A stretch of DNA of 11,098 bases from UHGV virus genome UHGV-0277743; one strand, written 5' to 3'. This document shows, one piece after another, positions 1-11,098 of this stretch. How positions within the stretch are numbered: position 1 is the stretch's first letter; every line of letters begins with the position of its first letter. Made by a program: the position numbers and the translations under genes. The notes beneath the pieces were generated by a model. That model did no database searches. It was not told where the DNA came from and saw only the letters and a list, made by a program, of their open reading frames with translations. The stretch is from a virus.

Positions 1-135
1 GTTAACGTCACGCACGTGGACGAATGTTTTTGTGGAGTCACTACACGAGCAGAGAAAGCCATCTACGACCAGAAATTCTCTGGCGCAGCCGCCGACCTTC
101 TCAACGCTAACACCATCGACCGTAATTTCTGACAT
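1..135 (-). CDS. hypothetical protein, 5' portion only (ORF runs off the window start)
   Basis: ATG at 133-135 on minus strand, frame open through position 1 ([16 protein letters not shown]...). Absent from the ORF track because it has no in-window stop. No strong SD and no recognisable motif. Confidence 0.3.
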
Positions 136-269
136 AGTTAAGGCATCCGCTCCTACCACCAGAAAATGATAAACTTTGCTTGTATCTGCTCTATTAATGC
201 CAGACTTTGCTGTCATATTGCTGGATTTTGGCGACATACCAGCCAGTGAAAATATCTTCTTCTGGGCGG

Positions 270-452
270 TTAGCATTTGTTAACCTCCGCGAACTCCTTC
301 ATGAAACGTGCCAGCGGTTGTACGCATGGCGATTGATACCCGTCGCGATAAAACGTCACTCGGTTGTGAGACACGCTTTCGACAGTAACGAGTGCTCCGT
401 GGGCATCTTTGTAGCGTTTTTGGGGTTGTGGTGTTCCTGTCGGCTTAAACAT
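270..452 (-). CDS. small hypothetical protein (60 aa)
   Basis: Internal ATG of track ORF 270..539, preceded by GGAGG with a 6-nt spacer. The longer N-terminal extension would overlap the upstream antirepressor gene by about 95 nt, so I use the ATG at 452. Product MFKPTGTPQPQKRYKDAHG...; no motif recognised. Confidence 0.45.
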   Translation of the reverse strand: MFKPTGTPQPQKRYKDAHGALVTVESVSHNRVTFYRDGYQSPCVQPLARFMKEFAEVNKC

Positions 453-1278
453 GGACCGCCTCCAGACGCTTGGCGAGCCAGCGTTGCGACAGGCGGGTGA
501 GTTCTCCTTTGCGCTGCTCATATTCCATGCCCATATCAATTAACGTGATATTGGTGCTTTCGAGATATGAGAGGTGCTCAAGCTGTTCTGCGTTCATATG
601 GTCGCGAGGTTCGCCAGAATAGCCATTTATCCGCGCCCACTGCTTAGCAGTTAGCCCACCAAGAACGATACGAGAAATCATATTGCTCTCGTTTGTGTAG
701 TGGTGTTGCTGCGTCGTTTTCCCCTGCTCGGCACGGGCCATATTCAGCGCATCGCACATTGGCTTAAAGTTGTTTGCGGCACTAATACGGGCTTTTAGCT
801 GGCGACGATAGCGGGCGGCGATTTCAGGCACGCTACGCTGTAATTCTTCCTCGCACTGGATGAAATAACGACGGATAGCGCGACCCTGATCATTGCGTTC
901 GATCATTGCCAGTTCTTTCGCCATTCCGACACTTAACAGATAGTCTTTGCCGGGTCTGCCAGAGTGCTTAATCTTGCTGTAAGCCGCGCCATTCGGGCTT
1001 TTCCCCAAATTTGGGGAAATTGTTTTATGGACTGAGTAATCGTGCCCAATGGTGAAGTCATATTCAGAGATGCGATCAGTGATCCATGTAGAGAAGTCTT
1101 TTCCCACGCCCAACGCTTTGTGTAACGCTTTTGCGCTAACAATATTGGTTTCACGCCCACCGATATGACCAGGAATAACCGGGACAATTGCGGCAAATTC
1201 ATTACCGTTAATTGTGCCCAGAGAGGCGTTCAGATGAGGGGCGGCCTCAGAAATTAATCTGCTTTTTTCGATGTTCAT
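445..1278 (-). CDS. phage antirepressor-family protein (AntA/KilA-C-like N-terminal half)
   Basis: 277-aa ORF. The N-terminal half carries the pattern I associate with phage antirepressor domains (..NIVSAKALHKALGVGKDFSTWITDRISEYDF..GHDY.. and ..DYLLSVGMAKELAMIERNDQGRAIRRYFIQCEEEL). Same strand and downstream of alpA. Family assignment is from memory of the motif, not from a search. Confidence 0.65.
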   Translation of the reverse strand: MNIEKSRLISEAAPHLNASLGTINGNEFAAIVPVIPGHIGGRETNIVSAKALHKALGVGKDFSTWITDRISEYDFTIGHDYSVHKTISPNLGKSPNGAAYSKIKHSGRPGKDYLLSVGMAKELAMIERNDQGRAIRRYFIQCEEELQRSVPEIAARYRRQLKARISAANNFKPMCDALNMARAEQGKTTQQHHYTNESNMISRIVLGGLTAKQWARINGYSGEPRDHMNAEQLEHLSYLESTNITLIDMGMEYEQRKGELTRLSQRWLAKRLEAVHV

Positions 1279-1290
1279 TTTCAGTCTCCG

Positions 1291-1722
1291 TTAGGCGGCG
1301 TTAAACGCGTCCGGGTAGAGTTTCAGAATGTCGGCAATTTCCTGCTGAGAAAGTCCGTTGTGATCATTTATGTTCGCAAGATGGTTAATATGAGTGATCA
1401 CTTTCAGAACATCACCACGGCAGGAGAAACGGTAGCGAAGGTGTGTTCCGATACCATCAGGATTCTTTTCGTCGATACGCTCCAGAGTGATTCCAAGCTG
1501 GCGTTCTAACTCTGTTGCATAGTTACGACCAGAAGACAGATGGCAGTAGCGAAGAATGTCATTTTCTGTCCATCCCTCTATACCAGTACGCAGCATATAG
1601 ACTCTGGCACGATGCTTTTTCGGTGTGCGCTTTGGTGCTTGAAGGGATTTTGTAAGGGGCGTAACATCAGATACGCGAATATCTGAATTAGCCGCCTGTA
1701 ATGGGCGGTTTTTCTTTTCCAT
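1291..1722 (-). CDS. hypothetical protein (143 aa), basic N-terminus
   Basis: Start ATG 1720-1722 overlaps the alpA stop (TGATG arrangement), suggesting translational coupling. Lys/Arg-rich N-terminal stretch (PKRTPKKHRAR). No domain recognised. Confidence 0.6.
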   Translation of the reverse strand: MEKKNRPLQAANSDIRVSDVTPLTKSLQAPKRTPKKHRARVYMLRTGIEGWTENDILRYCHLSSGRNYATELERQLGITLERIDEKNPDGIGTHLRYRFSCRGDVLKVITHINHLANINDHNGLSQQEIADILKLYPDAFNAA

Positions 1723-1925
1723 CAGGCCACCTTCCCGCGGCGTTCTGCCAGCCAGTTGTGAATCTCAACCGCATCAAACGCAGTTATTTTTTCTCCCAGC
1801 TTTACCGGACGTGGTAGTGAACCGTTTCTTACTTTACGGTCGATGGTGGATACACTAACGCCCAGCAATTCAGCTAGGCGGAAGCGTCTGATATAGCCTT
1901 TTGTAGGAATAGTGTCGGTGTTCAT
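1722..1925 (-). CDS. alpA: AlpA-family prophage regulatory protein / excisionase-like HTH
   Basis: 67-aa product with the AlpA/Vis-type signature: FRLAELLGVSVSTIDRKVRNGSLPRPVKLGEKITAFDAVEIHNWLAERRG (HTH followed by a conserved W). Size and position next to an integrase are typical. Confidence 0.8.
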   Translation of the reverse strand: MNTDTIPTKGYIRRFRLAELLGVSVSTIDRKVRNGSLPRPVKLGEKITAFDAVEIHNWLAERRGKVA

Positions 1926-1994
1926 GCTTCCCGTAACCTCTTAGCGATAGTTGTTGCTTCGTTACGGGAGGAAGTATCTGTACATATATGAACA

Positions 1995-2023
1995 ATAAAA
2001 AGGCACAGTAATGATACTGTGCC
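1995..2023 (-). terminator. intrinsic terminator downstream of the AT-rich orphan gene
   Basis: Minus-strand RNA reads GGCACAGUA-ucau-UACUGUGCC followed by UUUUUAUU: a 9-bp stem, 4-nt loop and U-tract, 17 nt after the stop at 2040. Confidence 0.65.
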
Positions 2024-2039
2024 TGAATAGTTAGCTACT

Positions 2040-3005
2040 CTACCCCTTACCGTTGGCGGCAGCACGTAAGTGTCTCAAAATCACATCTTCATTTGTGATT
2101 GCTAACGGTGGAATTTCGTCTTTATGAGCCACTATGCAATCCCGCCACTTCTCAGGGCTTATTTCTTTCTTTTTGCCACGGCATTCATCAGGATACTTTG
2201 ACAAAAGATATATTGCTGATTTGAAAAGTTTTTCCCTGTTTTCAGCATGTCTCTCGGCATTATGGTTGCTATTTTTTATTTCAGGTATTAGTTCCTGTTC
2301 TACCGCCATTTCGTATCGTTTTTTGCTCTTAGCTGCGTCAAAACTTCCATTAACCTTTGCGTCGTGAAGGTATTCTAAATCAGCCTTTGTTATATAAATG
2401 TTTTTATCTGACAGGCTACTCAGGTGAATCTGGGAACTTTGCATTTTGAATTTATATAGATCACAATCAAATGTTGCTTCAAGTCGCACATATGGCTCTC
2501 CACATTCTTGTGAATGATAATGTCGTGTTGTACTACCGCGTACACGCAACAATCCACATGCAATTGATTTTCTTACAATAAAAGAGTTTTTGCCAATTTG
2601 TTCAAAAACATTTTTATTGTCTCTGTCTTCAACTGTCAGTGGTTTATGTGCATAAAATAGCTCATAAGCACCGCTTTCAGATGCTGGGATATAAACTTCG
2701 TTGCTTGCGCTGGTAATAAGAAAAGGAAATGTAAACCTTACTTCTTCTGGGTACATAAGTAATAAATCAGTTATAAAATCAGCATCTTTTTTGAAGTGGA
2801 TGGTGGCATCAGCTTCAATGAAATCAAGAAAGTCAGCATAGACATAAAAGTCTATATGTAGTCTATCTTTCCAATGCCATATATCATCAATTTCACAATT
2901 TAATAATTTTGATGCTCGCTCTATCGTGCAGTAGTCCAAAGGTGGGATACCTGATTCCTGCCATAAATTTCTATGCACCGCAGTTGTTTCATGAGAGTCG
3001 TTCAT
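2040..3005 (-). CDS. hypothetical protein (321 aa), AT-rich orphan gene in the integrase-alpA slot
   Basis: Complete ORF with AAGGTG 5 nt before the ATG at 3005 and its own terminator downstream. Hand counts on sample stretches give 32-37% GC, against about 57% in a sample of the integrase gene. No P-loop or other catalytic motif recognised. Confidence 0.7.
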   Translation of the reverse strand: MNDSHETTAVHRNLWQESGIPPLDYCTIERASKLLNCEIDDIWHWKDRLHIDFYVYADFLDFIEADATIHFKKDADFITDLLLMYPEEVRFTFPFLITSASNEVYIPASESGAYELFYAHKPLTVEDRDNKNVFEQIGKNSFIVRKSIACGLLRVRGSTTRHYHSQECGEPYVRLEATFDCDLYKFKMQSSQIHLSSLSDKNIYITKADLEYLHDAKVNGSFDAAKSKKRYEMAVEQELIPEIKNSNHNAERHAENREKLFKSAIYLLSKYPDECRGKKKEISPEKWRDCIVAHKDEIPPLAITNEDVILRHLRAAANGKG

Positions 3006-3100
3006 TGCGTCACCTTTTACGCTGCGCCTTATTTTGTGATTGAGCCAGGCGGTAAGGCTTCCCGCTTTTCGCCCCGTCGAGCTAGGCTCAATCTATTCAG

Positions 3101-4360
3101 TTAGTTCGCCCTTCTGAGAGGCGTTACGTTGTAGTCTTTTCCGCTTTCCAGTGCCACCAGCAGATCAGCCCACAGTGCCAGTGCTGCTTTACGCTCATCA
3201 AAATACTGATGGCGGTTATAAATCCCCTCTACGCCCTTAATGCGATGATTGAGGCATCGTTCCGCCACGACAGGATCAACACCCAACGCTGCTAAATGAG
3301 TACGTGCGGTGCGTCGGAAGTCGTGAATCGTGAAATTAGGCACATCCGGCATTTCGGCGCGAACCTTAGCCAGTGCTACGGGTAAAGTGCTTTCCTGAAT
3401 ATGTGGGATCATTCTGTTTTGCATTTTCCTGGCTGGAAGCACCCATGCGCTATTACATGAAAAGGTGTGTAGCTCTCTCAACCATTCAACGGCTGGGGAA
3501 GGTAGAGGTATATCAATAGGGTCTCCGTTTTTGCTGCGTTCTTCCGGCAAATGCCATACCGCACCATCTAAATCAAACTCTTCCCATCGTGCGGCGCATA
3601 ACTCCATCTTACGAACGCATAGTGCCAGCAATAGCTTAAATGTCAGTTCGTTCTGGCGGCTGAATCCTTTTGCGGTGCGCATAGCCTCGAATAGCCTGAT
3701 AAGCTCATCGCGAGTTAGCCAACGGTCGCGGGAAACCTCTTTACCACCAGCATCAGATACTTCAAACGCTGAACAAGGGTTTATCTCCAGAGCGTGGCGT
3801 TTTATCCCGTAGTCAAAGATACGGCGTGTCCAGCGTAATACATCTGTTGCTATCGTTGGTGCTCCTCGGTCAACGATACCTTTCAACATGTCGTCAATGT
3901 GGCGTGGCTTAACGTCCTCTACCTTCATATGCCCAATGCAGGGGTTAATATCCTTATCAATTCTCCGGCGAAGGATATCGGGATGTTTCCATCTCGGAAG
4001 TATCTGGCGCTCGAAGTATTCGGAGGCCAGATCTGAAACACGCATGGCGTTTTTCTCAGCCTCCATTTTTGCCAGTGCTTCAGCTTTTCGTTCCTGTTTC
4101 TCTGCTGCTACGTCATAGCCAAGAGCAACTCTGGCTGACAGCTCTTTGGCTGTCTCTCTGGCCTTTGATAGTGATAGCTCGCTATACGAACCAATTAGCA
4201 TGGCGCGGGACTTCCCTGCGAGTTTATAGCGGAATCTCCATGTGGGGGTTTTGTCGGCTTCACGGTAACGTAGGTATAAACCGTTACCGTCTGCCCGCCC
4301 CTCGAATCGCTCTCCGCTCTTAATCCATGCGCGGATCTGCATGTCTGTTAGTTTTGGCAT
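3101..4360 (-). CDS. int: tyrosine integrase, P4 family
   Basis: N-terminus MPKLTDMQIRAWIKSGERFEGRADGNGLYLRY matches the arm-binding domain pattern of P4-type integrases. C-terminus carries HDFRRT and CLNHRIKGVEGIYNRHQY (the H-x-x-R and catalytic Tyr region). Start trimmed from the track value 4501 to the ATG at 4358-4360, because the conserved N-terminus begins there and the extension would run through a terminator hairpin. Confidence 0.9.
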   Translation of the reverse strand: MPKLTDMQIRAWIKSGERFEGRADGNGLYLRYREADKTPTWRFRYKLAGKSRAMLIGSYSELSLSKARETAKELSARVALGYDVAAEKQERKAEALAKMEAEKNAMRVSDLASEYFERQILPRWKHPDILRRRIDKDINPCIGHMKVEDVKPRHIDDMLKGIVDRGAPTIATDVLRWTRRIFDYGIKRHALEINPCSAFEVSDAGGKEVSRDRWLTRDELIRLFEAMRTAKGFSRQNELTFKLLLALCVRKMELCAARWEEFDLDGAVWHLPEERSKNGDPIDIPLPSPAVEWLRELHTFSCNSAWVLPARKMQNRMIPHIQESTLPVALAKVRAEMPDVPNFTIHDFRRTARTHLAALGVDPVVAERCLNHRIKGVEGIYNRHQYFDERKAALALWADLLVALESGKDYNVTPLRRAN

Positions 4361-4390
4361 TTTGCGAATATCCAAACTTTGAATAGGGGG

Positions 4391-4442
4391 TGTACCCAAA
4401 GCAATGTACCCAAACCTCATTGGGTACACCTTTGTGTACACC
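4391..4442. promoter_or_regulatory. GTAC-core operator-like repeats in the int promoter region
   Basis: Two TGTACCCAAA copies (4391-4400, 4405-4414) followed by TGGGTACACC-TTT-GTGTACACC (4421-4442). The near-palindrome GGTGTACACC gives dyad symmetry. Sits 30-80 bp upstream of the int start codon. Confidence 0.45.
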
Positions 4443-4482
4443 ATAATCATGCGCTTTGTTGCGTCGTTATGATAGCTCATGA

Positions 4483-4513
4483 TAACAAAAAAGCCCGACA
4501 TTTCGCGGGCTTT
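4483..4513 (-). terminator. intrinsic terminator between the two-gene cassette and int
   Basis: Minus-strand RNA reads AAAGCCCG-cgaaaugu-CGGGCUUU followed by UUUGUUAUC. The same hairpin on the plus strand is followed by TATGGTTTTTT, so it may act in both directions, less well on the plus strand. Confidence 0.55.
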
Positions 4514-4632
4514 ATGGTTTTTTGCTGCTTGGTGATTTTTGCTGATAGCTTATTCGATATTCTGAATCTGTTTATTGAGTATGAGCCTCTATGCTGCGTG
4601 GTTACTGGATTCCTTGTAATGCTTCTTATAAT

Positions 4633-4655
4633 TAGGTACACCCATGTGTACACGG
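4633..4655. promoter_or_regulatory. second copy of the palindromic GGTACACC-n3-GTGTACAC module
   Basis: TAGGTACACC-CAT-GTGTACACGG aligns with 4421-4442 (TGGGTACACC-TTT-GTGTACACC). The GTAC cores are 12 bp apart in both copies. The two copies flank the terminator hairpin. Confidence 0.45.
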
Positions 4656-4791
4656 TATTTTGAGGTGCTGTCTTTGGCTGCTCATTTTATGCTCTCGTGC
4701 TTGCTGTTCTGGGCTACGTGCCAAACCGCAGCGAATACCTCCGTCTGCCAGATGAGCAAAACATACCTTATAAAGAAAATCGCTGTTTTTG

Positions 4792-4894
4792 CTGTACCAC
4801 CTGTACCACCATGTCACAAACCCTTGTGTGACGCGGCCTGCAGGTGGTACAGGTGGGTAAAAATGACCTCTCCCCACCTGTACAGACCTGTACC
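4792..4894. repeat. iteron cluster B with nested inverted repeats (candidate ori or attP core region)
   Basis: The 9-mer GGTACAGGT or its complement occurs at 4799-4807 (-), 4847-4855 (+) and 4886-4894 (-), with related copies at 4792-4798 and 4876-4884. A perfect 14-bp inverted repeat CCACCTGTACCACC (4797-4810) / GGTGGTACAGGTGG (4843-4856) encloses an inner 6-bp inverted repeat GTCACA (4813-4818) / TGTGAC (4827-4832) with an 8-bp spacer. Confidence 0.5.
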
Positions 4895-4900
4895 ATTTAT

Positions 4901-5638
4901 TTAATTTTTACCCATAGCAGCACATAATCCCTTTTTTGAAATATTGAAAAATGCGTTCATTCTTCCCGCTGGCTTAACCTTGTAGCCGCTTGCCACCATC
5001 GCCGCAATAAATGCTCCGTTGGGGATATAGTGCGGGTGATCACTGTGCTGGTGGTTTATCTGGTTATATCGCTCCACTTCATGCTTCAACGTGTCAGATG
5101 TGGGGTTATCCTGCGGGAAGCTCTCAATCTGGGCATTACTCATCCCGTTGTCTCTGATCCATCTCAGGCAGCTTTTCGCCGATACGATAAATGACGGGTT
5201 ATCAAGCGGGTTTTCCCAGTCCGCATTCCGGTTGTGGAGCGCCAGTCCGTCAAGGTTAAATTGTGGGTATTCAGCGGTAATTACTGTCACTGCGTGGCGG
5301 ATTTCAGTCTCGTCACAACATGGCTCATCTCCCACACCAGCAGGGTAATAATCTGAACCACCGGGACTGATACAGCGTTTACCACTGAAAGGCCATTGCT
5401 TCGCCATTTCGGGTGTTGAGTGATTACCGTCGCTCCGTTCGCGCTGTGCCTCTGTCCACTGGCTGGCATATTCAGTAAATGAAACCCTTTGCCCCTGACG
5501 CATCCAGTGCGCAATCATAATTAAAGTGCGTTCCAGACTTTGGATGTCGCCAGCATTCCCGCACTGTGTAGCGAAACTTTTTAATTCTTCGCGCTCCGTT
5601 CTGGTCATTCCCTGCGGTATGCAATAGTTATTGCTCAT
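4901..5638 (-). CDS. hypothetical protein (245 aa), second gene of a two-gene cassette
   Basis: ATG at 5636-5638 preceded by AGAGAGGT with a 5-nt spacer. Overlaps the upstream 76-aa gene by 11 nt. His-rich C-terminal patch (INHQHSDHPHYIPNG). No family recognised. Confidence 0.65.
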   Translation of the reverse strand: MSNNYCIPQGMTRTEREELKSFATQCGNAGDIQSLERTLIMIAHWMRQGQRVSFTEYASQWTEAQRERSDGNHSTPEMAKQWPFSGKRCISPGGSDYYPAGVGDEPCCDETEIRHAVTVITAEYPQFNLDGLALHNRNADWENPLDNPSFIVSAKSCLRWIRDNGMSNAQIESFPQDNPTSDTLKHEVERYNQINHQHSDHPHYIPNGAFIAAMVASGYKVKPAGRMNAFFNISKKGLCAAMGKN

Positions 5639-5858
5639 GTTTTACCTCTCTGATTTCTGCTGCCATATCTGTTGGCTCTATACAGCCGTCCCGACTTGCC
5701 ACGCAGGGAATAATGATTTCAACGGTATCGCCGTCAATACACATTTCAACATTCGCCCATGCCGCAATGGGTAGCCAGTCTGAACGCCCCTCAAACCGTA
5801 GCTGCCAGCCAGAGGAAGAAGCTAACTGGCGCACTTTGTAAAATGGTGTGCTCATCAT
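5628..5858 (-). CDS. hypothetical protein (76 aa), first gene of the two-gene cassette
   Basis: Tandem ATG ATG at 5858-5853 with GAGAGGG 8 nt upstream. Stop overlaps the start of the 245-aa gene. No HTH or other motif recognised. Confidence 0.55.
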   Translation of the reverse strand: MMSTPFYKVRQLASSSGWQLRFEGRSDWLPIAAWANVEMCIDGDTVEIIIPCVASRDGCIEPTDMAAEIREVKHEQ

Positions 5859-5902
5859 TGGTTGTTCCCTCTCAGCCAGCCAGAAGAAATGCGTTTGTTA
5901 AT

Positions 5903-6005
5903 GGTATAGGTGGTACAGGTCTGGTATAGGTAAGACATTGACCTGTACCACTATAACACATTGTTTTTAATGCTGAATTAGCAAAGTGGTATAGGTGGTA
6001 CAGGT
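5903..6005. repeat. iteron cluster A immediately downstream of the primase-helicase gene (crr/ori-like)
   Basis: Identical 18-mer GGTATAGGTGGTACAGGT at 5903-5920 and 5988-6005; partial copy GGTATAGGT at 5923-5931; inverted copy ACCTGTACCACTATA at 5941-5955. The basic unit is the 9-mer GGTAYAGGT. Flanked by AT-rich sequence (6006-6034). Confidence 0.6.
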
Positions 6006-6034
6006 AAAAACGATCTTCTTGTAAAAAGACTATA

Positions 6035-8386
6035 TTAAAAAACATCATAACCCCCCATACCGATCAGACGGGCAAACGCAGCCTGTAGAACTCCGACCTC
6101 TGGTAGTTCGTAGAACACGCCATTCCCTCGGTCTGGTCTTCCATGCTTCACCAGCCCCATTTGTGCAAGTGATTTACCCAGTAGTGATCTGGCAGCTGGT
6201 TCTTTAAGCTTTTCCCCACGCTCAAGCGACCACGCTACAAACCGACTAACCATATCCTTTGCAAACAAACGGACTTCGCCATTAAACGGAGGTTCATTGA
6301 TTAGCTCGCCATAAAGAAACAATTCAACGCCAGACAGCCCCAGCAAGATTTCTTCACGTAAGGCATCGGTCTGTGGCGCTCGTTGAGGGTCAAAACCTGA
6401 GAGATCCACCCCTTTAAGATGCCAAAGCAACTTTGCGGCACCGCCATCATTAAGCCAACTGTACAGCCGATCAAAATACTCCCGGCTCTGTGCTTTTTCA
6501 GGAGATGGCTCAAGCACGAGATAGCGACGCTCTCTTATCCCTGCCTGTAATACCTGTGTGCTGTTACTGGCAAATATCAACCGGGCAAAATTCGGCATTG
6601 GTTCAGCATCAATTCCCTTGCGCTCAAGGTTAAACGTCGGTTCGCTAATAATCGCTTTAAGTCTGTCAGCTTCAGACGGCTTGTGGATCGTCACTTCGTC
6701 AGCAAATACCAGTAGCTTGTTAGCAAGTATTGAATTGAAGCGCCCTGAAATATGTCCCGCCCCGTTAATGTGGGCGGCGTACTGCCCCAGTATTTGCAGC
6801 AGCGGTTTAACCGTTGTGCCTTTCCCTGTGCCCGGGACAGATTTCATCACGATTGCCACGGACGGTTTTTCATCAGGCTTTTGGATAATGTGCGCCATCC
6901 ACTGGATAAGATATTGGTATGCCTCTTCATTACCGGCACAGACAACCTGCAACAGGTGATTAAGGTATACCGTGCAATCTCCTTCAATTGGTTCCAGTGC
7001 CAGCCCCTCATACAGATTAAAAACATCGTCAGGGCATTTGTCTGGTACTGGATAAAATCCTACGCCTCCTGGCTTGTAGTTCTTCCCACTCCATGACAGC
7101 CACGCCGATCCCGCCAGCTTTCTGGCGACTCTCGGTTTATGATGAAAATAATGCTGAAATTGTGATAAATCCTCGAAAACGTGCGATACACCGCCGGTTT
7201 GAGAAGGCTTTAGCGACACCACCTTGTGTTTCCCGCCGATGGTGACATGCGTAAACGTCCGGTTGATTTCTTCGAGGACAGCAATTTCATCATCGCTTAA
7301 CACCTCGCCAGAACTGATCTCATTCAGCGCCCCGACTGACTGTTTGTGATTTTTCACCTGCGCCCCTTTCCCCCGTGGCTGGTACATCGAATCTTTAAAT
7401 GCTGCTGTGGCTGCCGCCAGCCCGTGTTGTTGGTGATAGTCGTTCCAGTCGGCTTTATAGTCAGTCGGTGGCAGAGACACCCAGCCAGCTACGGAAATAG
7501 CGGCCCTCTCTGCGGCATCTTTCCCCGTGTTGATCCCTCCACTTTCGGAGTTTCCTTGCTGGTGATCGTTATCTGCGGCAATGATGATTTGTGCCTGTGG
7601 ATATGTTCTGCGCATGACTTCCGCTACTGGCAACAGGTTGCCAGCGTCGATTGCTGCCACTGTCATTGCGTCAGGGCGAATTAAATGGCACGACAGGGCG
7701 GTAGCCACCCCCTCAGCAATTATGATGCTGTGAGGTCGTTTCTGTGCGTTTATGGCGTGATATGCCCCTCGCTTTGCTGAACCTGTCAGGAGTCTTTTTT
7801 CACCATGTGAGGTAATAGTCTGTGCTGCTGTGACTGCGCCGGATTTATCCACCAGCGCCAGCAACAGAGATCCATCGGGCAACACAGGGAATGTAAAATC
7901 ACCTACCCCTTTCGCAACCAGATAATCAGATTTGCCGTTTACAGCCTTTCTGCGCATGTCATCAAACTGACGGGAAAACGTATCCCGTCTTTGTTGTTCG
8001 TCCTTCTCTGCCCTTTTCAGGCGCTCCTGTTCGCGTCGCTGGCGCTCGGTTTCCAGTTGTTCCCGTTTCTGGCTGGTGGCTTCTGGTGTTTCCGTTGTCC
8101 GGTAATCAATACCCAGAACATCAGCGGCAAGCAGCGCCGCCTCTGTTGTGTCGCAGTTATTTACGCGTTTAATTAAATCCAGCCCATCACCAGCGCCGCA
8201 CTGATTACAGATGAAGCTACCGCGCCCGTTGTCATCGAACCGGAATCGATCTTTGCCCCCACATGCAGGGCAGGGAGCATGACGGCGCGGAGAGTCAGGG
8301 ACATTTATGTTCAGGCAGCCCAGCACATGAGGCCAGTTGTTTTCAGACGCACTGATAACCTGACGGATAAGATCAATGTTTCGCAT
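6035..8386 (-). CDS. bifunctional DNA primase-helicase, P4 alpha-like
   Basis: 783 aa from the ATG at 8384-8386 (the track starts one codon earlier at a GTG). N-terminal zinc ribbon CPACGGKD..CNQCGAGDG; Toprim motifs IIIAEGVATALS and IIIAADND; Walker A VPGTGKGT and Walker B LLVFADEV. GGGG SD 7 nt upstream. Resemblance to P4 alpha in length and domain order is from memory. Confidence 0.9.
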   Translation of the reverse strand: MRNIDLIRQVISASENNWPHVLGCLNINVPDSPRRHAPCPACGGKDRFRFDDNGRGSFICNQCGAGDGLDLIKRVNNCDTTEAALLAADVLGIDYRTTETPEATSQKREQLETERQRREQERLKRAEKDEQQRRDTFSRQFDDMRRKAVNGKSDYLVAKGVGDFTFPVLPDGSLLLALVDKSGAVTAAQTITSHGEKRLLTGSAKRGAYHAINAQKRPHSIIIAEGVATALSCHLIRPDAMTVAAIDAGNLLPVAEVMRRTYPQAQIIIAADNDHQQGNSESGGINTGKDAAERAAISVAGWVSLPPTDYKADWNDYHQQHGLAAATAAFKDSMYQPRGKGAQVKNHKQSVGALNEISSGEVLSDDEIAVLEEINRTFTHVTIGGKHKVVSLKPSQTGGVSHVFEDLSQFQHYFHHKPRVARKLAGSAWLSWSGKNYKPGGVGFYPVPDKCPDDVFNLYEGLALEPIEGDCTVYLNHLLQVVCAGNEEAYQYLIQWMAHIIQKPDEKPSVAIVMKSVPGTGKGTTVKPLLQILGQYAAHINGAGHISGRFNSILANKLLVFADEVTIHKPSEADRLKAIISEPTFNLERKGIDAEPMPNFARLIFASNSTQVLQAGIRERRYLVLEPSPEKAQSREYFDRLYSWLNDGGAAKLLWHLKGVDLSGFDPQRAPQTDALREEILLGLSGVELFLYGELINEPPFNGEVRLFAKDMVSRFVAWSLERGEKLKEPAARSLLGKSLAQMGLVKHGRPDRGNGVFYELPEVGVLQAAFARLIGMGGYDVF

Positions 8387-8744
8387 CACCGTACCCCACG
8401 TGGTCTATAGCGTTTGCGATATGGCTAACCAGCATCTGCCACTTGGTTATTCCGTAATCAGTCAGCATGCCATCATTGTTTAGCCACATATCAAATTCAG
8501 CGGTTGTCGCAAGTTTCCACTTATCGCCGTGGACAGTCCTCATTGCTGGGTACATGAATGCGCAAATCAGATCACAAACATCTGACGGCTTCAGAGATGT
8601 AGTAATGGTGCGTCCCTCTGGCGTCTGAATTGCCATTTTCTCTTCACCAGTAGAATGAAGGTTATGAATCCACACAGCACCAGCAATCTTTGCCACCTGC
8701 TCTCCGATTGCGGAGCTAAGCGCCATTTCTGCATTTTCACGCAT
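8373..8744 (-). CDS. hypothetical protein (123 aa), early operon
   Basis: ATG at 8742-8744 overlaps the upstream stop; its own stop overlaps the alpha start by 14 nt. No motif recognised. Confidence 0.6.
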   Translation of the reverse strand: MRENAEMALSSAIGEQVAKIAGAVWIHNLHSTGEEKMAIQTPEGRTITTSLKPSDVCDLICAFMYPAMRTVHGDKWKLATTAEFDMWLNNDGMLTDYGITKWQMLVSHIANAIDHVGYGDAKH

Positions 8745-9078
8745 GAGAACCTCCCGCTACAGTTGCGCCCATGTCATTAACCATGCTTTGCCATATCTCA
8801 CGCCCGACGTCAGTCAATCCGTCCTTAGTGACGCAACGCTCAAGAAGCTCGATCCCCACGGTTTCCCACTGCGGGTAGAACACTTTCATGGCTGCCAGTG
8901 TGTAGCTATCGATCAGGCTGCGAACGCCTTTTACTCCATTGACGATTTCCACACGTACGGCCTCGCCGTCCGCATCAACCATGAAATAGTCCCCGCCGCT
9001 GGTGGAGGTAATGTGGTTATACAGTGCCGACGCATACTTATTTGCCAGCGCATTCAGTCGGAAATTTTTAGTAATCAT
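8737..9078 (-). CDS. hypothetical protein (113 aa), early operon
   Basis: ATG at 9076-9078 preceded by AGGATGGAG, 10 nt after the upstream stop. No motif recognised. Confidence 0.6.
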   Translation of the reverse strand: MITKNFRLNALANKYASALYNHITSTSGGDYFMVDADGEAVRVEIVNGVKGVRSLIDSYTLAAMKVFYPQWETVGIELLERCVTKDGLTDVGREIWQSMVNDMGATVAGGSHA

Positions 9079-9088
9079 GGCTCCATCC

Positions 9089-9691
9089 TCAGTGCGTCAC
9101 TGGTTCCGCTGGCATGCCGTTTTCATTCAGTTCAGCTATAAAGCTGTTGTGAAGTTCAGCAAGCGTTTCACGCCCAAATGGAGTCAGTGCTCCTTGTTCC
9201 ACATCCATCATGGCTCTGTAGAAAATAATGGCGCGTTCTGTGCCAGACTCGATGCCAAAACGTTCTATCATCGCGCCCTCAATGTTGTTTGCCATAGCGA
9301 GGCGCTCTGCTACTGGATACAGCGGCATGGCGACGATGCCGTTGGAATAAACAGCCACTTCGGAAGGATTGCCAGTATCATCAATGATGCTGACAGTGCC
9401 GTTTTCCTCTCTCATTTCCAGCATGAATACTGTTGCGATCAGCCATCTCCACATAATGACGTTATGCTGTGATGTGTAATCGAAATATCCCTGGTTGCCG
9501 CCATCGGCAATAGCGAGATGTATTGACATACCTTCATCTGGTTTATCGTCATAATCCCCGGCATCCAGACGATTTACGGCATCAATATATGAGACGGCCT
9601 CAACGCGTTCTGTCATGCCATCGTTGCTGCGGTACATGATGTTTACGCCGTCAGGCGTTGCTTCTGCATGGAAAGTTAAGAAGTTATTCAT
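9089..9691 (-). CDS. hypothetical protein (about 200 aa), early operon
   Basis: Track ORF 9089..9796 trimmed to the in-frame ATG at 9689-9691 (MNNFLTFHAEATPDG...), 2 nt after the stop of the preceding 73-aa gene. The discarded N-terminal extension is Cys/Trp/His-rich and overlaps that gene. The start is uncertain; 9724 is an alternative. Confidence 0.5.
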   Translation of the reverse strand: MNNFLTFHAEATPDGVNIMYRSNDGMTERVEAVSYIDAVNRLDAGDYDDKPDEGMSIHLAIADGGNQGYFDYTSQHNVIMWRWLIATVFMLEMREENGTVSIIDDTGNPSEVAVYSNGIVAMPLYPVAERLAMANNIEGAMIERFGIESGTERAIIFYRAMMDVEQGALTPFGRETLAELHNSFIAELNENGMPAEPVTH

Positions 9692-9905
9692 GTTTCGCCT
9701 CGCCTGAATGATTCTGTAACTCATATTTGCCCAACAATTCGTCCGCTTCCTGAATAGCTTCTGGTACGCCATTGAGCAGTGACATAACCGCGCCAATCAT
9801 TAACTTGTCTCTGTTGCTGGGGCTGGCCCCTTCAAGCCAGAACCCTAAAACAGTCTGAACCTGTTCGATGCGACATTGCGCTTCAATGAGCTGGATGTTG
9901 GTCAT
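9684..9905 (-). CDS. hypothetical protein (73 aa), early operon
   Basis: ATG at 9903-9905 overlaps the upstream stop (ATGA), with GGAGAG upstream. Confidence 0.5.
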   Translation of the reverse strand: MTNIQLIEAQCRIEQVQTVLGFWLEGASPSNRDKLMIGAVMSLLNGVPEAIQEADELLGKYELQNHSGEAKHE

Positions 9906-10165
9906 TTCGCACTCTCCACATCGATTAAACCGATATCTATCAGGGAGGTAACTTTTTGTAGCCAGCTATTGATTACTGTCGCCTGTTCCCCGCCCACCGA
10001 GGGAACAATCTCATTCATCACATGAACCAGACCTGTGCGCGCTCTGGTAAGCCGTTCAGTCGCGCAATCTGCGGGAGTGAATGTGTCTGGATATGGCTCT
10101 TCACGCCCCAGCAATGATTCAATTTCCAGCTCACACGGATGACGATAAATTAAGTTGATATTCAT
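9902..10165 (-). CDS. hypothetical protein (87 aa), early operon
   Basis: ATG at 10163-10165 preceded by GGGGGTG with a 4-6 nt spacer; ATGA overlap with the upstream stop. Confidence 0.55.
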   Translation of the reverse strand: MNINLIYRHPCELEIESLLGREEPYPDTFTPADCATERLTRARTGLVHVMNEIVPSVGGEQATVINSWLQKVTSLIDIGLIDVESAK

Positions 10166-10356
10166 TTTTCACCCCCAAGAATTACCAGCTCGGCACGGGC
10201 ATCGTTAACCAAAGATGAGCACGCTTTAATCGCATCCACGACATCAGCAGCGTCCATTTCTTCAGCCGAAAGACTGACAGCAACCAGGACAGCCGCTGCT
10301 TGCTCGATTAATTGAAGTGCGGACGTAAGGCGAGGGGTATTAATTGAGTTATTCAT
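10162..10356 (-). CDS. hypothetical protein (64 aa), early operon
   Basis: Track ORF 10162..10413 trimmed to the ATG at 10354-10356 (MNNSINTPRL...), preceded by GGGGG. Acidic, Ala-rich product. Confidence 0.5.
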   Translation of the reverse strand: MNNSINTPRLTSALQLIEQAAAVLVAVSLSAEEMDAADVVDAIKACSSLVNDARAELVILGGEK

Positions 10357-10567
10357 TGGTTGCCCCCGTTTTGCATGGCATTTGTCCACCTTCCAGCAGG
10401 AAATGAACGTCACGAACGGCGAGATCCAATATCGCGAGTAACGCCTTCAGCCTTTCGTCTCGTGAGGGAGAGTTGCTCACCAGAATGTCGTTAATCACTT
10501 CTGTCAGTGTGATGATCTGGCTTGTGCGTTCGAGGGGATCCATATGCACATCGTAGGTTTTAATCAT
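10349..10567 (-). CDS. hypothetical protein (72 aa), early operon
   Basis: ATG at 10565-10567 preceded by GGAGGTGGCAC, a strong SD. This is the 3' part of track ORF 10349..11095, whose upstream portion I do not accept as coding. Confidence 0.55.
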   Translation of the reverse strand: MIKTYDVHMDPLERTSQIITLTEVINDILVSNSPSRDERLKALLAILDLAVRDVHFLLEGGQMPCKTGATNE

Positions 10568-10754
10568 GTGCCACCTCCATGCGGATACGACCAGCAAAAA
10601 AGCAGACGTGATCGCGCACCAGAGAACGGCGAGCATCGCGTTCAGACTCGGCAGCAATATGATGAATTTTGGCGGTAATTGTCGGGCAATCGCGGCGAAC
10701 TGCGGCGATAATCCAGATAAATTGCGGTTTTTGGGTAGGGGTAGTAGCCAGCAT
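10560..10754 (-). CDS. hypothetical protein (64 aa), first gene of the early operon
   Basis: ATG at 10752-10754 preceded by GAGG with a 7-nt spacer. Its stop overlaps the next start (ATGATTAA). Competes with the long alternative-frame ORF 10349..11095, so confidence is modest. Confidence 0.45.
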   Translation of the reverse strand: MLATTPTQKPQFIWIIAAVRRDCPTITAKIHHIAAESERDARRSLVRDHVCFFAGRIRMEVAHD

Positions 10755-10913
10755 GTGGCAGCCTCTGATTCATGGTTTTGAGAACCACCACCGGAAACGC
10801 CAATTTCGCTGGTGGTGAACTGTACAGGGTTGGCGTAACCGGGAATCAGAGAAACCGGCGCGGATTGCTCCGCCCCCATACAGTCCACCATTGAACAGGT
10901 GTAACTGCGCGGC

Positions 10914-10939
10914 ACAAAAAAACACGCATGGCGCGTGTT
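10914..10939 (-). terminator. intrinsic terminator in the leader upstream of the early operon (candidate attenuator)
   Basis: Minus-strand RNA reads AACACGC-gccau-GCGUGUU followed by UUUUUGU, and the stem can extend with GCACAA/UUGUGC. Lies about 160 nt upstream of the first early gene. Confidence 0.45.
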
Positions 10940-11000
10940 GTGCGCTCTGATAATTACCGGGACGCCAATCCCGACACCAGATTTTGCTGGTGCGCTATAA

Positions 11001-11043
11001 CCATAAACCGTGTTGCCGCATAACGGCAAGCTCTTTTTTATGG
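11001..11043. other. stem-loop element in the leader (CCATAAA...TTTATGG with an inner GC hairpin)
   Basis: Outer inverted repeat CCATAAA (11001-11007) / TTTATGG (11037-11043) encloses the hairpin TTGCCG-cataa-CGGCAA. On the plus strand the hairpin is followed by a T-run, so it could also be a plus-strand terminator. Function unknown; the window ends 55 nt further on. Confidence 0.3.
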
Positions 11044-11098
11044 ACTCCGAAAACTCACTATTGGAAGCACCAGATGCACAATACATCGCGCTCATTTC

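Follow-up and report, generated by a model that had tools for sequence, protein, structure and literature searches.

An exchangeable AT-rich gene behind a fixed RNA leader in the int–alpA slot of an Enterobacterales satellite

Anatomy of the int–alpA locus

We describe a gene that lies between a tyrosine integrase gene (int) and alpA in a stretch of viral DNA of 11,098 nucleotides, UHGV-0277743, the whole of which is called the window here. The gene, ORF X, had been proposed in a preliminary description as a 321-aa open reading frame, and our analysis confirms this frame, on the minus strand (Table 1). ORF X is a real gene, since full-length copies occur in 77 of 5,426 complete Escherichia coli genomes, all of them chromosomal and with a DNA identity of at least 98.9%, and since full-length homologues with 58–72% identity are found in other genera (Salmonella, Enterobacter, and Cedecea). 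Reading from the integrase towards alpA, the order of features is the int stop codon, the int–alpA RNA leader with a fixed Shine–Dalgarno sequence (SD) and ATG, a variable AT-rich ORF of about 1 kb, a hairpin, an inverted repeat, and alpA itself. We refer to the position of the variable ORF as the slot and to its product as the slot protein.

Table 1. Features of the int–alpA locus, in window coordinates.
Feature	Coordinates	Strand	Remarks
alpA	1722..1925	-	Pfam PF05930
Conserved inverted repeat	1929..1969	-	TCCCGTAAC-N23-GTTACGGGA; ends 3 nt before the alpA ATG
Exchangeable cassette	1969..3000	-	ORF from just past the ATG, hairpin, and about 30 nt
Intrinsic-terminator-like hairpin and T-run	1991..2024	-	10-bp stem, 4-nt loop; separates X from alpA
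ORF X	2040..3005	-	321 aa; RefSeq WP_001000003/4, "hypothetical protein"; present occupant of the int–alpA slot
C-terminal tail of X	2043..2264	-	residues 248–321; conserved, mildly basic; long helix and small three-helix bundle (model)
Middle region of X	2331..2789	-	residues ~73–225; fast-evolving, beta-rich, not BLAST-alignable between alleles
N-terminal head of X	2790..2948	-	residues ~20–72; beta-alpha-alpha-beta-beta, Xis/MerR/AlpA-like winged helix (model)
Shine–Dalgarno AAGGTG	3011..3016	-	5 nt before the X ATG; part of the conserved leader, not of the cassette
Rfam int–alpA RNA motif RF02996	3026..3092	-	structured leader directly upstream of the slot gene
Tyrosine integrase gene	3101..4360	-	419 aa as annotated in RefSeq

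The window seems to represent an AlpA-type satellite of 11.1 kb (PICI/P4-like) in its excised or circular state. In alignments, window positions 4701–11098 followed by 1–4570 are contiguous, in that order, on E. coli chromosomes, which makes the window a circularly permuted form of an element adjacent to yicC. The chromosomal order is a 245-aa gene, a 76-aa gene, a DUF5906 primase, small genes, ash, DUF4222, antA, a 143-aa gene, alpA, X, int, and yicC. The satellite integrates at the 3′ end of yicC; a tRNA attachment site was rejected, as none is present. The region 4380–4900 resembles an attP site, because positions ~4551–4570 duplicate the yicC 3′ end, because another strain has the stretch 4550–4760 at the extreme left of its island, and because copies of TGTACC cluster here (8 between 4391 and 4894; 15 in the window vs 3.4 expected). 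The element carries alpA and a P4-type primase, and positions 10808–11006, with a C4 antisense RNA and its isrK and a1/b1 targets, are an RNA immunity region of the P4/P1 type. It resembles EcCIMP1, a PICI that is mobilised by the P22-like phage Kapi1 (PMC11773190).

ORF X stands out by composition. Its GC content is 37.5% (GC3 30.1%) vs 49.3% for the rest of the window, the 13 other window genes tested lie at 46.5–52%, and the 966-nt stretch of lowest GC in the entire window starts at 1947, overlapping ORF X. The preliminary description was thus correct in calling the gene compositionally distinct, but its figure of about 57% for the integrase does not hold (50.2%). Nor is low GC a mark of recent foreign arrival, since slot occupants are AT-rich relative to int and alpA at every other locus measured.

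The upstream side of the slot is built around a structured RNA. ORF X lies downstream of int on the same strand, across a spacer of 95 nt, and within this spacer a 67-nt element matches the Rfam int–alpA motif over its full length (positions 1–71) with a covariance-model score of 60.6 bits, against a gathering score of 35.8. The motif was found in 19 further loci, each time between the int stop codon and the slot ORF. It directly precedes a called slot ORF in 18 of these 19 loci, irrespective of protein family, and it ends 14–21 nt before the ATG of the slot ORF in 16 of them. The ORFs behind the motif include members of the X family, DUF6387 proteins, and others, and the type of integrase on its other side also varies. 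On scanning, the motif was not found at two slot-bearing loci (L061 and L075), at the two empty-slot loci scanned, or in the satellite EcCICFT073. When 14 leaders are aligned, 5 of the 9 pairs in the outer stem show compensatory changes on both sides, and the SD and ATG occupy identical columns ahead of unrelated ORFs in all 14. The SD is therefore a property of the backbone: the preliminary description had located it correctly, but had assigned to X alone what unrelated slot genes have in common. In Rfam, RF02996 is typed as an sRNA gene and is named after its neighbours; here, it stands upstream of the slot ORF. This position, together with the absence of the motif from the empty slots scanned, suggests that the int–alpA RNA is a cis-acting leader of the slot gene.

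A simple consensus scan of the spacer (3006–3100) found no sigma-70-like promoter, although a weak or non-sigma-70 promoter could escape such a scan. Having no promoter of its own, X is most likely read from the int transcript, and co-transcription of the two genes would be the simplest reading. The gene had also been described as an autonomous moron; its lack of a promoter and its place behind a shared RNA leader downstream of int contradict that description.

On the downstream side, positions 2024..2001 form the hairpin AGGCACAGTA-tcat-TACTGTGCC, after which comes TTTTATTGTT. Its pairing is kept through compensatory changes in the X-family alleles L003, L006, L008, and L010, and it was not detected downstream of the L012, L013, and L014 alleles. 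The terminator claimed for X is confirmed as a hairpin with a T-run, but it does not make X an autonomous unit. The inverted repeat beyond it is kept in 7 of 8 aligned loci from E. coli, Salmonella, and Klebsiella, irrespective of the slot allele. It forms the downstream boundary of the slot and the start of the downstream homology arm, and it may act as an operator or as an RNA stem within the alpA leader. Gram-negative PICI-type satellites have AlpA as their master activator or excisionase-type regulator (PMC6092414).

Exchange, occupants, and empty slots

The int–alpA position is a genuine exchange slot. In a blastn comparison of the window with the E. coli L012 allele, identity is 99% up to position 1968 and again from position 3001, and everything in between is replaced. 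The leader also serves as the upstream homology arm in this cassette exchange; as a fixed arm that contains both the SD and the ATG, it explains why the recombination boundary falls so sharply at the start codon.

At least five occupants of the slot in E. coli are known in this survey. Four are discrete alleles among the 5,426 complete genomes: X itself, a 316-aa allele with the same tail (41 genomes), and 2 remote homologues of 281 aa (37 genomes) and 307 aa (33 genomes). Within three of these four alleles, copies are mostly at least 99% identical. The fifth occupant is an unrelated DUF6387 protein. Proteins of this Pfam family are like X in that they are found in exactly this slot, preceded by this RNA leader (L013, L051, and L082), have a similar size, and are uncharacterised; they differ from X in sharing no detectable homology with it. 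A distant relationship between this occupant and X was considered and rejected (hhalign probability 0.2%).

A survey unbiased toward X was obtained by anchoring on the 143-aa backbone gene in IMG/VR, and int was found along with this anchor at 48 loci. About 40 of the 48 carry one co-directional ORF of ~190–356 aa, and in a few there are two or three shorter ORFs. The occupants fall into at least 20 sequence clusters, with a GC content of 33–45% vs 45–56% for int. About 12 of them are members of the X superfamily and at least 10 are DUF6387 proteins, DUF6387 being the sole Pfam family seen in the slot; the remainder are unannotated. C-terminal modules recur behind differing N-termini, from which we conclude that slot proteins are modular.

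The slot can also be empty. No slot ORF was called in 8 of the 48 loci, where the interval between int and the 143-aa gene is only 659–900 nt and the longest ORF is the 67-aa AlpA. There is likewise nothing between int and alpA in EcCICFT073, an experimentally functional satellite (PMC6092414). Given the loci that lack a slot ORF and a functional satellite that lacks the gene, the slot gene is dispensable. The earlier proposal that the int–alpA position is variable is thereby borne out: comparison across relatives reveals alternating occupants as well as empty slots.

The X superfamily and its modelled architecture

The product of ORF X had been called possibly uncharacterised, and database searches agree. 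Pfam holds no significant match (the best, DUF6137, has E = 0.021, below the cut-off), and the only match in PADLOC-DB 2.0.0 is to PDC-S31, with E = 0.002 and 15.5 bits, which is absent from 20 of 20 homologues. Searches of PHROGs, of NCBIfam, and of PDB sequences (the last both with the single sequence and with a 79-sequence profile) gave no usable match. The same holds for its relatives and neighbours in the slot: 78 sampled members of the X superfamily have 0 Pfam matches and 0 PADLOC matches, and 10 other slot occupants have 0 meaningful PADLOC matches. A tblastn search of 50,697 phage records did not find a homologue of X.

The family itself is large. A word-indexed search returned 48 relatives, all in Enterobacterales, most of which share a weakly conserved N-terminus and a nearly invariant stretch of 75 C-terminal residues around a middle that cannot be aligned. 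An exhaustive profile search extended this set to 599 cluster representatives (50% identity) at E ≤1e-3, 158 of them at E ≤1e-10, and nearly all of the 599 are 270–350 aa long. Named members come from Klebsiella, Salmonella, and Xenorhabdus, and every one is annotated as "hypothetical." In every member whose neighbourhood was examined, the X-type gene lies directly after the integrase and directly before alpA; these neighbourhoods comprise close alleles, remote members, and 7 species-representative genomes, and cover at least three insertion sites and one unrelated integrase (26% identical). In some relatives, the slot gene starts as little as 13–18 nt after int.

The conserved tail does not set X apart from its neighbours. 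Across the compared loci it is 61–86% identical, a conservation comparable to that of Int, and the idea that the tail is more conserved than the neighbouring genes was rejected. The same tail is found with Int proteins 26–96% identical and AlpA proteins 34–100% identical; conversely, elements with an AlpA that is 100% identical and an Int that is 95–96% identical can carry a different slot protein. In these comparisons, variation in X is uncoupled from both Int type and AlpA type. Another protein, YfjH (318 aa), sits between intA and alpA in prophage CP4-57; it was rejected as a homologue on a BLASTP E value of 0.43, an hhalign probability of 0.5%, and a position on the opposite strand.

An AF2 model of full-length X (pLDDT 68) has three parts: head, middle, and tail. 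The head fold is modelled at residues 25–71, and its succession of beta-alpha-alpha-beta-beta elements is that of a winged helix. No HMM match to HTH_17, MerR, or Phage_AlpA was found in X, and the similarity between the head and AlpA, although in register, is weak, with an hhalign probability of only 12%. The two differ in charge: the head has a net charge of -6 and a pI of 4.6, vs +6 and 10.6 for AlpA. The acidity of the head makes it a poor candidate for DNA binding and makes X an unlikely classical repressor. MerR/Xis/AlpA proteins have a basic recognition helix and wing, whereas those of X are acidic or hydrophobic, and the remaining 250 residues of X have no counterpart in these proteins. 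A non-DNA-binding member does exist among the MerR/Xis/AlpA winged-helix proteins, namely CbpM.

A tblastn search with the middle found no match beyond L001 and L002, and it has no significant fold match. Across the family, whole-protein pI is 4.7–6.1; in the middle, the net charge ranges from -14 to -27 for most other alleles and is -5 for X. The tail carries the motif AERHAxNREKLFKSAIYLLSKYPDECRG..KEISPEKWRDCI..H..EIPPL.ITNEDVILRHLR, and the model places its long helix and small helical bundle at residues 244–317. A Foldseek search of PDB with the full model returned nothing below E = 0.2, and nuclease, TIR, SIR2, protease, kinase, and membrane effector folds were absent from X in the fold searches. 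As modelled, X lacks an enzyme-like domain.

Candidate functions of the slot protein

X is an accessory, horizontally exchanged gene in a purpose-built slot of an AlpA-type satellite. As to what it does, our tentative best explanation, with a probability of roughly 0.4, is that X may be a phage-recognition protein that acts by binding, with the exclusion of particular phages, or interference with them, as its net effect. An accessory, phage-directed role is plausible in that it is favoured by exchange on identical backbones, by dispensability, and by a rapid diversification that is uncoupled from Int and AlpA. X would be made during satellite quiescence, from int transcription that runs on through the RNA leader, and the hairpin behind X would shield alpA from this transcription. 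Recognition of the infecting phage, through one of its components, would fall to the variable middle, and the conserved tail would have a target that Enterobacterales share. Particular phages would be excluded or impeded, to the gain of both satellite and host. There are precedents in related elements: variable loci between conserved P2/P4 genes carry anti-phage genes (PMC9122126), and the E. coli PICI EcCIMP1 contributes to superinfection immunity via a gene that has not been mapped (PMC11773190).

The defence cargo that the preliminary description had put forward as a candidate is plausible by analogy but finds no support in the searches: there are 0 PADLOC systems among the slot proteins scanned, no effector fold in X, and no homologue in the phage records. 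Characterised defence hotspots contain known systems at appreciable frequency. PADLOC scans of more than 90 proteins from the int–alpA slot found no known defence system. The large share of the slot taken by just the X superfamily and DUF6387 also counts against defence, as would, by analogy, the gene in the same slot of Vibrio PICMI satellites, which is needed for excision. Finally, members of the X superfamily are locked between int and alpA in all neighbourhoods examined, which looks like functional coupling to these two genes and not like free cargo.

The slot had been described as a known cargo position of P4-like elements, but in P4 the hotspot is flanked by psu and int and adjoins cos, and the equation of the two was rejected on position (PMC9122126). 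The two loci are alike in comprising 1–5 kb between conserved satellite genes, with AT-rich turnover and near-identical flanks; the P4 hotspot is expressed from the integrated element (PMC9122126), as the int–alpA slot would be. The P4 hotspot houses unrelated multi-gene systems in either orientation, including RM, retrons, and PARIS (PMC9122126). In the int–alpA slot, by contrast, a single co-directional gene follows a fixed RNA leader, and none of the occupants seen is a known defence system. The slot is thus of a known kind, a variable satellite locus between conserved flanks, and what is new in it is the combination of a single gene, a fixed structured RNA leader, unannotated modular families, and a position adjoining the master switch.

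That position invites a second reading, to which we give rather less credence: X would sense helper phages for the satellite, or act as its gatekeeper, and would be functionally analogous to SaPI Stl. Stl is a DNA-binding HTH repressor, encoded divergently from the operon that it controls, and its variable part recognises a specific helper-phage protein. X as proposed would resemble it in being a satellite protein of the quiescent state that joins a conserved part to a variable recognition part. It would be made constitutively with Int. Its head, which resembles Xis and AlpA, would be a decoy or partner of AlpA or Int, or else its basic tail would bind the alpA leader; either way, the satellite would be held silent. 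A helper-phage protein that binds the variable middle would lift the block, and the alleles would be tuned to different helpers. Such a role fits the location of X directly upstream of the master switch alpA in every member with an examined neighbourhood, the Xis/MerR/AlpA fold of the head with its in-register, if weak, similarity to AlpA, the conserved inverted repeat at the alpA start, and the absence of the family from the phage records. It would also fill a gap, since both helper-driven activation of alpA and any Gram-negative PICI repressor are stated to be open questions (PMC6092414, PMC10803314). Against it, some functional satellites, such as EcCICFT073, do without the gene, and EcCIMP1 has just a small ORF in the slot (PMC11773190). 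Unrelated occupants are found on backbones whose AlpA is identical and whose Int is nearly so; among them are DUF6387 proteins, which have no detectable domain in common with X. Unlike Stl, moreover, X has an acidic head, with which DNA binding is unlikely, and it is co-directional with int and alpA, whereas stl is divergent.

A more specific version of the sensor idea, which we consider doubtful, treats the RNA leader and the polymorphic ORF together as a specificity module. X would hold the AlpA/Int switch off, by means of either an excisionase-like decoy head or the conserved tail, until a helper protein binds the middle.

It is improbable, in our estimate, that X is an excision or integration cofactor within an Int–AlpA recombination complex, equivalent to iolg/icg of the PICMI elements. 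The resemblance is one of position: iolg/icg shares the order int, gene, alpA on one strand and is occasionally absent (3 of 35 PICMI subfamilies are without one), and it too comprises many unrelated families that are annotated without a function (PMC10803314). Deletion of iolg abolishes the excision of PICMI115 (PMC10803314), and both the excisionase-like fold of the X head and the close approach of the slot gene to int in some relatives accord with such a part. The spacing differs, in that iolg overlaps int by 1–13 nt and X stands apart behind an RNA motif (PMC10803314), and so do the hosts, Vibrionaceae for PICMI and Enterobacterales for X. Against a cofactor, X alleles are uncoupled from integrase type, att site, and AlpA type, and EcCICFT073 has an empty slot, yet expression of alpA alone triggers its excision (PMC6092414); the acidity of the head is a further objection.

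Similarly improbable is an anti-defence role, in which X, perhaps as a decoy or by countering restriction, would be made with int on entry so as to shield the incoming element: the reading draws purely on composition and position, namely a probable co-expression with int, which is required on arrival, a family as strongly acidic as DNA-mimic anti-restriction proteins, and the fast diversification and AT-richness typical of anti-defence loci, and this reading is opposed by a middle that in X itself is just mildly acidic and by the lack of similarity to Ocr, ArdA, Acr, and other known families. Other explanations of X take the probability that is left.

Whichever function applies, about 600 unannotated clusters (50% identity) are now tied to one arrangement, int followed by X followed by alpA, in satellites of E. 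coli, Salmonella, Klebsiella, and other Enterobacterales. The orphan int–alpA motif gains a context as a leader with a fixed SD and ATG before an exchangeable gene, a context that suggests cis-regulation. If X is a phage-recognition protein that serves defence, it would represent a new family of effector-less anti-phage proteins carried by satellites. If it is a sensor, it would supply the missing link between helper infection and alpA activation in Gram-negative PICIs; and if the leader and the ORF do form a specificity module, helper recognition by Gram-negative PICIs and P4-like islands would be accounted for, with the orphan RNA motif as the gate on sensor expression. In addition, a slot of about 1 kb between two conserved arms provides a natural place for the mining of further candidates.

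Probable excised form and attachment site

Relative to the island found next to the chromosomal gene yicC, the window (1-11098) is circularly permuted, with the junction at 11098/1; hence it probably represents an 11.1-kb satellite in its entirety, after excision. The 3' end of yicC (...QIQNIE*), which serves as the integration site, is duplicated at about 4551-4570, within the putative attP region. The stretch 4391-4894 contains 8 copies of the motif TGTACC/GGTACA, and the entire window 15, against 3.4 expected; these repeats are probably arm sites for the integrase. The copies near the primase gene could represent iterons, an origin, or further sites for Int or a regulator.

Features of the satellite, by window position
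Feature	Position	Strand	Remarks
AntA/AntB-type antirepressor protein	445-1278	-	PADLOC match
Perfect 9-bp inverted repeat, TCCCGTAAC-N23-GTTACGGGA	1929-1969		stops 3 nt short of the alpA ATG
'int-alpA' RNA	3026-3092	-	Rfam type: sRNA
attP	about 4380-4900 (putative site)		
245-aa ORF	4901-5638	-	distal end of the element
TGTACC/GGTACA, three more copies	5912-6002		immediately 5' of the primase gene (6035-8389)
C4 antisense RNA, isrK and a1/b1 target motif	10808-11006	-	76.7 bits (C4), 81.1 bits (isrK)

In other strains the island appears to be about 8 kb longer (L011, from E. coli A3, at 13001-21000; L002 at 6684-14000). The left att arm and the 245-aa gene flank the extra segment, which encodes a PerC-family regulator, an Abi-family protein, P22-like DNA-ejection proteins, and DUF2824. 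Because the sequence at window positions 4701-4760 is present at each end of this segment, the 11-kb form could have been derived from the longer island by deletion between these repeats.

Immunity and backbone genes

The C4, isrK, and a1/b1 motifs, located upstream of the ash/icd-like gene, constitute an RNA immunity region of the P4/P1 type. A 248-aa ORF listed at 10349-11095 overlaps these RNAs and is probably spurious. The C-terminal 100 residues of the antirepressor match the PADLOC candidate family PDC-S22 (E = 1e-10). Searches of Pfam, NCBIfam, and PADLOC returned no match for the 245-aa product; its only hit, a weak one (E = 7e-4), is to a PHROG of unknown function.

The int-alpA slot

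The inverted repeat at alpA is kept across elements of E. coli, Salmonella, and Klebsiella, independent of the allele in the exchangeable slot between int and alpA; it may serve AlpA or a helper factor as an operator, or form an RNA stem over the alpA ribosome-binding site. In 18 of the 19 other motif-bearing loci, the 'int-alpA' RNA lies immediately 5' of the slot ORF, at 14-21 nt from its ATG in 16 of them, and the Shine-Dalgarno sequence is conserved with it. Two slot-bearing loci and all empty-slot loci scanned lack the motif. The element resembles a leader that acts in cis on the polymorphic gene more than an independent sRNA.

Shared C-terminal modules occur in slot proteins whose N-termini are unrelated (IMG/VR loci L057, L058, and L071; L064, L077, and L085), for example '...DDPL.IAI.LRN.EW...EKVACPI.R' and, as a second module, 'W.DF.GKDTALM.IAGMA.AL..S....R.G...NK.A'. 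The recurrence of the same modules behind unrelated N-termini indicates domain shuffling among slot families.

What the first reader, a model, noticed from the sequence alone, without database searches (positions are those of the whole stretch)
4361..6034. Primase-helicase operon runs into int with no host DNA between: tandem elements or a circular/episomal form
In integrated P4-type elements the integrase sits at one end next to att and transcribes away from it. Here the replication gene and its iterons lie only about 1.7 kb upstream of int on the same strand, separated by element-like sequence only (the two-gene cassette, repeats, terminator). I see no tRNA or tmRNA fragment. Either the window spans a junction between two tandem elements, or it derives from a circular replicon, or the element has a non-canonical organisation. 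AlpA and an antirepressor downstream of int is also not the classical P4 order.
Basis: inference. Interest (0 to 1): 0.45.

Follow-up and report, generated by a model that had tools for sequence, protein, structure and literature searches.

The report
Excised circular phage satellite, attP junction
The DNA between the replication gene and the integrase gene is the joined-ends site (attP) plus the replication origin of an 11-kb E. coli phage-satellite island read in its non-integrated, circular form, which is an ordinary, well-understood state for such elements.

Summary
On the minus strand, primase-helicase (8386-6035), two small ORFs and integrase (4360-3101) follow each other with no tRNA or tmRNA. 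The explanation is ordinary. The whole 11,098-base window is an exact circular permutation of an island that sits between yicC and dinD in many E. coli chromosomes. Window 1-4570 and 4701-11098 map to the two halves of the integrated island, and the window's end joins its start seamlessly in 13 related loci. The junction carries a textbook attP. Its 21-bp core (4550-4570, TTATTCGATATTCTGAATCTG) equals the last six codons plus stop of yicC, and K-12 attB and the hybrid attL/attR sites fit it. Doubled arm repeats flank the core with P4-like spacing, and an intrinsic terminator lies between core and int. Nine copies of the iteron TGGTAYAGG form two clusters around the two-gene cassette, resembling P4 ori/crr. 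Phage P4's own genome has the same order: alpha, crr, attP, int. Relatives occur integrated, as a chromosomal tandem (HB37), and as circular 'plasmid' records, one alongside a near-identical integrated copy. The backbone matches the verified PICI EcCIMP1. The tandem option is not strictly excluded. Low novelty.

The parts
6035..8386 (-). Primase-helicase gene (783 aa; Zn-ribbon + Toprim + DUF5906 helicase-like C-terminal half)
   Evidence: Pfam hits. The N-terminal 335 aa are 33% identical to P4 alpha, E=1e-40. The exact protein is indexed in 7465 blocks of the assembly collection, and the long contigs read all place it next to yicC.
5902..6004 (.). Iteron cluster A: six copies of TGGTAYAGG directly after the primase stop codon. 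This is the candidate origin of replication.
   Evidence: 9 copies in the window against 0.14 expected. Relatives with a DUF927-type primase carry a different 9-mer, GTTGGTTCA x6, at the same place, so the iteron co-varies with the primase allele. In Gram-negative PICIs the ori lies downstream of pri (PMC10111431).
5628..5858 (-). 76-aa ORF, first gene of the two-gene cassette; function unknown
   Evidence: Annotated as hypothetical in RefSeq relatives. It is present in all 9 loci with the DUF5906 primase and absent from the DUF927-type relatives. No family or PDB hit.
4901..5638 (-). 245-aa ORF, second gene of the cassette; function unknown
   Evidence: Same distribution as the 76-aa ORF. The only hit is a weak phrog_9576 match. 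No Pfam, NCBIfam, PADLOC or PDB hit. The single-sequence AlphaFold model is unusable, pLDDT 35.6.
4791..4895 (.). Iteron cluster B: three exact copies and two near copies of the same 9-mer, in mixed orientation. It is a crr-like second cluster, arranged as an inverted repeat of cluster A.
   Evidence: (I1, I3, I6). P4 likewise has two iteron clusters, ori and crr.
4701..4934 (.). 234-bp segment that occurs twice as a direct repeat in the larger islands of strains A3 and VE-T10, where it brackets about 7.4-7.7 kb of cargo (P22-type ejection protein genes, Abi, PerC). The window has one copy and no cargo.
   Evidence: window 4550/4563-4934 and 4701-8386 each match separate places in L002 and L009 at 99.7-100%.
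4571..4700 (.). attP P' arm, carrying the doubled arm-type repeat GGTACACCCATGTGTACAC at 4635-4653
   Evidence: It is contiguous with the dinD-side junction in A3 (99.7%). It is conserved in three other P-O-P' junctions. Direct repeat D6 pairs it with the P arm.
4550..4570 (.). att core TTATTCGATATTCTGAATCTG, equal to the last 6 codons plus stop codon of host gene yicC (read on the minus strand)
   Evidence: Alignment of window attP, K-12 attB, three yicC-side junctions and three dinD-side junctions; sequences.
4361..4549 (.). attP P arm. It holds the doubled arm repeat at 4423-4441, an inverted pair at 4390-4411 abutting the int start codon, and the presumed int promoter region.
   Evidence: (D6, D18, I15). 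The geometry is 84 bp upstream and 128 bp downstream of the core centre. The comparable values are 75/134 in P4 and 81/132 in HE-PICIs (PMC10111431). No sigma-70 consensus promoter was detected.
4490..4513 (.). Bidirectional intrinsic terminator hairpin (8-bp stem, 5 G-C pairs, flanked by an A-run and a T-run) between the core and int
   Evidence: searches (called on both strands; -15.1 kcal/mol), and invariant in 4 attP sequences. Inference: it ends primase-operon transcripts in the circular form and yicC transcripts in the integrated form.
3101..4360 (-). Tyrosine integrase of the P4 type (419 aa)
   Evidence: Pfam hits. 26% identity to P4 Int over the full length, E=2e-20. The identical protein lies next to yicC in GCA_018049345.1.
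3026..3092 (-). int-alpA RNA motif (Rfam RF02996)
   Evidence: 60.6 bits against a gathering score of 35.8.
1722..1925 (-). AlpA/Vis-type regulator-excisionase gene
   Evidence: Phage_AlpA, E=2.2e-8. The segment is 98.3% identical at DNA level to EcCIMP1. In EcCIMP1, alpA is required for excision and circularisation (PMC11773190).
10808..11006 (-). P4/P1-type immunity RNA module (C4 antisense RNA, isrK, c4-a1b1 targets) inside the ash gene
   Evidence: Rfam scores of 76.7, 81.1 and 45.1 bits.
22..128 (+). Fragment of a P22-type small-terminase gene that includes the position of the P22 pac site. This is the candidate packaging signal.

Best explanation
The window is one complete unit of a small integrative phage satellite, read in its non-integrated form: a circle, or one unit of a head-to-tail concatemer. 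The element has Gram-negative PICI organisation, an EcCIMP1-like backbone, and P4-type integrase, primase and immunity RNA. Region 4361-6034 is the end-to-end joint of the element. Reading along the minus strand, it contains the origin iterons just after the primase gene, a two-gene cassette that travels with this primase allele, a second iteron cluster, and then attP. attP consists of the P' arm, a 21-bp core identical to the 3' end of host gene yicC, and the P arm with a terminator and integrase arm sites. int follows. Integrase recombines the core with the end of yicC. Integration places int next to yicC at one end and the primase/origin end towards dinD at the other, while restoring the yicC stop codon and supplying a new terminator. 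Excision is presumably AlpA-dependent and helper-triggered, as shown for EcCIMP1. It rejoins the ends and produces exactly the order seen here. What is shown directly: the circular permutation, the att site set, the iteron statistics and their co-variation with the primase allele, the existence of circular records of relatives, and the P4 layout. What is inferred: that the iterons act as ori, the roles of the terminator, helper dependence, and the physical state of the molecule that was sequenced.
For: (1) Window 4701-11098 equals L001 15001-21401, and window 1-4570 equals L001 21402-25970, in E. coli MS14385. The window's end and start are therefore adjacent bases in the integrated island. 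The same seamless wrap is seen in 13 loci.
(2) 58 complete E. coli genomes hold at least 80% of the window. Every chromosomal relative whose annotation or gene calls were examined has the order yicC-int-...-primase-...-dinD.
(3) The att set fits. K-12 attB is GTTACGAG|TTATTCGATGTTCTGAATCTG|CTCGCGC. The window attP is CTGATAGC|TTATTCGATATTCTGAATCTG|TTTATTGAG. The yicC-side junctions read P+core+B', and the dinD-side junctions read B+core+P'.
(4) Three other P-O-P' junctions align with the window and conserve the core, terminator and arm repeats.
(5) In strain Z1323CEC0013 a related element is recorded twice: integrated at yicC|dinD (12,173 bp including both cores) and as a 12,152-bp circular record. 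The two lengths differ by exactly the 21-bp core.
(6) The P4 record shows alpha -> terminator -> crr iterons -> attP core with doubled arm repeats -> int on one strand.
(7) All 9 iterons fall in two clusters against 0.14 expected, and the iteron sequence changes with the primase allele.
(8) EcCIMP1 shares window 1-1732 at 98.3% and 7365-11098 at 92.5%. Its helper-dependent circularisation was demonstrated by attP PCR (PMC11773190). Covalently closed circular and concatemeric forms are documented for EcCICFT073 (PMC6092414).
Against: No read-level or physical evidence is available for this particular sequence, and its source was not found. An exact 50-mer across the junction is absent from the viral, genome and metagenome contig collections. 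No record in the E. coli, phage or plasmid collections holds this compact variant. An assembler would also output a circular unit from a collapsed chromosomal tandem array. The window's P' arm plus the 4671-4700 stretch is contiguous with the primase end only in this window. Integrated relatives have cargo there, so no integrated twin of exactly this variant was seen.
Confidence: 0.85

Rival explanations
1. The sequence comes from a head-to-tail tandem array of the same element in the chromosome at yicC. On this reading the junction is the internal att site between two copies. It arose by integration of a second circle into attL or attR, or by Int-mediated attL x attR recombination between sister chromosomes.
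For: A tandem array is recorded for a relative. HB37 carries two 18,174-bp units that are 99.95% identical, with intact cores at L006 20127 and 38301 between dinD and yicC. Tandem PICIs and SaPIs are described in the literature (PMC10111431, PMC12829572). The internal junction of a tandem is sequence-identical to attP, so the junction itself cannot discriminate.
Against: The window is exactly one unit long, with its end and start adjacent in integrated relatives and no yicC or dinD flank. For an arbitrary cut out of a chromosomal array that would be a roughly 1-in-10^4 coincidence. Only 1 of the 347 E. coli records that match the att region shows a chromosomal P-O-P' junction. PMC10111431 suspected that one two-unit PICI tandem was an assembly artefact caused by PICI activity.
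Confidence: 0.1
2. The circle is not a transient helper-induced excision product. It is a stably maintained autonomous plasmid, comparable to the P4 plasmid state, replicating from the iterons with its own primase-helicase.
For: Relatives are repeatedly deposited as small circular 'plasmid' or extra records from ordinary cultures. Examples are the 12,152-bp E. coli record and the 19,226-bp 'phage_14408_2', K. pneumoniae pKpvST101_3, and further Klebsiella and Raoultella records. The element has a P4-type primase N-terminal half, two iteron clusters like ori/crr, and a P4-type C4/isrK immunity RNA.
Against: No partition gene, and no homologue of P4 ORF106 (DUF5375), which lies just upstream of alpha, was found (that ORF106 is the P4 copy-control gene cnr is from my own knowledge). 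In Z1323CEC0013 the circle coexists with an integrated copy, as expected for spontaneous excision. The 5 differences between the two copies lie at GATC sites or in and beside the att core, so they do not show an independent lineage. Fillol-Salom et al. state that PICIs have no plasmid state (PMC6092414). EcCIMP1 circles were detected only when the helper was present (PMC11773190).
Confidence: 0.15
3. Two different, independent elements lie side by side, or the element has a truly non-canonical integrated gene order with int in the middle.
For: Only the first-glance appearance: primase operon upstream of int on the same strand.
Against: The sequences on both sides of the core are the two ends of one and the same island in E. 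coli genomes. No examined genome shows primase-att-int as part of a single integrated copy. The window wraps seamlessly.
Confidence: 0.02

Closest known systems
EcCIMP1, the phage-inducible chromosomal island of E. coli MP1 with helper phage Kapi1, a close relative of P22 (PMC11773190)
   Same: DNA identity is 98.3% over window 1-1732 (alpA, 143-aa gene, antA, DUF4222, start of ash) and 92.5% over 7365-11098. The gene order is the same: int, alpA, antirepressor, Ash, small genes, primase. The P22 pac-like segment is also shared at 96%. Helper-dependent circularisation through attP was shown experimentally for EcCIMP1.
   Different: EcCIMP1 integrates at tRNA-Thr with a different integrase. It has a DUF927-type primase C-terminal half, and its close DUF927-type relative L003 carries a different iteron. 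It lacks the 76/245-aa cassette. It carries a late zone (DUF2824, P22 gp7/gp20/gp16-like genes) and PerC, and it is 19,963 bp long. The window is 11,098 bp and has no late zone.
Gram-negative PICIs integrated in yicC, i.e. the reference PICIs of Fillol-Salom et al. 2018 as re-mapped by Mageeney/Williams (bioRxiv 10.1101/2022.07.18.500453; PMC10111431)
   Same: The window uses the same target gene, yicC. It shows the same unidirectional zones: Integration (int, alpA), Bro (AntA, Ash with C4/isrK RNA) and Replication (primase + ori downstream). Its size falls within 10-20 kb. Excision to a circle is followed by replication.
   Different: The window has no Late or packaging zone (no capsid, terS or rpp gene). 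I could not compare it with the named reference elements base by base, because their sequences were not retrieved here.
Satellite phage P4 (NC_001609)
   Same: The layout around the joint is identical: primase-helicase -> iterons -> attP core flanked by doubled 12-bp-spaced arm repeats -> int, all on one strand. The integrase is 26% identical and the primase N-terminal half 33% identical. Both have an AlpA/Vis homologue, a C4-type immunity RNA, two iteron clusters, and a size of about 11 kb.
   Different: None of the ORFs scanned against Pfam matched the sid, delta, psu or epsilon families, and the window has no megablast similarity to P4 or P2. The helicase and origin-binding half of the primase is unrelated (DUF5906). 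The iteron and arm-repeat sequences differ. The target is a protein gene (yicC) rather than tRNA-Leu. The presumed helper is P22-like rather than P2-like.

Membership tests
Non-integrated (attP-bearing, circular or unit-length) form of an integrative element | The sequence is a circular permutation of the integrated element, so its two ends are adjacent in integrated copies | tested here: met
   window 11098|1 is contiguous in 13 loci. The breakpoints of integrated copies fall at 4570 and at 4550/4701.
Non-integrated (attP-bearing, circular or unit-length) form of an integrative element | The junction has the form P-core-P', with a core shared with attB and with hybrid attL and attR sites | tested here: met
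   a 21-bp core. K-12 attB differs from it at 1 base. The yicC-side junctions are P+core+B' and the dinD-side junctions are B+core+P'.
Non-integrated (attP-bearing, circular or unit-length) form of an integrative element | Physical circularity of the sequenced molecule (closing reads, outward PCR, CCC band) | not testable with these tools
   No reads or source record are available. The source was not found.
Gram-negative PICI (Fillol-Salom 2018; Mageeney et al. 2023) | int followed by co-oriented alpA at one end, with unidirectional transcription | tested here: met
   and the integrated order.
Gram-negative PICI (Fillol-Salom 2018; Mageeney et al. 2023) | Primase/replicase gene with an origin downstream of it | tested here: met
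   Primase domains. The iteron cluster begins 31 bp after the stop codon. The iteron co-varies with the primase allele. Origin activity itself was not tested.
Gram-negative PICI (Fillol-Salom 2018; Mageeney et al. 2023) | Packaging or late module (capsid, terS, rpp or captured late genes) downstream of the replication zone | tested here: not met
   No such gene is in the window. Relatives carry P22 gp7/gp20/gp16-like genes there. Only a pac-like DNA segment is present.
Gram-negative PICI (Fillol-Salom 2018; Mageeney et al. 2023) | Induction, replication and transfer depend on a helper phage | not testable with these tools
   This was shown for the relative EcCIMP1 only (PMC11773190).
P4-like satellite | P4-type integrase, and an attP with doubled arm repeats flanking the core and lying immediately upstream of int | tested here: met
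   the repeats sit 84/128 bp from the core centre, against 75/134 in P4.
P4-like satellite | Alpha-type primase-helicase with cognate iterons in two clusters (ori, crr) | tested here: inconclusive
   The N-terminal primase half is homologous (33%, E=1e-40). The C-terminal half is not alignable. Two iteron clusters are present, but their sequence is unrelated to that of P4.
P4-like satellite | Capsid-size and helper-control genes sid, delta, psu and epsilon | tested here: not met
   None of the ORFs scanned against Pfam, or the subsets scanned against PHROGs and NCBIfam, matched these families. There is no DNA similarity to P4 in the phage collection.
P4-like satellite | CI/C4-type immunity RNA embedded in the early operon | tested here: met
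   Rfam C4 at 76.7 bits and isrK at 81.1 bits, both above their gathering scores (45 and 50), at 10808-10993; the c4-a1b1 target match at 10954-11006 (45.1 bits) falls just below its gathering score of 46.7.

The most novel reading that the evidence does not exclude
Elements of this yicC/EcCIMP1-like group may be able to persist as autonomous multicopy plasmids, a P4-style plasmid state. They would be driven by the primase-helicase and its two iteron clusters, held in check by the C4-type RNA, and then packaged from a captured P22 pac site when a P22-like phage infects. That would contradict the published statement that PICIs have no plasmid state, and it would blur the P4/PICI divide. The repeated deposition of such elements as circular 'plasmids' from uninduced cultures of E. 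coli, Klebsiella and Raoultella is compatible with this reading but does not prove it.
Probability: 0.15. Interest if true: 0.45.

Novelty: new member of a known kind. Interest (0 to 1): 0.18.

Why it matters
For the question asked it matters little. It removes an apparent anomaly by showing that the window is a satellite in its excised circular form, with a cleanly defined attP, core and target gene (yicC). Three practical points follow.

- It gives base-exact att sites and an ori candidate for a very widespread E. coli island. The exact primase protein is indexed in 7465 blocks of the public assembly collection.
- It shows that small 'plasmid' records in complete genomes can be excised satellites.
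- It points to a P22 pac-like segment as a testable packaging signal for EcCIMP1-type PICIs, whose packaging mechanism was reported as unidentified.

Tried and rejected
**Searches that found nothing**
- The source contig was sought with an exact 50-mer across P-core-P' in viral contigs, genome contigs and metagenome contigs. There were 0 hits in each.
- A look-up of the exact integrase protein found only an integrated, non-identical copy in GCA_018049345.1.
- The phage and plasmid collections hold no record with at least 80% of the window.

**The two-gene cassette**
- Pfam, PHROGs, NCBIfam, PADLOC and PDB sequence searches gave nothing usable.
- A single-sequence AlphaFold model had pLDDT 35.6 and was not taken to fold search.
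- I ran no further search on it, because it does not bear on the junction question.

**Other dead ends**
- The promoter scan found no sigma-70 consensus for int in 4361-4489.
- ORFs 4632-4877(-), 4477-4653(-), 4379-4663(+) and 4644-4904(+) overlap the att site, terminator and iterons. The 4632-4877 ORF, the only one scanned, has no Pfam hit. RefSeq relatives annotate no gene there. I treat them as chance ORFs.

**Ideas rejected**
- A tRNA-derived att site: ARAGORN and Rfam find none.
- The circular copy in Z1323CEC0013 as an independently evolving lineage. Of the 5 differences, 2 are C/T at GATC sites and 3 are in or beside the att core. In my own judgement, C/T disagreement at Dam (GATC) sites is typical of long-read consensus errors.
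Full report
**What is in the window**

Every ORF of any size is on the minus strand. Read in the direction of transcription, the order is as follows.
- An Ash-family gene that spans the window's ends (276->1, then 11098->10349) and contains Rfam C4, isrK and c4-a1b1 RNA elements.
- Five small genes.
- A primase-helicase at 8386-6035, with Zn-ribbon, Toprim and DUF5906 domains.
- A 76-aa ORF and a 245-aa ORF (5858-4901).
- About 540 bp without any credible gene.
- A tyrosine integrase at 4360-3101, followed by an int-alpA RNA motif (3092-3026) and a low-GC 321-aa ORF.
- AlpA (1925-1722), a 143-aa ORF, an AntA antirepressor (1278-445) and DUF4222.

ARAGORN finds no tRNA or tmRNA.

**The window is a circular permutation of a chromosomal island**

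Megablast against complete E. coli genomes finds at least 80% of the window in 58 genomes. In MS14385 the island lies between yicC and dinD in the order yicC-int-321aa-AlpA-143aa-AntA-DUF4222-Ash-...-primase-76aa-245aa.

A direct BLAST shows that window 4701-11098 equals L001 15001-21401 and window 1-4570 equals L001 21402-25970. The last base of the window is thus followed in the chromosome by its first base, and the integrated copy is opened at about 4570/4701. The same seamless wrap across 11098|1 is seen in 13 loci. The window shows no terminal redundancy.

A window cut at random from a chromosome would not be exactly one unit long. This is a complete unit of a circular, or circularly assembled, molecule.

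**The junction is attP**

The alignment gives a textbook set of sites.
- K-12 attB: ...GTTACGAG TTATTCGATGTTCTGAATCTG CTCGCGC...
- Window: ...CTGATAGC TTATTCGATATTCTGAATCTG TTTATTGAG...
- yicC-side junctions (MS14385, GCA_018049345, HB37): the window's left arm, the core, then yicC.
- dinD-side junctions (A3, MS14385, HB37): the dinD-proximal host arm, the core, then the window's right arm. The A3 junction is 99.7% identical to the window.

The 21-bp core at 4550-4570, read on the minus strand, is CAG ATT CAG AAT ATC GAA TAA. These are the last six codons and the stop codon of yicC, so integration preserves the gene.

On both sides of the core lie co-oriented doubled repeats, GTGTACAC-N4-GTGTACC with a 12-bp period. 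They sit at 4635-4653 and 4423-4441, which is 84 bp upstream and 128 bp downstream of the core centre in int orientation. An inverted pair at 4390-4411 abuts the int start codon. All of these are conserved in three other P-core-P' junctions.

P4's annotated attP has the same design, with doubled 12-bp repeats at 75 and 134 bp and an inverted copy over the int start. HE-PICI attPs have a doubled motif at 81 and 132 bp (PMC10111431).

An invariant hairpin terminator at 4490-4513 lies between core and int. I infer two roles for it. In the integrated state it replaces the native yicC terminator, which is visible in the K-12 host arm. In the circle it keeps primase-operon transcription out of int.

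**The repeats are origin-type iterons**

TGGTAYAGG occurs nine times in the window against 0.14 expected. All nine copies fall in two clusters. Cluster A (5902-6004, six copies) begins 31 bp after the primase stop codon. Cluster B (4800-4895, three exact copies plus near copies) follows the 245-aa ORF. The two clusters form an inverted repeat around the cassette.

Relatives whose primase has a DUF927 C-terminal half carry a different 9-mer at the same position: GTTGGTTCA, three direct and three inverted copies. The iteron therefore co-varies with the primase allele, as expected for a cognate origin. Gram-negative PICIs have their ori downstream of pri (PMC10111431), and P4 has two iteron clusters, ori and crr. 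Origin activity itself remains an inference.

The 76/245-aa cassette accompanies the DUF5906 primase in all nine such loci and is absent from the DUF927-type elements. Its function could not be determined.

**The order is canonical once the molecule is read as non-integrated**

In the P4 genome record the minus strand runs alpha (6969-4636), terminator, crr iterons (4590-4291), attP core (4097-4078) with arm repeats, then int (3926-2607). That is exactly the order in the window. The int-alpA-Bro-replication order after int is the standard zone order of Gram-negative PICIs (PMC10111431, PMC6092414).

- *Integrated single copies.* The long contigs read all carry the island at yicC.
- *Chromosomal tandem.* HB37 has two 18,174-bp units that are 99.95% identical, with intact cores.
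- *Extrachromosomal records.* These are the 12,152-bp circular 'plasmid' pZ1323CEC0013_1-4, the 19,226-bp 'phage_14408_2', K. pneumoniae pKpvST101_3 and others.

In Z1323CEC0013 the chromosome also holds the element at yicC|dinD. The integrated length (12,173 bp) exceeds the circle (12,152 bp) by exactly the 21-bp core. Among the 347 E. coli records that match the att region, only these three show an uninterrupted P-core-P' junction.

**What the element is**

EcCIMP1 is an experimentally verified PICI. Its helper is Kapi1, a close relative of P22, and its alpA- and int-dependent circularisation was shown by attP PCR (PMC11773190). It shares window 1-1732 at 98.3% and window 7365-11098 at 92.5%. 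It differs in its integrase and target (tRNA-Thr) and in its primase C-terminal half, and it carries a late zone and PerC.

PICIs at yicC are among the published reference PICIs (bioRxiv 10.1101/2022.07.18.500453). Relative to P4, the integrase is 26% identical and the primase N-terminal half 33% identical, and the immunity RNA is of the C4/CI type. The sid, delta, psu and epsilon genes are absent.

The window is thus a compact (11.1 kb) mosaic member of the Gram-negative PICI / P4-related satellites. Its compactness is explained by comparison with A3 and VE-T10. In those strains window 4701-4934 is present twice as a direct repeat around roughly 7.4-7.7 kb of cargo. Recombination between the repeats would give the window's structure. 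The direction of that change is an inference.

**What remains open**

The physical state of the sequenced molecule cannot be decided from sequence. It could be a free circle, a replicative concatemer, virion DNA, or a collapsed tandem. The source was not found.

A stable P4-like plasmid state is not excluded, but nothing here requires it. No partition or cnr-like gene was found. The differences between the circular and integrated copies in Z1323CEC0013 lie at GATC sites or at the att core.

**Verdict**

This is an ordinary, well-understood configuration, so interest is low. The most useful by-product is the P22 pac-like segment at window 22-128. It offers a testable packaging signal for EcCIMP1-type islands. 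[quoted passage not shown]

Noticed in passing
window 22-128 (+), inside the annotated 5' extension of the ash gene on the opposite strand: This is a fossil of a P22-type small-terminase gene (gene 3). Window 61-128 is 64/68 identical to P22 and IME10 gene 3. Window 22-43 aligns with the annotated 22-bp P22 pac site (BK000583.1 nt 4-25) at 15/22 matches. The plus-strand frame still reads ...[27 protein letters not shown], which gives a weak GP3_package hit. The segment is conserved in the relatives aligned (MS14385 island, pZ1323 plasmid; absent at the stretch taken from VE-T10) and is 96% identical in EcCIMP1, whose helper is a P22 relative. It is a likely pac-site mimic for headful packaging. 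I found no description of it in the held literature.
   Followed up: partly
window 10808-11006 (-): P4/P1-type antisense immunity module lying within the ash reading frame: Rfam C4 (76.7 bits) and isrK (81.1 bits) above their gathering scores, and c4-a1b1 targets (45.1 bits) just below its gathering score of 46.7. The element probably uses RNA-based immunity like P4 CI, although its gene order is PICI-like.
   Followed up: no
window 2040-3005 (-), with GC falling to 0.35-0.36 over 2200-3000: A low-GC 321-aa ORF sits between int and alpA, preceded by the int-alpA RNA motif (3026-3092). Relatives carry unrelated genes of 216, 293 or 326 aa in this slot. That pattern suggests a variable accessory or defence hotspot. 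The only hit is a weak PADLOC PDC-S31 match, E=0.002.
   Followed up: partly
window 4701-4934; L002 14152-14385 and 22067-22300; L009 20866-21099 and 13453-13686: In strains A3 and VE-T10 this 234-bp segment (iteron cluster B plus the last 34 nt of the 245-aa gene) is a direct repeat around roughly 7.4-7.7 kb of cargo (P22-type ejection protein genes, Abi, PerC). The window looks like the product of recombination between the two copies, or else like the ancestral compact form.
   Followed up: partly
L018 (Z1323CEC0013 chromosome) compared with L003 (its 12,152-bp circular record): The integrated and circular copies differ at 5 bases. Two are C/T at GATC sites, and one of these creates the 'internal stop' annotated in the chromosomal primase. 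Three lie in or next to the att core. The circle's core reads TTATTCGAT, whereas both chromosomal cores read TTATTCAAT. Either these are long-read consensus errors, or the circle is not a simple excision product of the resident copy.
   Followed up: partly
L006 (E. coli HB37 chromosome) 1960-38321: There is a perfect head-to-tail duplication of an 18.2-kb relative between dinD and yicC (99.95% identity; 2 mismatches and 7 gap openings). It could be a real tandem, or an assembly merge of the integrated and circular forms.
   Followed up: partly
dinD-side att cores in L001 7197-7217, L002 14001-14021 and L006 about 1960: The dinD-side core copies carry substitutions (TTATTCAATGTT..., TTATTCAATATT..., TTACTCAATAT--TG...), whereas the yicC-side cores mostly match attP. 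This may mark the position of strand exchange, or decay of the non-coding copy.
   Followed up: no

What the first reader, a model, noticed from the sequence alone, without database searches (positions are those of the whole stretch)
4391..4655. Duplicated 21-bp palindromic module (GGTACACC-n3-GTGTACAC) flanking a terminator in the int upstream region
Two copies of an almost identical module lie about 212 bp apart on either side of the terminator hairpin (4483-4513). Each contains two GTAC-core sites 12 bp apart, close to the perfect palindrome GGTGTACACC. Two half-site-like TGTACCCAAA copies lie next to the int start. This looks like a pair of operators for a dimeric DNA-binding protein that could loop DNA across the terminator, for example integrase or AlpA autoregulation or a repressor. 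It is a different motif family from the GGTACAGGT iterons.
Basis: seen in the sequence. Interest (0 to 1): 0.5.

Follow-up and report, generated by a model that had tools for sequence, protein, structure and literature searches.

The report
Integrase arm sites of a satellite attP
The duplicated GTAC-core modules are real, but they are best read as the integrase "arm" binding sites that flank the recombination point (attP) of a small phage-satellite island that inserts at the end of the E. coli yicC gene, laid out like the attP of satellite phage P4. This is an ordinary, known kind of feature, here with unusually clean comparative support.

Summary
The 19-nt module occurs twice, 212 bp apart (0.04 matches expected by chance), and two further copies of the same 10-mer lie next to the int start.

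The window is a circularly permuted P4-like/PICI satellite. A four-way comparison of attP, attL, attR and attB places the recombination core at 4550-4570, the last 21 nt of host gene yicC. The terminator is not the centre of the arrangement.

Each module is a tandem, co-oriented pair of asymmetric about 11-bp sites with a 12-bp period, not a palindromic operator. There are six sites (consensus GTGTAC[C/A][C/T]AA): four on the int-side arm and two on the far arm.

The layout matches the annotated attP of phage P4 and the "doubled motif" published for helper-embedded PICIs, with offsets of about 76-83 and 129-136 bp from the attP centre.

In relatives at yicC:
- The site variant (GTACCCAA, GTACATAA or GTACCAA) changes in all copies together and tracks the variant of the integrase N-terminal arm-binding domain.
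- It does not track the AlpA variant or the primase type.

The hairpin is a minus-strand terminator. The element carries it to replace the yicC terminator and to shield int from read-through.

Verdict: a new member of a known kind, of low to moderate interest.

The parts
3101..4360 (-). Tyrosine integrase gene (419 aa, starts MPKLTD) with a P4-type N-terminal arm-binding domain, a central domain and a catalytic domain.
   Evidence: Pfam hits are PF13356 Arm-DNA-bind_3 (4.7e-20, residues 4-90), PF22022 and PF00589. Residues 3-91 match the solved arm-binding domains 3JTZ and 3JU0. The protein is 26% identical to P4 Int. The MPKLTD start is conserved in all relatives.
4389..4400 (+). Arm-type site a (GGTGTACCCAAA), on the P arm, inverted relative to sites c-f, 29 nt upstream of the int ATG.
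   Evidence: It changes to GTGTACATAA or GTGTACCAAA in relatives that carry other Int N-domain variants.
4403..4414 (+). Arm-type site b (AATGTACCCAAA), on the P arm, 14 bp after site a.
4420..4442 (-). Int-proximal doubled motif, made of arm-type sites c (4420-4430, GGTGTACCCAA on the minus strand) and d (4432-4442, GGTGTACACAA on the minus strand) with a 12-bp period.
   Evidence: Its centre lies 129 bp from the core centre and 136 bp from the inferred strand-exchange segment. The matching offsets are 134 bp in P4 and 132 +/- 2 bp in HE-PICIs.
4480..4513 (-). Intrinsic terminator read on the minus strand (stem 4490-4513, T-run TTTTTTGTTATC). After integration it sits just downstream of the yicC stop codon and upstream of int.
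   Evidence: The hairpin and the minus-strand T-run are conserved in five diverged relatives, with loop changes and one compensatory stem change. In attR it replaces the native yicC terminator, which is left on the attL/dinD side.
4550..4570 (.). attP core, a 21-bp identity block TTATTCGATATTCTGAATCTG. It equals the last 21 nt of yicC (reverse complement encodes ..QIQNIE-stop). Strand exchange is inferred to occur in GAATCTG, 4564-4570.
   Evidence: A four-way alignment of attP, attL, attR and attB, together with the yicC annotation. Polymorphisms at core positions 4-14 segregate between attL and attR in L060 and L061, which places the exchange to the right of position 14.
4632..4654 (-). Int-distal (P') doubled motif, made of arm-type sites e (4632-4643, GGGTGTACCTAA on the minus strand) and f (4644-4654, CGTGTACACAT on the minus strand) with a 12-bp period, co-oriented with c and d.
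   Evidence: In integrated copies it lies at the far end of the island next to dinD (attL). Its centre is 83 bp from the core centre and 76 bp from the exchange segment. The matching offsets are 75 bp in P4 and 81 +/- 2 bp in HE-PICIs.

Best explanation
Window 4361-4700 is the attP site of a P4-like/PICI phage satellite that integrates at the 3' end of yicC. The GTAC-core repeats are the arm-type binding sites for the N-terminal domain of the element's own integrase.

Shown:
- The core at 4550-4570 is the point where the homology of attP, attL, attR and attB switches.
- Six copies of an asymmetric roughly 11-bp site surround the core. Four are on the int-side arm (a and b inverted, c and d tandem) and two are on the other arm (e and f tandem, co-oriented with c and d, 212 bp away).
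- The adjacent int encodes a P4-type arm-binding domain.
- The layout matches the annotated P4 attP and the published doubled motif of HE-PICIs.
- In relatives, all copies of the site change together, and they change together with the Int N-domain variant. They do not change with the AlpA variant or the primase type.

Inferred:
- Int is heterobivalent. Its C-terminal domains bind and cut at the core while its N-terminal domains hold the arm sites.
- The four protomers of the recombining tetramer are therefore tethered to the two doubled motifs. 212 bp is about 20 helical turns, so both motifs lie on the same face of the DNA. The DNA between them wraps into an intasome that pairs with the yicC end.
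- The inverted sites a and b next to the int start probably serve the alternative (excisive) complex, Int autorepression, or both. The int promoter must lie in 4361-4482, among sites a-d.
- The hairpin at 4480-4513 is a minus-strand terminator that stays on the int side of the crossover. It ends yicC transcription after integration and shields int from upstream read-through in both the integrated and the circular state.
For: 1. attP identity.
- Window 3800-4570 is contiguous with int and yicC in E. coli chromosomes. Window 4560-4910 lies about 18 kb away, next to dinD, in the same genomes.
- The four-way alignment gives a 21-bp core.
- The window is circularly permuted relative to integrated copies.
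- Circular 12-19 kb records with an intact attP exist in E. coli, Klebsiella and Raoultella.

2. The integrase has the matching domain: PF13356 at 4.7e-20 and PDB 3JTZ and 3JU0.

3. Non-random clustering of the sites.

4. P4 (NC_001609) is annotated with the same order: int(-), one arm repeat(+) at the int start, two abutting 12-bp arm repeats(-), the core, two abutting 12-bp arm repeats(-), then the crr replication repeats and the primase operon.
- Tandem-to-core distances are 134 and 75 bp in P4 against 129-136 and 76-83 bp here.
- Tandem-to-tandem distance is 209 bp in P4 against 212 bp here.
- HE-PICIs have a doubled motif at 132 +/- 2 and 81 +/- 2 bp (PMC10111431).

5. Covariation between the sites and the Int N-domain.
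- N-domain LYLRYRE(A/V)D(K/R)(T/S)PTW goes with GTGTAC(C/A)CAA (window, L003, L057, L058, L059, L062, L011, L021, L065).
- N-domain LY(I/L)CYPKNYTxPFW goes with GTGTACAT(A/G)A at 28 of 30 sites (L060, L063, L004, L005, L061).
- N-domain LYLCYRESFASPKW goes with (G/A)TGTACCAA (L027).
- Window and L063 Int are identical in residues 100-205 and 99.5% identical in residues 210-419, yet only 84% identical in residues 1-95.
- For the same pair, codons 101-400 have pS of 0.02 or less, while codons 15-56 have pS 0.74 and pN 0.22.

6. Dissociation from other proteins.
- The window's AlpA is 100% identical to that of L063, which has the other site type. L003 has the window's sites, but its AlpA is 93% identical to that of the other site group.
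- The iterons follow the DUF5906 primase and not int.

7. The spacing from site c to site e is 210-213 bp in every relative.
Against: - No binding experiment exists for this element. Int binding is inferred.
- The covariation rests on about three site/N-domain classes. Their members are related by descent and by block recombination. The P arm is physically contiguous with the int 5' end, so part of the association could be simple linkage. The P' arm lies across the core, and 11-18 kb away when integrated, which makes it the more independent witness.
- No sigma-70-like int promoter was found in 4250-5000 by the consensus scan, so the autoregulatory role is unsupported here.
- No convincing IHF consensus lies between the arms and the core, so the bending factor is unidentified.
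- Site f (CGTGTACACAT) and site e (CCTAA) deviate from the consensus.
- The AlphaFold model of Int was of low confidence (mean pLDDT 47). Placing the variable residues 30-42 on a beta-hairpin is therefore only suggestive.
Confidence: 0.85

Rival explanations
1. The repeats are binding sites for the recombination directionality factor or regulator (the AlpA/Vis-like 67-aa protein, window 1722-1925) rather than for Int. They would control int transcription and excision.
For: - An AlpA-family gene is present (PF05930, 2.2e-8).
- In P4, Vis as well as Int represses the int promoter (PMC7286903).
- The authors of the HE-PICI doubled motif left AlpA open as a candidate binder.
- Sites a-d lie where the int promoter must be.
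Against: - The AlpA variant is uncoupled from the site variant. Window (R sites) and L063 (C sites) have 100% identical AlpA. L003 (R sites) has an AlpA 93% identical to that of the C-site elements and only 73% identical to the window's.
- Recombination directionality factor sites are normally on one arm only, whereas these repeats are on both arms.
- The P4 record labels the equivalent repeats as attP arm repeats.
Confidence: 0.07
2. The repeats are a pair of palindromic operators for a dimeric repressor that loops DNA across the terminator to control int.
For: In this window each half-site is close to the palindrome GGTGTACACC, and the two modules can be drawn as inverted repeats (I2 and I17). 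They also lie upstream of int.
Against: - In relatives the modules are plainly direct repeats (TTATGTACACC / CTATGTACACG), and only the TGTACA core is self-complementary.
- In the integrated state the two modules are 11-18 kb apart at opposite ends of the island, so a fixed operator loop cannot exist there.
- No candidate repressor covaries with the sites.
Confidence: 0.04
3. The repeats are replication or partition iterons, part of the same system as the GGTACAGG repeats and bound by the primase/initiator.
For: They share a GGTAC/GTAC core with the iterons at 4792-4895. In P4 the crr replication repeats sit just beyond attP.
Against: Relatives with identical arm sites but other primases (L057, L058, L059, L004, L005) have no GGTACAGG iterons. 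Relatives with the same primase and iterons (L060, L063) have the other arm-site variant.
Confidence: 0.02
4. The repeats are a chance cluster of GTAC-containing words with no function.
For: The motifs are short, and GTAC is self-complementary, which inflates the inverted-repeat calls.
Against: - The shuffle statistics argue against chance.
- The position is conserved (210-213 bp spacing), and the sites change in concert across diverged relatives in three genera.
Confidence: 0.01

Closest known systems
attP of satellite phage P4 (NC_001609: 'attP arm sequence repeat' features and the 20-bp core; Pierson & Kahn 1987 as cited in PMC7286903)
   Same: - The gene and site order is the same: int reading away from attP, an inverted arm repeat at the int start, two abutting co-oriented 12-bp arm repeats, the core, two more abutting co-oriented 12-bp arm repeats, then the replication repeats and the primase operon.
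- Distances are nearly the same: 134 and 75 bp in P4 against 129-136 and 76-83 bp here, and 209 against 212 bp between the doubled repeats.
- The integrase has the same PF13356 arm-binding domain.
   Different: - The site sequence differs: TTGGGGGCAYAW in P4 against GTGTACMYAA here.
- The target differs: a leucine tRNA gene for P4 (as cited in PMC7286903) against the 3' end of the protein gene yicC.
- The integrases are only 26% identical.
- This element carries a terminator in the P arm that replaces the terminator of the target gene.
- There are two inverted sites near int here, against one annotated in P4.
The 'doubled motif' of helper-embedded PICIs (tgTGTATTGCantgTGTATTGCa; Mageeney et al. 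2023, PMC10111431)
   Same: It is a tandem doubled motif present in two co-oriented copies, at 81 +/- 2 bp on one side and 132 +/- 2 bp on the other side of the attP centre, in PICIs with P4-clade integrases and AlpA.
   Different: - The core sequence is different.
- That paper reported the motif as unique to HE-PICIs and left the binder open (Int arm domains, AlpA or unknown).
- Here a different-sequence equivalent is found in yicC PICIs, and covariation points to the Int N-domain and away from AlpA.
Lambda-type heterobivalent integrase arm sites (P1, P2, P'1-3) and the intasome
   Same: Arm sites distinct in sequence from the core lie on both sides of it and are bound by a separate N-terminal domain. 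Different subsets are used for integration and excision. This is general knowledge, summarised in PMC2951348.
   Different: The arm-binding domain family differs (PF13356, P4 type). The number, spacing and orientation of sites differ. No IHF or Xis-type sites could be recognised here.
KplE1 intS and P4 int autoregulation (int promoter embedded in arm-type and RDF sites)
   Same: The int start lies directly next to arm-type sites, so the int promoter must overlap them. In KplE1 and P4, Int and the recombination directionality factor repress int (PMC2951348; PMC7286903).
   Different: No promoter was identified here, and there is no expression data. This role is an analogy only.

Membership tests
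Arm-type sites of an attP for a heterobivalent tyrosine integrase | An adjacent integrase carries a dedicated N-terminal arm-binding domain. | tested here: met
   PF13356 at 4.7e-20 over residues 4-90. Residues 3-91 match the arm-binding domain structures 3JTZ and 3JU0.
Arm-type sites of an attP for a heterobivalent tyrosine integrase | The repeats flank the crossover core on both sides, within the attP. | tested here: met
   The core at 4550-4570 is defined by the alignment of attP, attL, attR and attB. Sites a-d lie 108-161 bp to its left and sites e-f lie 62-104 bp to its right.
Arm-type sites of an attP for a heterobivalent tyrosine integrase | The arm-site sequence is unrelated to the core-type sequence. 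| tested here: met
   The core TTATTCGATATTCTGAATCTG contains no GTGTAC-type word.
Arm-type sites of an attP for a heterobivalent tyrosine integrase | Site specificity is determined by the Int N-terminal domain. | tested here: inconclusive
   In every element examined, the three N-domain variants co-occur with the three site variants. There is no such association with AlpA or the primase. The evidence is comparative only, with few independent classes and partial physical linkage.
Arm-type sites of an attP for a heterobivalent tyrosine integrase | Int binds the sites directly, and the sites are required for recombination. | not testable with these tools
   This needs EMSA or footprinting and in vivo or in vitro recombination with mutated sites.
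P4-type attP architecture | Two co-oriented doubled repeats (12-bp period) lie about 210 bp apart and asymmetrically around the core, at about 130 bp on the int side and about 80 bp on the far side. | tested here: met
   Here the two doubled motifs are 212 bp apart, at 129-136 and 76-83 bp from the attP centre. In P4 the values are 209 bp, 134 and 75 bp. In HE-PICIs the offsets are 132 +/- 2 and 81 +/- 2 bp. The spacing is 210-213 bp in all relatives.
P4-type attP architecture | An inverted arm repeat lies next to the int start, and the replication repeats and primase operon lie beyond the far arm. | tested here: met
   Sites a and b (+) are at 4389-4414. The iterons are at 4792-4895, next to the 3' end of the primase operon. 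P4 has an arm repeat(+) at 3915-3926, followed by crr and alpha.
   In C-type relatives the modules are TTATGTACACC-T-CTATGTACACG, which is a direct repeat. Only the TGTACA core is self-complementary.
   After integration, module 2 lies at attL next to dinD, 11-18 kb from int.
Gram-negative PICI / P4-like satellite integrated at yicC | The element has an int, alpA, primase and regulatory-RNA gene set, a size of about 10-19 kb, and a specific attB at the yicC 3' end. | tested here: met
   Int, AlpA (PF05930), AntA, Ash and a Toprim/DUF5906 primase are present, as are the C4, isrK and int-alpA RNAs. A match to the attP region, next to yicC in the listed hits, was found in 481 of 5426 complete E. 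coli genomes. PICIs at yicC are mentioned in 10.1101/2022.07.18.500453. Helper dependence was not tested.

The most novel reading that the evidence does not exclude
The cassette made of the Int N-domain and its arm sites may be an exchangeable specificity module that is kept separate from core specificity. Islands competing for the same yicC attB carry integrases with nearly identical core-binding and catalytic domains but at least three mutually distinct pairs of arm-domain and arm-site. These may form orthogonal 'private' intasomes, so that co-resident or tandem satellites do not excise, integrate or repress one another. The mosaic int genes are compatible with this. Between the window and L063, codons 101-400 have pS of 0.02 or less, while codons 15-56 have pS 0.74 and pN 0.22. 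The converse pattern holds against L057 and L059.
Probability: 0.2. Interest if true: 0.55.

Novelty: new member of a known kind. Interest (0 to 1): 0.3.

Why it matters
- It explains a conspicuous repeat structure as part of a complete, precisely mapped attP (arms, core and a replacement terminator) for a very common family of E. coli, Klebsiella and Raoultella phage satellites at yicC.
- It shows that the "doubled motif at about 80 and about 130 bp" geometry is not peculiar to helper-embedded PICIs. It is shared with P4 and the yicC PICIs under different site sequences.
- The natural swaps of the N-domain and arm sites give comparative evidence on a question the literature left open: whether Int arm domains or AlpA read these motifs.
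- They also supply ready-made matched and mismatched Int/attP pairs, useful for testing arm specificity or for building orthogonal integration tools.
- None of this changes the accepted picture of tyrosine-integrase recombination.

Tried and rejected
- A megablast of the region against the phage collection found nothing.
- ARAGORN found no tRNA in the window, so the target is not a tRNA gene.
- Rfam found nothing in 4361-4900.
- The sigma-70 consensus scan found no promoter in 4250-5000, so the int promoter remains unplaced.
- The IHF consensus WATCAANNNNTTR occurs at chance frequency, with no convincing site between the arms and the core.
- Most IMG/VR relatives are cut exactly at the int start and gave no upstream DNA. 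Only L011, L020, L021 and L027 were usable.
- The single-sequence AlphaFold model of Int had mean pLDDT 47. It was not used beyond a tentative secondary-structure remark, and no fold search was run.
- The int of the Raoultella record L066 is frameshifted, so it could not be classed by N-domain.
- The ORFs that cross the region (4379-4663 on the plus strand, 4477-4653 on the minus strand) were considered and dismissed as spurious. The PGAP int start at 4420 in two genomes is probably over-extended.
- The terminator-like call on 4636-4651 is a by-product of two adjacent GTAC-core sites.

Full report
**1. The observation**

The sequence is as described.
- GGTACACC-TTT-GTGTACAC lies at 4423-4441 and GGTACACC-CAT-GTGTACAC at 4635-4653, 212 bp apart.
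- The 19-nt pattern has two exact copies against 0.04 expected from shuffles.
- All three exact GGTACACC words of the 11-kb window lie in 4389-4642.
- TGTACCCAAA occurs at 4391 and 4405.
- A hairpin with a T-run lies at 4490-4513.

**2. The element**

- The minus-strand gene at 3101-4360 is a tyrosine integrase with a P4-type arm-binding domain (PF13356, 4.7e-20), a central domain and a catalytic domain.
- Its first 90 residues match the solved arm-binding domains of the Yersinia HPI and HAI7 integrases (3JTZ, 3JU0).
- The rest of the window encodes AlpA (PF05930), AntA, Ash and a Toprim/DUF5906 primase.
- It also carries the C4, isrK and int-alpA RNA motifs.
- This is the gene set of a P4-like satellite or Gram-negative PICI.

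**3. The region is attP**

- In E. coli chromosomes, window 3800-4570 is contiguous with int followed by yicC.
- Window 4560-4910 sits about 18 kb away, next to dinD, in the same genomes.
- The two ends of the window are contiguous in the chromosomal copy. The window is therefore the circularised, or circularly permuted, form of the island.
- I aligned the window with attL and attR of strain A3 and with the empty site of K-12. Homology switches at a 21-bp block, TTATTCGATATTCTGAATCTG, at window 4550-4570. This block is the last 21 nt of yicC, stop codon included.
- Polymorphisms within the block segregate between attL and attR in strains E57 and O157:H7 6535NalR. This places strand exchange in the right-hand GAATCTG, 4564-4570.
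- A match to the attP region, next to yicC in the listed hits, was found in 481 of 5426 complete E. coli genomes.
- Circular 12-19 kb records carrying an intact attP exist in E. coli, Klebsiella and Raoultella.
- PICIs at yicC are mentioned in the literature (10.1101/2022.07.18.500453).

**4. Anatomy of the repeats**

Read in one orientation, there are six copies of an asymmetric site with consensus (G)GTGTAC[C/A][C/T]AA.

| Site | Coordinates | Strand | Arm |
|---|---|---|---|
| a | 4389-4400 | + | P (int side) |
| b | 4403-4414 | + | P (int side) |
| c | 4420-4430 | - | P (int side) |
| d | 4432-4442 | - | P (int side) |
| e | 4632-4643 | - | P' (far side) |
| f | 4644-4654 | - | P' (far side) |

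- The 10-mer with at most one mismatch gives 8 matches in the window against 1.9 expected, and 7 of them are here.
- The palindromic look comes from the self-complementary TGTACA core. In relatives the modules read TTATGTACACC / CTATGTACACG, which are plain direct repeats.

**5. Comparison with P4 and HE-PICIs**

The P4 record (NC_001609) annotates the same order:
- int(-);
- an 'attP arm sequence repeat'(+) at the int start;
- two abutting 12-bp arm repeats(-);
- the 20-bp core;
- two abutting 12-bp arm repeats(-);
- then the crr replication repeats and the alpha primase operon.

| Element | Int-side doubled motif to attP centre | Far-side doubled motif to attP centre | Between the doubled motifs |
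|---|---|---|---|
| P4 | 134 bp | 75 bp | 209 bp |
| This window | 129-136 bp | 76-83 bp | 212 bp |
| HE-PICIs | 132 +/- 2 bp | 81 +/- 2 bp | about 213 bp |

- The range given for the window depends on whether the core centre or the exchange segment is taken as the attP centre.
- Mageeney et al. 2023 (PMC10111431) described the HE-PICI motif as a 'doubled motif' (tgTGTATTGCantgTGTATTGCa) in two co-oriented copies. They left open whether Int arm domains, AlpA or something else binds it, and they reported it as unique to HE-PICIs.
- The same geometry therefore recurs in three lineages with three unrelated site sequences.

**6. Which protein reads the sites**

I compared eleven further elements at yicC, four IMG/VR loci and a Klebsiella circle.

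| Int N-domain variant | Site variant | Elements |
|---|---|---|
| LYLRYRE(A/V)D(K/R)(T/S)PTW | GTGTAC(C/A)CAA | window, L003, L057, L058, L059, L062, L011, L021, L065 |
| LY(I/L)CYPKNYTxPFW | GTGTACAT(A/G)A (28 of 30 sites) | L060, L063, L004, L005, L061 |
| LYLCYRESFASPKW | (G/A)TGTACCAA | L027 |

- Within each element all copies, on both arms, carry the same variant. The sites have changed in concert.
- The window's Int and that of strain G3X16-2 (L063) are 100% identical over residues 100-205 and 99.5% identical over residues 210-419. They are only 84% identical over residues 1-95.
- At the DNA level for the same pair, codons 101-400 have pS of 0.02 or less, while codons 15-56 have pS 0.74 and pN 0.22.
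- Conversely, L057 and L059 share the window's N-domain and sites but are diverged in the rest of int.
- The N-domain and the attP arms therefore move as one cassette.
- AlpA does not follow the sites. The window's AlpA is identical to that of L063, which has the other site type. Strain A3, which has the window's sites, has an AlpA 93% identical to that of the other group.
- The GGTACAGG iterons (4792-4895 and 5910-6005) occur only with the 784-aa DUF5906 primase, whatever the arm type. They are absent from elements that have the window's arm sites but other primases.

Caveat: there are few independent classes, and the P arm is physically linked to the int 5' end. The P' arm is the more independent witness.

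**7. The terminator**

- Read on the minus strand, the hairpin is followed by TTTTTTGTTATC.
- This hairpin and its T-run are conserved in five diverged relatives while the flanking sequence is not. The loops differ, and one stem pair changes in a compensatory way.
- The plus-strand T-run is not conserved.
- The terminator lies on the int side of the crossover. In attR it sits right after the yicC stop, and the native yicC terminator is left at attL.
- It most likely terminates yicC after integration. In both the integrated and the circular state it would keep upstream transcription out of int.

**8. Mechanism**

This section is inferred. Int acts as a heterobivalent recombinase. The catalytic and core-binding domains work at 4550-4570 and at the yicC end. 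The N-domains hold the two doubled motifs, which lie about 20 helical turns apart and so on the same face of the DNA. The arms fold onto the core as an intasome. Sites a and b, inverted and 29-53 nt from the int ATG, may serve the excisive complex, Int autorepression, or both. P4 and KplE1 give precedents for autorepression. Neither a promoter nor an IHF site could be recognised.

**9. Verdict**

- The feature is a P4-type attP with arm-type sites, a new member of a known kind.
- The modest new points are two. The 'doubled motif' geometry extends to the yicC PICIs and to P4. Natural domain swaps point to the Int N-domain, not AlpA, as its reader.

Noticed in passing
window 4792-4895 and 5910-6005: There are two clusters of GGTACAGG/CTGTACCAC iterons, flanking the 245-aa and 76-aa genes just downstream of the primase gene. 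They are present only in relatives with the 784-aa DUF5906 primase and are independent of the int/arm type. They probably correspond to P4's ori and crr type-1 repeats bound by the primase.
   Followed up: partly
window 3026-3092 (-), 10808-10895 (-), 10917-10993 (-): Three Rfam gathering-score hits: int-alpA RNA just downstream of int, plus C4 antisense RNA and isrK, which make up a P4/P1-type immunity RNA region.
   Followed up: no
window 1 and 11098; L001 10278-10279: The window ends are contiguous in chromosomal copies, so the window is a circular permutation (an excised circle or a tandem junction). Related 12-19 kb circular 'plasmid' records with an intact attP exist in E. coli, Klebsiella pneumoniae and Raoultella.
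   Followed up: partly
L003 20352-28150; L001 1-4567; L060 and L063 equivalents: Chromosomal islands with this int are about 18 kb rather than 11 kb. Between the P' arm and the primase operon they carry PerC, Abi and toxin genes and P22-like DNA ejection/injection protein genes. Strain A3 also has a second copy of window 4701-4910. Recombination between the two copies would yield the window's shorter form.
   Followed up: partly
attL cores of L057 (about 290-310) and L063 (about 300-320): The attL copy of the core lacks 2 bp (ATTCTGAATCTG becomes ATTGAATCTG) relative to attR and attP. This shortens the reconstructed spacing between the doubled motifs to 210 bp. It recalls the att-site 'damage' and 'drift' described for PICIs.
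   Followed up: no
window 4444-4482 and 4543-4549: This is a strongly conserved segment between arm site d and the terminator. It contains the tandem ATGATAGCTC / ATGATAACAA, and TGATAGC recurs immediately left of the core. It is a candidate binding region for AlpA (the recombination directionality factor) or a bending protein.
   Followed up: no
window 4361-4420: RefSeq annotation of the identical int in strains A3 and Res13 starts 20 codons upstream, at the ATG at 4420 inside arm site c. All relatives conserve the MPKLTD start at 4360, so the long form is probably an over-extension.
   Followed up: partly
int codons 1-100 (window 4061-4360) versus the rest of int: The int gene is a recombination mosaic. 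Against L063, codons 101-400 are nearly identical at the DNA level while codons 15-56 are saturated at synonymous sites and have pN 0.22. Against L057 and L059 the pattern is reversed.
   Followed up: yes
window 2749-2758: There is a single extra near-match to the arm-site 10-mer (GGGTACATAA) inside the 321-aa ORF downstream of int. It is probably chance, although P4 also has one annotated arm repeat inside a coding region (within int).
   Followed up: no

What the first reader, a model, noticed from the sequence alone, without database searches (positions are those of the whole stretch)
4792..4894. Second iteron cluster with nested perfect inverted repeats upstream of int: candidate ori or attP core
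The same GGTACAGGT family recurs about 1 kb from cluster A, here arranged as a perfect 14-bp inverted repeat (4797-4810 / 4843-4856) around an inner 6-bp inverted repeat with an 8-bp spacer (GTCACA-aacccttg-TGTGAC). Inverted binding sites around a 6-8 bp spacer are the geometry of a tyrosine-recombinase core site. The iterons tie the region to the replication protein. So it could be an origin, the attP crossover region, or both superimposed.
Basis: partly seen in the sequence, partly recalled or inferred. Interest (0 to 1): 0.55.

Follow-up and report, generated by a model that had tools for sequence, protein, structure and literature searches.

The report
Second half of a split replication origin
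The repeat cluster is real but is not the site where this small E. coli phage-satellite island recombines with the chromosome; it is the second, mirror-image half of the island's replication origin, pushed 1 kb from the first half by two inserted genes, much like the ori/crr pair of satellite phage P4.

Summary
Window 4790-4894 holds five GGTACAGGT-type 9-mers, a perfect 14-bp inverted repeat and an inner 6-bp palindrome. The 9-mer is enriched 8-fold in the window and occurs only here and at 5903-6005.

The attP reading is refuted. The window is the circular form of an 11.1-kb PICI-type island. Its crossover core is the 21-bp 3' end of yicC at 4550-4570, flanked by a different repeat family (GTGTACCCAA) in P4-like arm geometry.

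The origin reading is supported and refined.
- Cluster B is an inverted paralogue of cluster A, which lies 30 bp past the primase-helicase stop.
- Both have the layout 2-3 direct units, one inverted unit, a 38-bp spacer, then two direct units.
- B travels with the helicase type, not with the integrase.
- In at least 15 related elements, from Rahnella to Methylobacter, the two modules are adjacent or up to 6 kb apart.
- P4's annotated ori has the same unit layout, and P4's crr sits at the same distance from attP.

Most likely, B is a crr-like auxiliary binding array for the primase-helicase. I rate it a new variant of a known kind, of moderate interest.

The parts
4790..4798 (-). Iteron B1 (GGTACAGCA), outermost unit of module B, in 9-bp phase with B2
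   Evidence: Sequence. Aligned with the terminal unit of all modules.
4799..4807 (-). Iteron B2 (GGTACAGGT)
4808..4845 (.). 38-bp spacer of module B, 58% GC. It contains the inner palindrome GTCACA (4813-4818) / TGTGAC (4827-4832) and the motif CTGCAGGCCGCG (minus strand), which is shared with B spacers of other Enterobacterales.
   Evidence: The spacer length of 36-39 nt is conserved and the palindrome itself is not.
4846..4854 (+). Iteron B3 (GGTACAGGT), the single inverted unit of module B
   Evidence: This column block is invariant.
4876..4884 (-). Iteron B4 (TGTACAGGT, one mismatch)
4886..4894 (-). Iteron B5 (GGTACAGGT), innermost unit of module B, facing module A
4766..4789 (-). A-tract flank after module B (AAAACAGCGATTTTCTTTATAAGG on the minus strand), conserved with Pantoea stewartii
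4701..4701 (.). Outer boundary of the DNA that travels with this helicase type. In all 22 listed full-coverage E. coli places (of 130 such genomes) the match starts here, with a P22-type ejection-protein module beyond it.
5903..6005 (+). Module A. Iterons at 5903, 5912 and 5923 (+), 5941 (-), then 5988 and 5997 (+). The 38-bp spacer at 5950-5987 is 26% GC. The module starts 30 bp past the primase-helicase stop codon.
6035..8389 (-). Primase-helicase with Zn ribbon, Toprim_3 and DUF5906 domains. Its predicted fold resembles the NrS-1 helicase and SaPI PriRep. It is the presumed iteron-binding initiator.
5628..5858 (-). 76-aa gene lying between the two origin modules. A homologue sits between the modules in every split origin found.
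4901..5638 (-). 245-aa gene between the modules here and in Buttiauxella. In Xenorhabdus it lies beyond module B. No family match.
4550..4570 (.). attP core (TTATTCGATATTCTGAATCTG), identical to the 3' end of yicC
4390..4442 (.). Putative integrase arm-type repeats of the P arm: GTGTACCCAA at 4390-4399 (+), TGTACCCAA at 4405-4413 (+), GTGTACCCAA at 4420-4429 (-), GTGTACACC at 4434-4442
   Evidence: D9, I6, I10, I18. The geometry matches the annotated P4 arm repeats.
4632..4653 (.). Putative integrase arm-type repeats of the P' arm: GTGTACCTAA at 4632-4641 (-), GTGTACAC at 4646-4653
   Evidence: D3, I3. The P' arm 4571-4715 is conserved with the integrase in islands that have other replicons.
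3101..4360 (-). P4-type tyrosine integrase (Arm-DNA-bind_3, Phage_int_M, Phage_integrase)

Best explanation
Cluster B (4790-4894) is the distal module of a bipartite, mirror-symmetric iteron origin. The origin belongs to the primase-helicase replicon of a Gram-negative PICI-type phage satellite.

**Shown**
- Modules A and B are inverted paralogues of one ~125-bp unit: 2-3 direct GGTAYAGGT units, one inverted unit, a 36-39-bp spacer, two direct units 9 bp apart, then an A-tract.
- The pair is inherited with the DUF5906-type helicase half and not with the integrase or att site.
- In relatives the two modules abut. In this lineage genes were inserted between them.

**Inferred**
- The primase-helicase binds the units through its C-terminal winged-helix-like domain.
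- Module A, with its AT-rich spacer, is where the duplex opens.
- Module B, with its GC-rich spacer, acts in cis as an auxiliary binding array. It may recruit or orient a second hexamer, or loop to A. This would parallel P4, where crr cooperates with ori.
For: 1. **Same motif, two places only.** The 9-mer occurs in two clusters, 4799-4894 and 5903-6005, and is 8-fold enriched.
2. **Same internal geometry in opposite orientation.** A runs + + + - [38] + +. B read on the minus strand runs + + - [38] + +.
3. **Co-inheritance.**
   - H10407 has a 99% identical primase, a 29% identical integrase and a different site, and both clusters are intact.
   - GDSC2239PM has the same att site and a 90% identical integrase, but an unrelated helicase half. 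Its iterons are GTAGGGATA in one block, with no GGTAYAGGT.
   - EcCIMP1 has the same backbone genes and a DUF927-type primase. Its iterons are GTTGGTTCA, with no such cluster.
4. **Conservation of the module pair.** Both modules were detected in at least 15 of the 41 related loci scanned.
   - The gap is 0-100 bp in most (Rahnella, Hafnia, Buttiauxella, Methylococcaceae).
   - It is about 300 bp in Xenorhabdus, 1.1 kb in Buttiauxella L007 and here, and 6 kb in Pantoea.
   - Invariant alignment columns coincide with the iteron units.
5. **Spacer composition.** A is 26% GC and B is 58% GC. GC over 5920-6039 is 0.32-0.33, against 0.50-0.53 over cluster B.
6. **Fold of the helicase half.** The model matches SaPI5 primase-helicase and PriRep1-dsDNA over about 420 columns, and the NrS-1 helicase at E = 1.6e-12. 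SaPI Reps recognise iterons through a C-terminal winged helix and are thought to load two hexamers (PMC9371898).
7. **P4 record.** The P4 ori has the unit layout 3 direct, 1 inverted, a 35-bp AT-rich spacer, 2 direct. P4 crr lies +194 to +493 bp from the attP core, between attP and the primase gene. Cluster B lies +220 to +324 bp from the core here.
Against: - No binding, melting or replication data exist for this replicon. The role of B is inferred from anatomy and co-inheritance.
- B is not universal. Erwinia typographi, Providencia, Proteus and one Methylomicrobium locus show module A with no detectable B within 8 kb. B may therefore be dispensable or regulatory.
- The B spacer is GC-rich in enterobacteria, so B is a poor candidate for strand opening.
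- Which module corresponds to P4 ori and which to crr cannot be decided from sequence.
- The winged-helix assignment rests on the secondary-structure order of a medium-confidence model (pLDDT 72 overall, 80-92 in that part).
Confidence: 0.7

Rival explanations
1. attP crossover core: two inverted integrase core-type sites (the 14-bp arms or the 6-bp palindrome) flank the strand-exchange region.
For: Inverted repeats surround a short spacer, and the cluster lies between int and the rest of the element.
Against: - The junctions of the integrated island fall at 4550-4570, not here.
- The reconstructed empty attB is a single full-length piece in the best-matching E. coli genomes, and is covered at 80% or more in 4192 of 5426.
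- In the integrated forms retrieved (L001, L002, L004 and the ten contigs), cluster B is internal and unsplit.
- It persists with a 29% identical integrase at another site.
- No tRNA or tmRNA is involved.
Confidence: 0.02
2. Distal integrase arm-type or accessory-factor sites of the P' arm of attP.
For: The cluster lies only 220-324 bp from the core. The probable arm repeats (GTGTACCCAA) share a GTAC centre with the iterons.
Against: - DNA conserved together with this integrase in islands with other replicons stops at about 4715.
- Such an island has no GGTAYAGGT at all.
- The same 9-mers recur 1.35 kb from the core next to the primase gene.
- The cluster is kept with an unrelated integrase.
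Confidence: 0.03
3. Negative control locus: an extra iteron array that titrates the initiator or pairs with module A ('handcuffing') to limit replication, as with the inc iterons of plasmids P1, F or RK2.
For: - The iterons are the same as at A, but the spacer is not easily melted.
- The distance to A is variable.
- Some relatives lack B.
- Strain A3 carries two copies of B and one of A.
Against: - In most relatives B abuts A as part of one compact dyad, which looks like an origin core rather than a separate control locus.
- PICIs replicate in a burst after induction, so copy-number restraint is not an obvious need (PMC6092414 states that PICIs have no plasmid state).
Confidence: 0.15
4. A second, independent origin: each module is a complete initiator-loading site, and the element fires from both.
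For: - Each module has iterons in both orientations around a spacer. That is the layout described for PICI and SaPI origins (PMC6092414, PMC9371898).
- In low-GC Xenorhabdus both spacers are AT-rich, at 11-16% GC.
Against: In E. coli and other enterobacteria the B spacer is 47-61% GC (58% in this window), against 26-46% for A.
Confidence: 0.12
5. A transcript-level element, such as a terminator or processing hairpin at the end of the replication operon.
For: The region lies just past the last gene of the operon and folds into a strong nested hairpin.
Against: - There is no T-tract after the stem, and the terminator scan found nothing in 4790-4900.
- There is no Rfam match.
- Conservation lies in the iteron units and their spacing, not in stem pairing.
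- Module A has the same hairpin potential.
Confidence: 0.04

Closest known systems
Satellite phage P4 ori and crr (type-1 iterons bound by the alpha primase-helicase)
   Same: - Two separated arrays of one iteron belong to a primase-helicase replicon.
- The P4 ori layout is 3 direct, 1 inverted, a 35-bp AT-rich spacer, 2 direct. Module A has the same layout with a 38-bp spacer.
- The ori and crr modules are in opposite orientation in P4, as A and B are here.
- The gene order int, arm repeats, core, arm repeats, iteron array, primase is shared. The iteron array starts about 200 bp from the core in both.
- The N-terminal primase domain is 33% identical.
   Different: - The iteron sequence is TGTTCACC in P4 and GGTAYAGGT here.
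- The helicase and DNA-binding half shows no sequence similarity to alpha.
- P4 has three modules: one ori plus two direct crr repeats. Here there are two inverted modules and no third site.
- The element lacks sid, delta, psu and cos-type P4 functions.
- From my own knowledge, not tested here: P4 needs crr in cis, and alpha binds both sites.
Origins of Gram-negative PICIs and of SaPIs (PMC6092414, PMC9371898)
   Same: - The origin lies immediately 3' of the pri-rep gene.
- Two sets of short iterons in opposite orientation flank an AT-rich region. Module A fits this exactly.
- The element has the PICI gene set: int, a small AlpA-like HTH protein, antirepressor, Ash, primase, unidirectional transcription, about 11 kb.
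- The predicted helicase fold matches SaPI PriRep.
   Different: - The published description is of one compact origin.
- Here a second inverted copy of the whole module exists. It is separated by 1 kb of genes and has a GC-rich spacer.
- I found no mention of this motif or of a split origin in the papers searched.
EcCIMP1, the E. coli MP1 PICI mobilised by the P22-like phage Kapi1 (PMC11773190)
   Same: - It shares backbone genes, some of them identical proteins: DUF4222 WP_000476150.1, the 73-aa WP_000181940.1, and antirepressor, Ash and HTH homologues.
- It carries a P22-type ejection-protein module after the replication module, as in the E. coli relatives of this window.
   Different: - EcCIMP1 has a TOPRIM+DUF927 primase.
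- Its iterons are GTTGGTTCA in a single block.
- It has no 76-aa or 245-aa genes and no GGTAYAGGT cluster.
Tyrosine-recombinase attP core sites (lambda or P4 type)
   Same: Inverted repeats surround a short spacer, close to an integrase gene.
   Different: The real core is at 4550-4570. Cluster B has no identity with attB, is not split on integration and is not inherited with the integrase.

Membership tests
attP crossover core of a tyrosine integrase | A segment identical in attP and attB, within which the element is split on integration | tested here: not met
   The identity segment is 4550-4570. 4792-4894 stays intact inside the integrated forms retrieved.
attP crossover core of a tyrosine integrase | Co-inheritance with the cognate integrase and att site | tested here: not met
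   The cluster is present with a 29% identical integrase at another site. It is absent with a 90% identical integrase at the same site.
attP arm region (arm-type integrase sites) | Repeats flank the core within the DNA that is conserved together with the integrase | tested here: not met
   Integrase-linked conservation ends at about 4715. A different repeat family (GTGTACCCAA) occupies the arm positions at -160 to -108 and +62 to +83, as in P4.
PICI/SaPI-type iteron origin | Clustered short iterons in both orientations | tested here: met
   Five units, four in one orientation and one in the other.
PICI/SaPI-type iteron origin | Location immediately 3' of the pri-rep gene | tested here: inconclusive
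   Module A meets this at 30 bp past the stop. Module B is 1.1 kb away here, but it lies within 250 bp of the stop in Rahnella, Hafnia and Buttiauxella relatives.
PICI/SaPI-type iteron origin | An AT-rich melting region between the iteron sets | tested here: not met
   The B spacer is 58% GC. The A spacer is 26% GC and meets the criterion.
PICI/SaPI-type iteron origin | Iteron sequence specific to the initiator allele | tested here: met
   Three helicase types on the same PICI backbone have three iteron sequences: GGTAYAGGT, GTAGGGATA and GTTGGTTCA. GGTAYAG is kept across DUF5906-type homologues down to about 46% identity.
PICI/SaPI-type iteron origin | Binding by the initiator, and support of autonomous replication | not testable with these tools
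   This needs EMSA or footprinting and a plasmid maintenance assay.
P4 ori/crr system | Two or more separated arrays of the same iteron in one replicon | tested here: met
P4 ori/crr system | Module architecture: direct units, one inverted unit, a 35-38-bp spacer, two direct units in 9-10-bp phase | tested here: met
   Direct comparison with the annotated P4 record and with modules A and B.
P4 ori/crr system | An alpha-type initiator: DnaG-like primase, P4-family helicase and C-terminal winged helix | tested here: inconclusive
   The primase domain is 33% identical. The helicase half has no sequence similarity to alpha, but it belongs to the same broad fold class (NrS-1, D5, SaPI Rep) and has a winged-helix-like C-terminus in the model.
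P4 ori/crr system | The second array is required in cis for replication | not testable with these tools
   This needs a deletion analysis of module B.
Gram-negative PICI (the element as a whole) | int, AlpA-like regulator, pri-rep and ori; unidirectional transcription; about 10-15 kb; no virion or lysis genes; a specific att site | tested here: met
   with the att site. Induction by a helper phage is not testable here.

The most novel reading that the evidence does not exclude
The origin of this widespread DUF5906-type satellite replicon is a dyad of two inverted initiator-loading modules that still work when pulled apart. The centre of the origin has therefore become an insertion slot for genes: 0.3 kb in Xenorhabdus, 1 kb here, 6 kb in Pantoea. 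P4's puzzling ori/crr separation would be the extreme form of the same split. The conserved 76-aa protein encoded inside every split origin could be a regulator of that long-range cooperation.
Probability: 0.3. Interest if true: 0.55.

Novelty: new variant of a known kind. Interest (0 to 1): 0.4.

Why it matters
- **Annotation.** It separates two things that lie within 250 bp of each other and share a GTAC-centred repeat: the integration site and part of the replication origin. That prevents a wrong attP annotation.
- **Biology of PICI replicons.**
  - It suggests that one large class of PICI-type satellite replicons uses a two-module origin whose halves tolerate kilobases of inserted cargo.
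  - This gives a natural series (0 bp to 6 kb) for asking how a self-loading primase-helicase uses distant binding arrays. That question has been open for P4 ori/crr since the 1980s.
- **Module exchange.** It delimits a replicon cassette, running from mid-primase gene to about 90 bp past module B, that is exchanged among otherwise near-identical E. coli islands.

Tried and rejected
- **Phage database.** A megablast of 4300-5000 against the phage collection gave no match.
None was found in four loci. The target is the 3' end of the protein gene yicC.
- **Promoter and terminator scan of 4300-6100.** Nothing fell inside cluster B. The only strong terminator is the bidirectional one at 4490-4513, in the P arm.
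- **Rfam at permissive threshold.** Only chance miRNA hits appeared, far below their gathering scores and over module A.
- **Co-variation of iteron and protein within the DUF5906 family.** This was not informative, because GGTAYAG is conserved across the family. Comparison with other helicase types on the same backbone was used instead.
- **Independent copies of the short 11.1-kb form**, with P' arm, cluster B and the 245-aa gene contiguous.
  - Zero hits in viral contigs and zero in metagenome contigs.
  - None among ten long contigs encoding the identical 245-aa protein.
  - No one place in E. coli complete genomes covers 80% or more of 4440-4960.
- **Literature.**
  - Searches for the motif strings returned only unrelated papers.
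  - The classic P4 ori/crr papers are not in the searchable library, so the annotated P4 GenBank record was used as the comparison.
- **Sequence search of the C-terminal 221 aa against PDB.** It gave only a marginal hit. The profile search and the fold search were needed.

Full report
**1.

- The perfect 14-bp inverted repeat (4797-4810 / 4843-4856) was recovered by the repeat finder (I2).
- The inner palindrome GTCACA-N8-TGTGAC lies at 4813-4818 / 4827-4832.
- GGTACAGGT with at most one mismatch occurs 11 times in the window, against 1.4 expected. None of 200 shuffles reached that number.
- Ten of the eleven copies fall into two clusters. Cluster B is 4799-4894, extended by a fifth, weaker unit at 4790-4798. 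Cluster A is 5903-6005.

**2. What the window is**

- All real genes are on the minus strand:
  - a P4-type tyrosine integrase (3101-4360);
  - a 67-aa AlpA/excisionase-like HTH protein;
  - an AntA/B antirepressor;
  - an Ash-family protein;
  - a 784-aa primase-helicase with Zn ribbon, Toprim_3 and DUF5906 domains (6035-8389);
  - two small genes after it, of 76 aa and 245 aa.
- The window matches islands in E. coli chromosomes.
- Against E. coli MS14385 it aligns as a circular permutation. Window 4701-11098 equals locus 8001-14401, and window 1-4570 equals locus 14402-18970. The window is therefore the circular form of the island, cut at an arbitrary point.
- The gene set, size and one-directional layout are those of Gram-negative phage-inducible chromosomal islands (PMC6092414).
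- The backbone is shared with EcCIMP1, a PICI mobilised by the P22-like phage Kapi1 (PMC11773190).

**3. Where attP really is**

- The right junction in MS14385 ends in TTATTCGATATTCTGAATCTG, which is the last 21 nt of yicC including its stop codon.
- The same 21-mer, with one substitution, starts the left junction next to dinD in strain A3. It is followed without interruption by window 4571-4934.
- I joined the dinD flank, the core and yicC in silico. One place covers 80% or more of this site in 4192 of 5426 complete E. coli genomes, and the listed top hits are single 100% pieces at 99.1% identity.
- The crossover core is thus window 4550-4570, which is 220 bp to the left of the finding.
- The core is flanked by a different repeat family, GTGTACCCAA / GTGTACAC. 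Copies lie at 4390-4442 (-160 to -108) and 4632-4653 (+62 to +83).
- This is nearly the geometry of the arm repeats annotated in phage P4: -163 to -113 and +54 to +77 from its core.
- DNA conserved together with this integrase in islands that carry other replicons ends at about 4715.
- Cluster B is therefore outside attP, by junction mapping and by conservation.

**4. Cluster B travels with the helicase, not the integrase**

Three natural swaps on the same PICI backbone show this.

| Island | Integrase / site | Primase-helicase | Iterons |
|---|---|---|---|
| ETEC H10407 | 29% identical, different site | 99% identical | Both clusters intact, same spacing |
| GDSC2239PM | 90% identical, same yicC site, same P' arm | N-terminal 363 aa 69% identical, rest unrelated | GTAGGGATA, one 250-bp block after the gene; no GGTAYAGGT |
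| EcCIMP1 | Not compared (a 404-aa integrase next to tRNA-Thr) | TOPRIM+DUF927 type | GTTGGTTCA, one block; no such cluster |

In all 22 listed full-coverage E. coli places, out of 130 such genomes, the homology with the window starts at 4701. The exchanged replicon cassette therefore runs from the middle of the primase gene to about 90 bp beyond cluster B.

**5. A and B are two inverted copies of one module**

- On the plus strand, A reads + + + - [38 nt] + +. The units start at 5903, 5912, 5923, 5941(-), 5988 and 5997.
- Read on the minus strand, B is + + - [38 nt] + +. The units are at 4886-4894, 4876-4884, 4846-4854(inverted), 4799-4807 and 4790-4798.
- The distance from the inverted unit to the next direct unit is 47 nt in both, and both end in an A-tract.
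- The 3-unit end of A and the 2-unit end of B face each other across 1008 bp that hold the 76-aa and 245-aa genes.

**6. The pair is old and usually contiguous**

- I searched one genome per species with a profile of the helicase half and obtained 45 loci.
- GGTAYAG is the dominant repeat just past the helicase stop in most of them, from Pantoea (83% identity) to Methylococcaceae and Alishewanella (46-53%).
- A strict module pattern finds A-type and B-type modules in opposite orientation in at least 15 of the 41 loci scanned. The pattern is an inverted unit, 33-42 nt, then two phased units.
- The gap between them varies:
  - 0-100 bp in Rahnella, Hafnia, Buttiauxella, Methylobacter, Methylomonas and others;
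  - about 300 bp in Xenorhabdus;
  - 1.1 kb in Buttiauxella L007, as here;
  - 6 kb in Pantoea stewartii.
- In an alignment of 18 modules, the invariant columns are the iteron units and the spacers vary.
Enterobacterial B spacers do share a motif, AGCTnCARGCCRCG.
- A homologue of the 76-aa gene lies between the modules in every split origin.
- The 245-aa gene lies between them here and in Buttiauxella, but beyond B in Xenorhabdus.
- The simplest history is a compact dyad origin into whose centre genes were inserted.

**7. How it probably works**

Established for related systems:
- SaPI and PICI initiators are self-loading helicases. A C-terminal winged helix reads the iterons.
- The iterons lie in both orientations around an AT-rich stretch, and two hexamers are thought to load there (PMC9371898, PMC6092414).

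Shown here:
- An AlphaFold model of the helicase half has mean pLDDT 72, and 80-92 in the C-terminal 100 residues.
- It matches the NrS-1 helicase (E = 1.6e-12), and SaPI5 primase-helicase and PriRep1-dsDNA over about 420 columns.
- Its C-terminus has the helix-strand-helix-helix-hairpin order of a winged helix.
- The A spacer is 26% GC and the B spacer 58% GC.

Inferred:
- The primase-helicase binds both modules.
- A opens, and B acts as an auxiliary array in cis.

**8. The P4 comparison**

- The annotated P4 record gives the closest precedent.
- P4 ori has three direct type-1 repeats, one inverted, a 35-bp spacer of 17% GC, then two direct repeats. This is the same plan as module A.
- P4 crr, the 'cis required region for replication', consists of two related modules. 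They lie between the primase gene and attP, starting 194 bp from the core. Cluster B starts 220 bp from the core here.
- The differences from P4:
  - the iteron sequence differs;
  - the helicase half is unrelated in sequence;
  - there are two inverted modules rather than three sites.
- That alpha binds both P4 sites, and that crr is needed in cis, is from my own knowledge of the older literature. It was not read here.

**9. Caveats**

- B is missing within 8 kb in a few relatives that keep A: Erwinia typographi, Providencia, Proteus and a Methylomicrobium. It may be dispensable or regulatory, and a negative (handcuffing) role is not excluded.
- In the full-length E. coli places listed and in the ten long contigs examined, a P22-type ejection-protein module (gp7, gp20, gp16 homologues) follows cluster B.
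- The short form in this window, where B adjoins the P' arm, was not found anywhere else.
- Strain A3 carries the 234-bp segment 4701-4934 twice, once next to attL and once internally.
- The window is therefore either a deletion between those repeats or an assembly collapse across them. Either way cluster B itself is genuine. Its closeness to attP in this window may not be typical.

**10. Verdict**

- The finding is real.
- The attP reading is wrong, and the origin reading is right in a refined form.
- It is a new variant of a known kind: an iteron origin of a PICI/P4-type satellite, here bipartite and split.
- Interest is moderate.

Noticed in passing
window 4550-4570, with 4390-4442 and 4632-4653: The attP core is the 21-bp 3' end of yicC. 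It is flanked by GTGTACCCAA / GTGTACAC repeats in almost the same geometry as the arm repeats annotated in P4. The attL copy in strain A3 has A instead of G at core position 7, which places strand exchange to the right of that base.
   Followed up: yes
window 4484-4523: A strong bidirectional intrinsic terminator (AAAGCCCG-N8-CGGGCTTT with T-runs on both sides) lies in the P arm just outside the core. After integration it sits directly downstream of the reconstituted yicC, so it probably replaces the yicC terminator.
   Followed up: partly
window 4701-4934; L002 16151-16385 and 24067-24300: In E. coli A3 this 234-bp segment, including cluster B, is present twice. The copies flank an ~8-kb module with PerC, Abi and P22-type ejection proteins. 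The window looks like the product of recombination, or of assembly collapse, between the copies. The short form was found nowhere else.
   Followed up: partly
L001 2888-7598; L054-L063 5340-8738: Related E. coli islands carry homologues of the P22 ejection proteins after cluster B: DUF2824 (gp14-like), gp7, gp20 (Inj_translocase) and gp16. This points to a P22-like helper phage and to the satellite supplying its own injection proteins. The window lacks this module.
   Followed up: no
window 6035-8389, compared with L005 3376-5817 and L064 19422-22178: The primase gene is mosaic. The N-terminal ~360 aa are 69% identical between islands whose helicase and DNA-binding halves are unrelated (DUF5906, P4-family, DUF927). 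Each type has its own iteron (GGTAYAGGT, GTAGGGATA, GTTGGTTCA). The swap point is inside the gene.
   Followed up: partly
window 5628-5858: The 76-aa protein (MMSTPFY...IEPTD) has no family match. Homologues are encoded between the two origin modules in Pantoea, Buttiauxella and Xenorhabdus, while compact origins lack it. It is a candidate replication regulator.
   Followed up: partly
window 4901-5638; L005 2772-3053: The first ~95 residues of the 245-aa protein are 56% identical to a 100-aa protein encoded just after the origin of the P4-family-type island. This may be a common post-origin PICI gene with a variable C-terminal extension.
   Followed up: no
window 5872-6048 (-), 4644-4904 (+), 4632-4877 (-): These ORFs of 58, 86 and 81 aa overlap the iteron modules. 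They are not annotated in RefSeq relatives and are most likely spurious.
   Followed up: partly
L051 7001-7129 (Salmonella IncFIB plasmid); L052 7001-7500 (Klebsiella variicola plasmid): Diverged copies of cluster B (75-78% identity) occur on large conjugative plasmids. One sits next to an IS3 element with no helicase gene nearby, and one sits within a decayed PICI-like fragment with SSB, PerC and Icd. They look like relics.
   Followed up: partly
L010, -4640 to -4440 relative to the helicase stop: In Xenorhabdus ehlersii the A module next to this helicase gene is degenerate. A complete A-type module lies 4.6 kb upstream of the helicase stop, which suggests tandem or rearranged elements.
   Followed up: no

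What the first reader, a model, noticed from the sequence alone, without database searches (positions are those of the whole stretch)
4901..5858. Overlapping two-gene cassette (76 aa + 245 aa) sandwiched between two iteron clusters
The two ORFs overlap by 11 nt and each has a good SD. They lie between the iteron cluster that follows the primase-helicase gene (5903-6005) and the inverted-repeat cluster upstream of int (4792-4894). A small upstream gene with a larger downstream partner is the layout of toxin-antitoxin pairs and of several two-gene defense modules; it could equally be a replication accessory such as a copy-number regulator. Neither product matched anything I recognise; the larger has a His-rich patch (HQHSDHPH) that might bind metal.
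Basis: partly seen in the sequence, partly recalled or inferred. Interest (0 to 1): 0.6.

Follow-up and report, generated by a model that had tools for sequence, protein, structure and literature searches.

The report
Uncharacterised gene pair inside satellite origin
Two real but uncharacterised genes sit between two copies of the replication-origin repeats of a small E. coli phage-satellite island; they travel with its replication module and do not look like a toxin-antitoxin or defence pair.

Summary
Two minus-strand ORFs (76 aa, 5858-5628; 245 aa, 5638-4901) overlap by 11 nt. Each has a GAGAGG-type SD, and both are under purifying selection. They lie between two clusters of the iteron TGGTAYAGG.

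The window is a circularly permuted 11.1-kb EcCIMP1-like/P4-like satellite. Its gene order, primase-iterons-[76-245]-iterons-attP-int, is colinear with P4 alpha-crr-attP-int.

In every enterobacterial relative examined, the homolog directly follows the replicase and its origin. Four replicase architectures and seven or more iteron words are involved, and SSB often comes next.

The 76-aa gene occurs in only one sublineage. The His patch is not conserved.

Toxin-antitoxin and defence readings are not supported. The best reading is a DNA-binding accessory of the replication module that does not read iterons. The biochemical function is unknown. Interest is modest.

The parts
5628..5858 (-). 76-aa CDS: acidic (pI 4.6), predicted all-beta, restricted to one sublineage
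5866..5873 (-). Shine-Dalgarno GAGAGGGA, 7 nt upstream of the 76-aa ATG
   Evidence: Read from the sequence.
4901..5638 (-). 245-aa CDS: fusion of a helical N-domain (residues about 1-105, nt 5324-5638) and a winged-helix-like C-domain (residues about 106-245, nt 4904-5323)
   Evidence: dN/dS 0.156.
5644..5650 (-). Shine-Dalgarno GAGAGGT, 5 nt upstream of the 245-aa ATG, inside the 3' end of the 76-aa gene (suggests translational coupling)
   Evidence: Read from the sequence.
5902..6005 (.). Iteron cluster A: six TGGTAYAGG units in two sets around an AT-rich spacer, the canonical satellite ori immediately 3' of the primase gene
   Evidence: This architecture is described for Gram-negative PICI origins in PMC6092414.
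4791..4895 (.). Iteron cluster B: three exact and one 1-mismatch TGGTAYAGG units, plus a possible degenerate copy. It is a second, crr-like copy of the origin repeats.
   Evidence: Conserved at 99.7% in the E. coli islands.
5986..6020 (.). Left arm of the 37-nt imperfect inverted repeat that bounds ori-76-245-cluster B
   Evidence: score 40 against a shuffle maximum of 28.
4773..4809 (.). Right arm of the same inverted repeat
6035..8389 (-). P4-alpha-type primase-helicase (Zn_Ribbon_Prim + Toprim_3 + DUF5906). It is presumed to bind the iterons through its C-terminal end.
   Evidence: Iteron binding is an inference by analogy with P4 alpha.
4701..7365 (-). Exchangeable replicon block: helicase/origin-binding part of the primase + cluster A + 76 + 245 + cluster B + about 90 nt
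   Evidence: Boundaries come from the L001 versus EcCIMP1 BLAST mapped onto the window through.
4563..4700 (.). att junction of the excised circle (attL-side and attR-side homologies meet here)
   Evidence: window 3120-4570 matches the L001 int end, and 4563-4669 matches the L001 dinD-side end.

Best explanation
The cassette is an accessory part of the replication module of a small phage satellite. The satellite has an EcCIMP1-like PICI backbone and a P4-like replicon.

Shown:
- The element's order is primase-helicase, ori iterons, 76-aa gene, 245-aa gene, second iteron cluster, attP, int.
- The stretch from the helicase/origin-binding part of the primase through the second iteron cluster is swapped as one block between related satellites.
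- The 245-aa protein is a fusion of two families that also exist as stand-alone proteins.
- Its homologs always sit directly after the replicase and ori, often followed by SSB.

Inferred:
- The genes are transcribed on the same strand as the primase, as the tail of the helper-induced AlpA-dependent operon, so they are made when the satellite replicates.
- The basic C-domain is a dimerising winged helix of the RFX / P4-origin-binding-domain kind that binds nucleic acid.
- The N-domain is a protein-interaction module. It contacts a partner common to all these satellites, such as a host replisome or ssDNA-handling factor.
- Because the C-domain is conserved while the iteron words differ completely, it does not read the iterons. 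Those are left to each replicase's own C-terminal domain.
- The two iteron clusters are the equivalents of P4 ori and crr. The cassette simply lies between them.
- The acidic 76-aa protein is a lineage-specific, translationally coupled modulator of the 245-aa protein.

The exact biochemical activity is unknown.
For: Circular permutation and gene order.

Iterons are far above chance and confined to two clusters.

P4 has the same order, alpha-crr (two iteron-bearing repeats)-attP-int.

Block exchange: L001 14000-16665 (window 4701-7365) is replaced in EcCIMP1 by a DUF927 helicase part plus different iterons and no cassette. The flanks are 87-94% identical.

The primase helicase/origin-binding segment and the cassette are each found in 130 of 5426 complete E. 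coli genomes.

Position: homologs lie immediately downstream of the replicase plus its iteron gap in every enterobacterial locus examined. These include L002-L009, L011-L013 and most of L059-L070, with replicase families checked by Pfam for representative loci.
- The replicases fall into four architectures: Toprim+DUF5906, Toprim+DUF927, Toprim+D5_N/Pox_D5, and AAA_25.
- At least seven unrelated iteron words are involved.

SSB is the next gene in several loci, and the two genes overlap by 4 nt in L006.

A second iteron cluster also flanks the homolog in L009. In L004 it is a 92-nt inverted duplicate of the whole ori.

The C-domain core has pI 9.0 and the family median is 8.5.

Domain fusions: the N-domain occurs alone, fused to the C-domain, or fused to an RNA-polymerase alpha-CTD-like DNA-binding domain (P0107, 43 bits). 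The C-domain also occurs in tandem (P0085).
Against: - No sequence or profile link to any protein of known function.
- EcCIMP1 excises and is transduced without this cassette (PMC11773190), so the cassette is not generally required by this satellite type.
- Homologs accompany unrelated replicases, so no specific replicase partner can be named.
- Stand-alone C-domain genes in diverse bacteria and archaea have no conserved replication neighbours. Integrase was found in 5 and DUF5906 in 3 of 123 neighbouring proteins.
- More distant N-domain genes are not always next to a replicase (L074). One distant two-domain homolog lies in a Mu-like element.
- In PICIs the region after the ori is where packaging and interference genes are usually placed.
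Confidence: 0.4

Rival explanations
1. Helper-phage hijacking or interference factor. As the first genes after the ori, 76 and 245 would belong to the satellite's packaging/interference module. They would bind a helper protein, such as small terminase, a late regulator or a replication protein, in the way Rpp or Ppi do in other PICIs.
For: - The position after pri-rep/ori is where PICI packaging and interference genes lie (PMC6739421; PMC11773190 discussion).
- In L003 and L005 the homolog directly precedes lambda gpE/gpD-like capsid genes.
- The family is restricted to satellite-like elements and is absent from 50,697 phage records.
- An N-domain that interacts with proteins would be compatible with this reading.
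Against: - No similarity to Rpp, whose solved structures are in the PDB.
- The cassette is exchanged with the replicon, not with the downstream P22-like ejection-protein module. That module is shared at 93% with EcCIMP1, which lacks the cassette.
- The window keeps the cassette but has lost the downstream module.
- Neighbours are SSB and ProQ rather than morphogenesis genes in most lineages.
- In L003 and L005 a terminator and a separate promoter region separate the homolog from the capsid genes.
Confidence: 0.22
2. Transcription factor. The winged-helix C-domain binds a promoter, and the protein switches on or off satellite, host or helper genes. Possible targets are the cargo or late module, or host genes, as the PerC proteins of these islands do.
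For: - Winged-helix-like fold and a basic C-domain.
- One N-domain protein is fused to an RNA-polymerase alpha-CTD-like domain.
- PerC regulators are frequent neighbours.
Against: - The conserved promoter-like region of the downstream module is present at 93% identity in EcCIMP1, which has no 245-aa gene. The window has the gene but not that module.
- No conserved candidate operator was found next to homologs across lineages.
- N-domain-only versions have no DNA-binding domain.
Confidence: 0.15
3. Toxin-antitoxin or two-gene anti-phage defence module. The 245-aa protein would be a toxin or effector neutralised by the 76-aa protein.
For: - A small acidic upstream gene overlaps a larger downstream gene.
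- Satellites of this type do carry defence cargo (literature).
- Both proteins are unannotated.
Against: - Most 245-aa homologs have no 76-aa partner and no alternative small ORF in the gap.
- The N-domain or C-domain alone exist as stand-alone genes.
- No hit in PADLOC, Pfam or NCBIfam toxin, antitoxin or defence models.
- The cassette lies in the core replicon block, not in the variable cargo region.
- No strong promoter of its own was found.
Confidence: 0.05

Closest known systems
Satellite phage P4 replicon (alpha primase-helicase, ori, crr, Cnr)
   Same: - P4-alpha-type primase-helicase architecture.
- Short iterons in two separated clusters.
- The same order: primase, iteron region, attP, int.
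- P4-like integrase, Ash and C4/CI-type RNA elsewhere in the window.
- A relative (L011) uses the exact P4 type-1 iteron TGTTCACC.
   Different: - No sid, delta or psu genes, and no P2/P4 cos.
- The two clusters are 1.06 kb apart with two genes between them. In P4, crr is two adjacent 120-bp repeats and ori lies 4.5 kb away.
- P4 has no homolog of either protein.
- Cnr (ORF106, DUF5375) lies upstream of alpha and shows no profile similarity.
EcCIMP1 and EcCIMP1-like PICIs of E. coli (Pick et al. 2025, PMC11773190)
   Same: The same backbone: int, AlpA, 143-aa protein, AntA, DUF4222, Ash and small ORFs, at about 88-94% DNA identity. There is also an iteron ori after the primase. The helper is probably a P22-like headful phage, and no cos site is present.
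   Different: EcCIMP1 carries a DUF927 primase C-part with GTTGGTTCA iterons and no 76/245 cassette or second iteron cluster. The window in turn lacks EcCIMP1's ejection-protein and PerC region.
Gram-negative PICI pri-rep/ori module and Rpp (EcCICFT073)
   Same: The ori lies immediately 3' of the replicase, as two iteron sets around an AT-rich spacer. The genes that follow are on the same strand.
   Different: Rpp is a 144-153-aa winged-HTH mimic of TerS that works with cos helpers. The two proteins here are unrelated to it in sequence, and no cos is present.
Iteron plasmids with a rep gene flanked by iteron arrays (P1 incC-repA-incA, F; from my own knowledge)
   Same: A gene of about 250 codons is bracketed by two arrays of the same iteron. 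The second array could act in copy control by titration or handcuffing.
   Different: The bracketed protein is not the initiator. It has no Rep_3 hit, its N-domain is not a winged helix, and its residues do not co-vary with the iteron sequence.

Membership tests
Type II toxin-antitoxin pair | The two genes are co-inherited as an obligate pair | tested here: not met
   The 76-aa family has 12 clusters, confined to window-type elements and a few enterobacterial relatives (Raoultella, Pantoea, Salmonella). The 245-aa homologs in L002-L006 and L011 have no 76-aa gene and no other ORF in the gap.
Type II toxin-antitoxin pair | Homology to a known toxin or antitoxin family | tested here: not met
   No Pfam, NCBIfam, PADLOC or PDB hit for either protein.
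Type II toxin-antitoxin pair | Toxicity of the larger protein, neutralised by the smaller one | not testable with these tools
   Needs expression experiments.
Known anti-phage defence systems (PADLOC) | Match to a defence protein model, and a location in a variable cargo hotspot | tested here: not met
   No PADLOC hit. The cassette lies inside the conserved replicon block, upstream of the cargo.
P4 Cnr-type copy-number regulator | Sequence homology to Cnr (ORF106, DUF5375) | tested here: not met
   hhalign of A4 and A3 against P4 ORF106 gave E 0.24 and 0.83. No DUF5375 hit.
P4 Cnr-type copy-number regulator | Winged-helix fold of the RFX / P4-origin-binding-domain type | tested here: inconclusive
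P4 Cnr-type copy-number regulator | Binds the replicase origin-binding domain and lowers copy number | not testable with these tools
   Needs two-hybrid or pull-down and copy-number assays. The argument against a replicase-specific contact is that homologs accompany four unrelated replicase architectures.
P4-like bipartite origin (ori + crr) | An alpha-type primase-helicase, followed by iterons in two separate clusters, in the order primase-iterons-attP-int | tested here: met
P4-like bipartite origin (ori + crr) | Both clusters are required in cis and bound by the primase C-terminal domain | not testable with these tools
   Needs mini-replicon deletions and EMSA.
Iteron-plasmid initiator (Rep_3 / RepA-RepE-pi) | Rep_3 homology, two winged-helix domains, and specificity residues that track the iteron sequence | tested here: not met
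   No Rep_3 hit. The N-domain is a helical bundle. C-domain residues are conserved across elements with unrelated iterons.
PICI Rpp (packaging redirection) | Homology to RppA-C (144-153 aa, TerS-like winged HTH) and a cos site in the island | tested here: not met
   No PDB sequence hit, although Rpp structures are deposited. No lambda or P2/P4 cos above chance.
Gram-negative PICI / EcCIMP1-like satellite (the host element) | int + AlpA + primase-replicase with a 3' iteron ori, no structural or lysis genes, size about 10-20 kb | tested here: met
   Helper-dependent induction was not tested for this element; it has been shown only for EcCIMP1.

The most novel reading that the evidence does not exclude
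The 245-aa protein could define a new class of satellite replication controller. A dimerising RFX/P4-origin-binding-domain-like winged helix would be tethered to a protein-interaction domain. Like P4 Cnr but unrelated to it, it would regulate origin firing, or looping between the two inverted origin copies that flank its gene. An alternative role is switching replication towards concatemers for headful packaging. If so, the two constituent domains would be founding members of two widespread uncharacterised families (837 representatives at E<1e-3) with roles in DNA replication of mobile elements.
Probability: 0.12. Interest if true: 0.55.

Novelty: new variant of a known kind. Interest (0 to 1): 0.3.

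Why it matters
EcCIMP1-like, 'Type C' PICIs are common in E. coli but poorly understood. How they replicate and get packaged without recognisable packaging genes is still open.

This analysis shows that one widespread replicon variant, present in about 2.4% of complete E. coli genomes, has a P4-like two-part origin enclosing two conserved unknown genes. It also shows that the larger gene's two domains belong to two large uncharacterised protein families.

That gives a defined 2.7-kb module for mini-replicon experiments. It also gives a first functional handle, replication-module association, for those families. It is not a new kind of system, and there is no sign of a defence or toxin function.

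Tried and rejected
- Pfam, PHROGs, NCBIfam and PADLOC scans of both proteins found nothing, apart from the unknown-function phrog_9576 for the C-domain.
- PDB sequence and profile searches found nothing.
- The BFVD fold search found nothing significant.
- The afdb50 fold library was unavailable.
- tblastn against phage records with the 245-aa protein, a C-domain-only member and an N-domain-only member gave no match.
- tblastn against plasmids found only a decayed fragment next to SSB and PerC in two Klebsiella plasmids, plus one weak Mycolicibacterium hit.
- Accession search in the literature returned no paper.
- Rpp homology was rejected for the 245-aa, 76-aa and 143-aa proteins.
- The PIME (conjugation-mobilised island) idea, prompted by the SSB and ProQ neighbours, was rejected because there are no tra genes.
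- The iteron-binding initiator idea was rejected because C-domain residues are invariant across unrelated iterons.
- Profile similarity of the C-domain to the window primase C-terminus, the P4 origin-binding domain and Cnr was tested; none was found.
- Neighbourhood analysis of 42 stand-alone C-domain loci found no conserved partner.
- The His-patch metal site was rejected because the patch is not conserved.
- Cos sites were searched for and none was found.

Full report
**Observation**

The two ORFs exist, both on the minus strand. The 76-aa ORF is at 5858-5628 and the 245-aa ORF at 5638-4901, sharing 11 nt. Reading the sequence gives GAGAGGGA 7 nt before the first ATG. It gives GAGAGGT 5 nt before the second, inside the end of the first gene, which suggests translational coupling.

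Both are real genes. The orthologous pair in a Raoultella island (L009) has the same 11-nt overlap. Against it, dN/dS is 0.075 for the 76-aa gene and 0.156 for the 245-aa gene, at dS of about 0.9.

The flanking repeats are real. TGGTAYAGG occurs 9 times exactly, only in 4800-4895 and 5902-6004, against 0.14 expected.
- Cluster A (5902-6005) has the usual satellite-origin shape: two iteron sets around an AT-rich spacer, directly 3' of the primase gene (PMC6092414).
- Cluster B (4791-4895) holds three exact units and one 1-mismatch unit.
- The outer ends of the two clusters form a 37-nt imperfect inverted repeat (4773-4809 / 5986-6020), scoring 40 against a shuffle maximum of 28.

**What the window is**

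The window matches an island between yicC and dinD in E. coli. Window end 11098 is contiguous with window start 1 in that island, so the window is a circular permutation of an 11.1-kb element. The attL-side and attR-side homologies meet at about 4563-4700.

Read on the minus strand, the circle runs as follows:
- int
- a 321-aa ORF
- AlpA
- a 143-aa ORF
- AntA
- an Ash-like region
- small ORFs
- a P4-alpha-type primase-helicase (Zn ribbon, Toprim, DUF5906)
- cluster A
- the 76-aa gene
- the 245-aa gene
- cluster B
- attP, then back to int

The backbone is that of EcCIMP1, an experimentally mobilised PICI whose helper is the P22-like phage Kapi1 (PMC11773190). The window has no P2/P4 cos and no lambda cos. 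It carries C4-type and isrK RNAs and the int-alpA RNA.

P4 itself has the order alpha, crr (two iteron-bearing repeats), attP, int. The window is therefore colinear with P4, except that the two genes lie between the two iteron clusters.

**The cassette belongs to the replicon block**

I compared the E. coli island L001 with EcCIMP1. Homology of 87-94% is interrupted exactly over L001 14000-16665, which is window 4701-7365. That stretch covers the helicase/origin-binding part of the primase, cluster A, both genes, cluster B and about 90 nt.

EcCIMP1 has a DUF927 helicase part and different iterons (GTTGGTTCA) in that place, and no cassette. Downstream, both share the promoter region and the P22-like ejection-protein genes at 93%. 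The window's homology to L001 also ends at 4701.

In complete E. coli genomes, the helicase/origin-binding segment and the cassette are each found in 130 of 5426 genomes, always on the chromosome.

**The 245-aa protein**

It has no hit in Pfam, NCBIfam, PADLOC or PDB sequences. Close homologs form only 29 clusters, all from Enterobacterales where an organism is named.

An exhaustive profile search found 837 representatives at E<1e-3. It showed that the protein is a fusion of two families:
- The N-domain family (residues about 1-105) also exists as stand-alone proteins of 90-120 aa.
- The C-domain family (residues about 110-244) also exists as stand-alone proteins of 120-140 aa, with the motif SYGLKHxVE...YISNGAFIAA...G...NAxFNIS.

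Neither family has a Pfam or PDB profile match. PHROGs lists the matching families only as unknown function.

- ORC, Cdc6 and Cdt1 winged helices
- PriRep1

From my own knowledge of the 1ka8 structure paper, the P4 origin-binding domain and RFX1 share an unusual winged helix in which helix 3 serves dimerisation. The very hydrophobic third helix of the C-domain (NGAFIAAMVA) would fit that arrangement. This is inference, not a tested result.

The C-domain core is basic, with pI 9.0 and a family median of 8.5. The N-domain is near neutral.

Domain fusions point the same way. The N-domain occurs alone, fused to this C-domain, or fused to an RNA-polymerase alpha-CTD-like DNA-binding domain (P0107). 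The C-domain also occurs in tandem (P0085).

**Context of homologs**

In every enterobacterial locus examined, the homolog lies directly after a replicase and a 180-410-nt iteron gap.
- The replicases fall into four architectures: Toprim+DUF5906, Toprim+DUF927, Toprim+D5_N/Pox_D5, and AAA_25.
- The iteron words are unrelated. They include TGGTAYAGG, TTGTCGGT, AAGTGGGT, AAGTGCGC, AAAGTGGGG, GTGAGGAG, and the true P4 word TGTTCACC.

The C-domain residues stay the same across all of these, so the protein does not read the iterons.

SSB, then ProQ and PerC, commonly follow. In L006 the SSB gene overlaps the homolog by 4 nt.

A second iteron cluster downstream of the gene is also present in L009. 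In L004 it is a 92-nt inverted duplicate of the entire origin, scoring 104 against a shuffle maximum of 28. It is absent from the AAA_25 replicons.

Stand-alone C-domain genes are scattered through Proteobacteria, Actinobacteria and archaea without conserved neighbours. One distant two-domain homolog lies in a Mu-like element.

**The 76-aa protein**

It is acidic (pI 4.6). It is predicted to be all-beta, but at low confidence (pLDDT 63), and has no fold match. It is confined to window-type elements and a few enterobacterial relatives (Raoultella, Pantoea and Salmonella entries). The gaps upstream of other 245-aa homologs contain no equivalent ORF. It is therefore a lineage-specific addition, not an obligate partner.

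**Interpretation**

The toxin-antitoxin and defence readings fail their testable criteria:
- The pair is not obligate.
- There is no family match.
- The cassette sits in the core replicon rather than the cargo.

A late-gene activator is unlikely. The shared downstream module and its promoter region occur without the gene in EcCIMP1, and the gene occurs without that module in the window.

A role in helper interference cannot be excluded, because genes after the ori often have such roles. The linkage to the replicon block and to SSB argues against it.

The best-supported reading, at about 0.4, is a DNA-binding accessory of the satellite's replication module. It would be co-expressed with the primase, with a protein-interaction N-domain and a winged-helix C-domain that does not recognise the iterons. 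The two iteron clusters would be the functional equivalent of P4 ori and crr.

EcCIMP1 functions without the cassette. Any role is therefore modulatory or specific to certain replicons, not essential to the satellite type.

**Novelty and score**

The element type, its origin architecture and its mosaic evolution are all known kinds of thing. Three points are new:
- this replicon variant has two conserved unknown genes nested between two origin copies;
- the larger gene is a fusion of two large uncharacterised families;
- those families now have a replication-module association.

Interest is modest, at 0.3.

Noticed in passing
window 1-11098 (junction 11098/1; att about 4563-4700): The window is a circular permutation of a complete 11.1-kb satellite. 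It is a minimal version of the 17-kb E. coli yicC-dinD island, lacking the P22-like 'DNA ejection protein' and PerC cargo that follows the 245-aa gene there.
   Followed up: yes
window 10808-10895 (-) and 10917-10993 (-): Rfam finds a C4 antisense RNA (76.7 bits) and isrK (81.1 bits) inside the mechanical 248-aa ORF 10349-11095. The N-terminal part of that ORF is therefore probably not coding, and the element has P1/P4-style RNA immunity upstream of its Ash-like gene.
   Followed up: partly
window 3026-3092 (-): int-alpA RNA (Rfam RF02996, 60.6 bits), between int and the 321-aa ORF.
   Followed up: no
window 2040-3005 (-): A 321-aa ORF occupies a variable slot between int and alpA. The slot holds a 216-aa protein in the E. 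coli islands and nothing in EcCIMP1. The only hit is a weak PADLOC PDC-S31 match (E 0.002), so this is possibly a cargo or defence slot.
   Followed up: no
window 8387-9090 (-): Two ORFs (123 aa and 113 aa) just upstream of the primase are absent from island L001. ORFs of the same sizes occupy the same position in EcCIMP1 (L014 14665-15370). This suggests further mosaicism among these satellites; I did not compare the sequences directly.
   Followed up: partly
window 4370-4513: The int ORF start at 4501 is over-called, since the RefSeq homolog is 422 aa. A bidirectional terminator-like hairpin lies at 4490-4513, at the yicC-derived end of att.
   Followed up: partly
L003 6884-8481 and L005 8540-10142: Relatives with an AAA_25 replicase carry lambda gpE-like (Phage_cap_E) and gpD-like (HDPD) capsid genes right after the 245-aa homolog, behind a terminator and a conserved promoter-like region.
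   Followed up: no
L009 12313-17398: The Raoultella island with the orthologous 76/245 pair carries tail-like genes (Dit_like, Pam3_gp18, Apex-like) as cargo.
   Followed up: no
L004 9821-9913 and 10828-10920 (approx.): In a DUF927-primase element with TTGTCGGT iterons, the 260-aa homolog is flanked by a 92-nt inverted duplication of the entire origin, including its AT-rich core.
   Followed up: yes
L011 7725-7945; L013 3173-3393: A non-P4 satellite uses eight copies of the exact P4 type-1 iteron TGTTCACC after a D5_N/Pox_D5 primase. An N-domain-only gene, SSB, ProQ and PerC follow.
   Followed up: partly
L077 7001-7780: An E. coli island in which the primase is cut down to a 259-aa C-terminal fragment still keeps intact 76-aa and 245-aa genes. 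About 11 genomes have such partial primase matches.
   Followed up: partly
L073 8001-9095: A distant 364-aa homolog containing both domains lies in a Mu-like element (rve/Mu-transpos_C, Mor, Mu-like protease), not next to a replicase.
   Followed up: no

What the first reader, a model, noticed from the sequence alone, without database searches (positions are those of the whole stretch)
5903..6005. Iteron cluster directly downstream of the primase-helicase gene
The same 18-mer (GGTATAGGTGGTACAGGT) occurs twice in direct orientation, with an inverted and a partial copy in between, all built from the 9-mer GGTAYAGGT. Direct plus inverted iterons next to a replication initiator gene are the hallmark of a cis-acting replication site. 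In P4 the alpha protein binds octamer iterons at ori and crr; as I recall that octamer is TGTTCACC, so this element would use a different recognition sequence.
Basis: partly seen in the sequence, partly recalled or inferred. Interest (0 to 1): 0.5.

Follow-up and report, generated by a model that had tools for sequence, protein, structure and literature searches.

The report
Satellite replication origin beside its primase-helicase
The repeats are real and are most likely half of the replication origin of a small phage-satellite island, bound by the neighbouring primase-helicase; this is a new example of a known kind of origin, not a new mechanism.

Summary
GGTAYAGGT occurs 9 times in the window (0.07 expected). 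Six copies lie at 5903-6005, starting 29 bp after the stop of the primase-helicase gene (6035-8389, minus strand). The rest form a mirror-image cluster at 4790-4894.

- In 31 loci with homologues of the helicase and C-terminal module (28-76% identity, several gammaproteobacterial orders), TGGTAYAGnT is 34-fold enriched just 3' of the gene. Order, orientation and spacing are conserved.
- Sibling E. coli elements keep AlpA, AntA and the primase N-domain (87-100% identical) but carry a DUF927 helicase module. They have no GGTAYAGGT and instead carry GTTGGTTCA repeats.
- An island whose integrase is only 29% identical keeps both clusters unchanged.
- The C-terminal domain models as a winged helix.
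- The layout matches the experimentally validated EcCICFT073 PICI origin.

The element is an EcCIMP1-like satellite captured as a circular permutation. Here two genes separate the two origin halves.

Verdict: a new member of a known kind, of modest interest.

The parts
5988..6005 (+). Iteron pair nearest the gene: GGTATAGGT and GGTACAGGT in tandem at 9-bp spacing, 29 bp after the primase-helicase stop codon.
   Evidence: The same pair sits at about +20 to +40 from the stop in homologous loci.
5950..5987 (.). AT-rich spacer (26% GC) between the two iteron sets of cluster 1; candidate DNA melting site.
   Evidence: An AT-rich spacer of about 40 bp sits at the same place in L004, L009, L017, L019, L024, L025 and in EcCICFT073.
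5941..5949 (-). Single iteron GGTACAGGT in the opposite orientation.
   Evidence: It is conserved at about +72 to +86 from the stop in relatives.
5903..5931 (+). Three iterons: GGTATAGGT, GGTACAGGT, then after 2 bp GGTATAGGT.
   Evidence: The conserved counterpart lies at about +100 to +125 in relatives.
4790..4894 (.). Mirror-image second half of the origin. By GGTAYAGGT orientation it holds copies at 4886- and 4876- (TGTACAGGT), 4846+, and 4799- and 4790- (GGTACAGCA). It starts 7 bp after the stop of orf245.
   Evidence: The same [pair]-[single inverted]-[pair] layout occurs in L004, L007, L008, L011, L012, L017, L018 and EcCICFT073.
4808..4845 (.). GC-rich spacer (58% GC) inside the second half. 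It contains a small hairpin (GTCACA-N8-TGTGAC) and the box CTGCAGGCCGCG, which recurs in related origins.
   Evidence: Its function is unexplained (note written).
6035..8389 (-). Primase-helicase gene, the presumed initiator. Domains: Zn-ribbon and Toprim primase, DUF5906 (D5-like, SF3-type) helicase, and a C-terminal domain whose last 80 or so residues (about aa 705-784, roughly nt 6038-6277) model as a winged helix.
4901..5858 (-). orf76 (5628-5858) and orf245 (4901-5638), two genes of unknown function nested between the two origin halves.
   Evidence: The slot holds no gene in L017, L018, L011 and L012, one gene (an orf76 homologue) in Xenorhabdus, and two in the window and L004.

Best explanation
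The repeats at 5903-6005 are origin iterons. Together with the mirror-image cluster at 4790-4894 they form the vegetative replication origin of an EcCIMP1-like, P4-related phage satellite. The proposed mechanism follows.

1. After induction the primase-helicase is made. Its C-terminal winged-helix domain binds the TGGTAYAGGT sites, which lie in tandem pairs 9 bp apart and in both orientations. This step is inferred.
2. Bound protein assembles into helicase rings and opens the 26%-GC spacer at 5950-5987. This step is inferred.
3. The protein's own Toprim primase domain lays down primers, and host DNA polymerase III extends them, as in P4. This step is inferred by analogy.

What is shown here: the sites exist far above chance; their order, orientation and spacing are conserved next to homologues of the helicase and C-terminal module; their sequence changes when that module changes; and no other gene of the element follows them. 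It is unresolved whether the two halves, 1 kb apart here, act together by looping or whether one is a regulatory copy, like P4 crr.
For: 1. Chance is excluded: 9 matches against 0.07 expected.
2. In 31 loci with homologues of the protein, GGTAYAG has a density of 7.6 per kb in the 650 bp after the stop, against 0.23 per kb elsewhere. That is 34-fold (binomial p about 1e-126), and 23 of 31 loci have at least 3 copies.
3. The layout relative to the stop is shared: two copies, a spacer of about 40 bp (AT-rich in most loci printed), one inverted copy, two or three copies, then a mirror cluster. The window reads 30-, 39-, 86+, 104-, 115-, 124- and then 1141+, 1151+, 1181-, 1228+, 1237+. Xenorhabdus, Buttiauxella, Methylomonas, Methylobacter and Glaciecola share it in full; Alishewanella has a shortened two-pair version.
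4. Only the helicase and the C-terminal 144 aa are shared by these loci. The integrase, AlpA, orf76, orf245 and often the N-terminal primase domain are absent.
5. A natural module swap exists. In L038 and L039, AlpA is 98.5-100% identical, AntA 99%, orf143 98% and the primase N-domain 87%, but the helicase module is DUF927. These loci contain no GGTAYAGGT in 10.7 kb. Instead they carry three GTTGGTTCA, an AT-rich spacer and three TGAACCAAC right after the gene.
6. The most diverged homologues have other repeats in the same 9-bp tandem format: GGAACAG in L022, AGGTTGGCG in L029, GTGGCAAG in L035. They also differ in the conserved 'PAARS..GK' helix and 'GR..RG.G..YELP' hairpin.
8. EcCICFT073 has the same layout with different iterons (GGTAGAYAG). 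Its pri-rep-ori segment was shown to drive plasmid maintenance (PMC6092414).
9. In the 7.6-kb plasmid pMP1, a homologue of the helicase and C-terminal module is the only replication-type gene among the five CDS shown (the view covers 6.1 kb; the record has seven features). It is followed by TTTCCAC iterons in the same format.
Against: There is no experimental binding or replication data for this element or this iteron.

The fold matches are to generic winged-helix domains. Foldseek E-values are weak (at least 0.05), and the P4 alpha origin-binding domain itself was not among the hits.

In close E. coli relatives orf76 and orf245 always travel with the helicase module. Their exclusion as the binding protein therefore rests on the distant loci, where tblastn could miss very diverged small proteins.

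The inverted iterons give the transcript a stable hairpin (z = -4.0), so an RNA-level role is not formally excluded.

Eight of the 31 loci show few or no GGTAYAG copies.
Confidence: 0.85

Rival explanations
1. The repeats are arm-type binding sites of the tyrosine integrase and form part of attP.
For: Cluster 2 lies about 220-340 bp from the att crossover region (about 4550-4570). The integrase has an Arm-DNA-binding domain. P4 integrase arm sites also come in tandem pairs. The iteron shares GTAC with the likely true arm sites.
Against: An E. coli island (L001) whose integrase is only 29% identical and targets tRNA-Thr keeps both clusters (1.4 kb at 99.9% identity), far from its own att sites. 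Cluster 1 is 1.3 kb from the core. The repeats recur next to helicase homologues in loci with no integrase within 5 kb. A better candidate arm motif, KGTACMC, exists on both arms at 4390-4441 (four copies) and 4634-4653 (two copies).
Confidence: 0.02
2. The repeats are operators for AlpA (an excisionase-like regulator) or another regulator of the element, controlling orf76/orf245 or int.
For: AlpA is the master activator in Gram-negative PICIs (PMC6092414, PMC11773190). Excisionase-type proteins bind direct repeats on one att arm and at promoters. Cluster 1 lies just upstream of orf76.
Against: L039 has a 100% identical AlpA, and near-identical AntA, orf143 and small ORFs, yet has no GGTAYAGGT at all. 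The repeats persist in distant loci without detectable AlpA. No sigma-70-like promoter is predicted in cluster 1.
Confidence: 0.04
3. The inverted copies act at the RNA level, as a hairpin that terminates, attenuates or stabilises the primase transcript.
For: The minus-strand RNA of 5880-6034 folds to -34.3 kcal/mol with z = -4.0. The site is at the 3' end of a gene.
Against: No U-run follows the stem and no terminator is predicted there. Most copies are direct repeats outside any stem. The same motif recurs in a second cluster 1 kb away. Rfam has no match there. The hairpin arms are the iterons themselves, so the fold is a by-product of their inverted arrangement.
Confidence: 0.03
4. The clusters are a packaging (pac or terminase small-subunit binding) or partition site rather than an origin.
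For: Satellites need a packaging signal. No P2/P4-type cos site was found in the window. Terminase and centromere sites are often repeat arrays.
Against: The motif follows the helicase and C-terminal module across taxa with different mobile contexts, including a small plasmid. It also matches the layout of an origin validated by experiment. No terminase or partition gene lies nearby.
Confidence: 0.03

Closest known systems
PICI-type replication origin, validated for EcCICFT073 (Fillol-Salom et al. 2018, PMC6092414) and first defined in staphylococcal SaPIs
   Same: It lies immediately 3' of the pri-rep gene and has two sets of short iterons flanking an AT-rich stretch. Read directly, the EcCICFT073 origin (L037 12000-12245) has the same order as the window: a pair, about 40 bp of AT-rich DNA, one inverted copy, three copies, then a mirror cluster of pair, single inverted copy, GC-rich spacer and pair. 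The element also has the Gram-negative PICI gene order int-alpA-...-primase, all on one strand.
   Different: The iteron is GGTAYAGGT rather than GGTAGAYAG. The initiator has no BLASTP similarity to the EcCICFT073 primase; it is a DUF5906 helicase instead of a P4-alpha-like one. Here the two halves are 1.0 kb apart with two genes between them rather than adjacent.
Phage P4 alpha protein with its ori and crr sites
   Same: The initiator is one polypeptide with primase, helicase and a C-terminal DNA-binding part. The N-terminal 335 aa are 33% identical to alpha. The site lies directly 3' of the gene, between it and attP and int, exactly where crr lies in P4. The repeats are short, in tandem pairs 9 bp apart plus inverted copies. 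There are two separated clusters. The element carries P4-type C4 and isrK immunity RNAs.
   Different: The recognition sequence differs: TGTTCACC is absent. The helicase and C-terminal parts show no sequence similarity to alpha. The clusters are 1 kb apart and mirror images, not 4.5 kb apart with crr made of two 120-bp direct repeats. No sid, delta, psu or cos was found.
EcCIMP1, an E. coli PICI mobilised by the P22-like phage Kapi1 (PMC11773190)
   Same: The backbone is the same: AlpA, orf143, AntA antirepressor, DUF4222, Ash and the small ORFs. These are 96-98% identical in DNA over the shared parts.
   Different: EcCIMP1 carries the TOPRIM-DUF927 primase-helicase. This is the module that in L038 and L039 is followed by GTTGGTTCA iterons. 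It uses another integrase (tRNA-Thr) and has ejection-protein cargo. Its paper does not describe an origin: 'iteron' occurs 0 times.
Classical plasmid iteron origins (RepA, pi or TrfA type: pSC101, R6K, RK2, P1)
   Same: Repeated initiator-binding sites lie next to an AT-rich unwinding element, close to the initiator gene.
   Different: Those iterons are about 17-22 bp, mostly in one orientation, bound by winged-helix Rep proteins that recruit host DnaB, and usually accompanied by DnaA boxes (from general knowledge). Here the sites are 9 bp, in both orientations, next to a self-contained primase-helicase, with no DnaA box or IHF consensus in the clusters.

Membership tests
PICI-type origin (pri-rep followed by ori) | The origin lies immediately 3' of the replication initiator gene. 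| tested here: met
   The first iteron starts 29 bp after the stop codon. The same position is seen in 23 of 31 homologous loci.
PICI-type origin (pri-rep followed by ori) | Two sets of iterons flank an AT-rich region. | tested here: met
   Iterons at 5903-5949 and 5988-6005 flank 5950-5987, which is 26% GC. The layout matches EcCICFT073 copy for copy.
PICI-type origin (pri-rep followed by ori) | The cloned initiator plus ori drives replication, and deleting either abolishes it. | not testable with these tools
   This was done for EcCICFT073 only (PMC6092414). Indirect support comes from plasmid pMP1, which has a homologous module as the only replication-type gene among its annotated CDS that were viewed.
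PICI-type origin (pri-rep followed by ori) | The host element is a PICI: int, alpA, one-directional transcription, helper-phage induction. | tested here: inconclusive
   The int, alpA and primase genes are all on one strand, and the backbone is shared with the proven PICI EcCIMP1. Helper dependence was not testable. The P4-type C4 and isrK RNAs are also present.
P4 alpha / ori-crr system | The iteron is the type I octamer TGTTCACC. | tested here: not met
   There are 0 matches in the window. The motif here is GGTAYAGGT.
P4 alpha / ori-crr system | The initiator is homologous to alpha over its primase, helicase and origin-binding domains. | tested here: not met
   Only residues 8-338 align, at 33% identity. 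The helicase and C-terminal parts show no significant similarity. Pfam assigns DUF5906. The C-terminal fold is a generic winged helix, and the P4 domain was not recovered.
P4 alpha / ori-crr system | Two separate cis sites (ori and crr) are both required, with crr just 3' of the gene. | tested here: inconclusive
   Two clusters exist, and cluster 1 sits where crr sits. Comparison suggests they are halves of one origin that is contiguous in other lineages. Whether both are required is not testable here.
Integrase arm-type sites of attP | The sites lie on the att arms and co-vary with the integrase. | tested here: not met
   The clusters are unchanged in an island whose integrase is 29% identical, and are present in loci lacking an integrase.
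AlpA or excisionase operator | The sites co-occur with the cognate regulator. | tested here: not met
   L039 has an identical AlpA, yet no GGTAYAGGT is present there.

The most novel reading that the evidence does not exclude
The two mirror-image clusters may be the two halves of a single origin that this lineage has split by inserting one or two genes (orf76, orf245) into its centre. The origin would then have to work by looping 1 kb of DNA between initiator assemblies, much as P4 ori and crr do, and the interior of the origin would serve as a cargo slot. A further possibility concerns the GC-rich box CTRCAGGCCGCGCCA in the second half. It is shared with the EcCICFT073 origin even though the iterons and initiators are unrelated, so it could be a common host-factor or priming signal of satellite origins.
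Probability: 0.3. Interest if true: 0.5.

Novelty: new member of a known kind. Interest (0 to 1): 0.35.

Why it matters
It gives a concrete, testable origin and recognition motif (TGGTAYAGnT) for a widespread family of DUF5906 primase-helicases. These occur in E. coli satellites related to EcCIMP1 and in elements from several other gammaproteobacterial orders. The paired swap of helicase module and iterons between otherwise identical satellites shows that the replicon is exchanged as a cassette. This bears on incompatibility between co-resident satellites and on annotating their origins. It does not change current understanding of how such origins work.

Tried and rejected
- Integrase arm sites were rejected. 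An island with a 29%-identical integrase keeps both clusters, and a different motif (KGTACMC) sits on both att arms.
- An AlpA or regulator operator was rejected through the natural module swap in L038 and L039.
- A terminator or RNA element was considered. The transcript has a stable hairpin, but there is no U-tract, no predicted terminator and no Rfam family in the region.
- A DnaA- or IHF-assisted origin was checked. No consensus boxes occur in or near the clusters.
- A P2/P4 cos site was sought and none was found.
- A PDB sequence search found only the helicase domain.
- The iteron sequences of Fig. 2a of PMC6092414 are not in the held text or supplements. I therefore could not check whether this exact iteron was already drawn there.
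- A full-text search for GGTACAGGT together with 'iteron' found no paper.
- A scan for the attP junction sequence in viral contigs found nothing.
- Uniqueness of the 18-mer was rejected. It occurs singly in 14 unrelated viral contigs.

Full report
**Observation.** All genes in the window are on the minus strand. The primase-helicase ORF runs from 8389 to 6035. On the plus strand the 18-mer GGTATAGGTGGTACAGGT occurs exactly at 5903-5920 and 5988-6005. A further GGTATAGGT lies at 5923-5931 and an inverted GGTACAGGT at 5941-5949. GGTAYAGGT has 9 exact matches in the window against 0.07 expected. The three matches outside the reported interval form a second cluster at 4790-4894, which also holds two near-copies.

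**Context.** Pfam finds a zinc-ribbon primase motif, Toprim and DUF5906 in the 784-aa protein. It also finds a P4-type integrase with an arm-binding domain at 3101-4360, an AlpA homologue at 1722-1925 and an AntA antirepressor at 445-1278. Rfam finds C4 antisense RNA, isrK and the int-alpA RNA.

E. coli chromosomes carry the same element integrated next to yicC (L003). There, window positions 11098 and 1 are contiguous, and the match breaks between window 4570 and 4701. The window is therefore a circular permutation of the island, meaning the excised form or a tandem junction. Its attP lies between int and cluster 2. The backbone is that of EcCIMP1, a PICI mobilised by a P22-like phage. No P2/P4 cos, sid, delta or psu was found.

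**What the repeats go with.** I fetched 32 loci from one-genome-per-species collections that encode relatives of the protein; the statistics below use the 31 whose stop codon and downstream DNA were available. The family core GGTAYAG is 34-fold denser in the 650 bp after the stop codon than elsewhere in these loci: 152 copies in 19.9 kb against 64 in 283 kb. Of the 31 loci, 23 have at least three copies there, and the consensus is TGGTAYAGnT.

The arrangement is also conserved. Counted from the stop on the gene's strand, the window reads 30-, 39-, 86+, 104-, 115-, 124-, then 1141+, 1151+, 1181-, 1228+, 1237+. Xenorhabdus loci read 27-, 72+, 102-, 113-, then 410+, 450-, 495+, 504+. Buttiauxella massiliensis reads 18-, 27-, 73+, 93-, 104-, 113-, then 137+, 146+, 164-, 178-, 223+, 232+. 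Methylomonas and Methylobacter loci follow the same scheme.

A tblastn table shows that only the helicase and the C-terminal 144 residues are shared by these loci. The integrase, AlpA, orf76, orf245 and, in many loci, even the N-terminal primase domain are missing.

**Natural swaps.** Three comparisons bear on which protein reads the repeats.
- An E. coli island at tRNA-Thr (L001) has an integrase only 29% identical to the window's. It still keeps both clusters within a 1.4-kb stretch that is 99.9% identical, several kb from its own ends. This excludes integrase arm sites. Likelier arm sites (KGTACMC) sit on both sides of the crossover region at 4390-4441 and 4634-4653.
- The sibling elements L038 and L039 have AlpA 98.5-100%, AntA 99%, orf143 98%, several small ORFs 91-100% and the primase N-domain 87% identical to the window. 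Their helicase and C-terminal module is replaced by a DUF927 type. They contain no GGTAYAGGT in 10.7 kb. Right after the gene they carry three GTTGGTTCA at 9-bp spacing, an AT-rich spacer and three inverted copies. This excludes AlpA and the other shared proteins and ties specificity to the swapped module.
- The most diverged homologues keep the 9-bp tandem, two-orientation format but with other words: GGAACAG in L022, AGGTTGGCG in L029, GTGGCAAG in L035. They also differ in the otherwise conserved 'PAARS..GK' helix and 'GR..RG.G..YELP' hairpin of the C-terminal domain.

From established knowledge, the P4 alpha protein binds its iterons through a C-terminal winged-helix domain. That structure was not among the hits, so the parallel is one of fold class only. 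The helicase part matches a D5-like primase-helicase structure by sequence. A 7.6-kb Vibrio vulnificus plasmid has a 34%-identical homologue of the helicase and C-terminal module as the only replication-type gene among the five CDS shown (6.1 kb viewed; the record has seven features). That gene is followed by TTTCCAC repeats in the same format.

**Comparison with known systems.** Fillol-Salom et al. [quoted passage not shown] They showed that the EcCICFT073 pri-rep-ori segment maintains a plasmid (PMC6092414). I read that origin directly (L037 12000-12245). It has the same order of sites as the window, including the mirror half, but with GGTAGAYAG iterons and an initiator without detectable similarity to this one.

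P4 crr occupies the same genomic position, between alpha and attP, and also uses 9-bp-spaced pairs plus inverted copies. However, only the N-terminal primase domain of alpha is related (33%), and the octamer is absent.

The finding is therefore a new member of a known kind of origin. I found no paper giving this iteron. The iteron sequences drawn in Fig. 2a of the 2018 paper are not in the held text, so I could not check them.

**Mechanism and open points.** The most likely reading is that the winged-helix domain binds the iterons, the helicase assembles and opens the 26%-GC spacer at 5950-5987, and the protein's own primase starts synthesis. All of these steps are inferred.

No terminator or promoter is predicted between the gene and orf76, so transcription probably reads through the origin. 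The inverted iterons make the transcript fold stably (z = -4.0); I regard this as a by-product.

In this lineage and in Buttiauxella the two halves are separated by orf76 and orf245. In Xenorhabdus they are separated by an orf76 homologue alone. In other lineages nothing lies between them. Whether the split origin needs both halves is unknown.

The second half carries a GC-rich spacer with a box, CTRCAGGCCGCGCCA, that recurs in related origins and in EcCICFT073. It has no explanation yet.

**Verdict.** It is a new member of a known kind, of modest interest.

Noticed in passing
window 1 and 11098; 4360-4790: The window is a circular permutation of an island found integrated next to yicC in E. 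coli. Positions 11098 and 1 are contiguous in L003, and the ash gene is split by the window ends. The att junction lies between 4570 and 4701, and 4551-4570 match the 3' end of yicC. The window is therefore an excised circle or a tandem junction of about 11.1 kb.
   Followed up: partly
window 4390-4441 and 4634-4653: The motif KGTACMC is repeated four times upstream of int and twice on the other side of the crossover region. These are likely the true integrase arm-type sites. They share GTAC with the iterons, which may be coincidence.
   Followed up: partly
window 4808-4845 and 4768-4789: There is a GC-rich spacer with a small hairpin and the box CTGCAGGCCGCG, followed after the last iteron pair by a GCAAAAAnnGCGnTTTT tract. 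Both recur in related origins, and the box appears even in EcCICFT073, which has unrelated iterons and initiator. Xenorhabdus lacks them.
   Followed up: partly
L038 6783-6895; L040 (EcCIMP1): Sibling E. coli satellites, including the published EcCIMP1, carry a TOPRIM-DUF927 primase-helicase. In the two siblings read here (L038, L039) the gene is followed by its own iterons (GTTGGTTCA). The replicon is exchanged as a cassette on a near-identical backbone.
   Followed up: yes
window 5628-5858 (orf76): A 76-aa protein with no family match is conserved (41-74% identity) directly after cluster 1 in Buttiauxella, Pantoea and Xenorhabdus. It always lies inside the origin, between the two halves where both are present. 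It could be a replication accessory protein.
   Followed up: no
window 10808-10993 and 3026-3092: Rfam finds C4 antisense RNA, isrK and the int-alpA RNA, which are P4-type regulatory RNAs. The element nevertheless has no sid, delta, psu or cos and shares the backbone of a PICI mobilised by a P22-like phage. It blurs the P4-like and PICI categories.
   Followed up: partly
L001 4849-8598; L003 1-2598; L040 12632-18827: Integrated relatives carry P22-type DNA ejection protein genes as cargo just beyond cluster 2, preceded by a diverged copy of the window's att-arm sequence. The window's element lacks this cargo.
   Followed up: no
L041 2180-2480 (plasmid pMP1, Vibrio vulnificus): A 7.6-kb plasmid has a homologue of the helicase and C-terminal module (34% identity) as the only replication-type gene among the five CDS viewed. 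It is followed by TTTCCAC repeats at 9-bp spacing in both orientations around AT-rich DNA.
   Followed up: partly
L042-L059 (IMG/VR contigs): Fourteen viral contigs contain one isolated copy of the 18-mer with no primase homologue and no cluster. This is more than I would expect by chance (my rough estimate). They may lie in a conserved coding sequence, since the 18-mer can encode G-I-G-G-T-G.
   Followed up: no
window 4490-4513: A strong two-directional terminator hairpin lies between int and the crossover region. It probably terminates the rebuilt yicC 3' end after integration.
   Followed up: no

What the first reader, a model, noticed from the sequence alone, without database searches (positions are those of the whole stretch)
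10755..11098. Structured leader with an intrinsic terminator upstream of the early operon: possible attenuation-type control
The 340 bp upstream of the first small gene contain a good minus-strand intrinsic terminator (10914-10939) and a second stem-loop (11001-11043). The ORF track shows a long open frame across this region, but its translation is low-complexity and poor in typical protein character. P4 controls its early operon by premature termination in the leader, driven by a small RNA; a terminator placed before the first gene is what that mechanism would look like. The region also has one GGTGAACTGTACAGG sequence (10813-10827) related to the iteron core.
Basis: partly seen in the sequence, partly recalled or inferred. 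Interest (0 to 1): 0.45.

Follow-up and report, generated by a model that had tools for sequence, protein, structure and literature searches.

The report
P4-type antisense-RNA immunity region
This stretch is the RNA-based immunity switch of a small phage satellite: an internal promoter, a decoy RNA ending in a terminator, and an antisense RNA that blocks the first early gene, a system already described for phages P4 and P1.

Summary
The minus-strand terminator (10914-10939) and the hairpin (11001-11043) are both there. What they are can be named exactly.

- Window 10917-10993(-) is a full-length match to Rfam isrK (81 bits). This is the P4 'seqA' leader, and it ends in the terminator.
- Window 10808-10895(-) is a full-length C4 antisense RNA (77 bits), the P4 CI / P1 c4 immunity RNA.
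- Two single-stranded segments of C4 are complementary to sites in isrK. They are also complementary to sites just upstream of the 64-aa Icd/Kil-like gene, covering its ribosome-binding site.
- In 62 relatives these three-way pairings co-vary, with 25 specificity combinations.
- The 11001-11043 hairpin overlaps a conserved promoter (TTGCCG-18-TATGGT, aligned with P4's TTGCCT-18-TATAGT). It is not conserved as a structure.
- The 'iteron-like' 15-mer is the 3' arm of the C4 stem.
- The long ORF is the Eta/'Ash' homologue. It is stop-free across the RNAs in 72 of 73 relatives, so it is probably translated from upstream transcripts, as in P4.

Verdict: a known system. One modest new detail: here the Eta-like frame runs +1 through icd and is kept open.

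The parts
11034..11039 (-). A-tract directly upstream of the -35 (UP-element-like)
   Evidence: Read from the sequence. The AAAAA columns are at least 95% conserved in 60 relatives.
11024..11029 (-). -35 hexamer TTGCCG of the internal (P4 PLE-like) promoter
   Evidence: The CTTG columns are at least 95% conserved while the 18-nt spacer is variable. It aligns with P4 TTGCCT. It scores 4 of 6 in each hexamer, below the scan's reporting threshold.
11000..11005 (-). -10 hexamer TATGGT; the isrK 5' end (10993) lies 7 nt downstream
   Evidence: The TATGGTTATAG block is conserved in 60 relatives. It aligns with P4 TATAGT.
10917..10993 (-). isrK / P4 seqA-type leader RNA: two hairpins, a linker and an intrinsic terminator
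   Evidence: Rfam RF01394, 81.1 bits (gathering score 50), model positions 1-77 of 77. On 29 sequences 97.2% of cells are paired and 8 of 17 pairs show compensatory change; 0 of 500 shuffles reach this.
10962..10968 (-). a1 target UUGGCGU in the loop of isrK hairpin 2
   Evidence: Exact complement of C4 nt 60-66. Complementary 7 of 7 in all 53 relatives parsed, although there are 10 a' variants.
10945..10951 (-). b1 target AUCAGAG in the isrK linker, 5 nt before the terminator stem
   Evidence: Complement of C4 nt 45-51. Cognate pairing averages 8.5 nt against 4.4 for non-cognate pairs.
10914..10939 (-). Intrinsic terminator (homologue of P4 t1): stem 10939-10921, T-run 10920-10914
10808..10895 (-). 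C4 antisense RNA (P4 CI / P1 c4 homologue)
   Evidence: Rfam RF01695, 76.7 bits (gathering score 45), model positions 1-87 of 87. The minimum-energy fold equals the Rfam consensus, -41.9 kcal/mol, z -5.15. On 34 sequences 100% of cells are paired and 14 of 27 pairs are compensatory; 0 of 500 shuffles reach this.
10843..10851 (-). b' specificity loop CUCUGAUUC of C4
   Evidence: There are 17 loop variants among relatives, and this one is rare (2 of 62).
10830..10836 (-). a' single-stranded segment ACGCCAA of C4
10797..10803 (-). a2 target UUGGCGU (part of the P4 seqC equivalent)
   Evidence: Complementary 7 of 7 in 62 of 62 relatives.
10763..10771 (-). b2 target GAAUCAGAG, overlapping the Shine-Dalgarno AGAGG of the icd-like gene (ATG 10754)
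   Evidence: Cognate pairing averages 9.8 nt (minimum 8) against 5.1 for non-cognate pairs.
10560..10754 (-). Icd/Kil-like gene, 64 aa, the first gene translated from the internal promoter
   Evidence: NCBIfam NF033153, 71.7 bits (cut-off 25). The P4 Eta C-terminus (= Kil) hits the same model. Variation is highest at the third codon position in its own frame.
10349..11098 (-). Eta/'Ash'-like long ORF, window part. It continues upstream as window 276..1 if the window is read as a circle (341 aa in all)
   Evidence: Pfam Phage_ASH matches exactly over isrK, C4 and a2/b2. The frame is open in 72 of 73 relatives.
1..276 (-). N-terminal part of the Eta/'Ash'-like ORF. The ATG at 276-274 overlaps the stop of the upstream DUF4222 gene (ATGcTAA), with GGAGG 8 nt upstream
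10349..10567 (-). 72-aa gene nested in frame in the 3' end of the long ORF, with its own GGAGG before ATG 10567

Best explanation
The region is the immunity (self-repression) module of a P4/PICI-type phage satellite. It is built like the P4 PLE-seqA-t1-cI-seqC-kil region and like P1 immI.

Internal promoter and leader (inferred from sequence and conservation). A weak but conserved internal promoter (-35 at 11029, -10 at 11005) starts transcription at about 10993. The first 77 nt form the isrK/seqA RNA, which ends in an intrinsic terminator. Transcripts that read through contain the 88-nt C4/CI RNA. By analogy with P1 and P4, this RNA is excised by RNase P and other nucleases.

Pairing (shown by sequence and co-variation). 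Two exposed segments of C4, a' and b', pair with a2/b2 over the ribosome-binding site of the icd/kil-like gene. They also pair with a1/b1 in the isrK leader, next to the terminator.

Consequences (inferred from P1 and P4 work). Pairing at a2/b2 blocks icd/kil translation. The untranslated RNA is then terminated before the replication genes (primase at 6035-8389). Pairing at a1/b1 enhances termination at the isrK terminator and so limits C4 production.

Escape (ORF conservation shown here; the effect is inferred from P4 eta). When the element is induced, transcripts come from upstream, through alpA, antA and DUF4222. These are translated straight through the whole region as the 341-aa Eta/'Ash'-like ORF. 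Translating ribosomes prevent both the RNA pairing and the termination, so the early operon is expressed.
For: - Rfam: full-length isrK and C4 hits above the gathering scores. c4-a1b1 scores 45.1 bits over the isrK 5' half.
- P4 gives the same three hits in the same order inside its eta ORF.
- Exact complementarity: C4 nt 45-53 and 60-66 pair with two sites on each side.
- Three-way co-variation in 62 relatives: a'-a1 and a'-a2 are 7 of 7 in every case. b'-b2 averages 9.8 nt against 5.1 for non-cognate pairs. There are 25 a'/b' combinations.
- P4 and Stx2 phage F039 follow the same rule with different sequences.
- Structural co-variation supports both the C4 and the isrK folds.
- The promoter hexamers and A-tract are conserved around a variable spacer.
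- The Icd-like gene is confirmed.
- The long ORF is open in 72 of 73 distinct loci, while the other two frames carry on average 1.05-2.7 stops.
- In the class to which the window belongs, the +1 frame through icd is stop-free in 36 of 36 distinct icd sequences. In the class that does not use that frame, only 7 of 23 are stop-free, and the stops sit at 10 different positions.
- A lambdoid phage with the same RNAs has stops in all three frames.
- Literature: isrK = seqA and C4 = CI (PMC3632133, PMC4825925). C4 and isrK hits in Gram-negative PICIs, and the eta/kil/CI logic, are described in PMC10111431.
Against: - No transcript data exist for this element. The promoter matches only 4+4 of 12 consensus positions and was not reported by the scan.
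- Termination sites downstream of C4 (P4 t4 and timm) cannot be predicted here.
- The Eta-like ORF is not in the icd/kil frame here, unlike in P4, so the P4 'nested eta/kil' description does not transfer literally.
- C4 columns show no codon periodicity in the ORF frame. The protein sequence itself may therefore be unimportant, and translation is supported only indirectly, by the absence of stops.
- Most relatives carry an extra hairpin of about 65 nt between the terminator and C4. This window lacks it. Its role is unknown.
- In Gifsy-1 the same parts were reported to act differently, with IsrK activating translation (PMC4825925).
Confidence: 0.82

Rival explanations
1. Gifsy-1 IsrK-type logic. 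The short isrK-like RNA released at the terminator acts in trans on the read-through transcript. It opens an inhibitory structure, or titrates C4, and so switches on translation of the first gene. On this view the module is mainly an activator or timer, not a repressor.
For: The isrK model matches at 81 bits. isrK carries sites complementary to C4, so a free isrK RNA could sponge C4. Hershko-Shalev et al. showed trans-activation by short IsrK and a processed C4-like RNA (STnc1160) in Salmonella (PMC4825925).
Against: The architecture here is the satellite type (Icd/Kil-like first gene, Eta-like ORF, primase downstream) and matches P4 part for part. Gifsy-1 has orf45-anrP instead. In S. Typhi P4-like prophages the IsrK-like element is required, which was read as lysogeny maintenance (PMC3632133). 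The two mechanisms are not mutually exclusive.
Confidence: 0.2
2. Classical cis-acting attenuation. The leader folds into alternative terminator and antiterminator structures, chosen by a ribosome on a leader peptide or by a metabolite, with no trans-acting RNA.
For: A terminator lies before the first gene. Several hairpins are present.
Against: No leader-type Rfam family reaches threshold (Trp_leader 15.6 bits against 41). The co-varying complementarities run between C4 loops and two distant sites, not between overlapping halves of a terminator. The region matches two curated sRNA families.
Confidence: 0.04
3. The region simply encodes an 'Ash family' regulatory protein. The hairpins and Rfam hits are by-products of its coding sequence.
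For: Pfam Phage_ASH and several PHROG 'transcriptional regulator' families match. The ORF is conserved as an open frame.
Against: Variation in the C4 columns shows no third-codon-position excess (0.75, 0.68, 0.73). icd does show it in its own frame. Stems change by compensatory pairs, which alter the amino acids. The same RNAs occur in an Stx2 phage with stops in all three frames. The Pfam domain coincides exactly with the RNA genes, and the N-termini of the ORFs are not homologous.
Confidence: 0.04
4. The terminator merely ends the upstream alpA-antA-DUF4222 operon, and the early genes have a separate promoter downstream.
For: It is the first intrinsic terminator after those genes.
Against: It lies about 330 nt past the DUF4222 stop, inside a conserved ORF that is translationally coupled to DUF4222. 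It forms the 3' end of the isrK model. No promoter-like site lies between it and icd.
Confidence: 0.03

Closest known systems
Satellite phage P4 immunity region: PLE - seqA - t1 - cI (CI RNA) - seqC - kil, nested in eta (Deho, Ghisotti and co-workers)
   Same: - Same order and same Rfam hits: c4-a1b1 and isrK, then C4.
- The promoter hexamers align.
- The intrinsic terminator follows seqA.
- The CI/C4 RNA has two segments complementary to a site on each side.
- The first gene is Icd/Kil-like.
- A long Phage_ASH ORF covers everything, and the alpha-type primase lies downstream.
   Different: - The pairing sequences differ: window CUCUGAUUC and ACGCCAA, P4 CCUGUGAA and UUCUCAC.
- The terminator-to-C4 spacer is 21 nt here and 107 nt in P4.
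- The long ORF is in the +1 frame relative to icd/kil and ends with the next gene (72 aa), not with kil.
- The element has a PICI-like layout (int - int-alpA RNA - alpA - AntA - DUF4222 upstream). No Pfam family matched the ORFs downstream of the primase that were scanned, so no sid, delta or psu homologue was seen; the 58-aa ORF was not scanned.
Phage P1/P7 immI: c4 antisense RNA with a1/b1 and a2/b2 targets, icd, ant (own knowledge: Citron & Schuster 1990; Biere et al. 1992)
   Same: - The C4 family RNA.
- Two target pairs flanking it, the downstream pair over the icd ribosome-binding site.
- An Icd-like first gene.
- Repression of translation leading to loss of downstream transcription (mechanism taken from that literature).
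   Different: - No antirepressor gene follows icd here. The AntA-domain gene lies upstream (445-1278).
- No ORF is known to span c4 in P1.
- The a1/b1 part here carries the isrK-type terminator.
Salmonella Gifsy-1 isrK - orf45 (STnc1160) - anrP locus (PMC4825925)
   Same: isrK-family RNA with its own promoter and a leaky intrinsic terminator. It is followed by a processed C4-like RNA that is complementary to it.
   Different: - There the downstream ORF (orf45) starts after isrK and overlaps the C4-like RNA.
- The output is an antirepressor and then a Q-like antiterminator.
- IsrK was shown to activate, not repress.
- No Icd-like gene and no Eta-like ORF.
Gram-negative PICIs and helper-embedded PICIs, 'Bro zone' immunity RNAs (PMC10111431)
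   Same: Same four-zone layout: int/alpA, a Bro zone with AntA and Phage_ASH genes, a DUF5906 primase zone, and a late zone. That paper already reports C4 and isrK Rfam hits inside Bro-network genes.
   Different: That paper does not describe the frame relation to icd or the repertoire of pairing specificities measured here.

Membership tests
Rfam C4 antisense RNA (RF01695) | Covariance-model score at or above the gathering score, over the full model | tested here: met
   76.7 bits against 45, model positions 1-87 of 87, E 5e-14.
Rfam C4 antisense RNA (RF01695) | Long closing helix enclosing two hairpins, supported by co-variation | tested here: met
   The minimum-energy fold is identical to the consensus, z -5.15. 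On 34 sequences 100% of cells are paired and 14 of 27 pairs are compensatory. Slid controls give 32-52% paired.
Rfam C4 antisense RNA (RF01695) | Two exposed segments (a', b') complementary to targets upstream and downstream | tested here: met
Rfam isrK (RF01394) / P4 seqA-t1 | Model score at or above the gathering score; two 5' hairpins plus an intrinsic terminator | tested here: met
   81.1 bits against 50, model positions 1-77 of 77. 97.2% of cells paired and 8 of 17 pairs compensatory. The terminator scan is positive.
Rfam isrK (RF01394) / P4 seqA-t1 | Expressed as a discrete Hfq-binding RNA of about 77 nt | not testable with these tools
   Needs a Northern blot or RNA-seq.
Rfam c4-a1b1 (RF03163) | Model score at or above the gathering score | tested here: not met
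   45.1 bits against 46.7. P4 itself scores 44.1. The a1 complementarity is nevertheless present.
P4-type immunity system | Constitutive promoter immediately upstream of seqA | tested here: inconclusive
   The conserved TTGCCG-18-TATGGT with A-tract aligns with P4. It matches only 8 of 12 consensus positions, and there are no transcript data.
P4-type immunity system | seqC-type target overlapping the ribosome-binding site of a Kil/Icd-like first gene | tested here: met
   b2 at 10763-10771 covers AGAGG, 8 nt before ATG 10754. NF033153 scores 71.7 bits.
P4-type immunity system | Long ORF (eta) starting upstream of the internal promoter and covering seqA, cI and seqC, coupled to the preceding gene | tested here: met
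   341-aa ORF whose ATG overlaps the DUF4222 stop. Phage_ASH matches as for P4 Eta. Open in 72 of 73 relatives.
P4-type immunity system | kil nested in frame in the 3' end of eta | tested here: not met
   icd is in a different frame (the ORF frame is +1 relative to icd). The ORF ends with the next gene. 25 of 73 relatives do have the P4 arrangement.
P4-type immunity system | CI-dependent premature termination (t1, t4, timm) and escape by translation | not testable with these tools
   Needs reporter or transcript experiments.
P1/P7 immI operon | icd followed by, and overlapping, the antirepressor gene ant | tested here: not met
   The gene after icd is a 72-aa ORF with no family hit. The AntA-domain gene lies upstream at 445-1278.
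NCBIfam Icd-like (NF033153) | Score above the curated cut-off | tested here: met
   71.7 bits against 25.
Classical leader-peptide attenuator | Match to a leader family, or mutually exclusive terminator and antiterminator helices | tested here: not met
   The best hit is Trp_leader at 15.6 bits against 41, E 0.71.

The most novel reading that the evidence does not exclude
In about two thirds of these satellites, this one included, the Eta/'Ash'-like ORF enters the icd/kil gene in the +1 frame. It reads through all 64 codons and finishes in frame with the next gene.

That alternative frame is stop-free in 36 of 36 distinct icd sequences of this class. In the interleaved class that does not use the frame, only 7 of 23 are stop-free.

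The RNA-gene part of the ORF shows no codon-level constraint. This would mean that selection acts on the act of translation, that is on ribosomes clearing the RNA pairing and termination sites, and not on the Ash/Eta protein. It would also mean that Pfam Phage_ASH is largely the translated image of two RNA genes.

The 25 co-varying a'/b' combinations would then be a large repertoire of satellite immunity specificities.
Probability: 0.5. Interest if true: 0.45.

Novelty: already known. Interest (0 to 1): 0.22.

Why it matters
This module decides whether the satellite stays silent or starts replicating when a helper phage appears. Related sequence over this region occurs in about a fifth of complete E. 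coli genomes (1189 of 5426).

Naming it correctly prevents three annotation errors:
- calling the region only an 'ash family protein';
- missing two RNA genes;
- losing the overlapped icd-like gene. The RefSeq record for E. coli A3 does not annotate it.

The co-varying pairing segments also give a simple sequence read-out of immunity type, which could be used to predict which satellites exclude each other.

Tried and rejected
- I first suspected that the 'ash family' ORF was a spurious translation of the two RNA genes, because the Pfam domain coincides with them. I rejected the 'not translated' version. The frame is open in 72 of 73 relatives, and the +1 frame through icd is selectively kept open. 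The weaker version, that the protein sequence is not itself under selection, survives.
- Iteron relation of GGTGAACTGTACAGG: rejected.
- The 11001-11043 hairpin as a conserved RNA element or operator: not conserved.
- The plus-strand terminator-like site 11013-11029: it is the same palindrome in the promoter spacer, no plus-strand gene ends there, and it is not conserved.
- Trp-leader-like attenuator: sub-threshold.
- Original P4 papers: Forti 1999 (PMC94026) and Sabbattini 1995 (PMC176756) are not held, and Briani 2000 is held only as a citation in reference lists. Statements taken from those three papers rest on my own knowledge and on how PMC10111431 and PMC4825925 summarise them.
- Prediction of the downstream Rho-dependent or t4-type terminators: not attempted, as no tool offers it.

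Full report
**What is in the sequence**

All genes in the window lie on the minus strand. Rfam at gathering thresholds gives two full-length hits inside the finding:
- isrK (RF01394) at 10917-10993(-), 81.1 bits;
- C4 antisense RNA (RF01695) at 10808-10895(-), 76.7 bits.

A third hit, int-alpA RNA, lies elsewhere in the window. With relaxed thresholds the c4-a1b1 model (the 'a1, b1 targets of C4') scores 45.1 bits over the 5' half of isrK. That is just under its gathering score of 46.7.

Its only relative in the window is the 5' arm of the same helix. The true iterons, GGTACAG(G), form two clusters at 4792-4894 and 5912-6003.

**Surroundings**

The window is a circular permutation of an 11.1-kb element. 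The E. coli A3 chromosome carries an almost identical integrated copy. In it, the DNA upstream of window 11098 equals window 444..1 (440 of 444 bases).

The gene order is:
- integrase;
- int-alpA RNA;
- a 321-aa ORF;
- AlpA;
- a 143-aa ORF;
- an AntA-domain protein;
- DUF4222;
- a 341-aa 'ash family' ORF;
- several small ORFs;
- a DUF5906/Toprim primase.

The 341-aa ORF starts at window 276. Its ATG overlaps the DUF4222 stop codon, and it runs across the promoter, isrK, C4 and beyond to 10349. Its Pfam Phage_ASH match covers exactly the stretch that holds isrK, C4 and the downstream targets. Inside it, in another frame, lies a 64-aa gene (10560-10754) that matches the NCBIfam Icd-like model at 71.7 bits.

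**Comparison with P4**

P4 itself (NC_001609) gives the same hits in the same order: c4-a1b1 and isrK, then C4, which is its CI RNA. All lie inside its 214-aa eta ORF. That ORF also matches Phage_ASH, and its C-terminus (Kil) matches the Icd-like model.

The literature already makes the equation:
- isrK and C4 are the structural homologues of P4 seqA and CI RNA (PMC3632133; PMC4825925, section 21).
- Rfam C4 and isrK hits have been reported inside Bro-network genes of Gram-negative PICIs (PMC10111431).

**RNA-RNA pairing**

C4 nt 45-53 (CUCUGAUUC, in the loop of its second hairpin) is complementary to two sites:
- GAAUCAGAG at 10771-10763, which includes the Shine-Dalgarno of the icd-like gene;
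- AUCAGAG at 10951-10945, in the isrK linker five bases before the terminator stem.

C4 nt 60-66 (ACGCCAA) is complementary to UUGGCGU at 10803-10797 and to UUGGCGU at 10968-10962, in the loop of isrK hairpin 2.

I collected 80 loci that encode relatives of the Icd-like protein. They yielded 62 distinct upstream regions. Results:
- The a' segment has 10 variants and the b' loop 17, in 25 combinations.
- a'-a1 and a'-a2 are 7 of 7 complementary in every locus parsed.
- Cognate b'-b2 pairing averages 9.8 nt (minimum 8) against 5.1 for non-cognate pairs.
- Cognate b'-b1 pairing averages 8.5 nt against 4.4.

P4 and an Stx2 phage obey the same rule with their own sequences. This is strong comparative evidence that the pairings are functional and that they define immunity specificity.

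The folds of both RNAs are also supported:
- C4: 100% of cells paired and 14 of 27 pairs with compensatory change, against slid controls of 32-52% paired. The window's minimum-energy fold equals the consensus, z -5.15.
- isrK: 97.2% paired and 8 of 17 pairs compensatory.

**Promoter**

In the alignment of relatives, four blocks just upstream of isrK are nearly invariant, while the 18-nt spacer between them varies freely. The blocks are an A-tract, CTTG (the -35, TTGCCG at 11029-11024) and TATGGT (the -10, 11005-11000). They align with P4's TTGCCT-18-TATAGT. The isrK 5' end lies 7 nt after the -10.

It is thermodynamically real in this window (z -2.7) but not conserved.

**Is the long ORF translated?**

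The evidence for translation is good:
- A stop-free frame spans isrK to C4 in 72 of 73 distinct loci. The other frames average 1.05 to 2.7 stops over the same 225 nt.
- The N-terminal parts are not homologous to each other, yet they are always open.
- In 25 loci the frame is that of icd, as for P4 eta/kil. In 45 loci, the window included, it is +1.
- In the +1 class the +1 frame through icd is stop-free in 36 of 36 distinct icd sequences. In the other class it is stop-free in only 7 of 23, with stops at ten different positions. The two classes are interleaved, with up to 98% icd identity across classes.
- An Stx2 phage that has the same RNAs but no upstream operon has stops in all three frames.

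Two further observations bear on what is selected. Variation in the C4 columns shows no codon periodicity in the ORF frame, whereas icd shows third-position excess in its own frame. So the frame is kept open, but the amino-acid sequence over the RNA genes looks dictated by the RNAs.

This fits what is reported for P4 (Forti et al. 1999, as summarised in PMC10111431, and my own knowledge). Transcripts from the upstream late promoter are translated as Eta, and that translation prevents immunity-specific termination. Translation therefore complements the leader model; it does not refute it.

**Mechanism, with status of each step**

Shown here by sequence and comparison:
- the parts and their order;
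- the pairings and their co-variation;
- the conserved promoter hexamers;
- the terminator;
- the open frame.

Inferred from P1 and P4 experiments (my knowledge of Citron & Schuster 1990, Biere et al. 1992, Sabbattini et al. 1995, Forti et al. 1999 and Briani et al. 2000; the last is cited in PMC4825925):
- C4 is processed out of the leader.
- Pairing at a2/b2 blocks translation of the first gene, and the untranslated RNA is terminated before the replication genes.
- Pairing at a1/b1 enhances termination at the isrK terminator (P4 t1) and so autoregulates C4.
- Translation from upstream overrides all of this.

The Gifsy-1 work (PMC4825925) shows that the same parts can be wired so that the short isrK RNA activates translation. 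That remains a live rival, or an additional layer.

**Novelty and verdict**

This is a known regulatory system in a known kind of element. The two RNAs match curated families, and the architecture equals that of P4. Related sequence over this region occurs in 1189 of 5426 complete E. coli genomes.

The anatomy it gave was incomplete and in places wrong.

Three things may be new but are modest:
- the +1 arrangement of the Eta-like ORF through icd, with evidence that it is kept open;
- the suggestion that Pfam Phage_ASH mainly mirrors two RNA genes;
- the size of the specificity repertoire.

Noticed in passing
window 3026-3092 (-): int-alpA RNA (Rfam RF02996, 60.6 bits against a gathering score of 35.8), between the integrase gene (3101-4501) and a 321-aa ORF.
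   Followed up: no
window 1 / 11098 junction; L001 (NZ_CP195960 3820336-3829134): The window is a circular permutation of an 11.1-kb satellite, and an integrated copy sits in E. coli A3. The RefSeq annotation there gives the 341-aa 'ash family protein' but neither the two RNA genes nor the overlapped icd-like gene.
   Followed up: partly
window 4792-4894 and 5912-6003: Two clusters of the iteron GGTACAG(G): 7 copies against 0.76 expected. They flank the 4901-5858 ORFs and resemble the split ori/crr arrangement of P4. A further 23-nt repeat lies at 4419-4441 and 4631-4653, next to the integrase start (possible arm sites).
   Followed up: partly
L004, L016, L017, L033 and most other relatives, about 110 to 60 nt upstream of C4: Most relatives carry an extra hairpin of about 65 nt between the isrK terminator and C4. 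Its loop holds a conserved TATAAT, so it may be a second promoter or an RNA hairpin. The window, L038, L003 and L078 lack it, and P4 has a different, longer spacer.
   Followed up: no
L077 and L079, +1 frame from the icd start to about +1060: In these two loci the read-through ORF continues for about 350 further codons into a sequence with tyrosine-recombinase-like motifs, giving ORFs of 474 and 499 aa.
   Followed up: no
L061, isrK terminator T-run: This is the only locus with no open frame across isrK-C4. It has one T fewer in the terminator U-run, which would shift the Eta-like frame. It may be a decaying copy.
   Followed up: partly
L083 (Stx2 phage F039, LC710660) 1440-1760: A lambdoid phage carries the same isrK - C4 - a2/b2 module in front of a 215-aa gene. 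It has a better promoter (TTGACT-18-TATATT), its own co-varying pairing sequences, and stops in all three frames across the RNAs.
   Followed up: partly
window 10773-10792 (-): A small hairpin lies between a2 and b2 (GGUU-CUCAA-AACC here). Relatives show compensatory changes by eye (GGGAU/AUCCC, AGCG/CGCU). It is part of the seqC-like target region.
   Followed up: no
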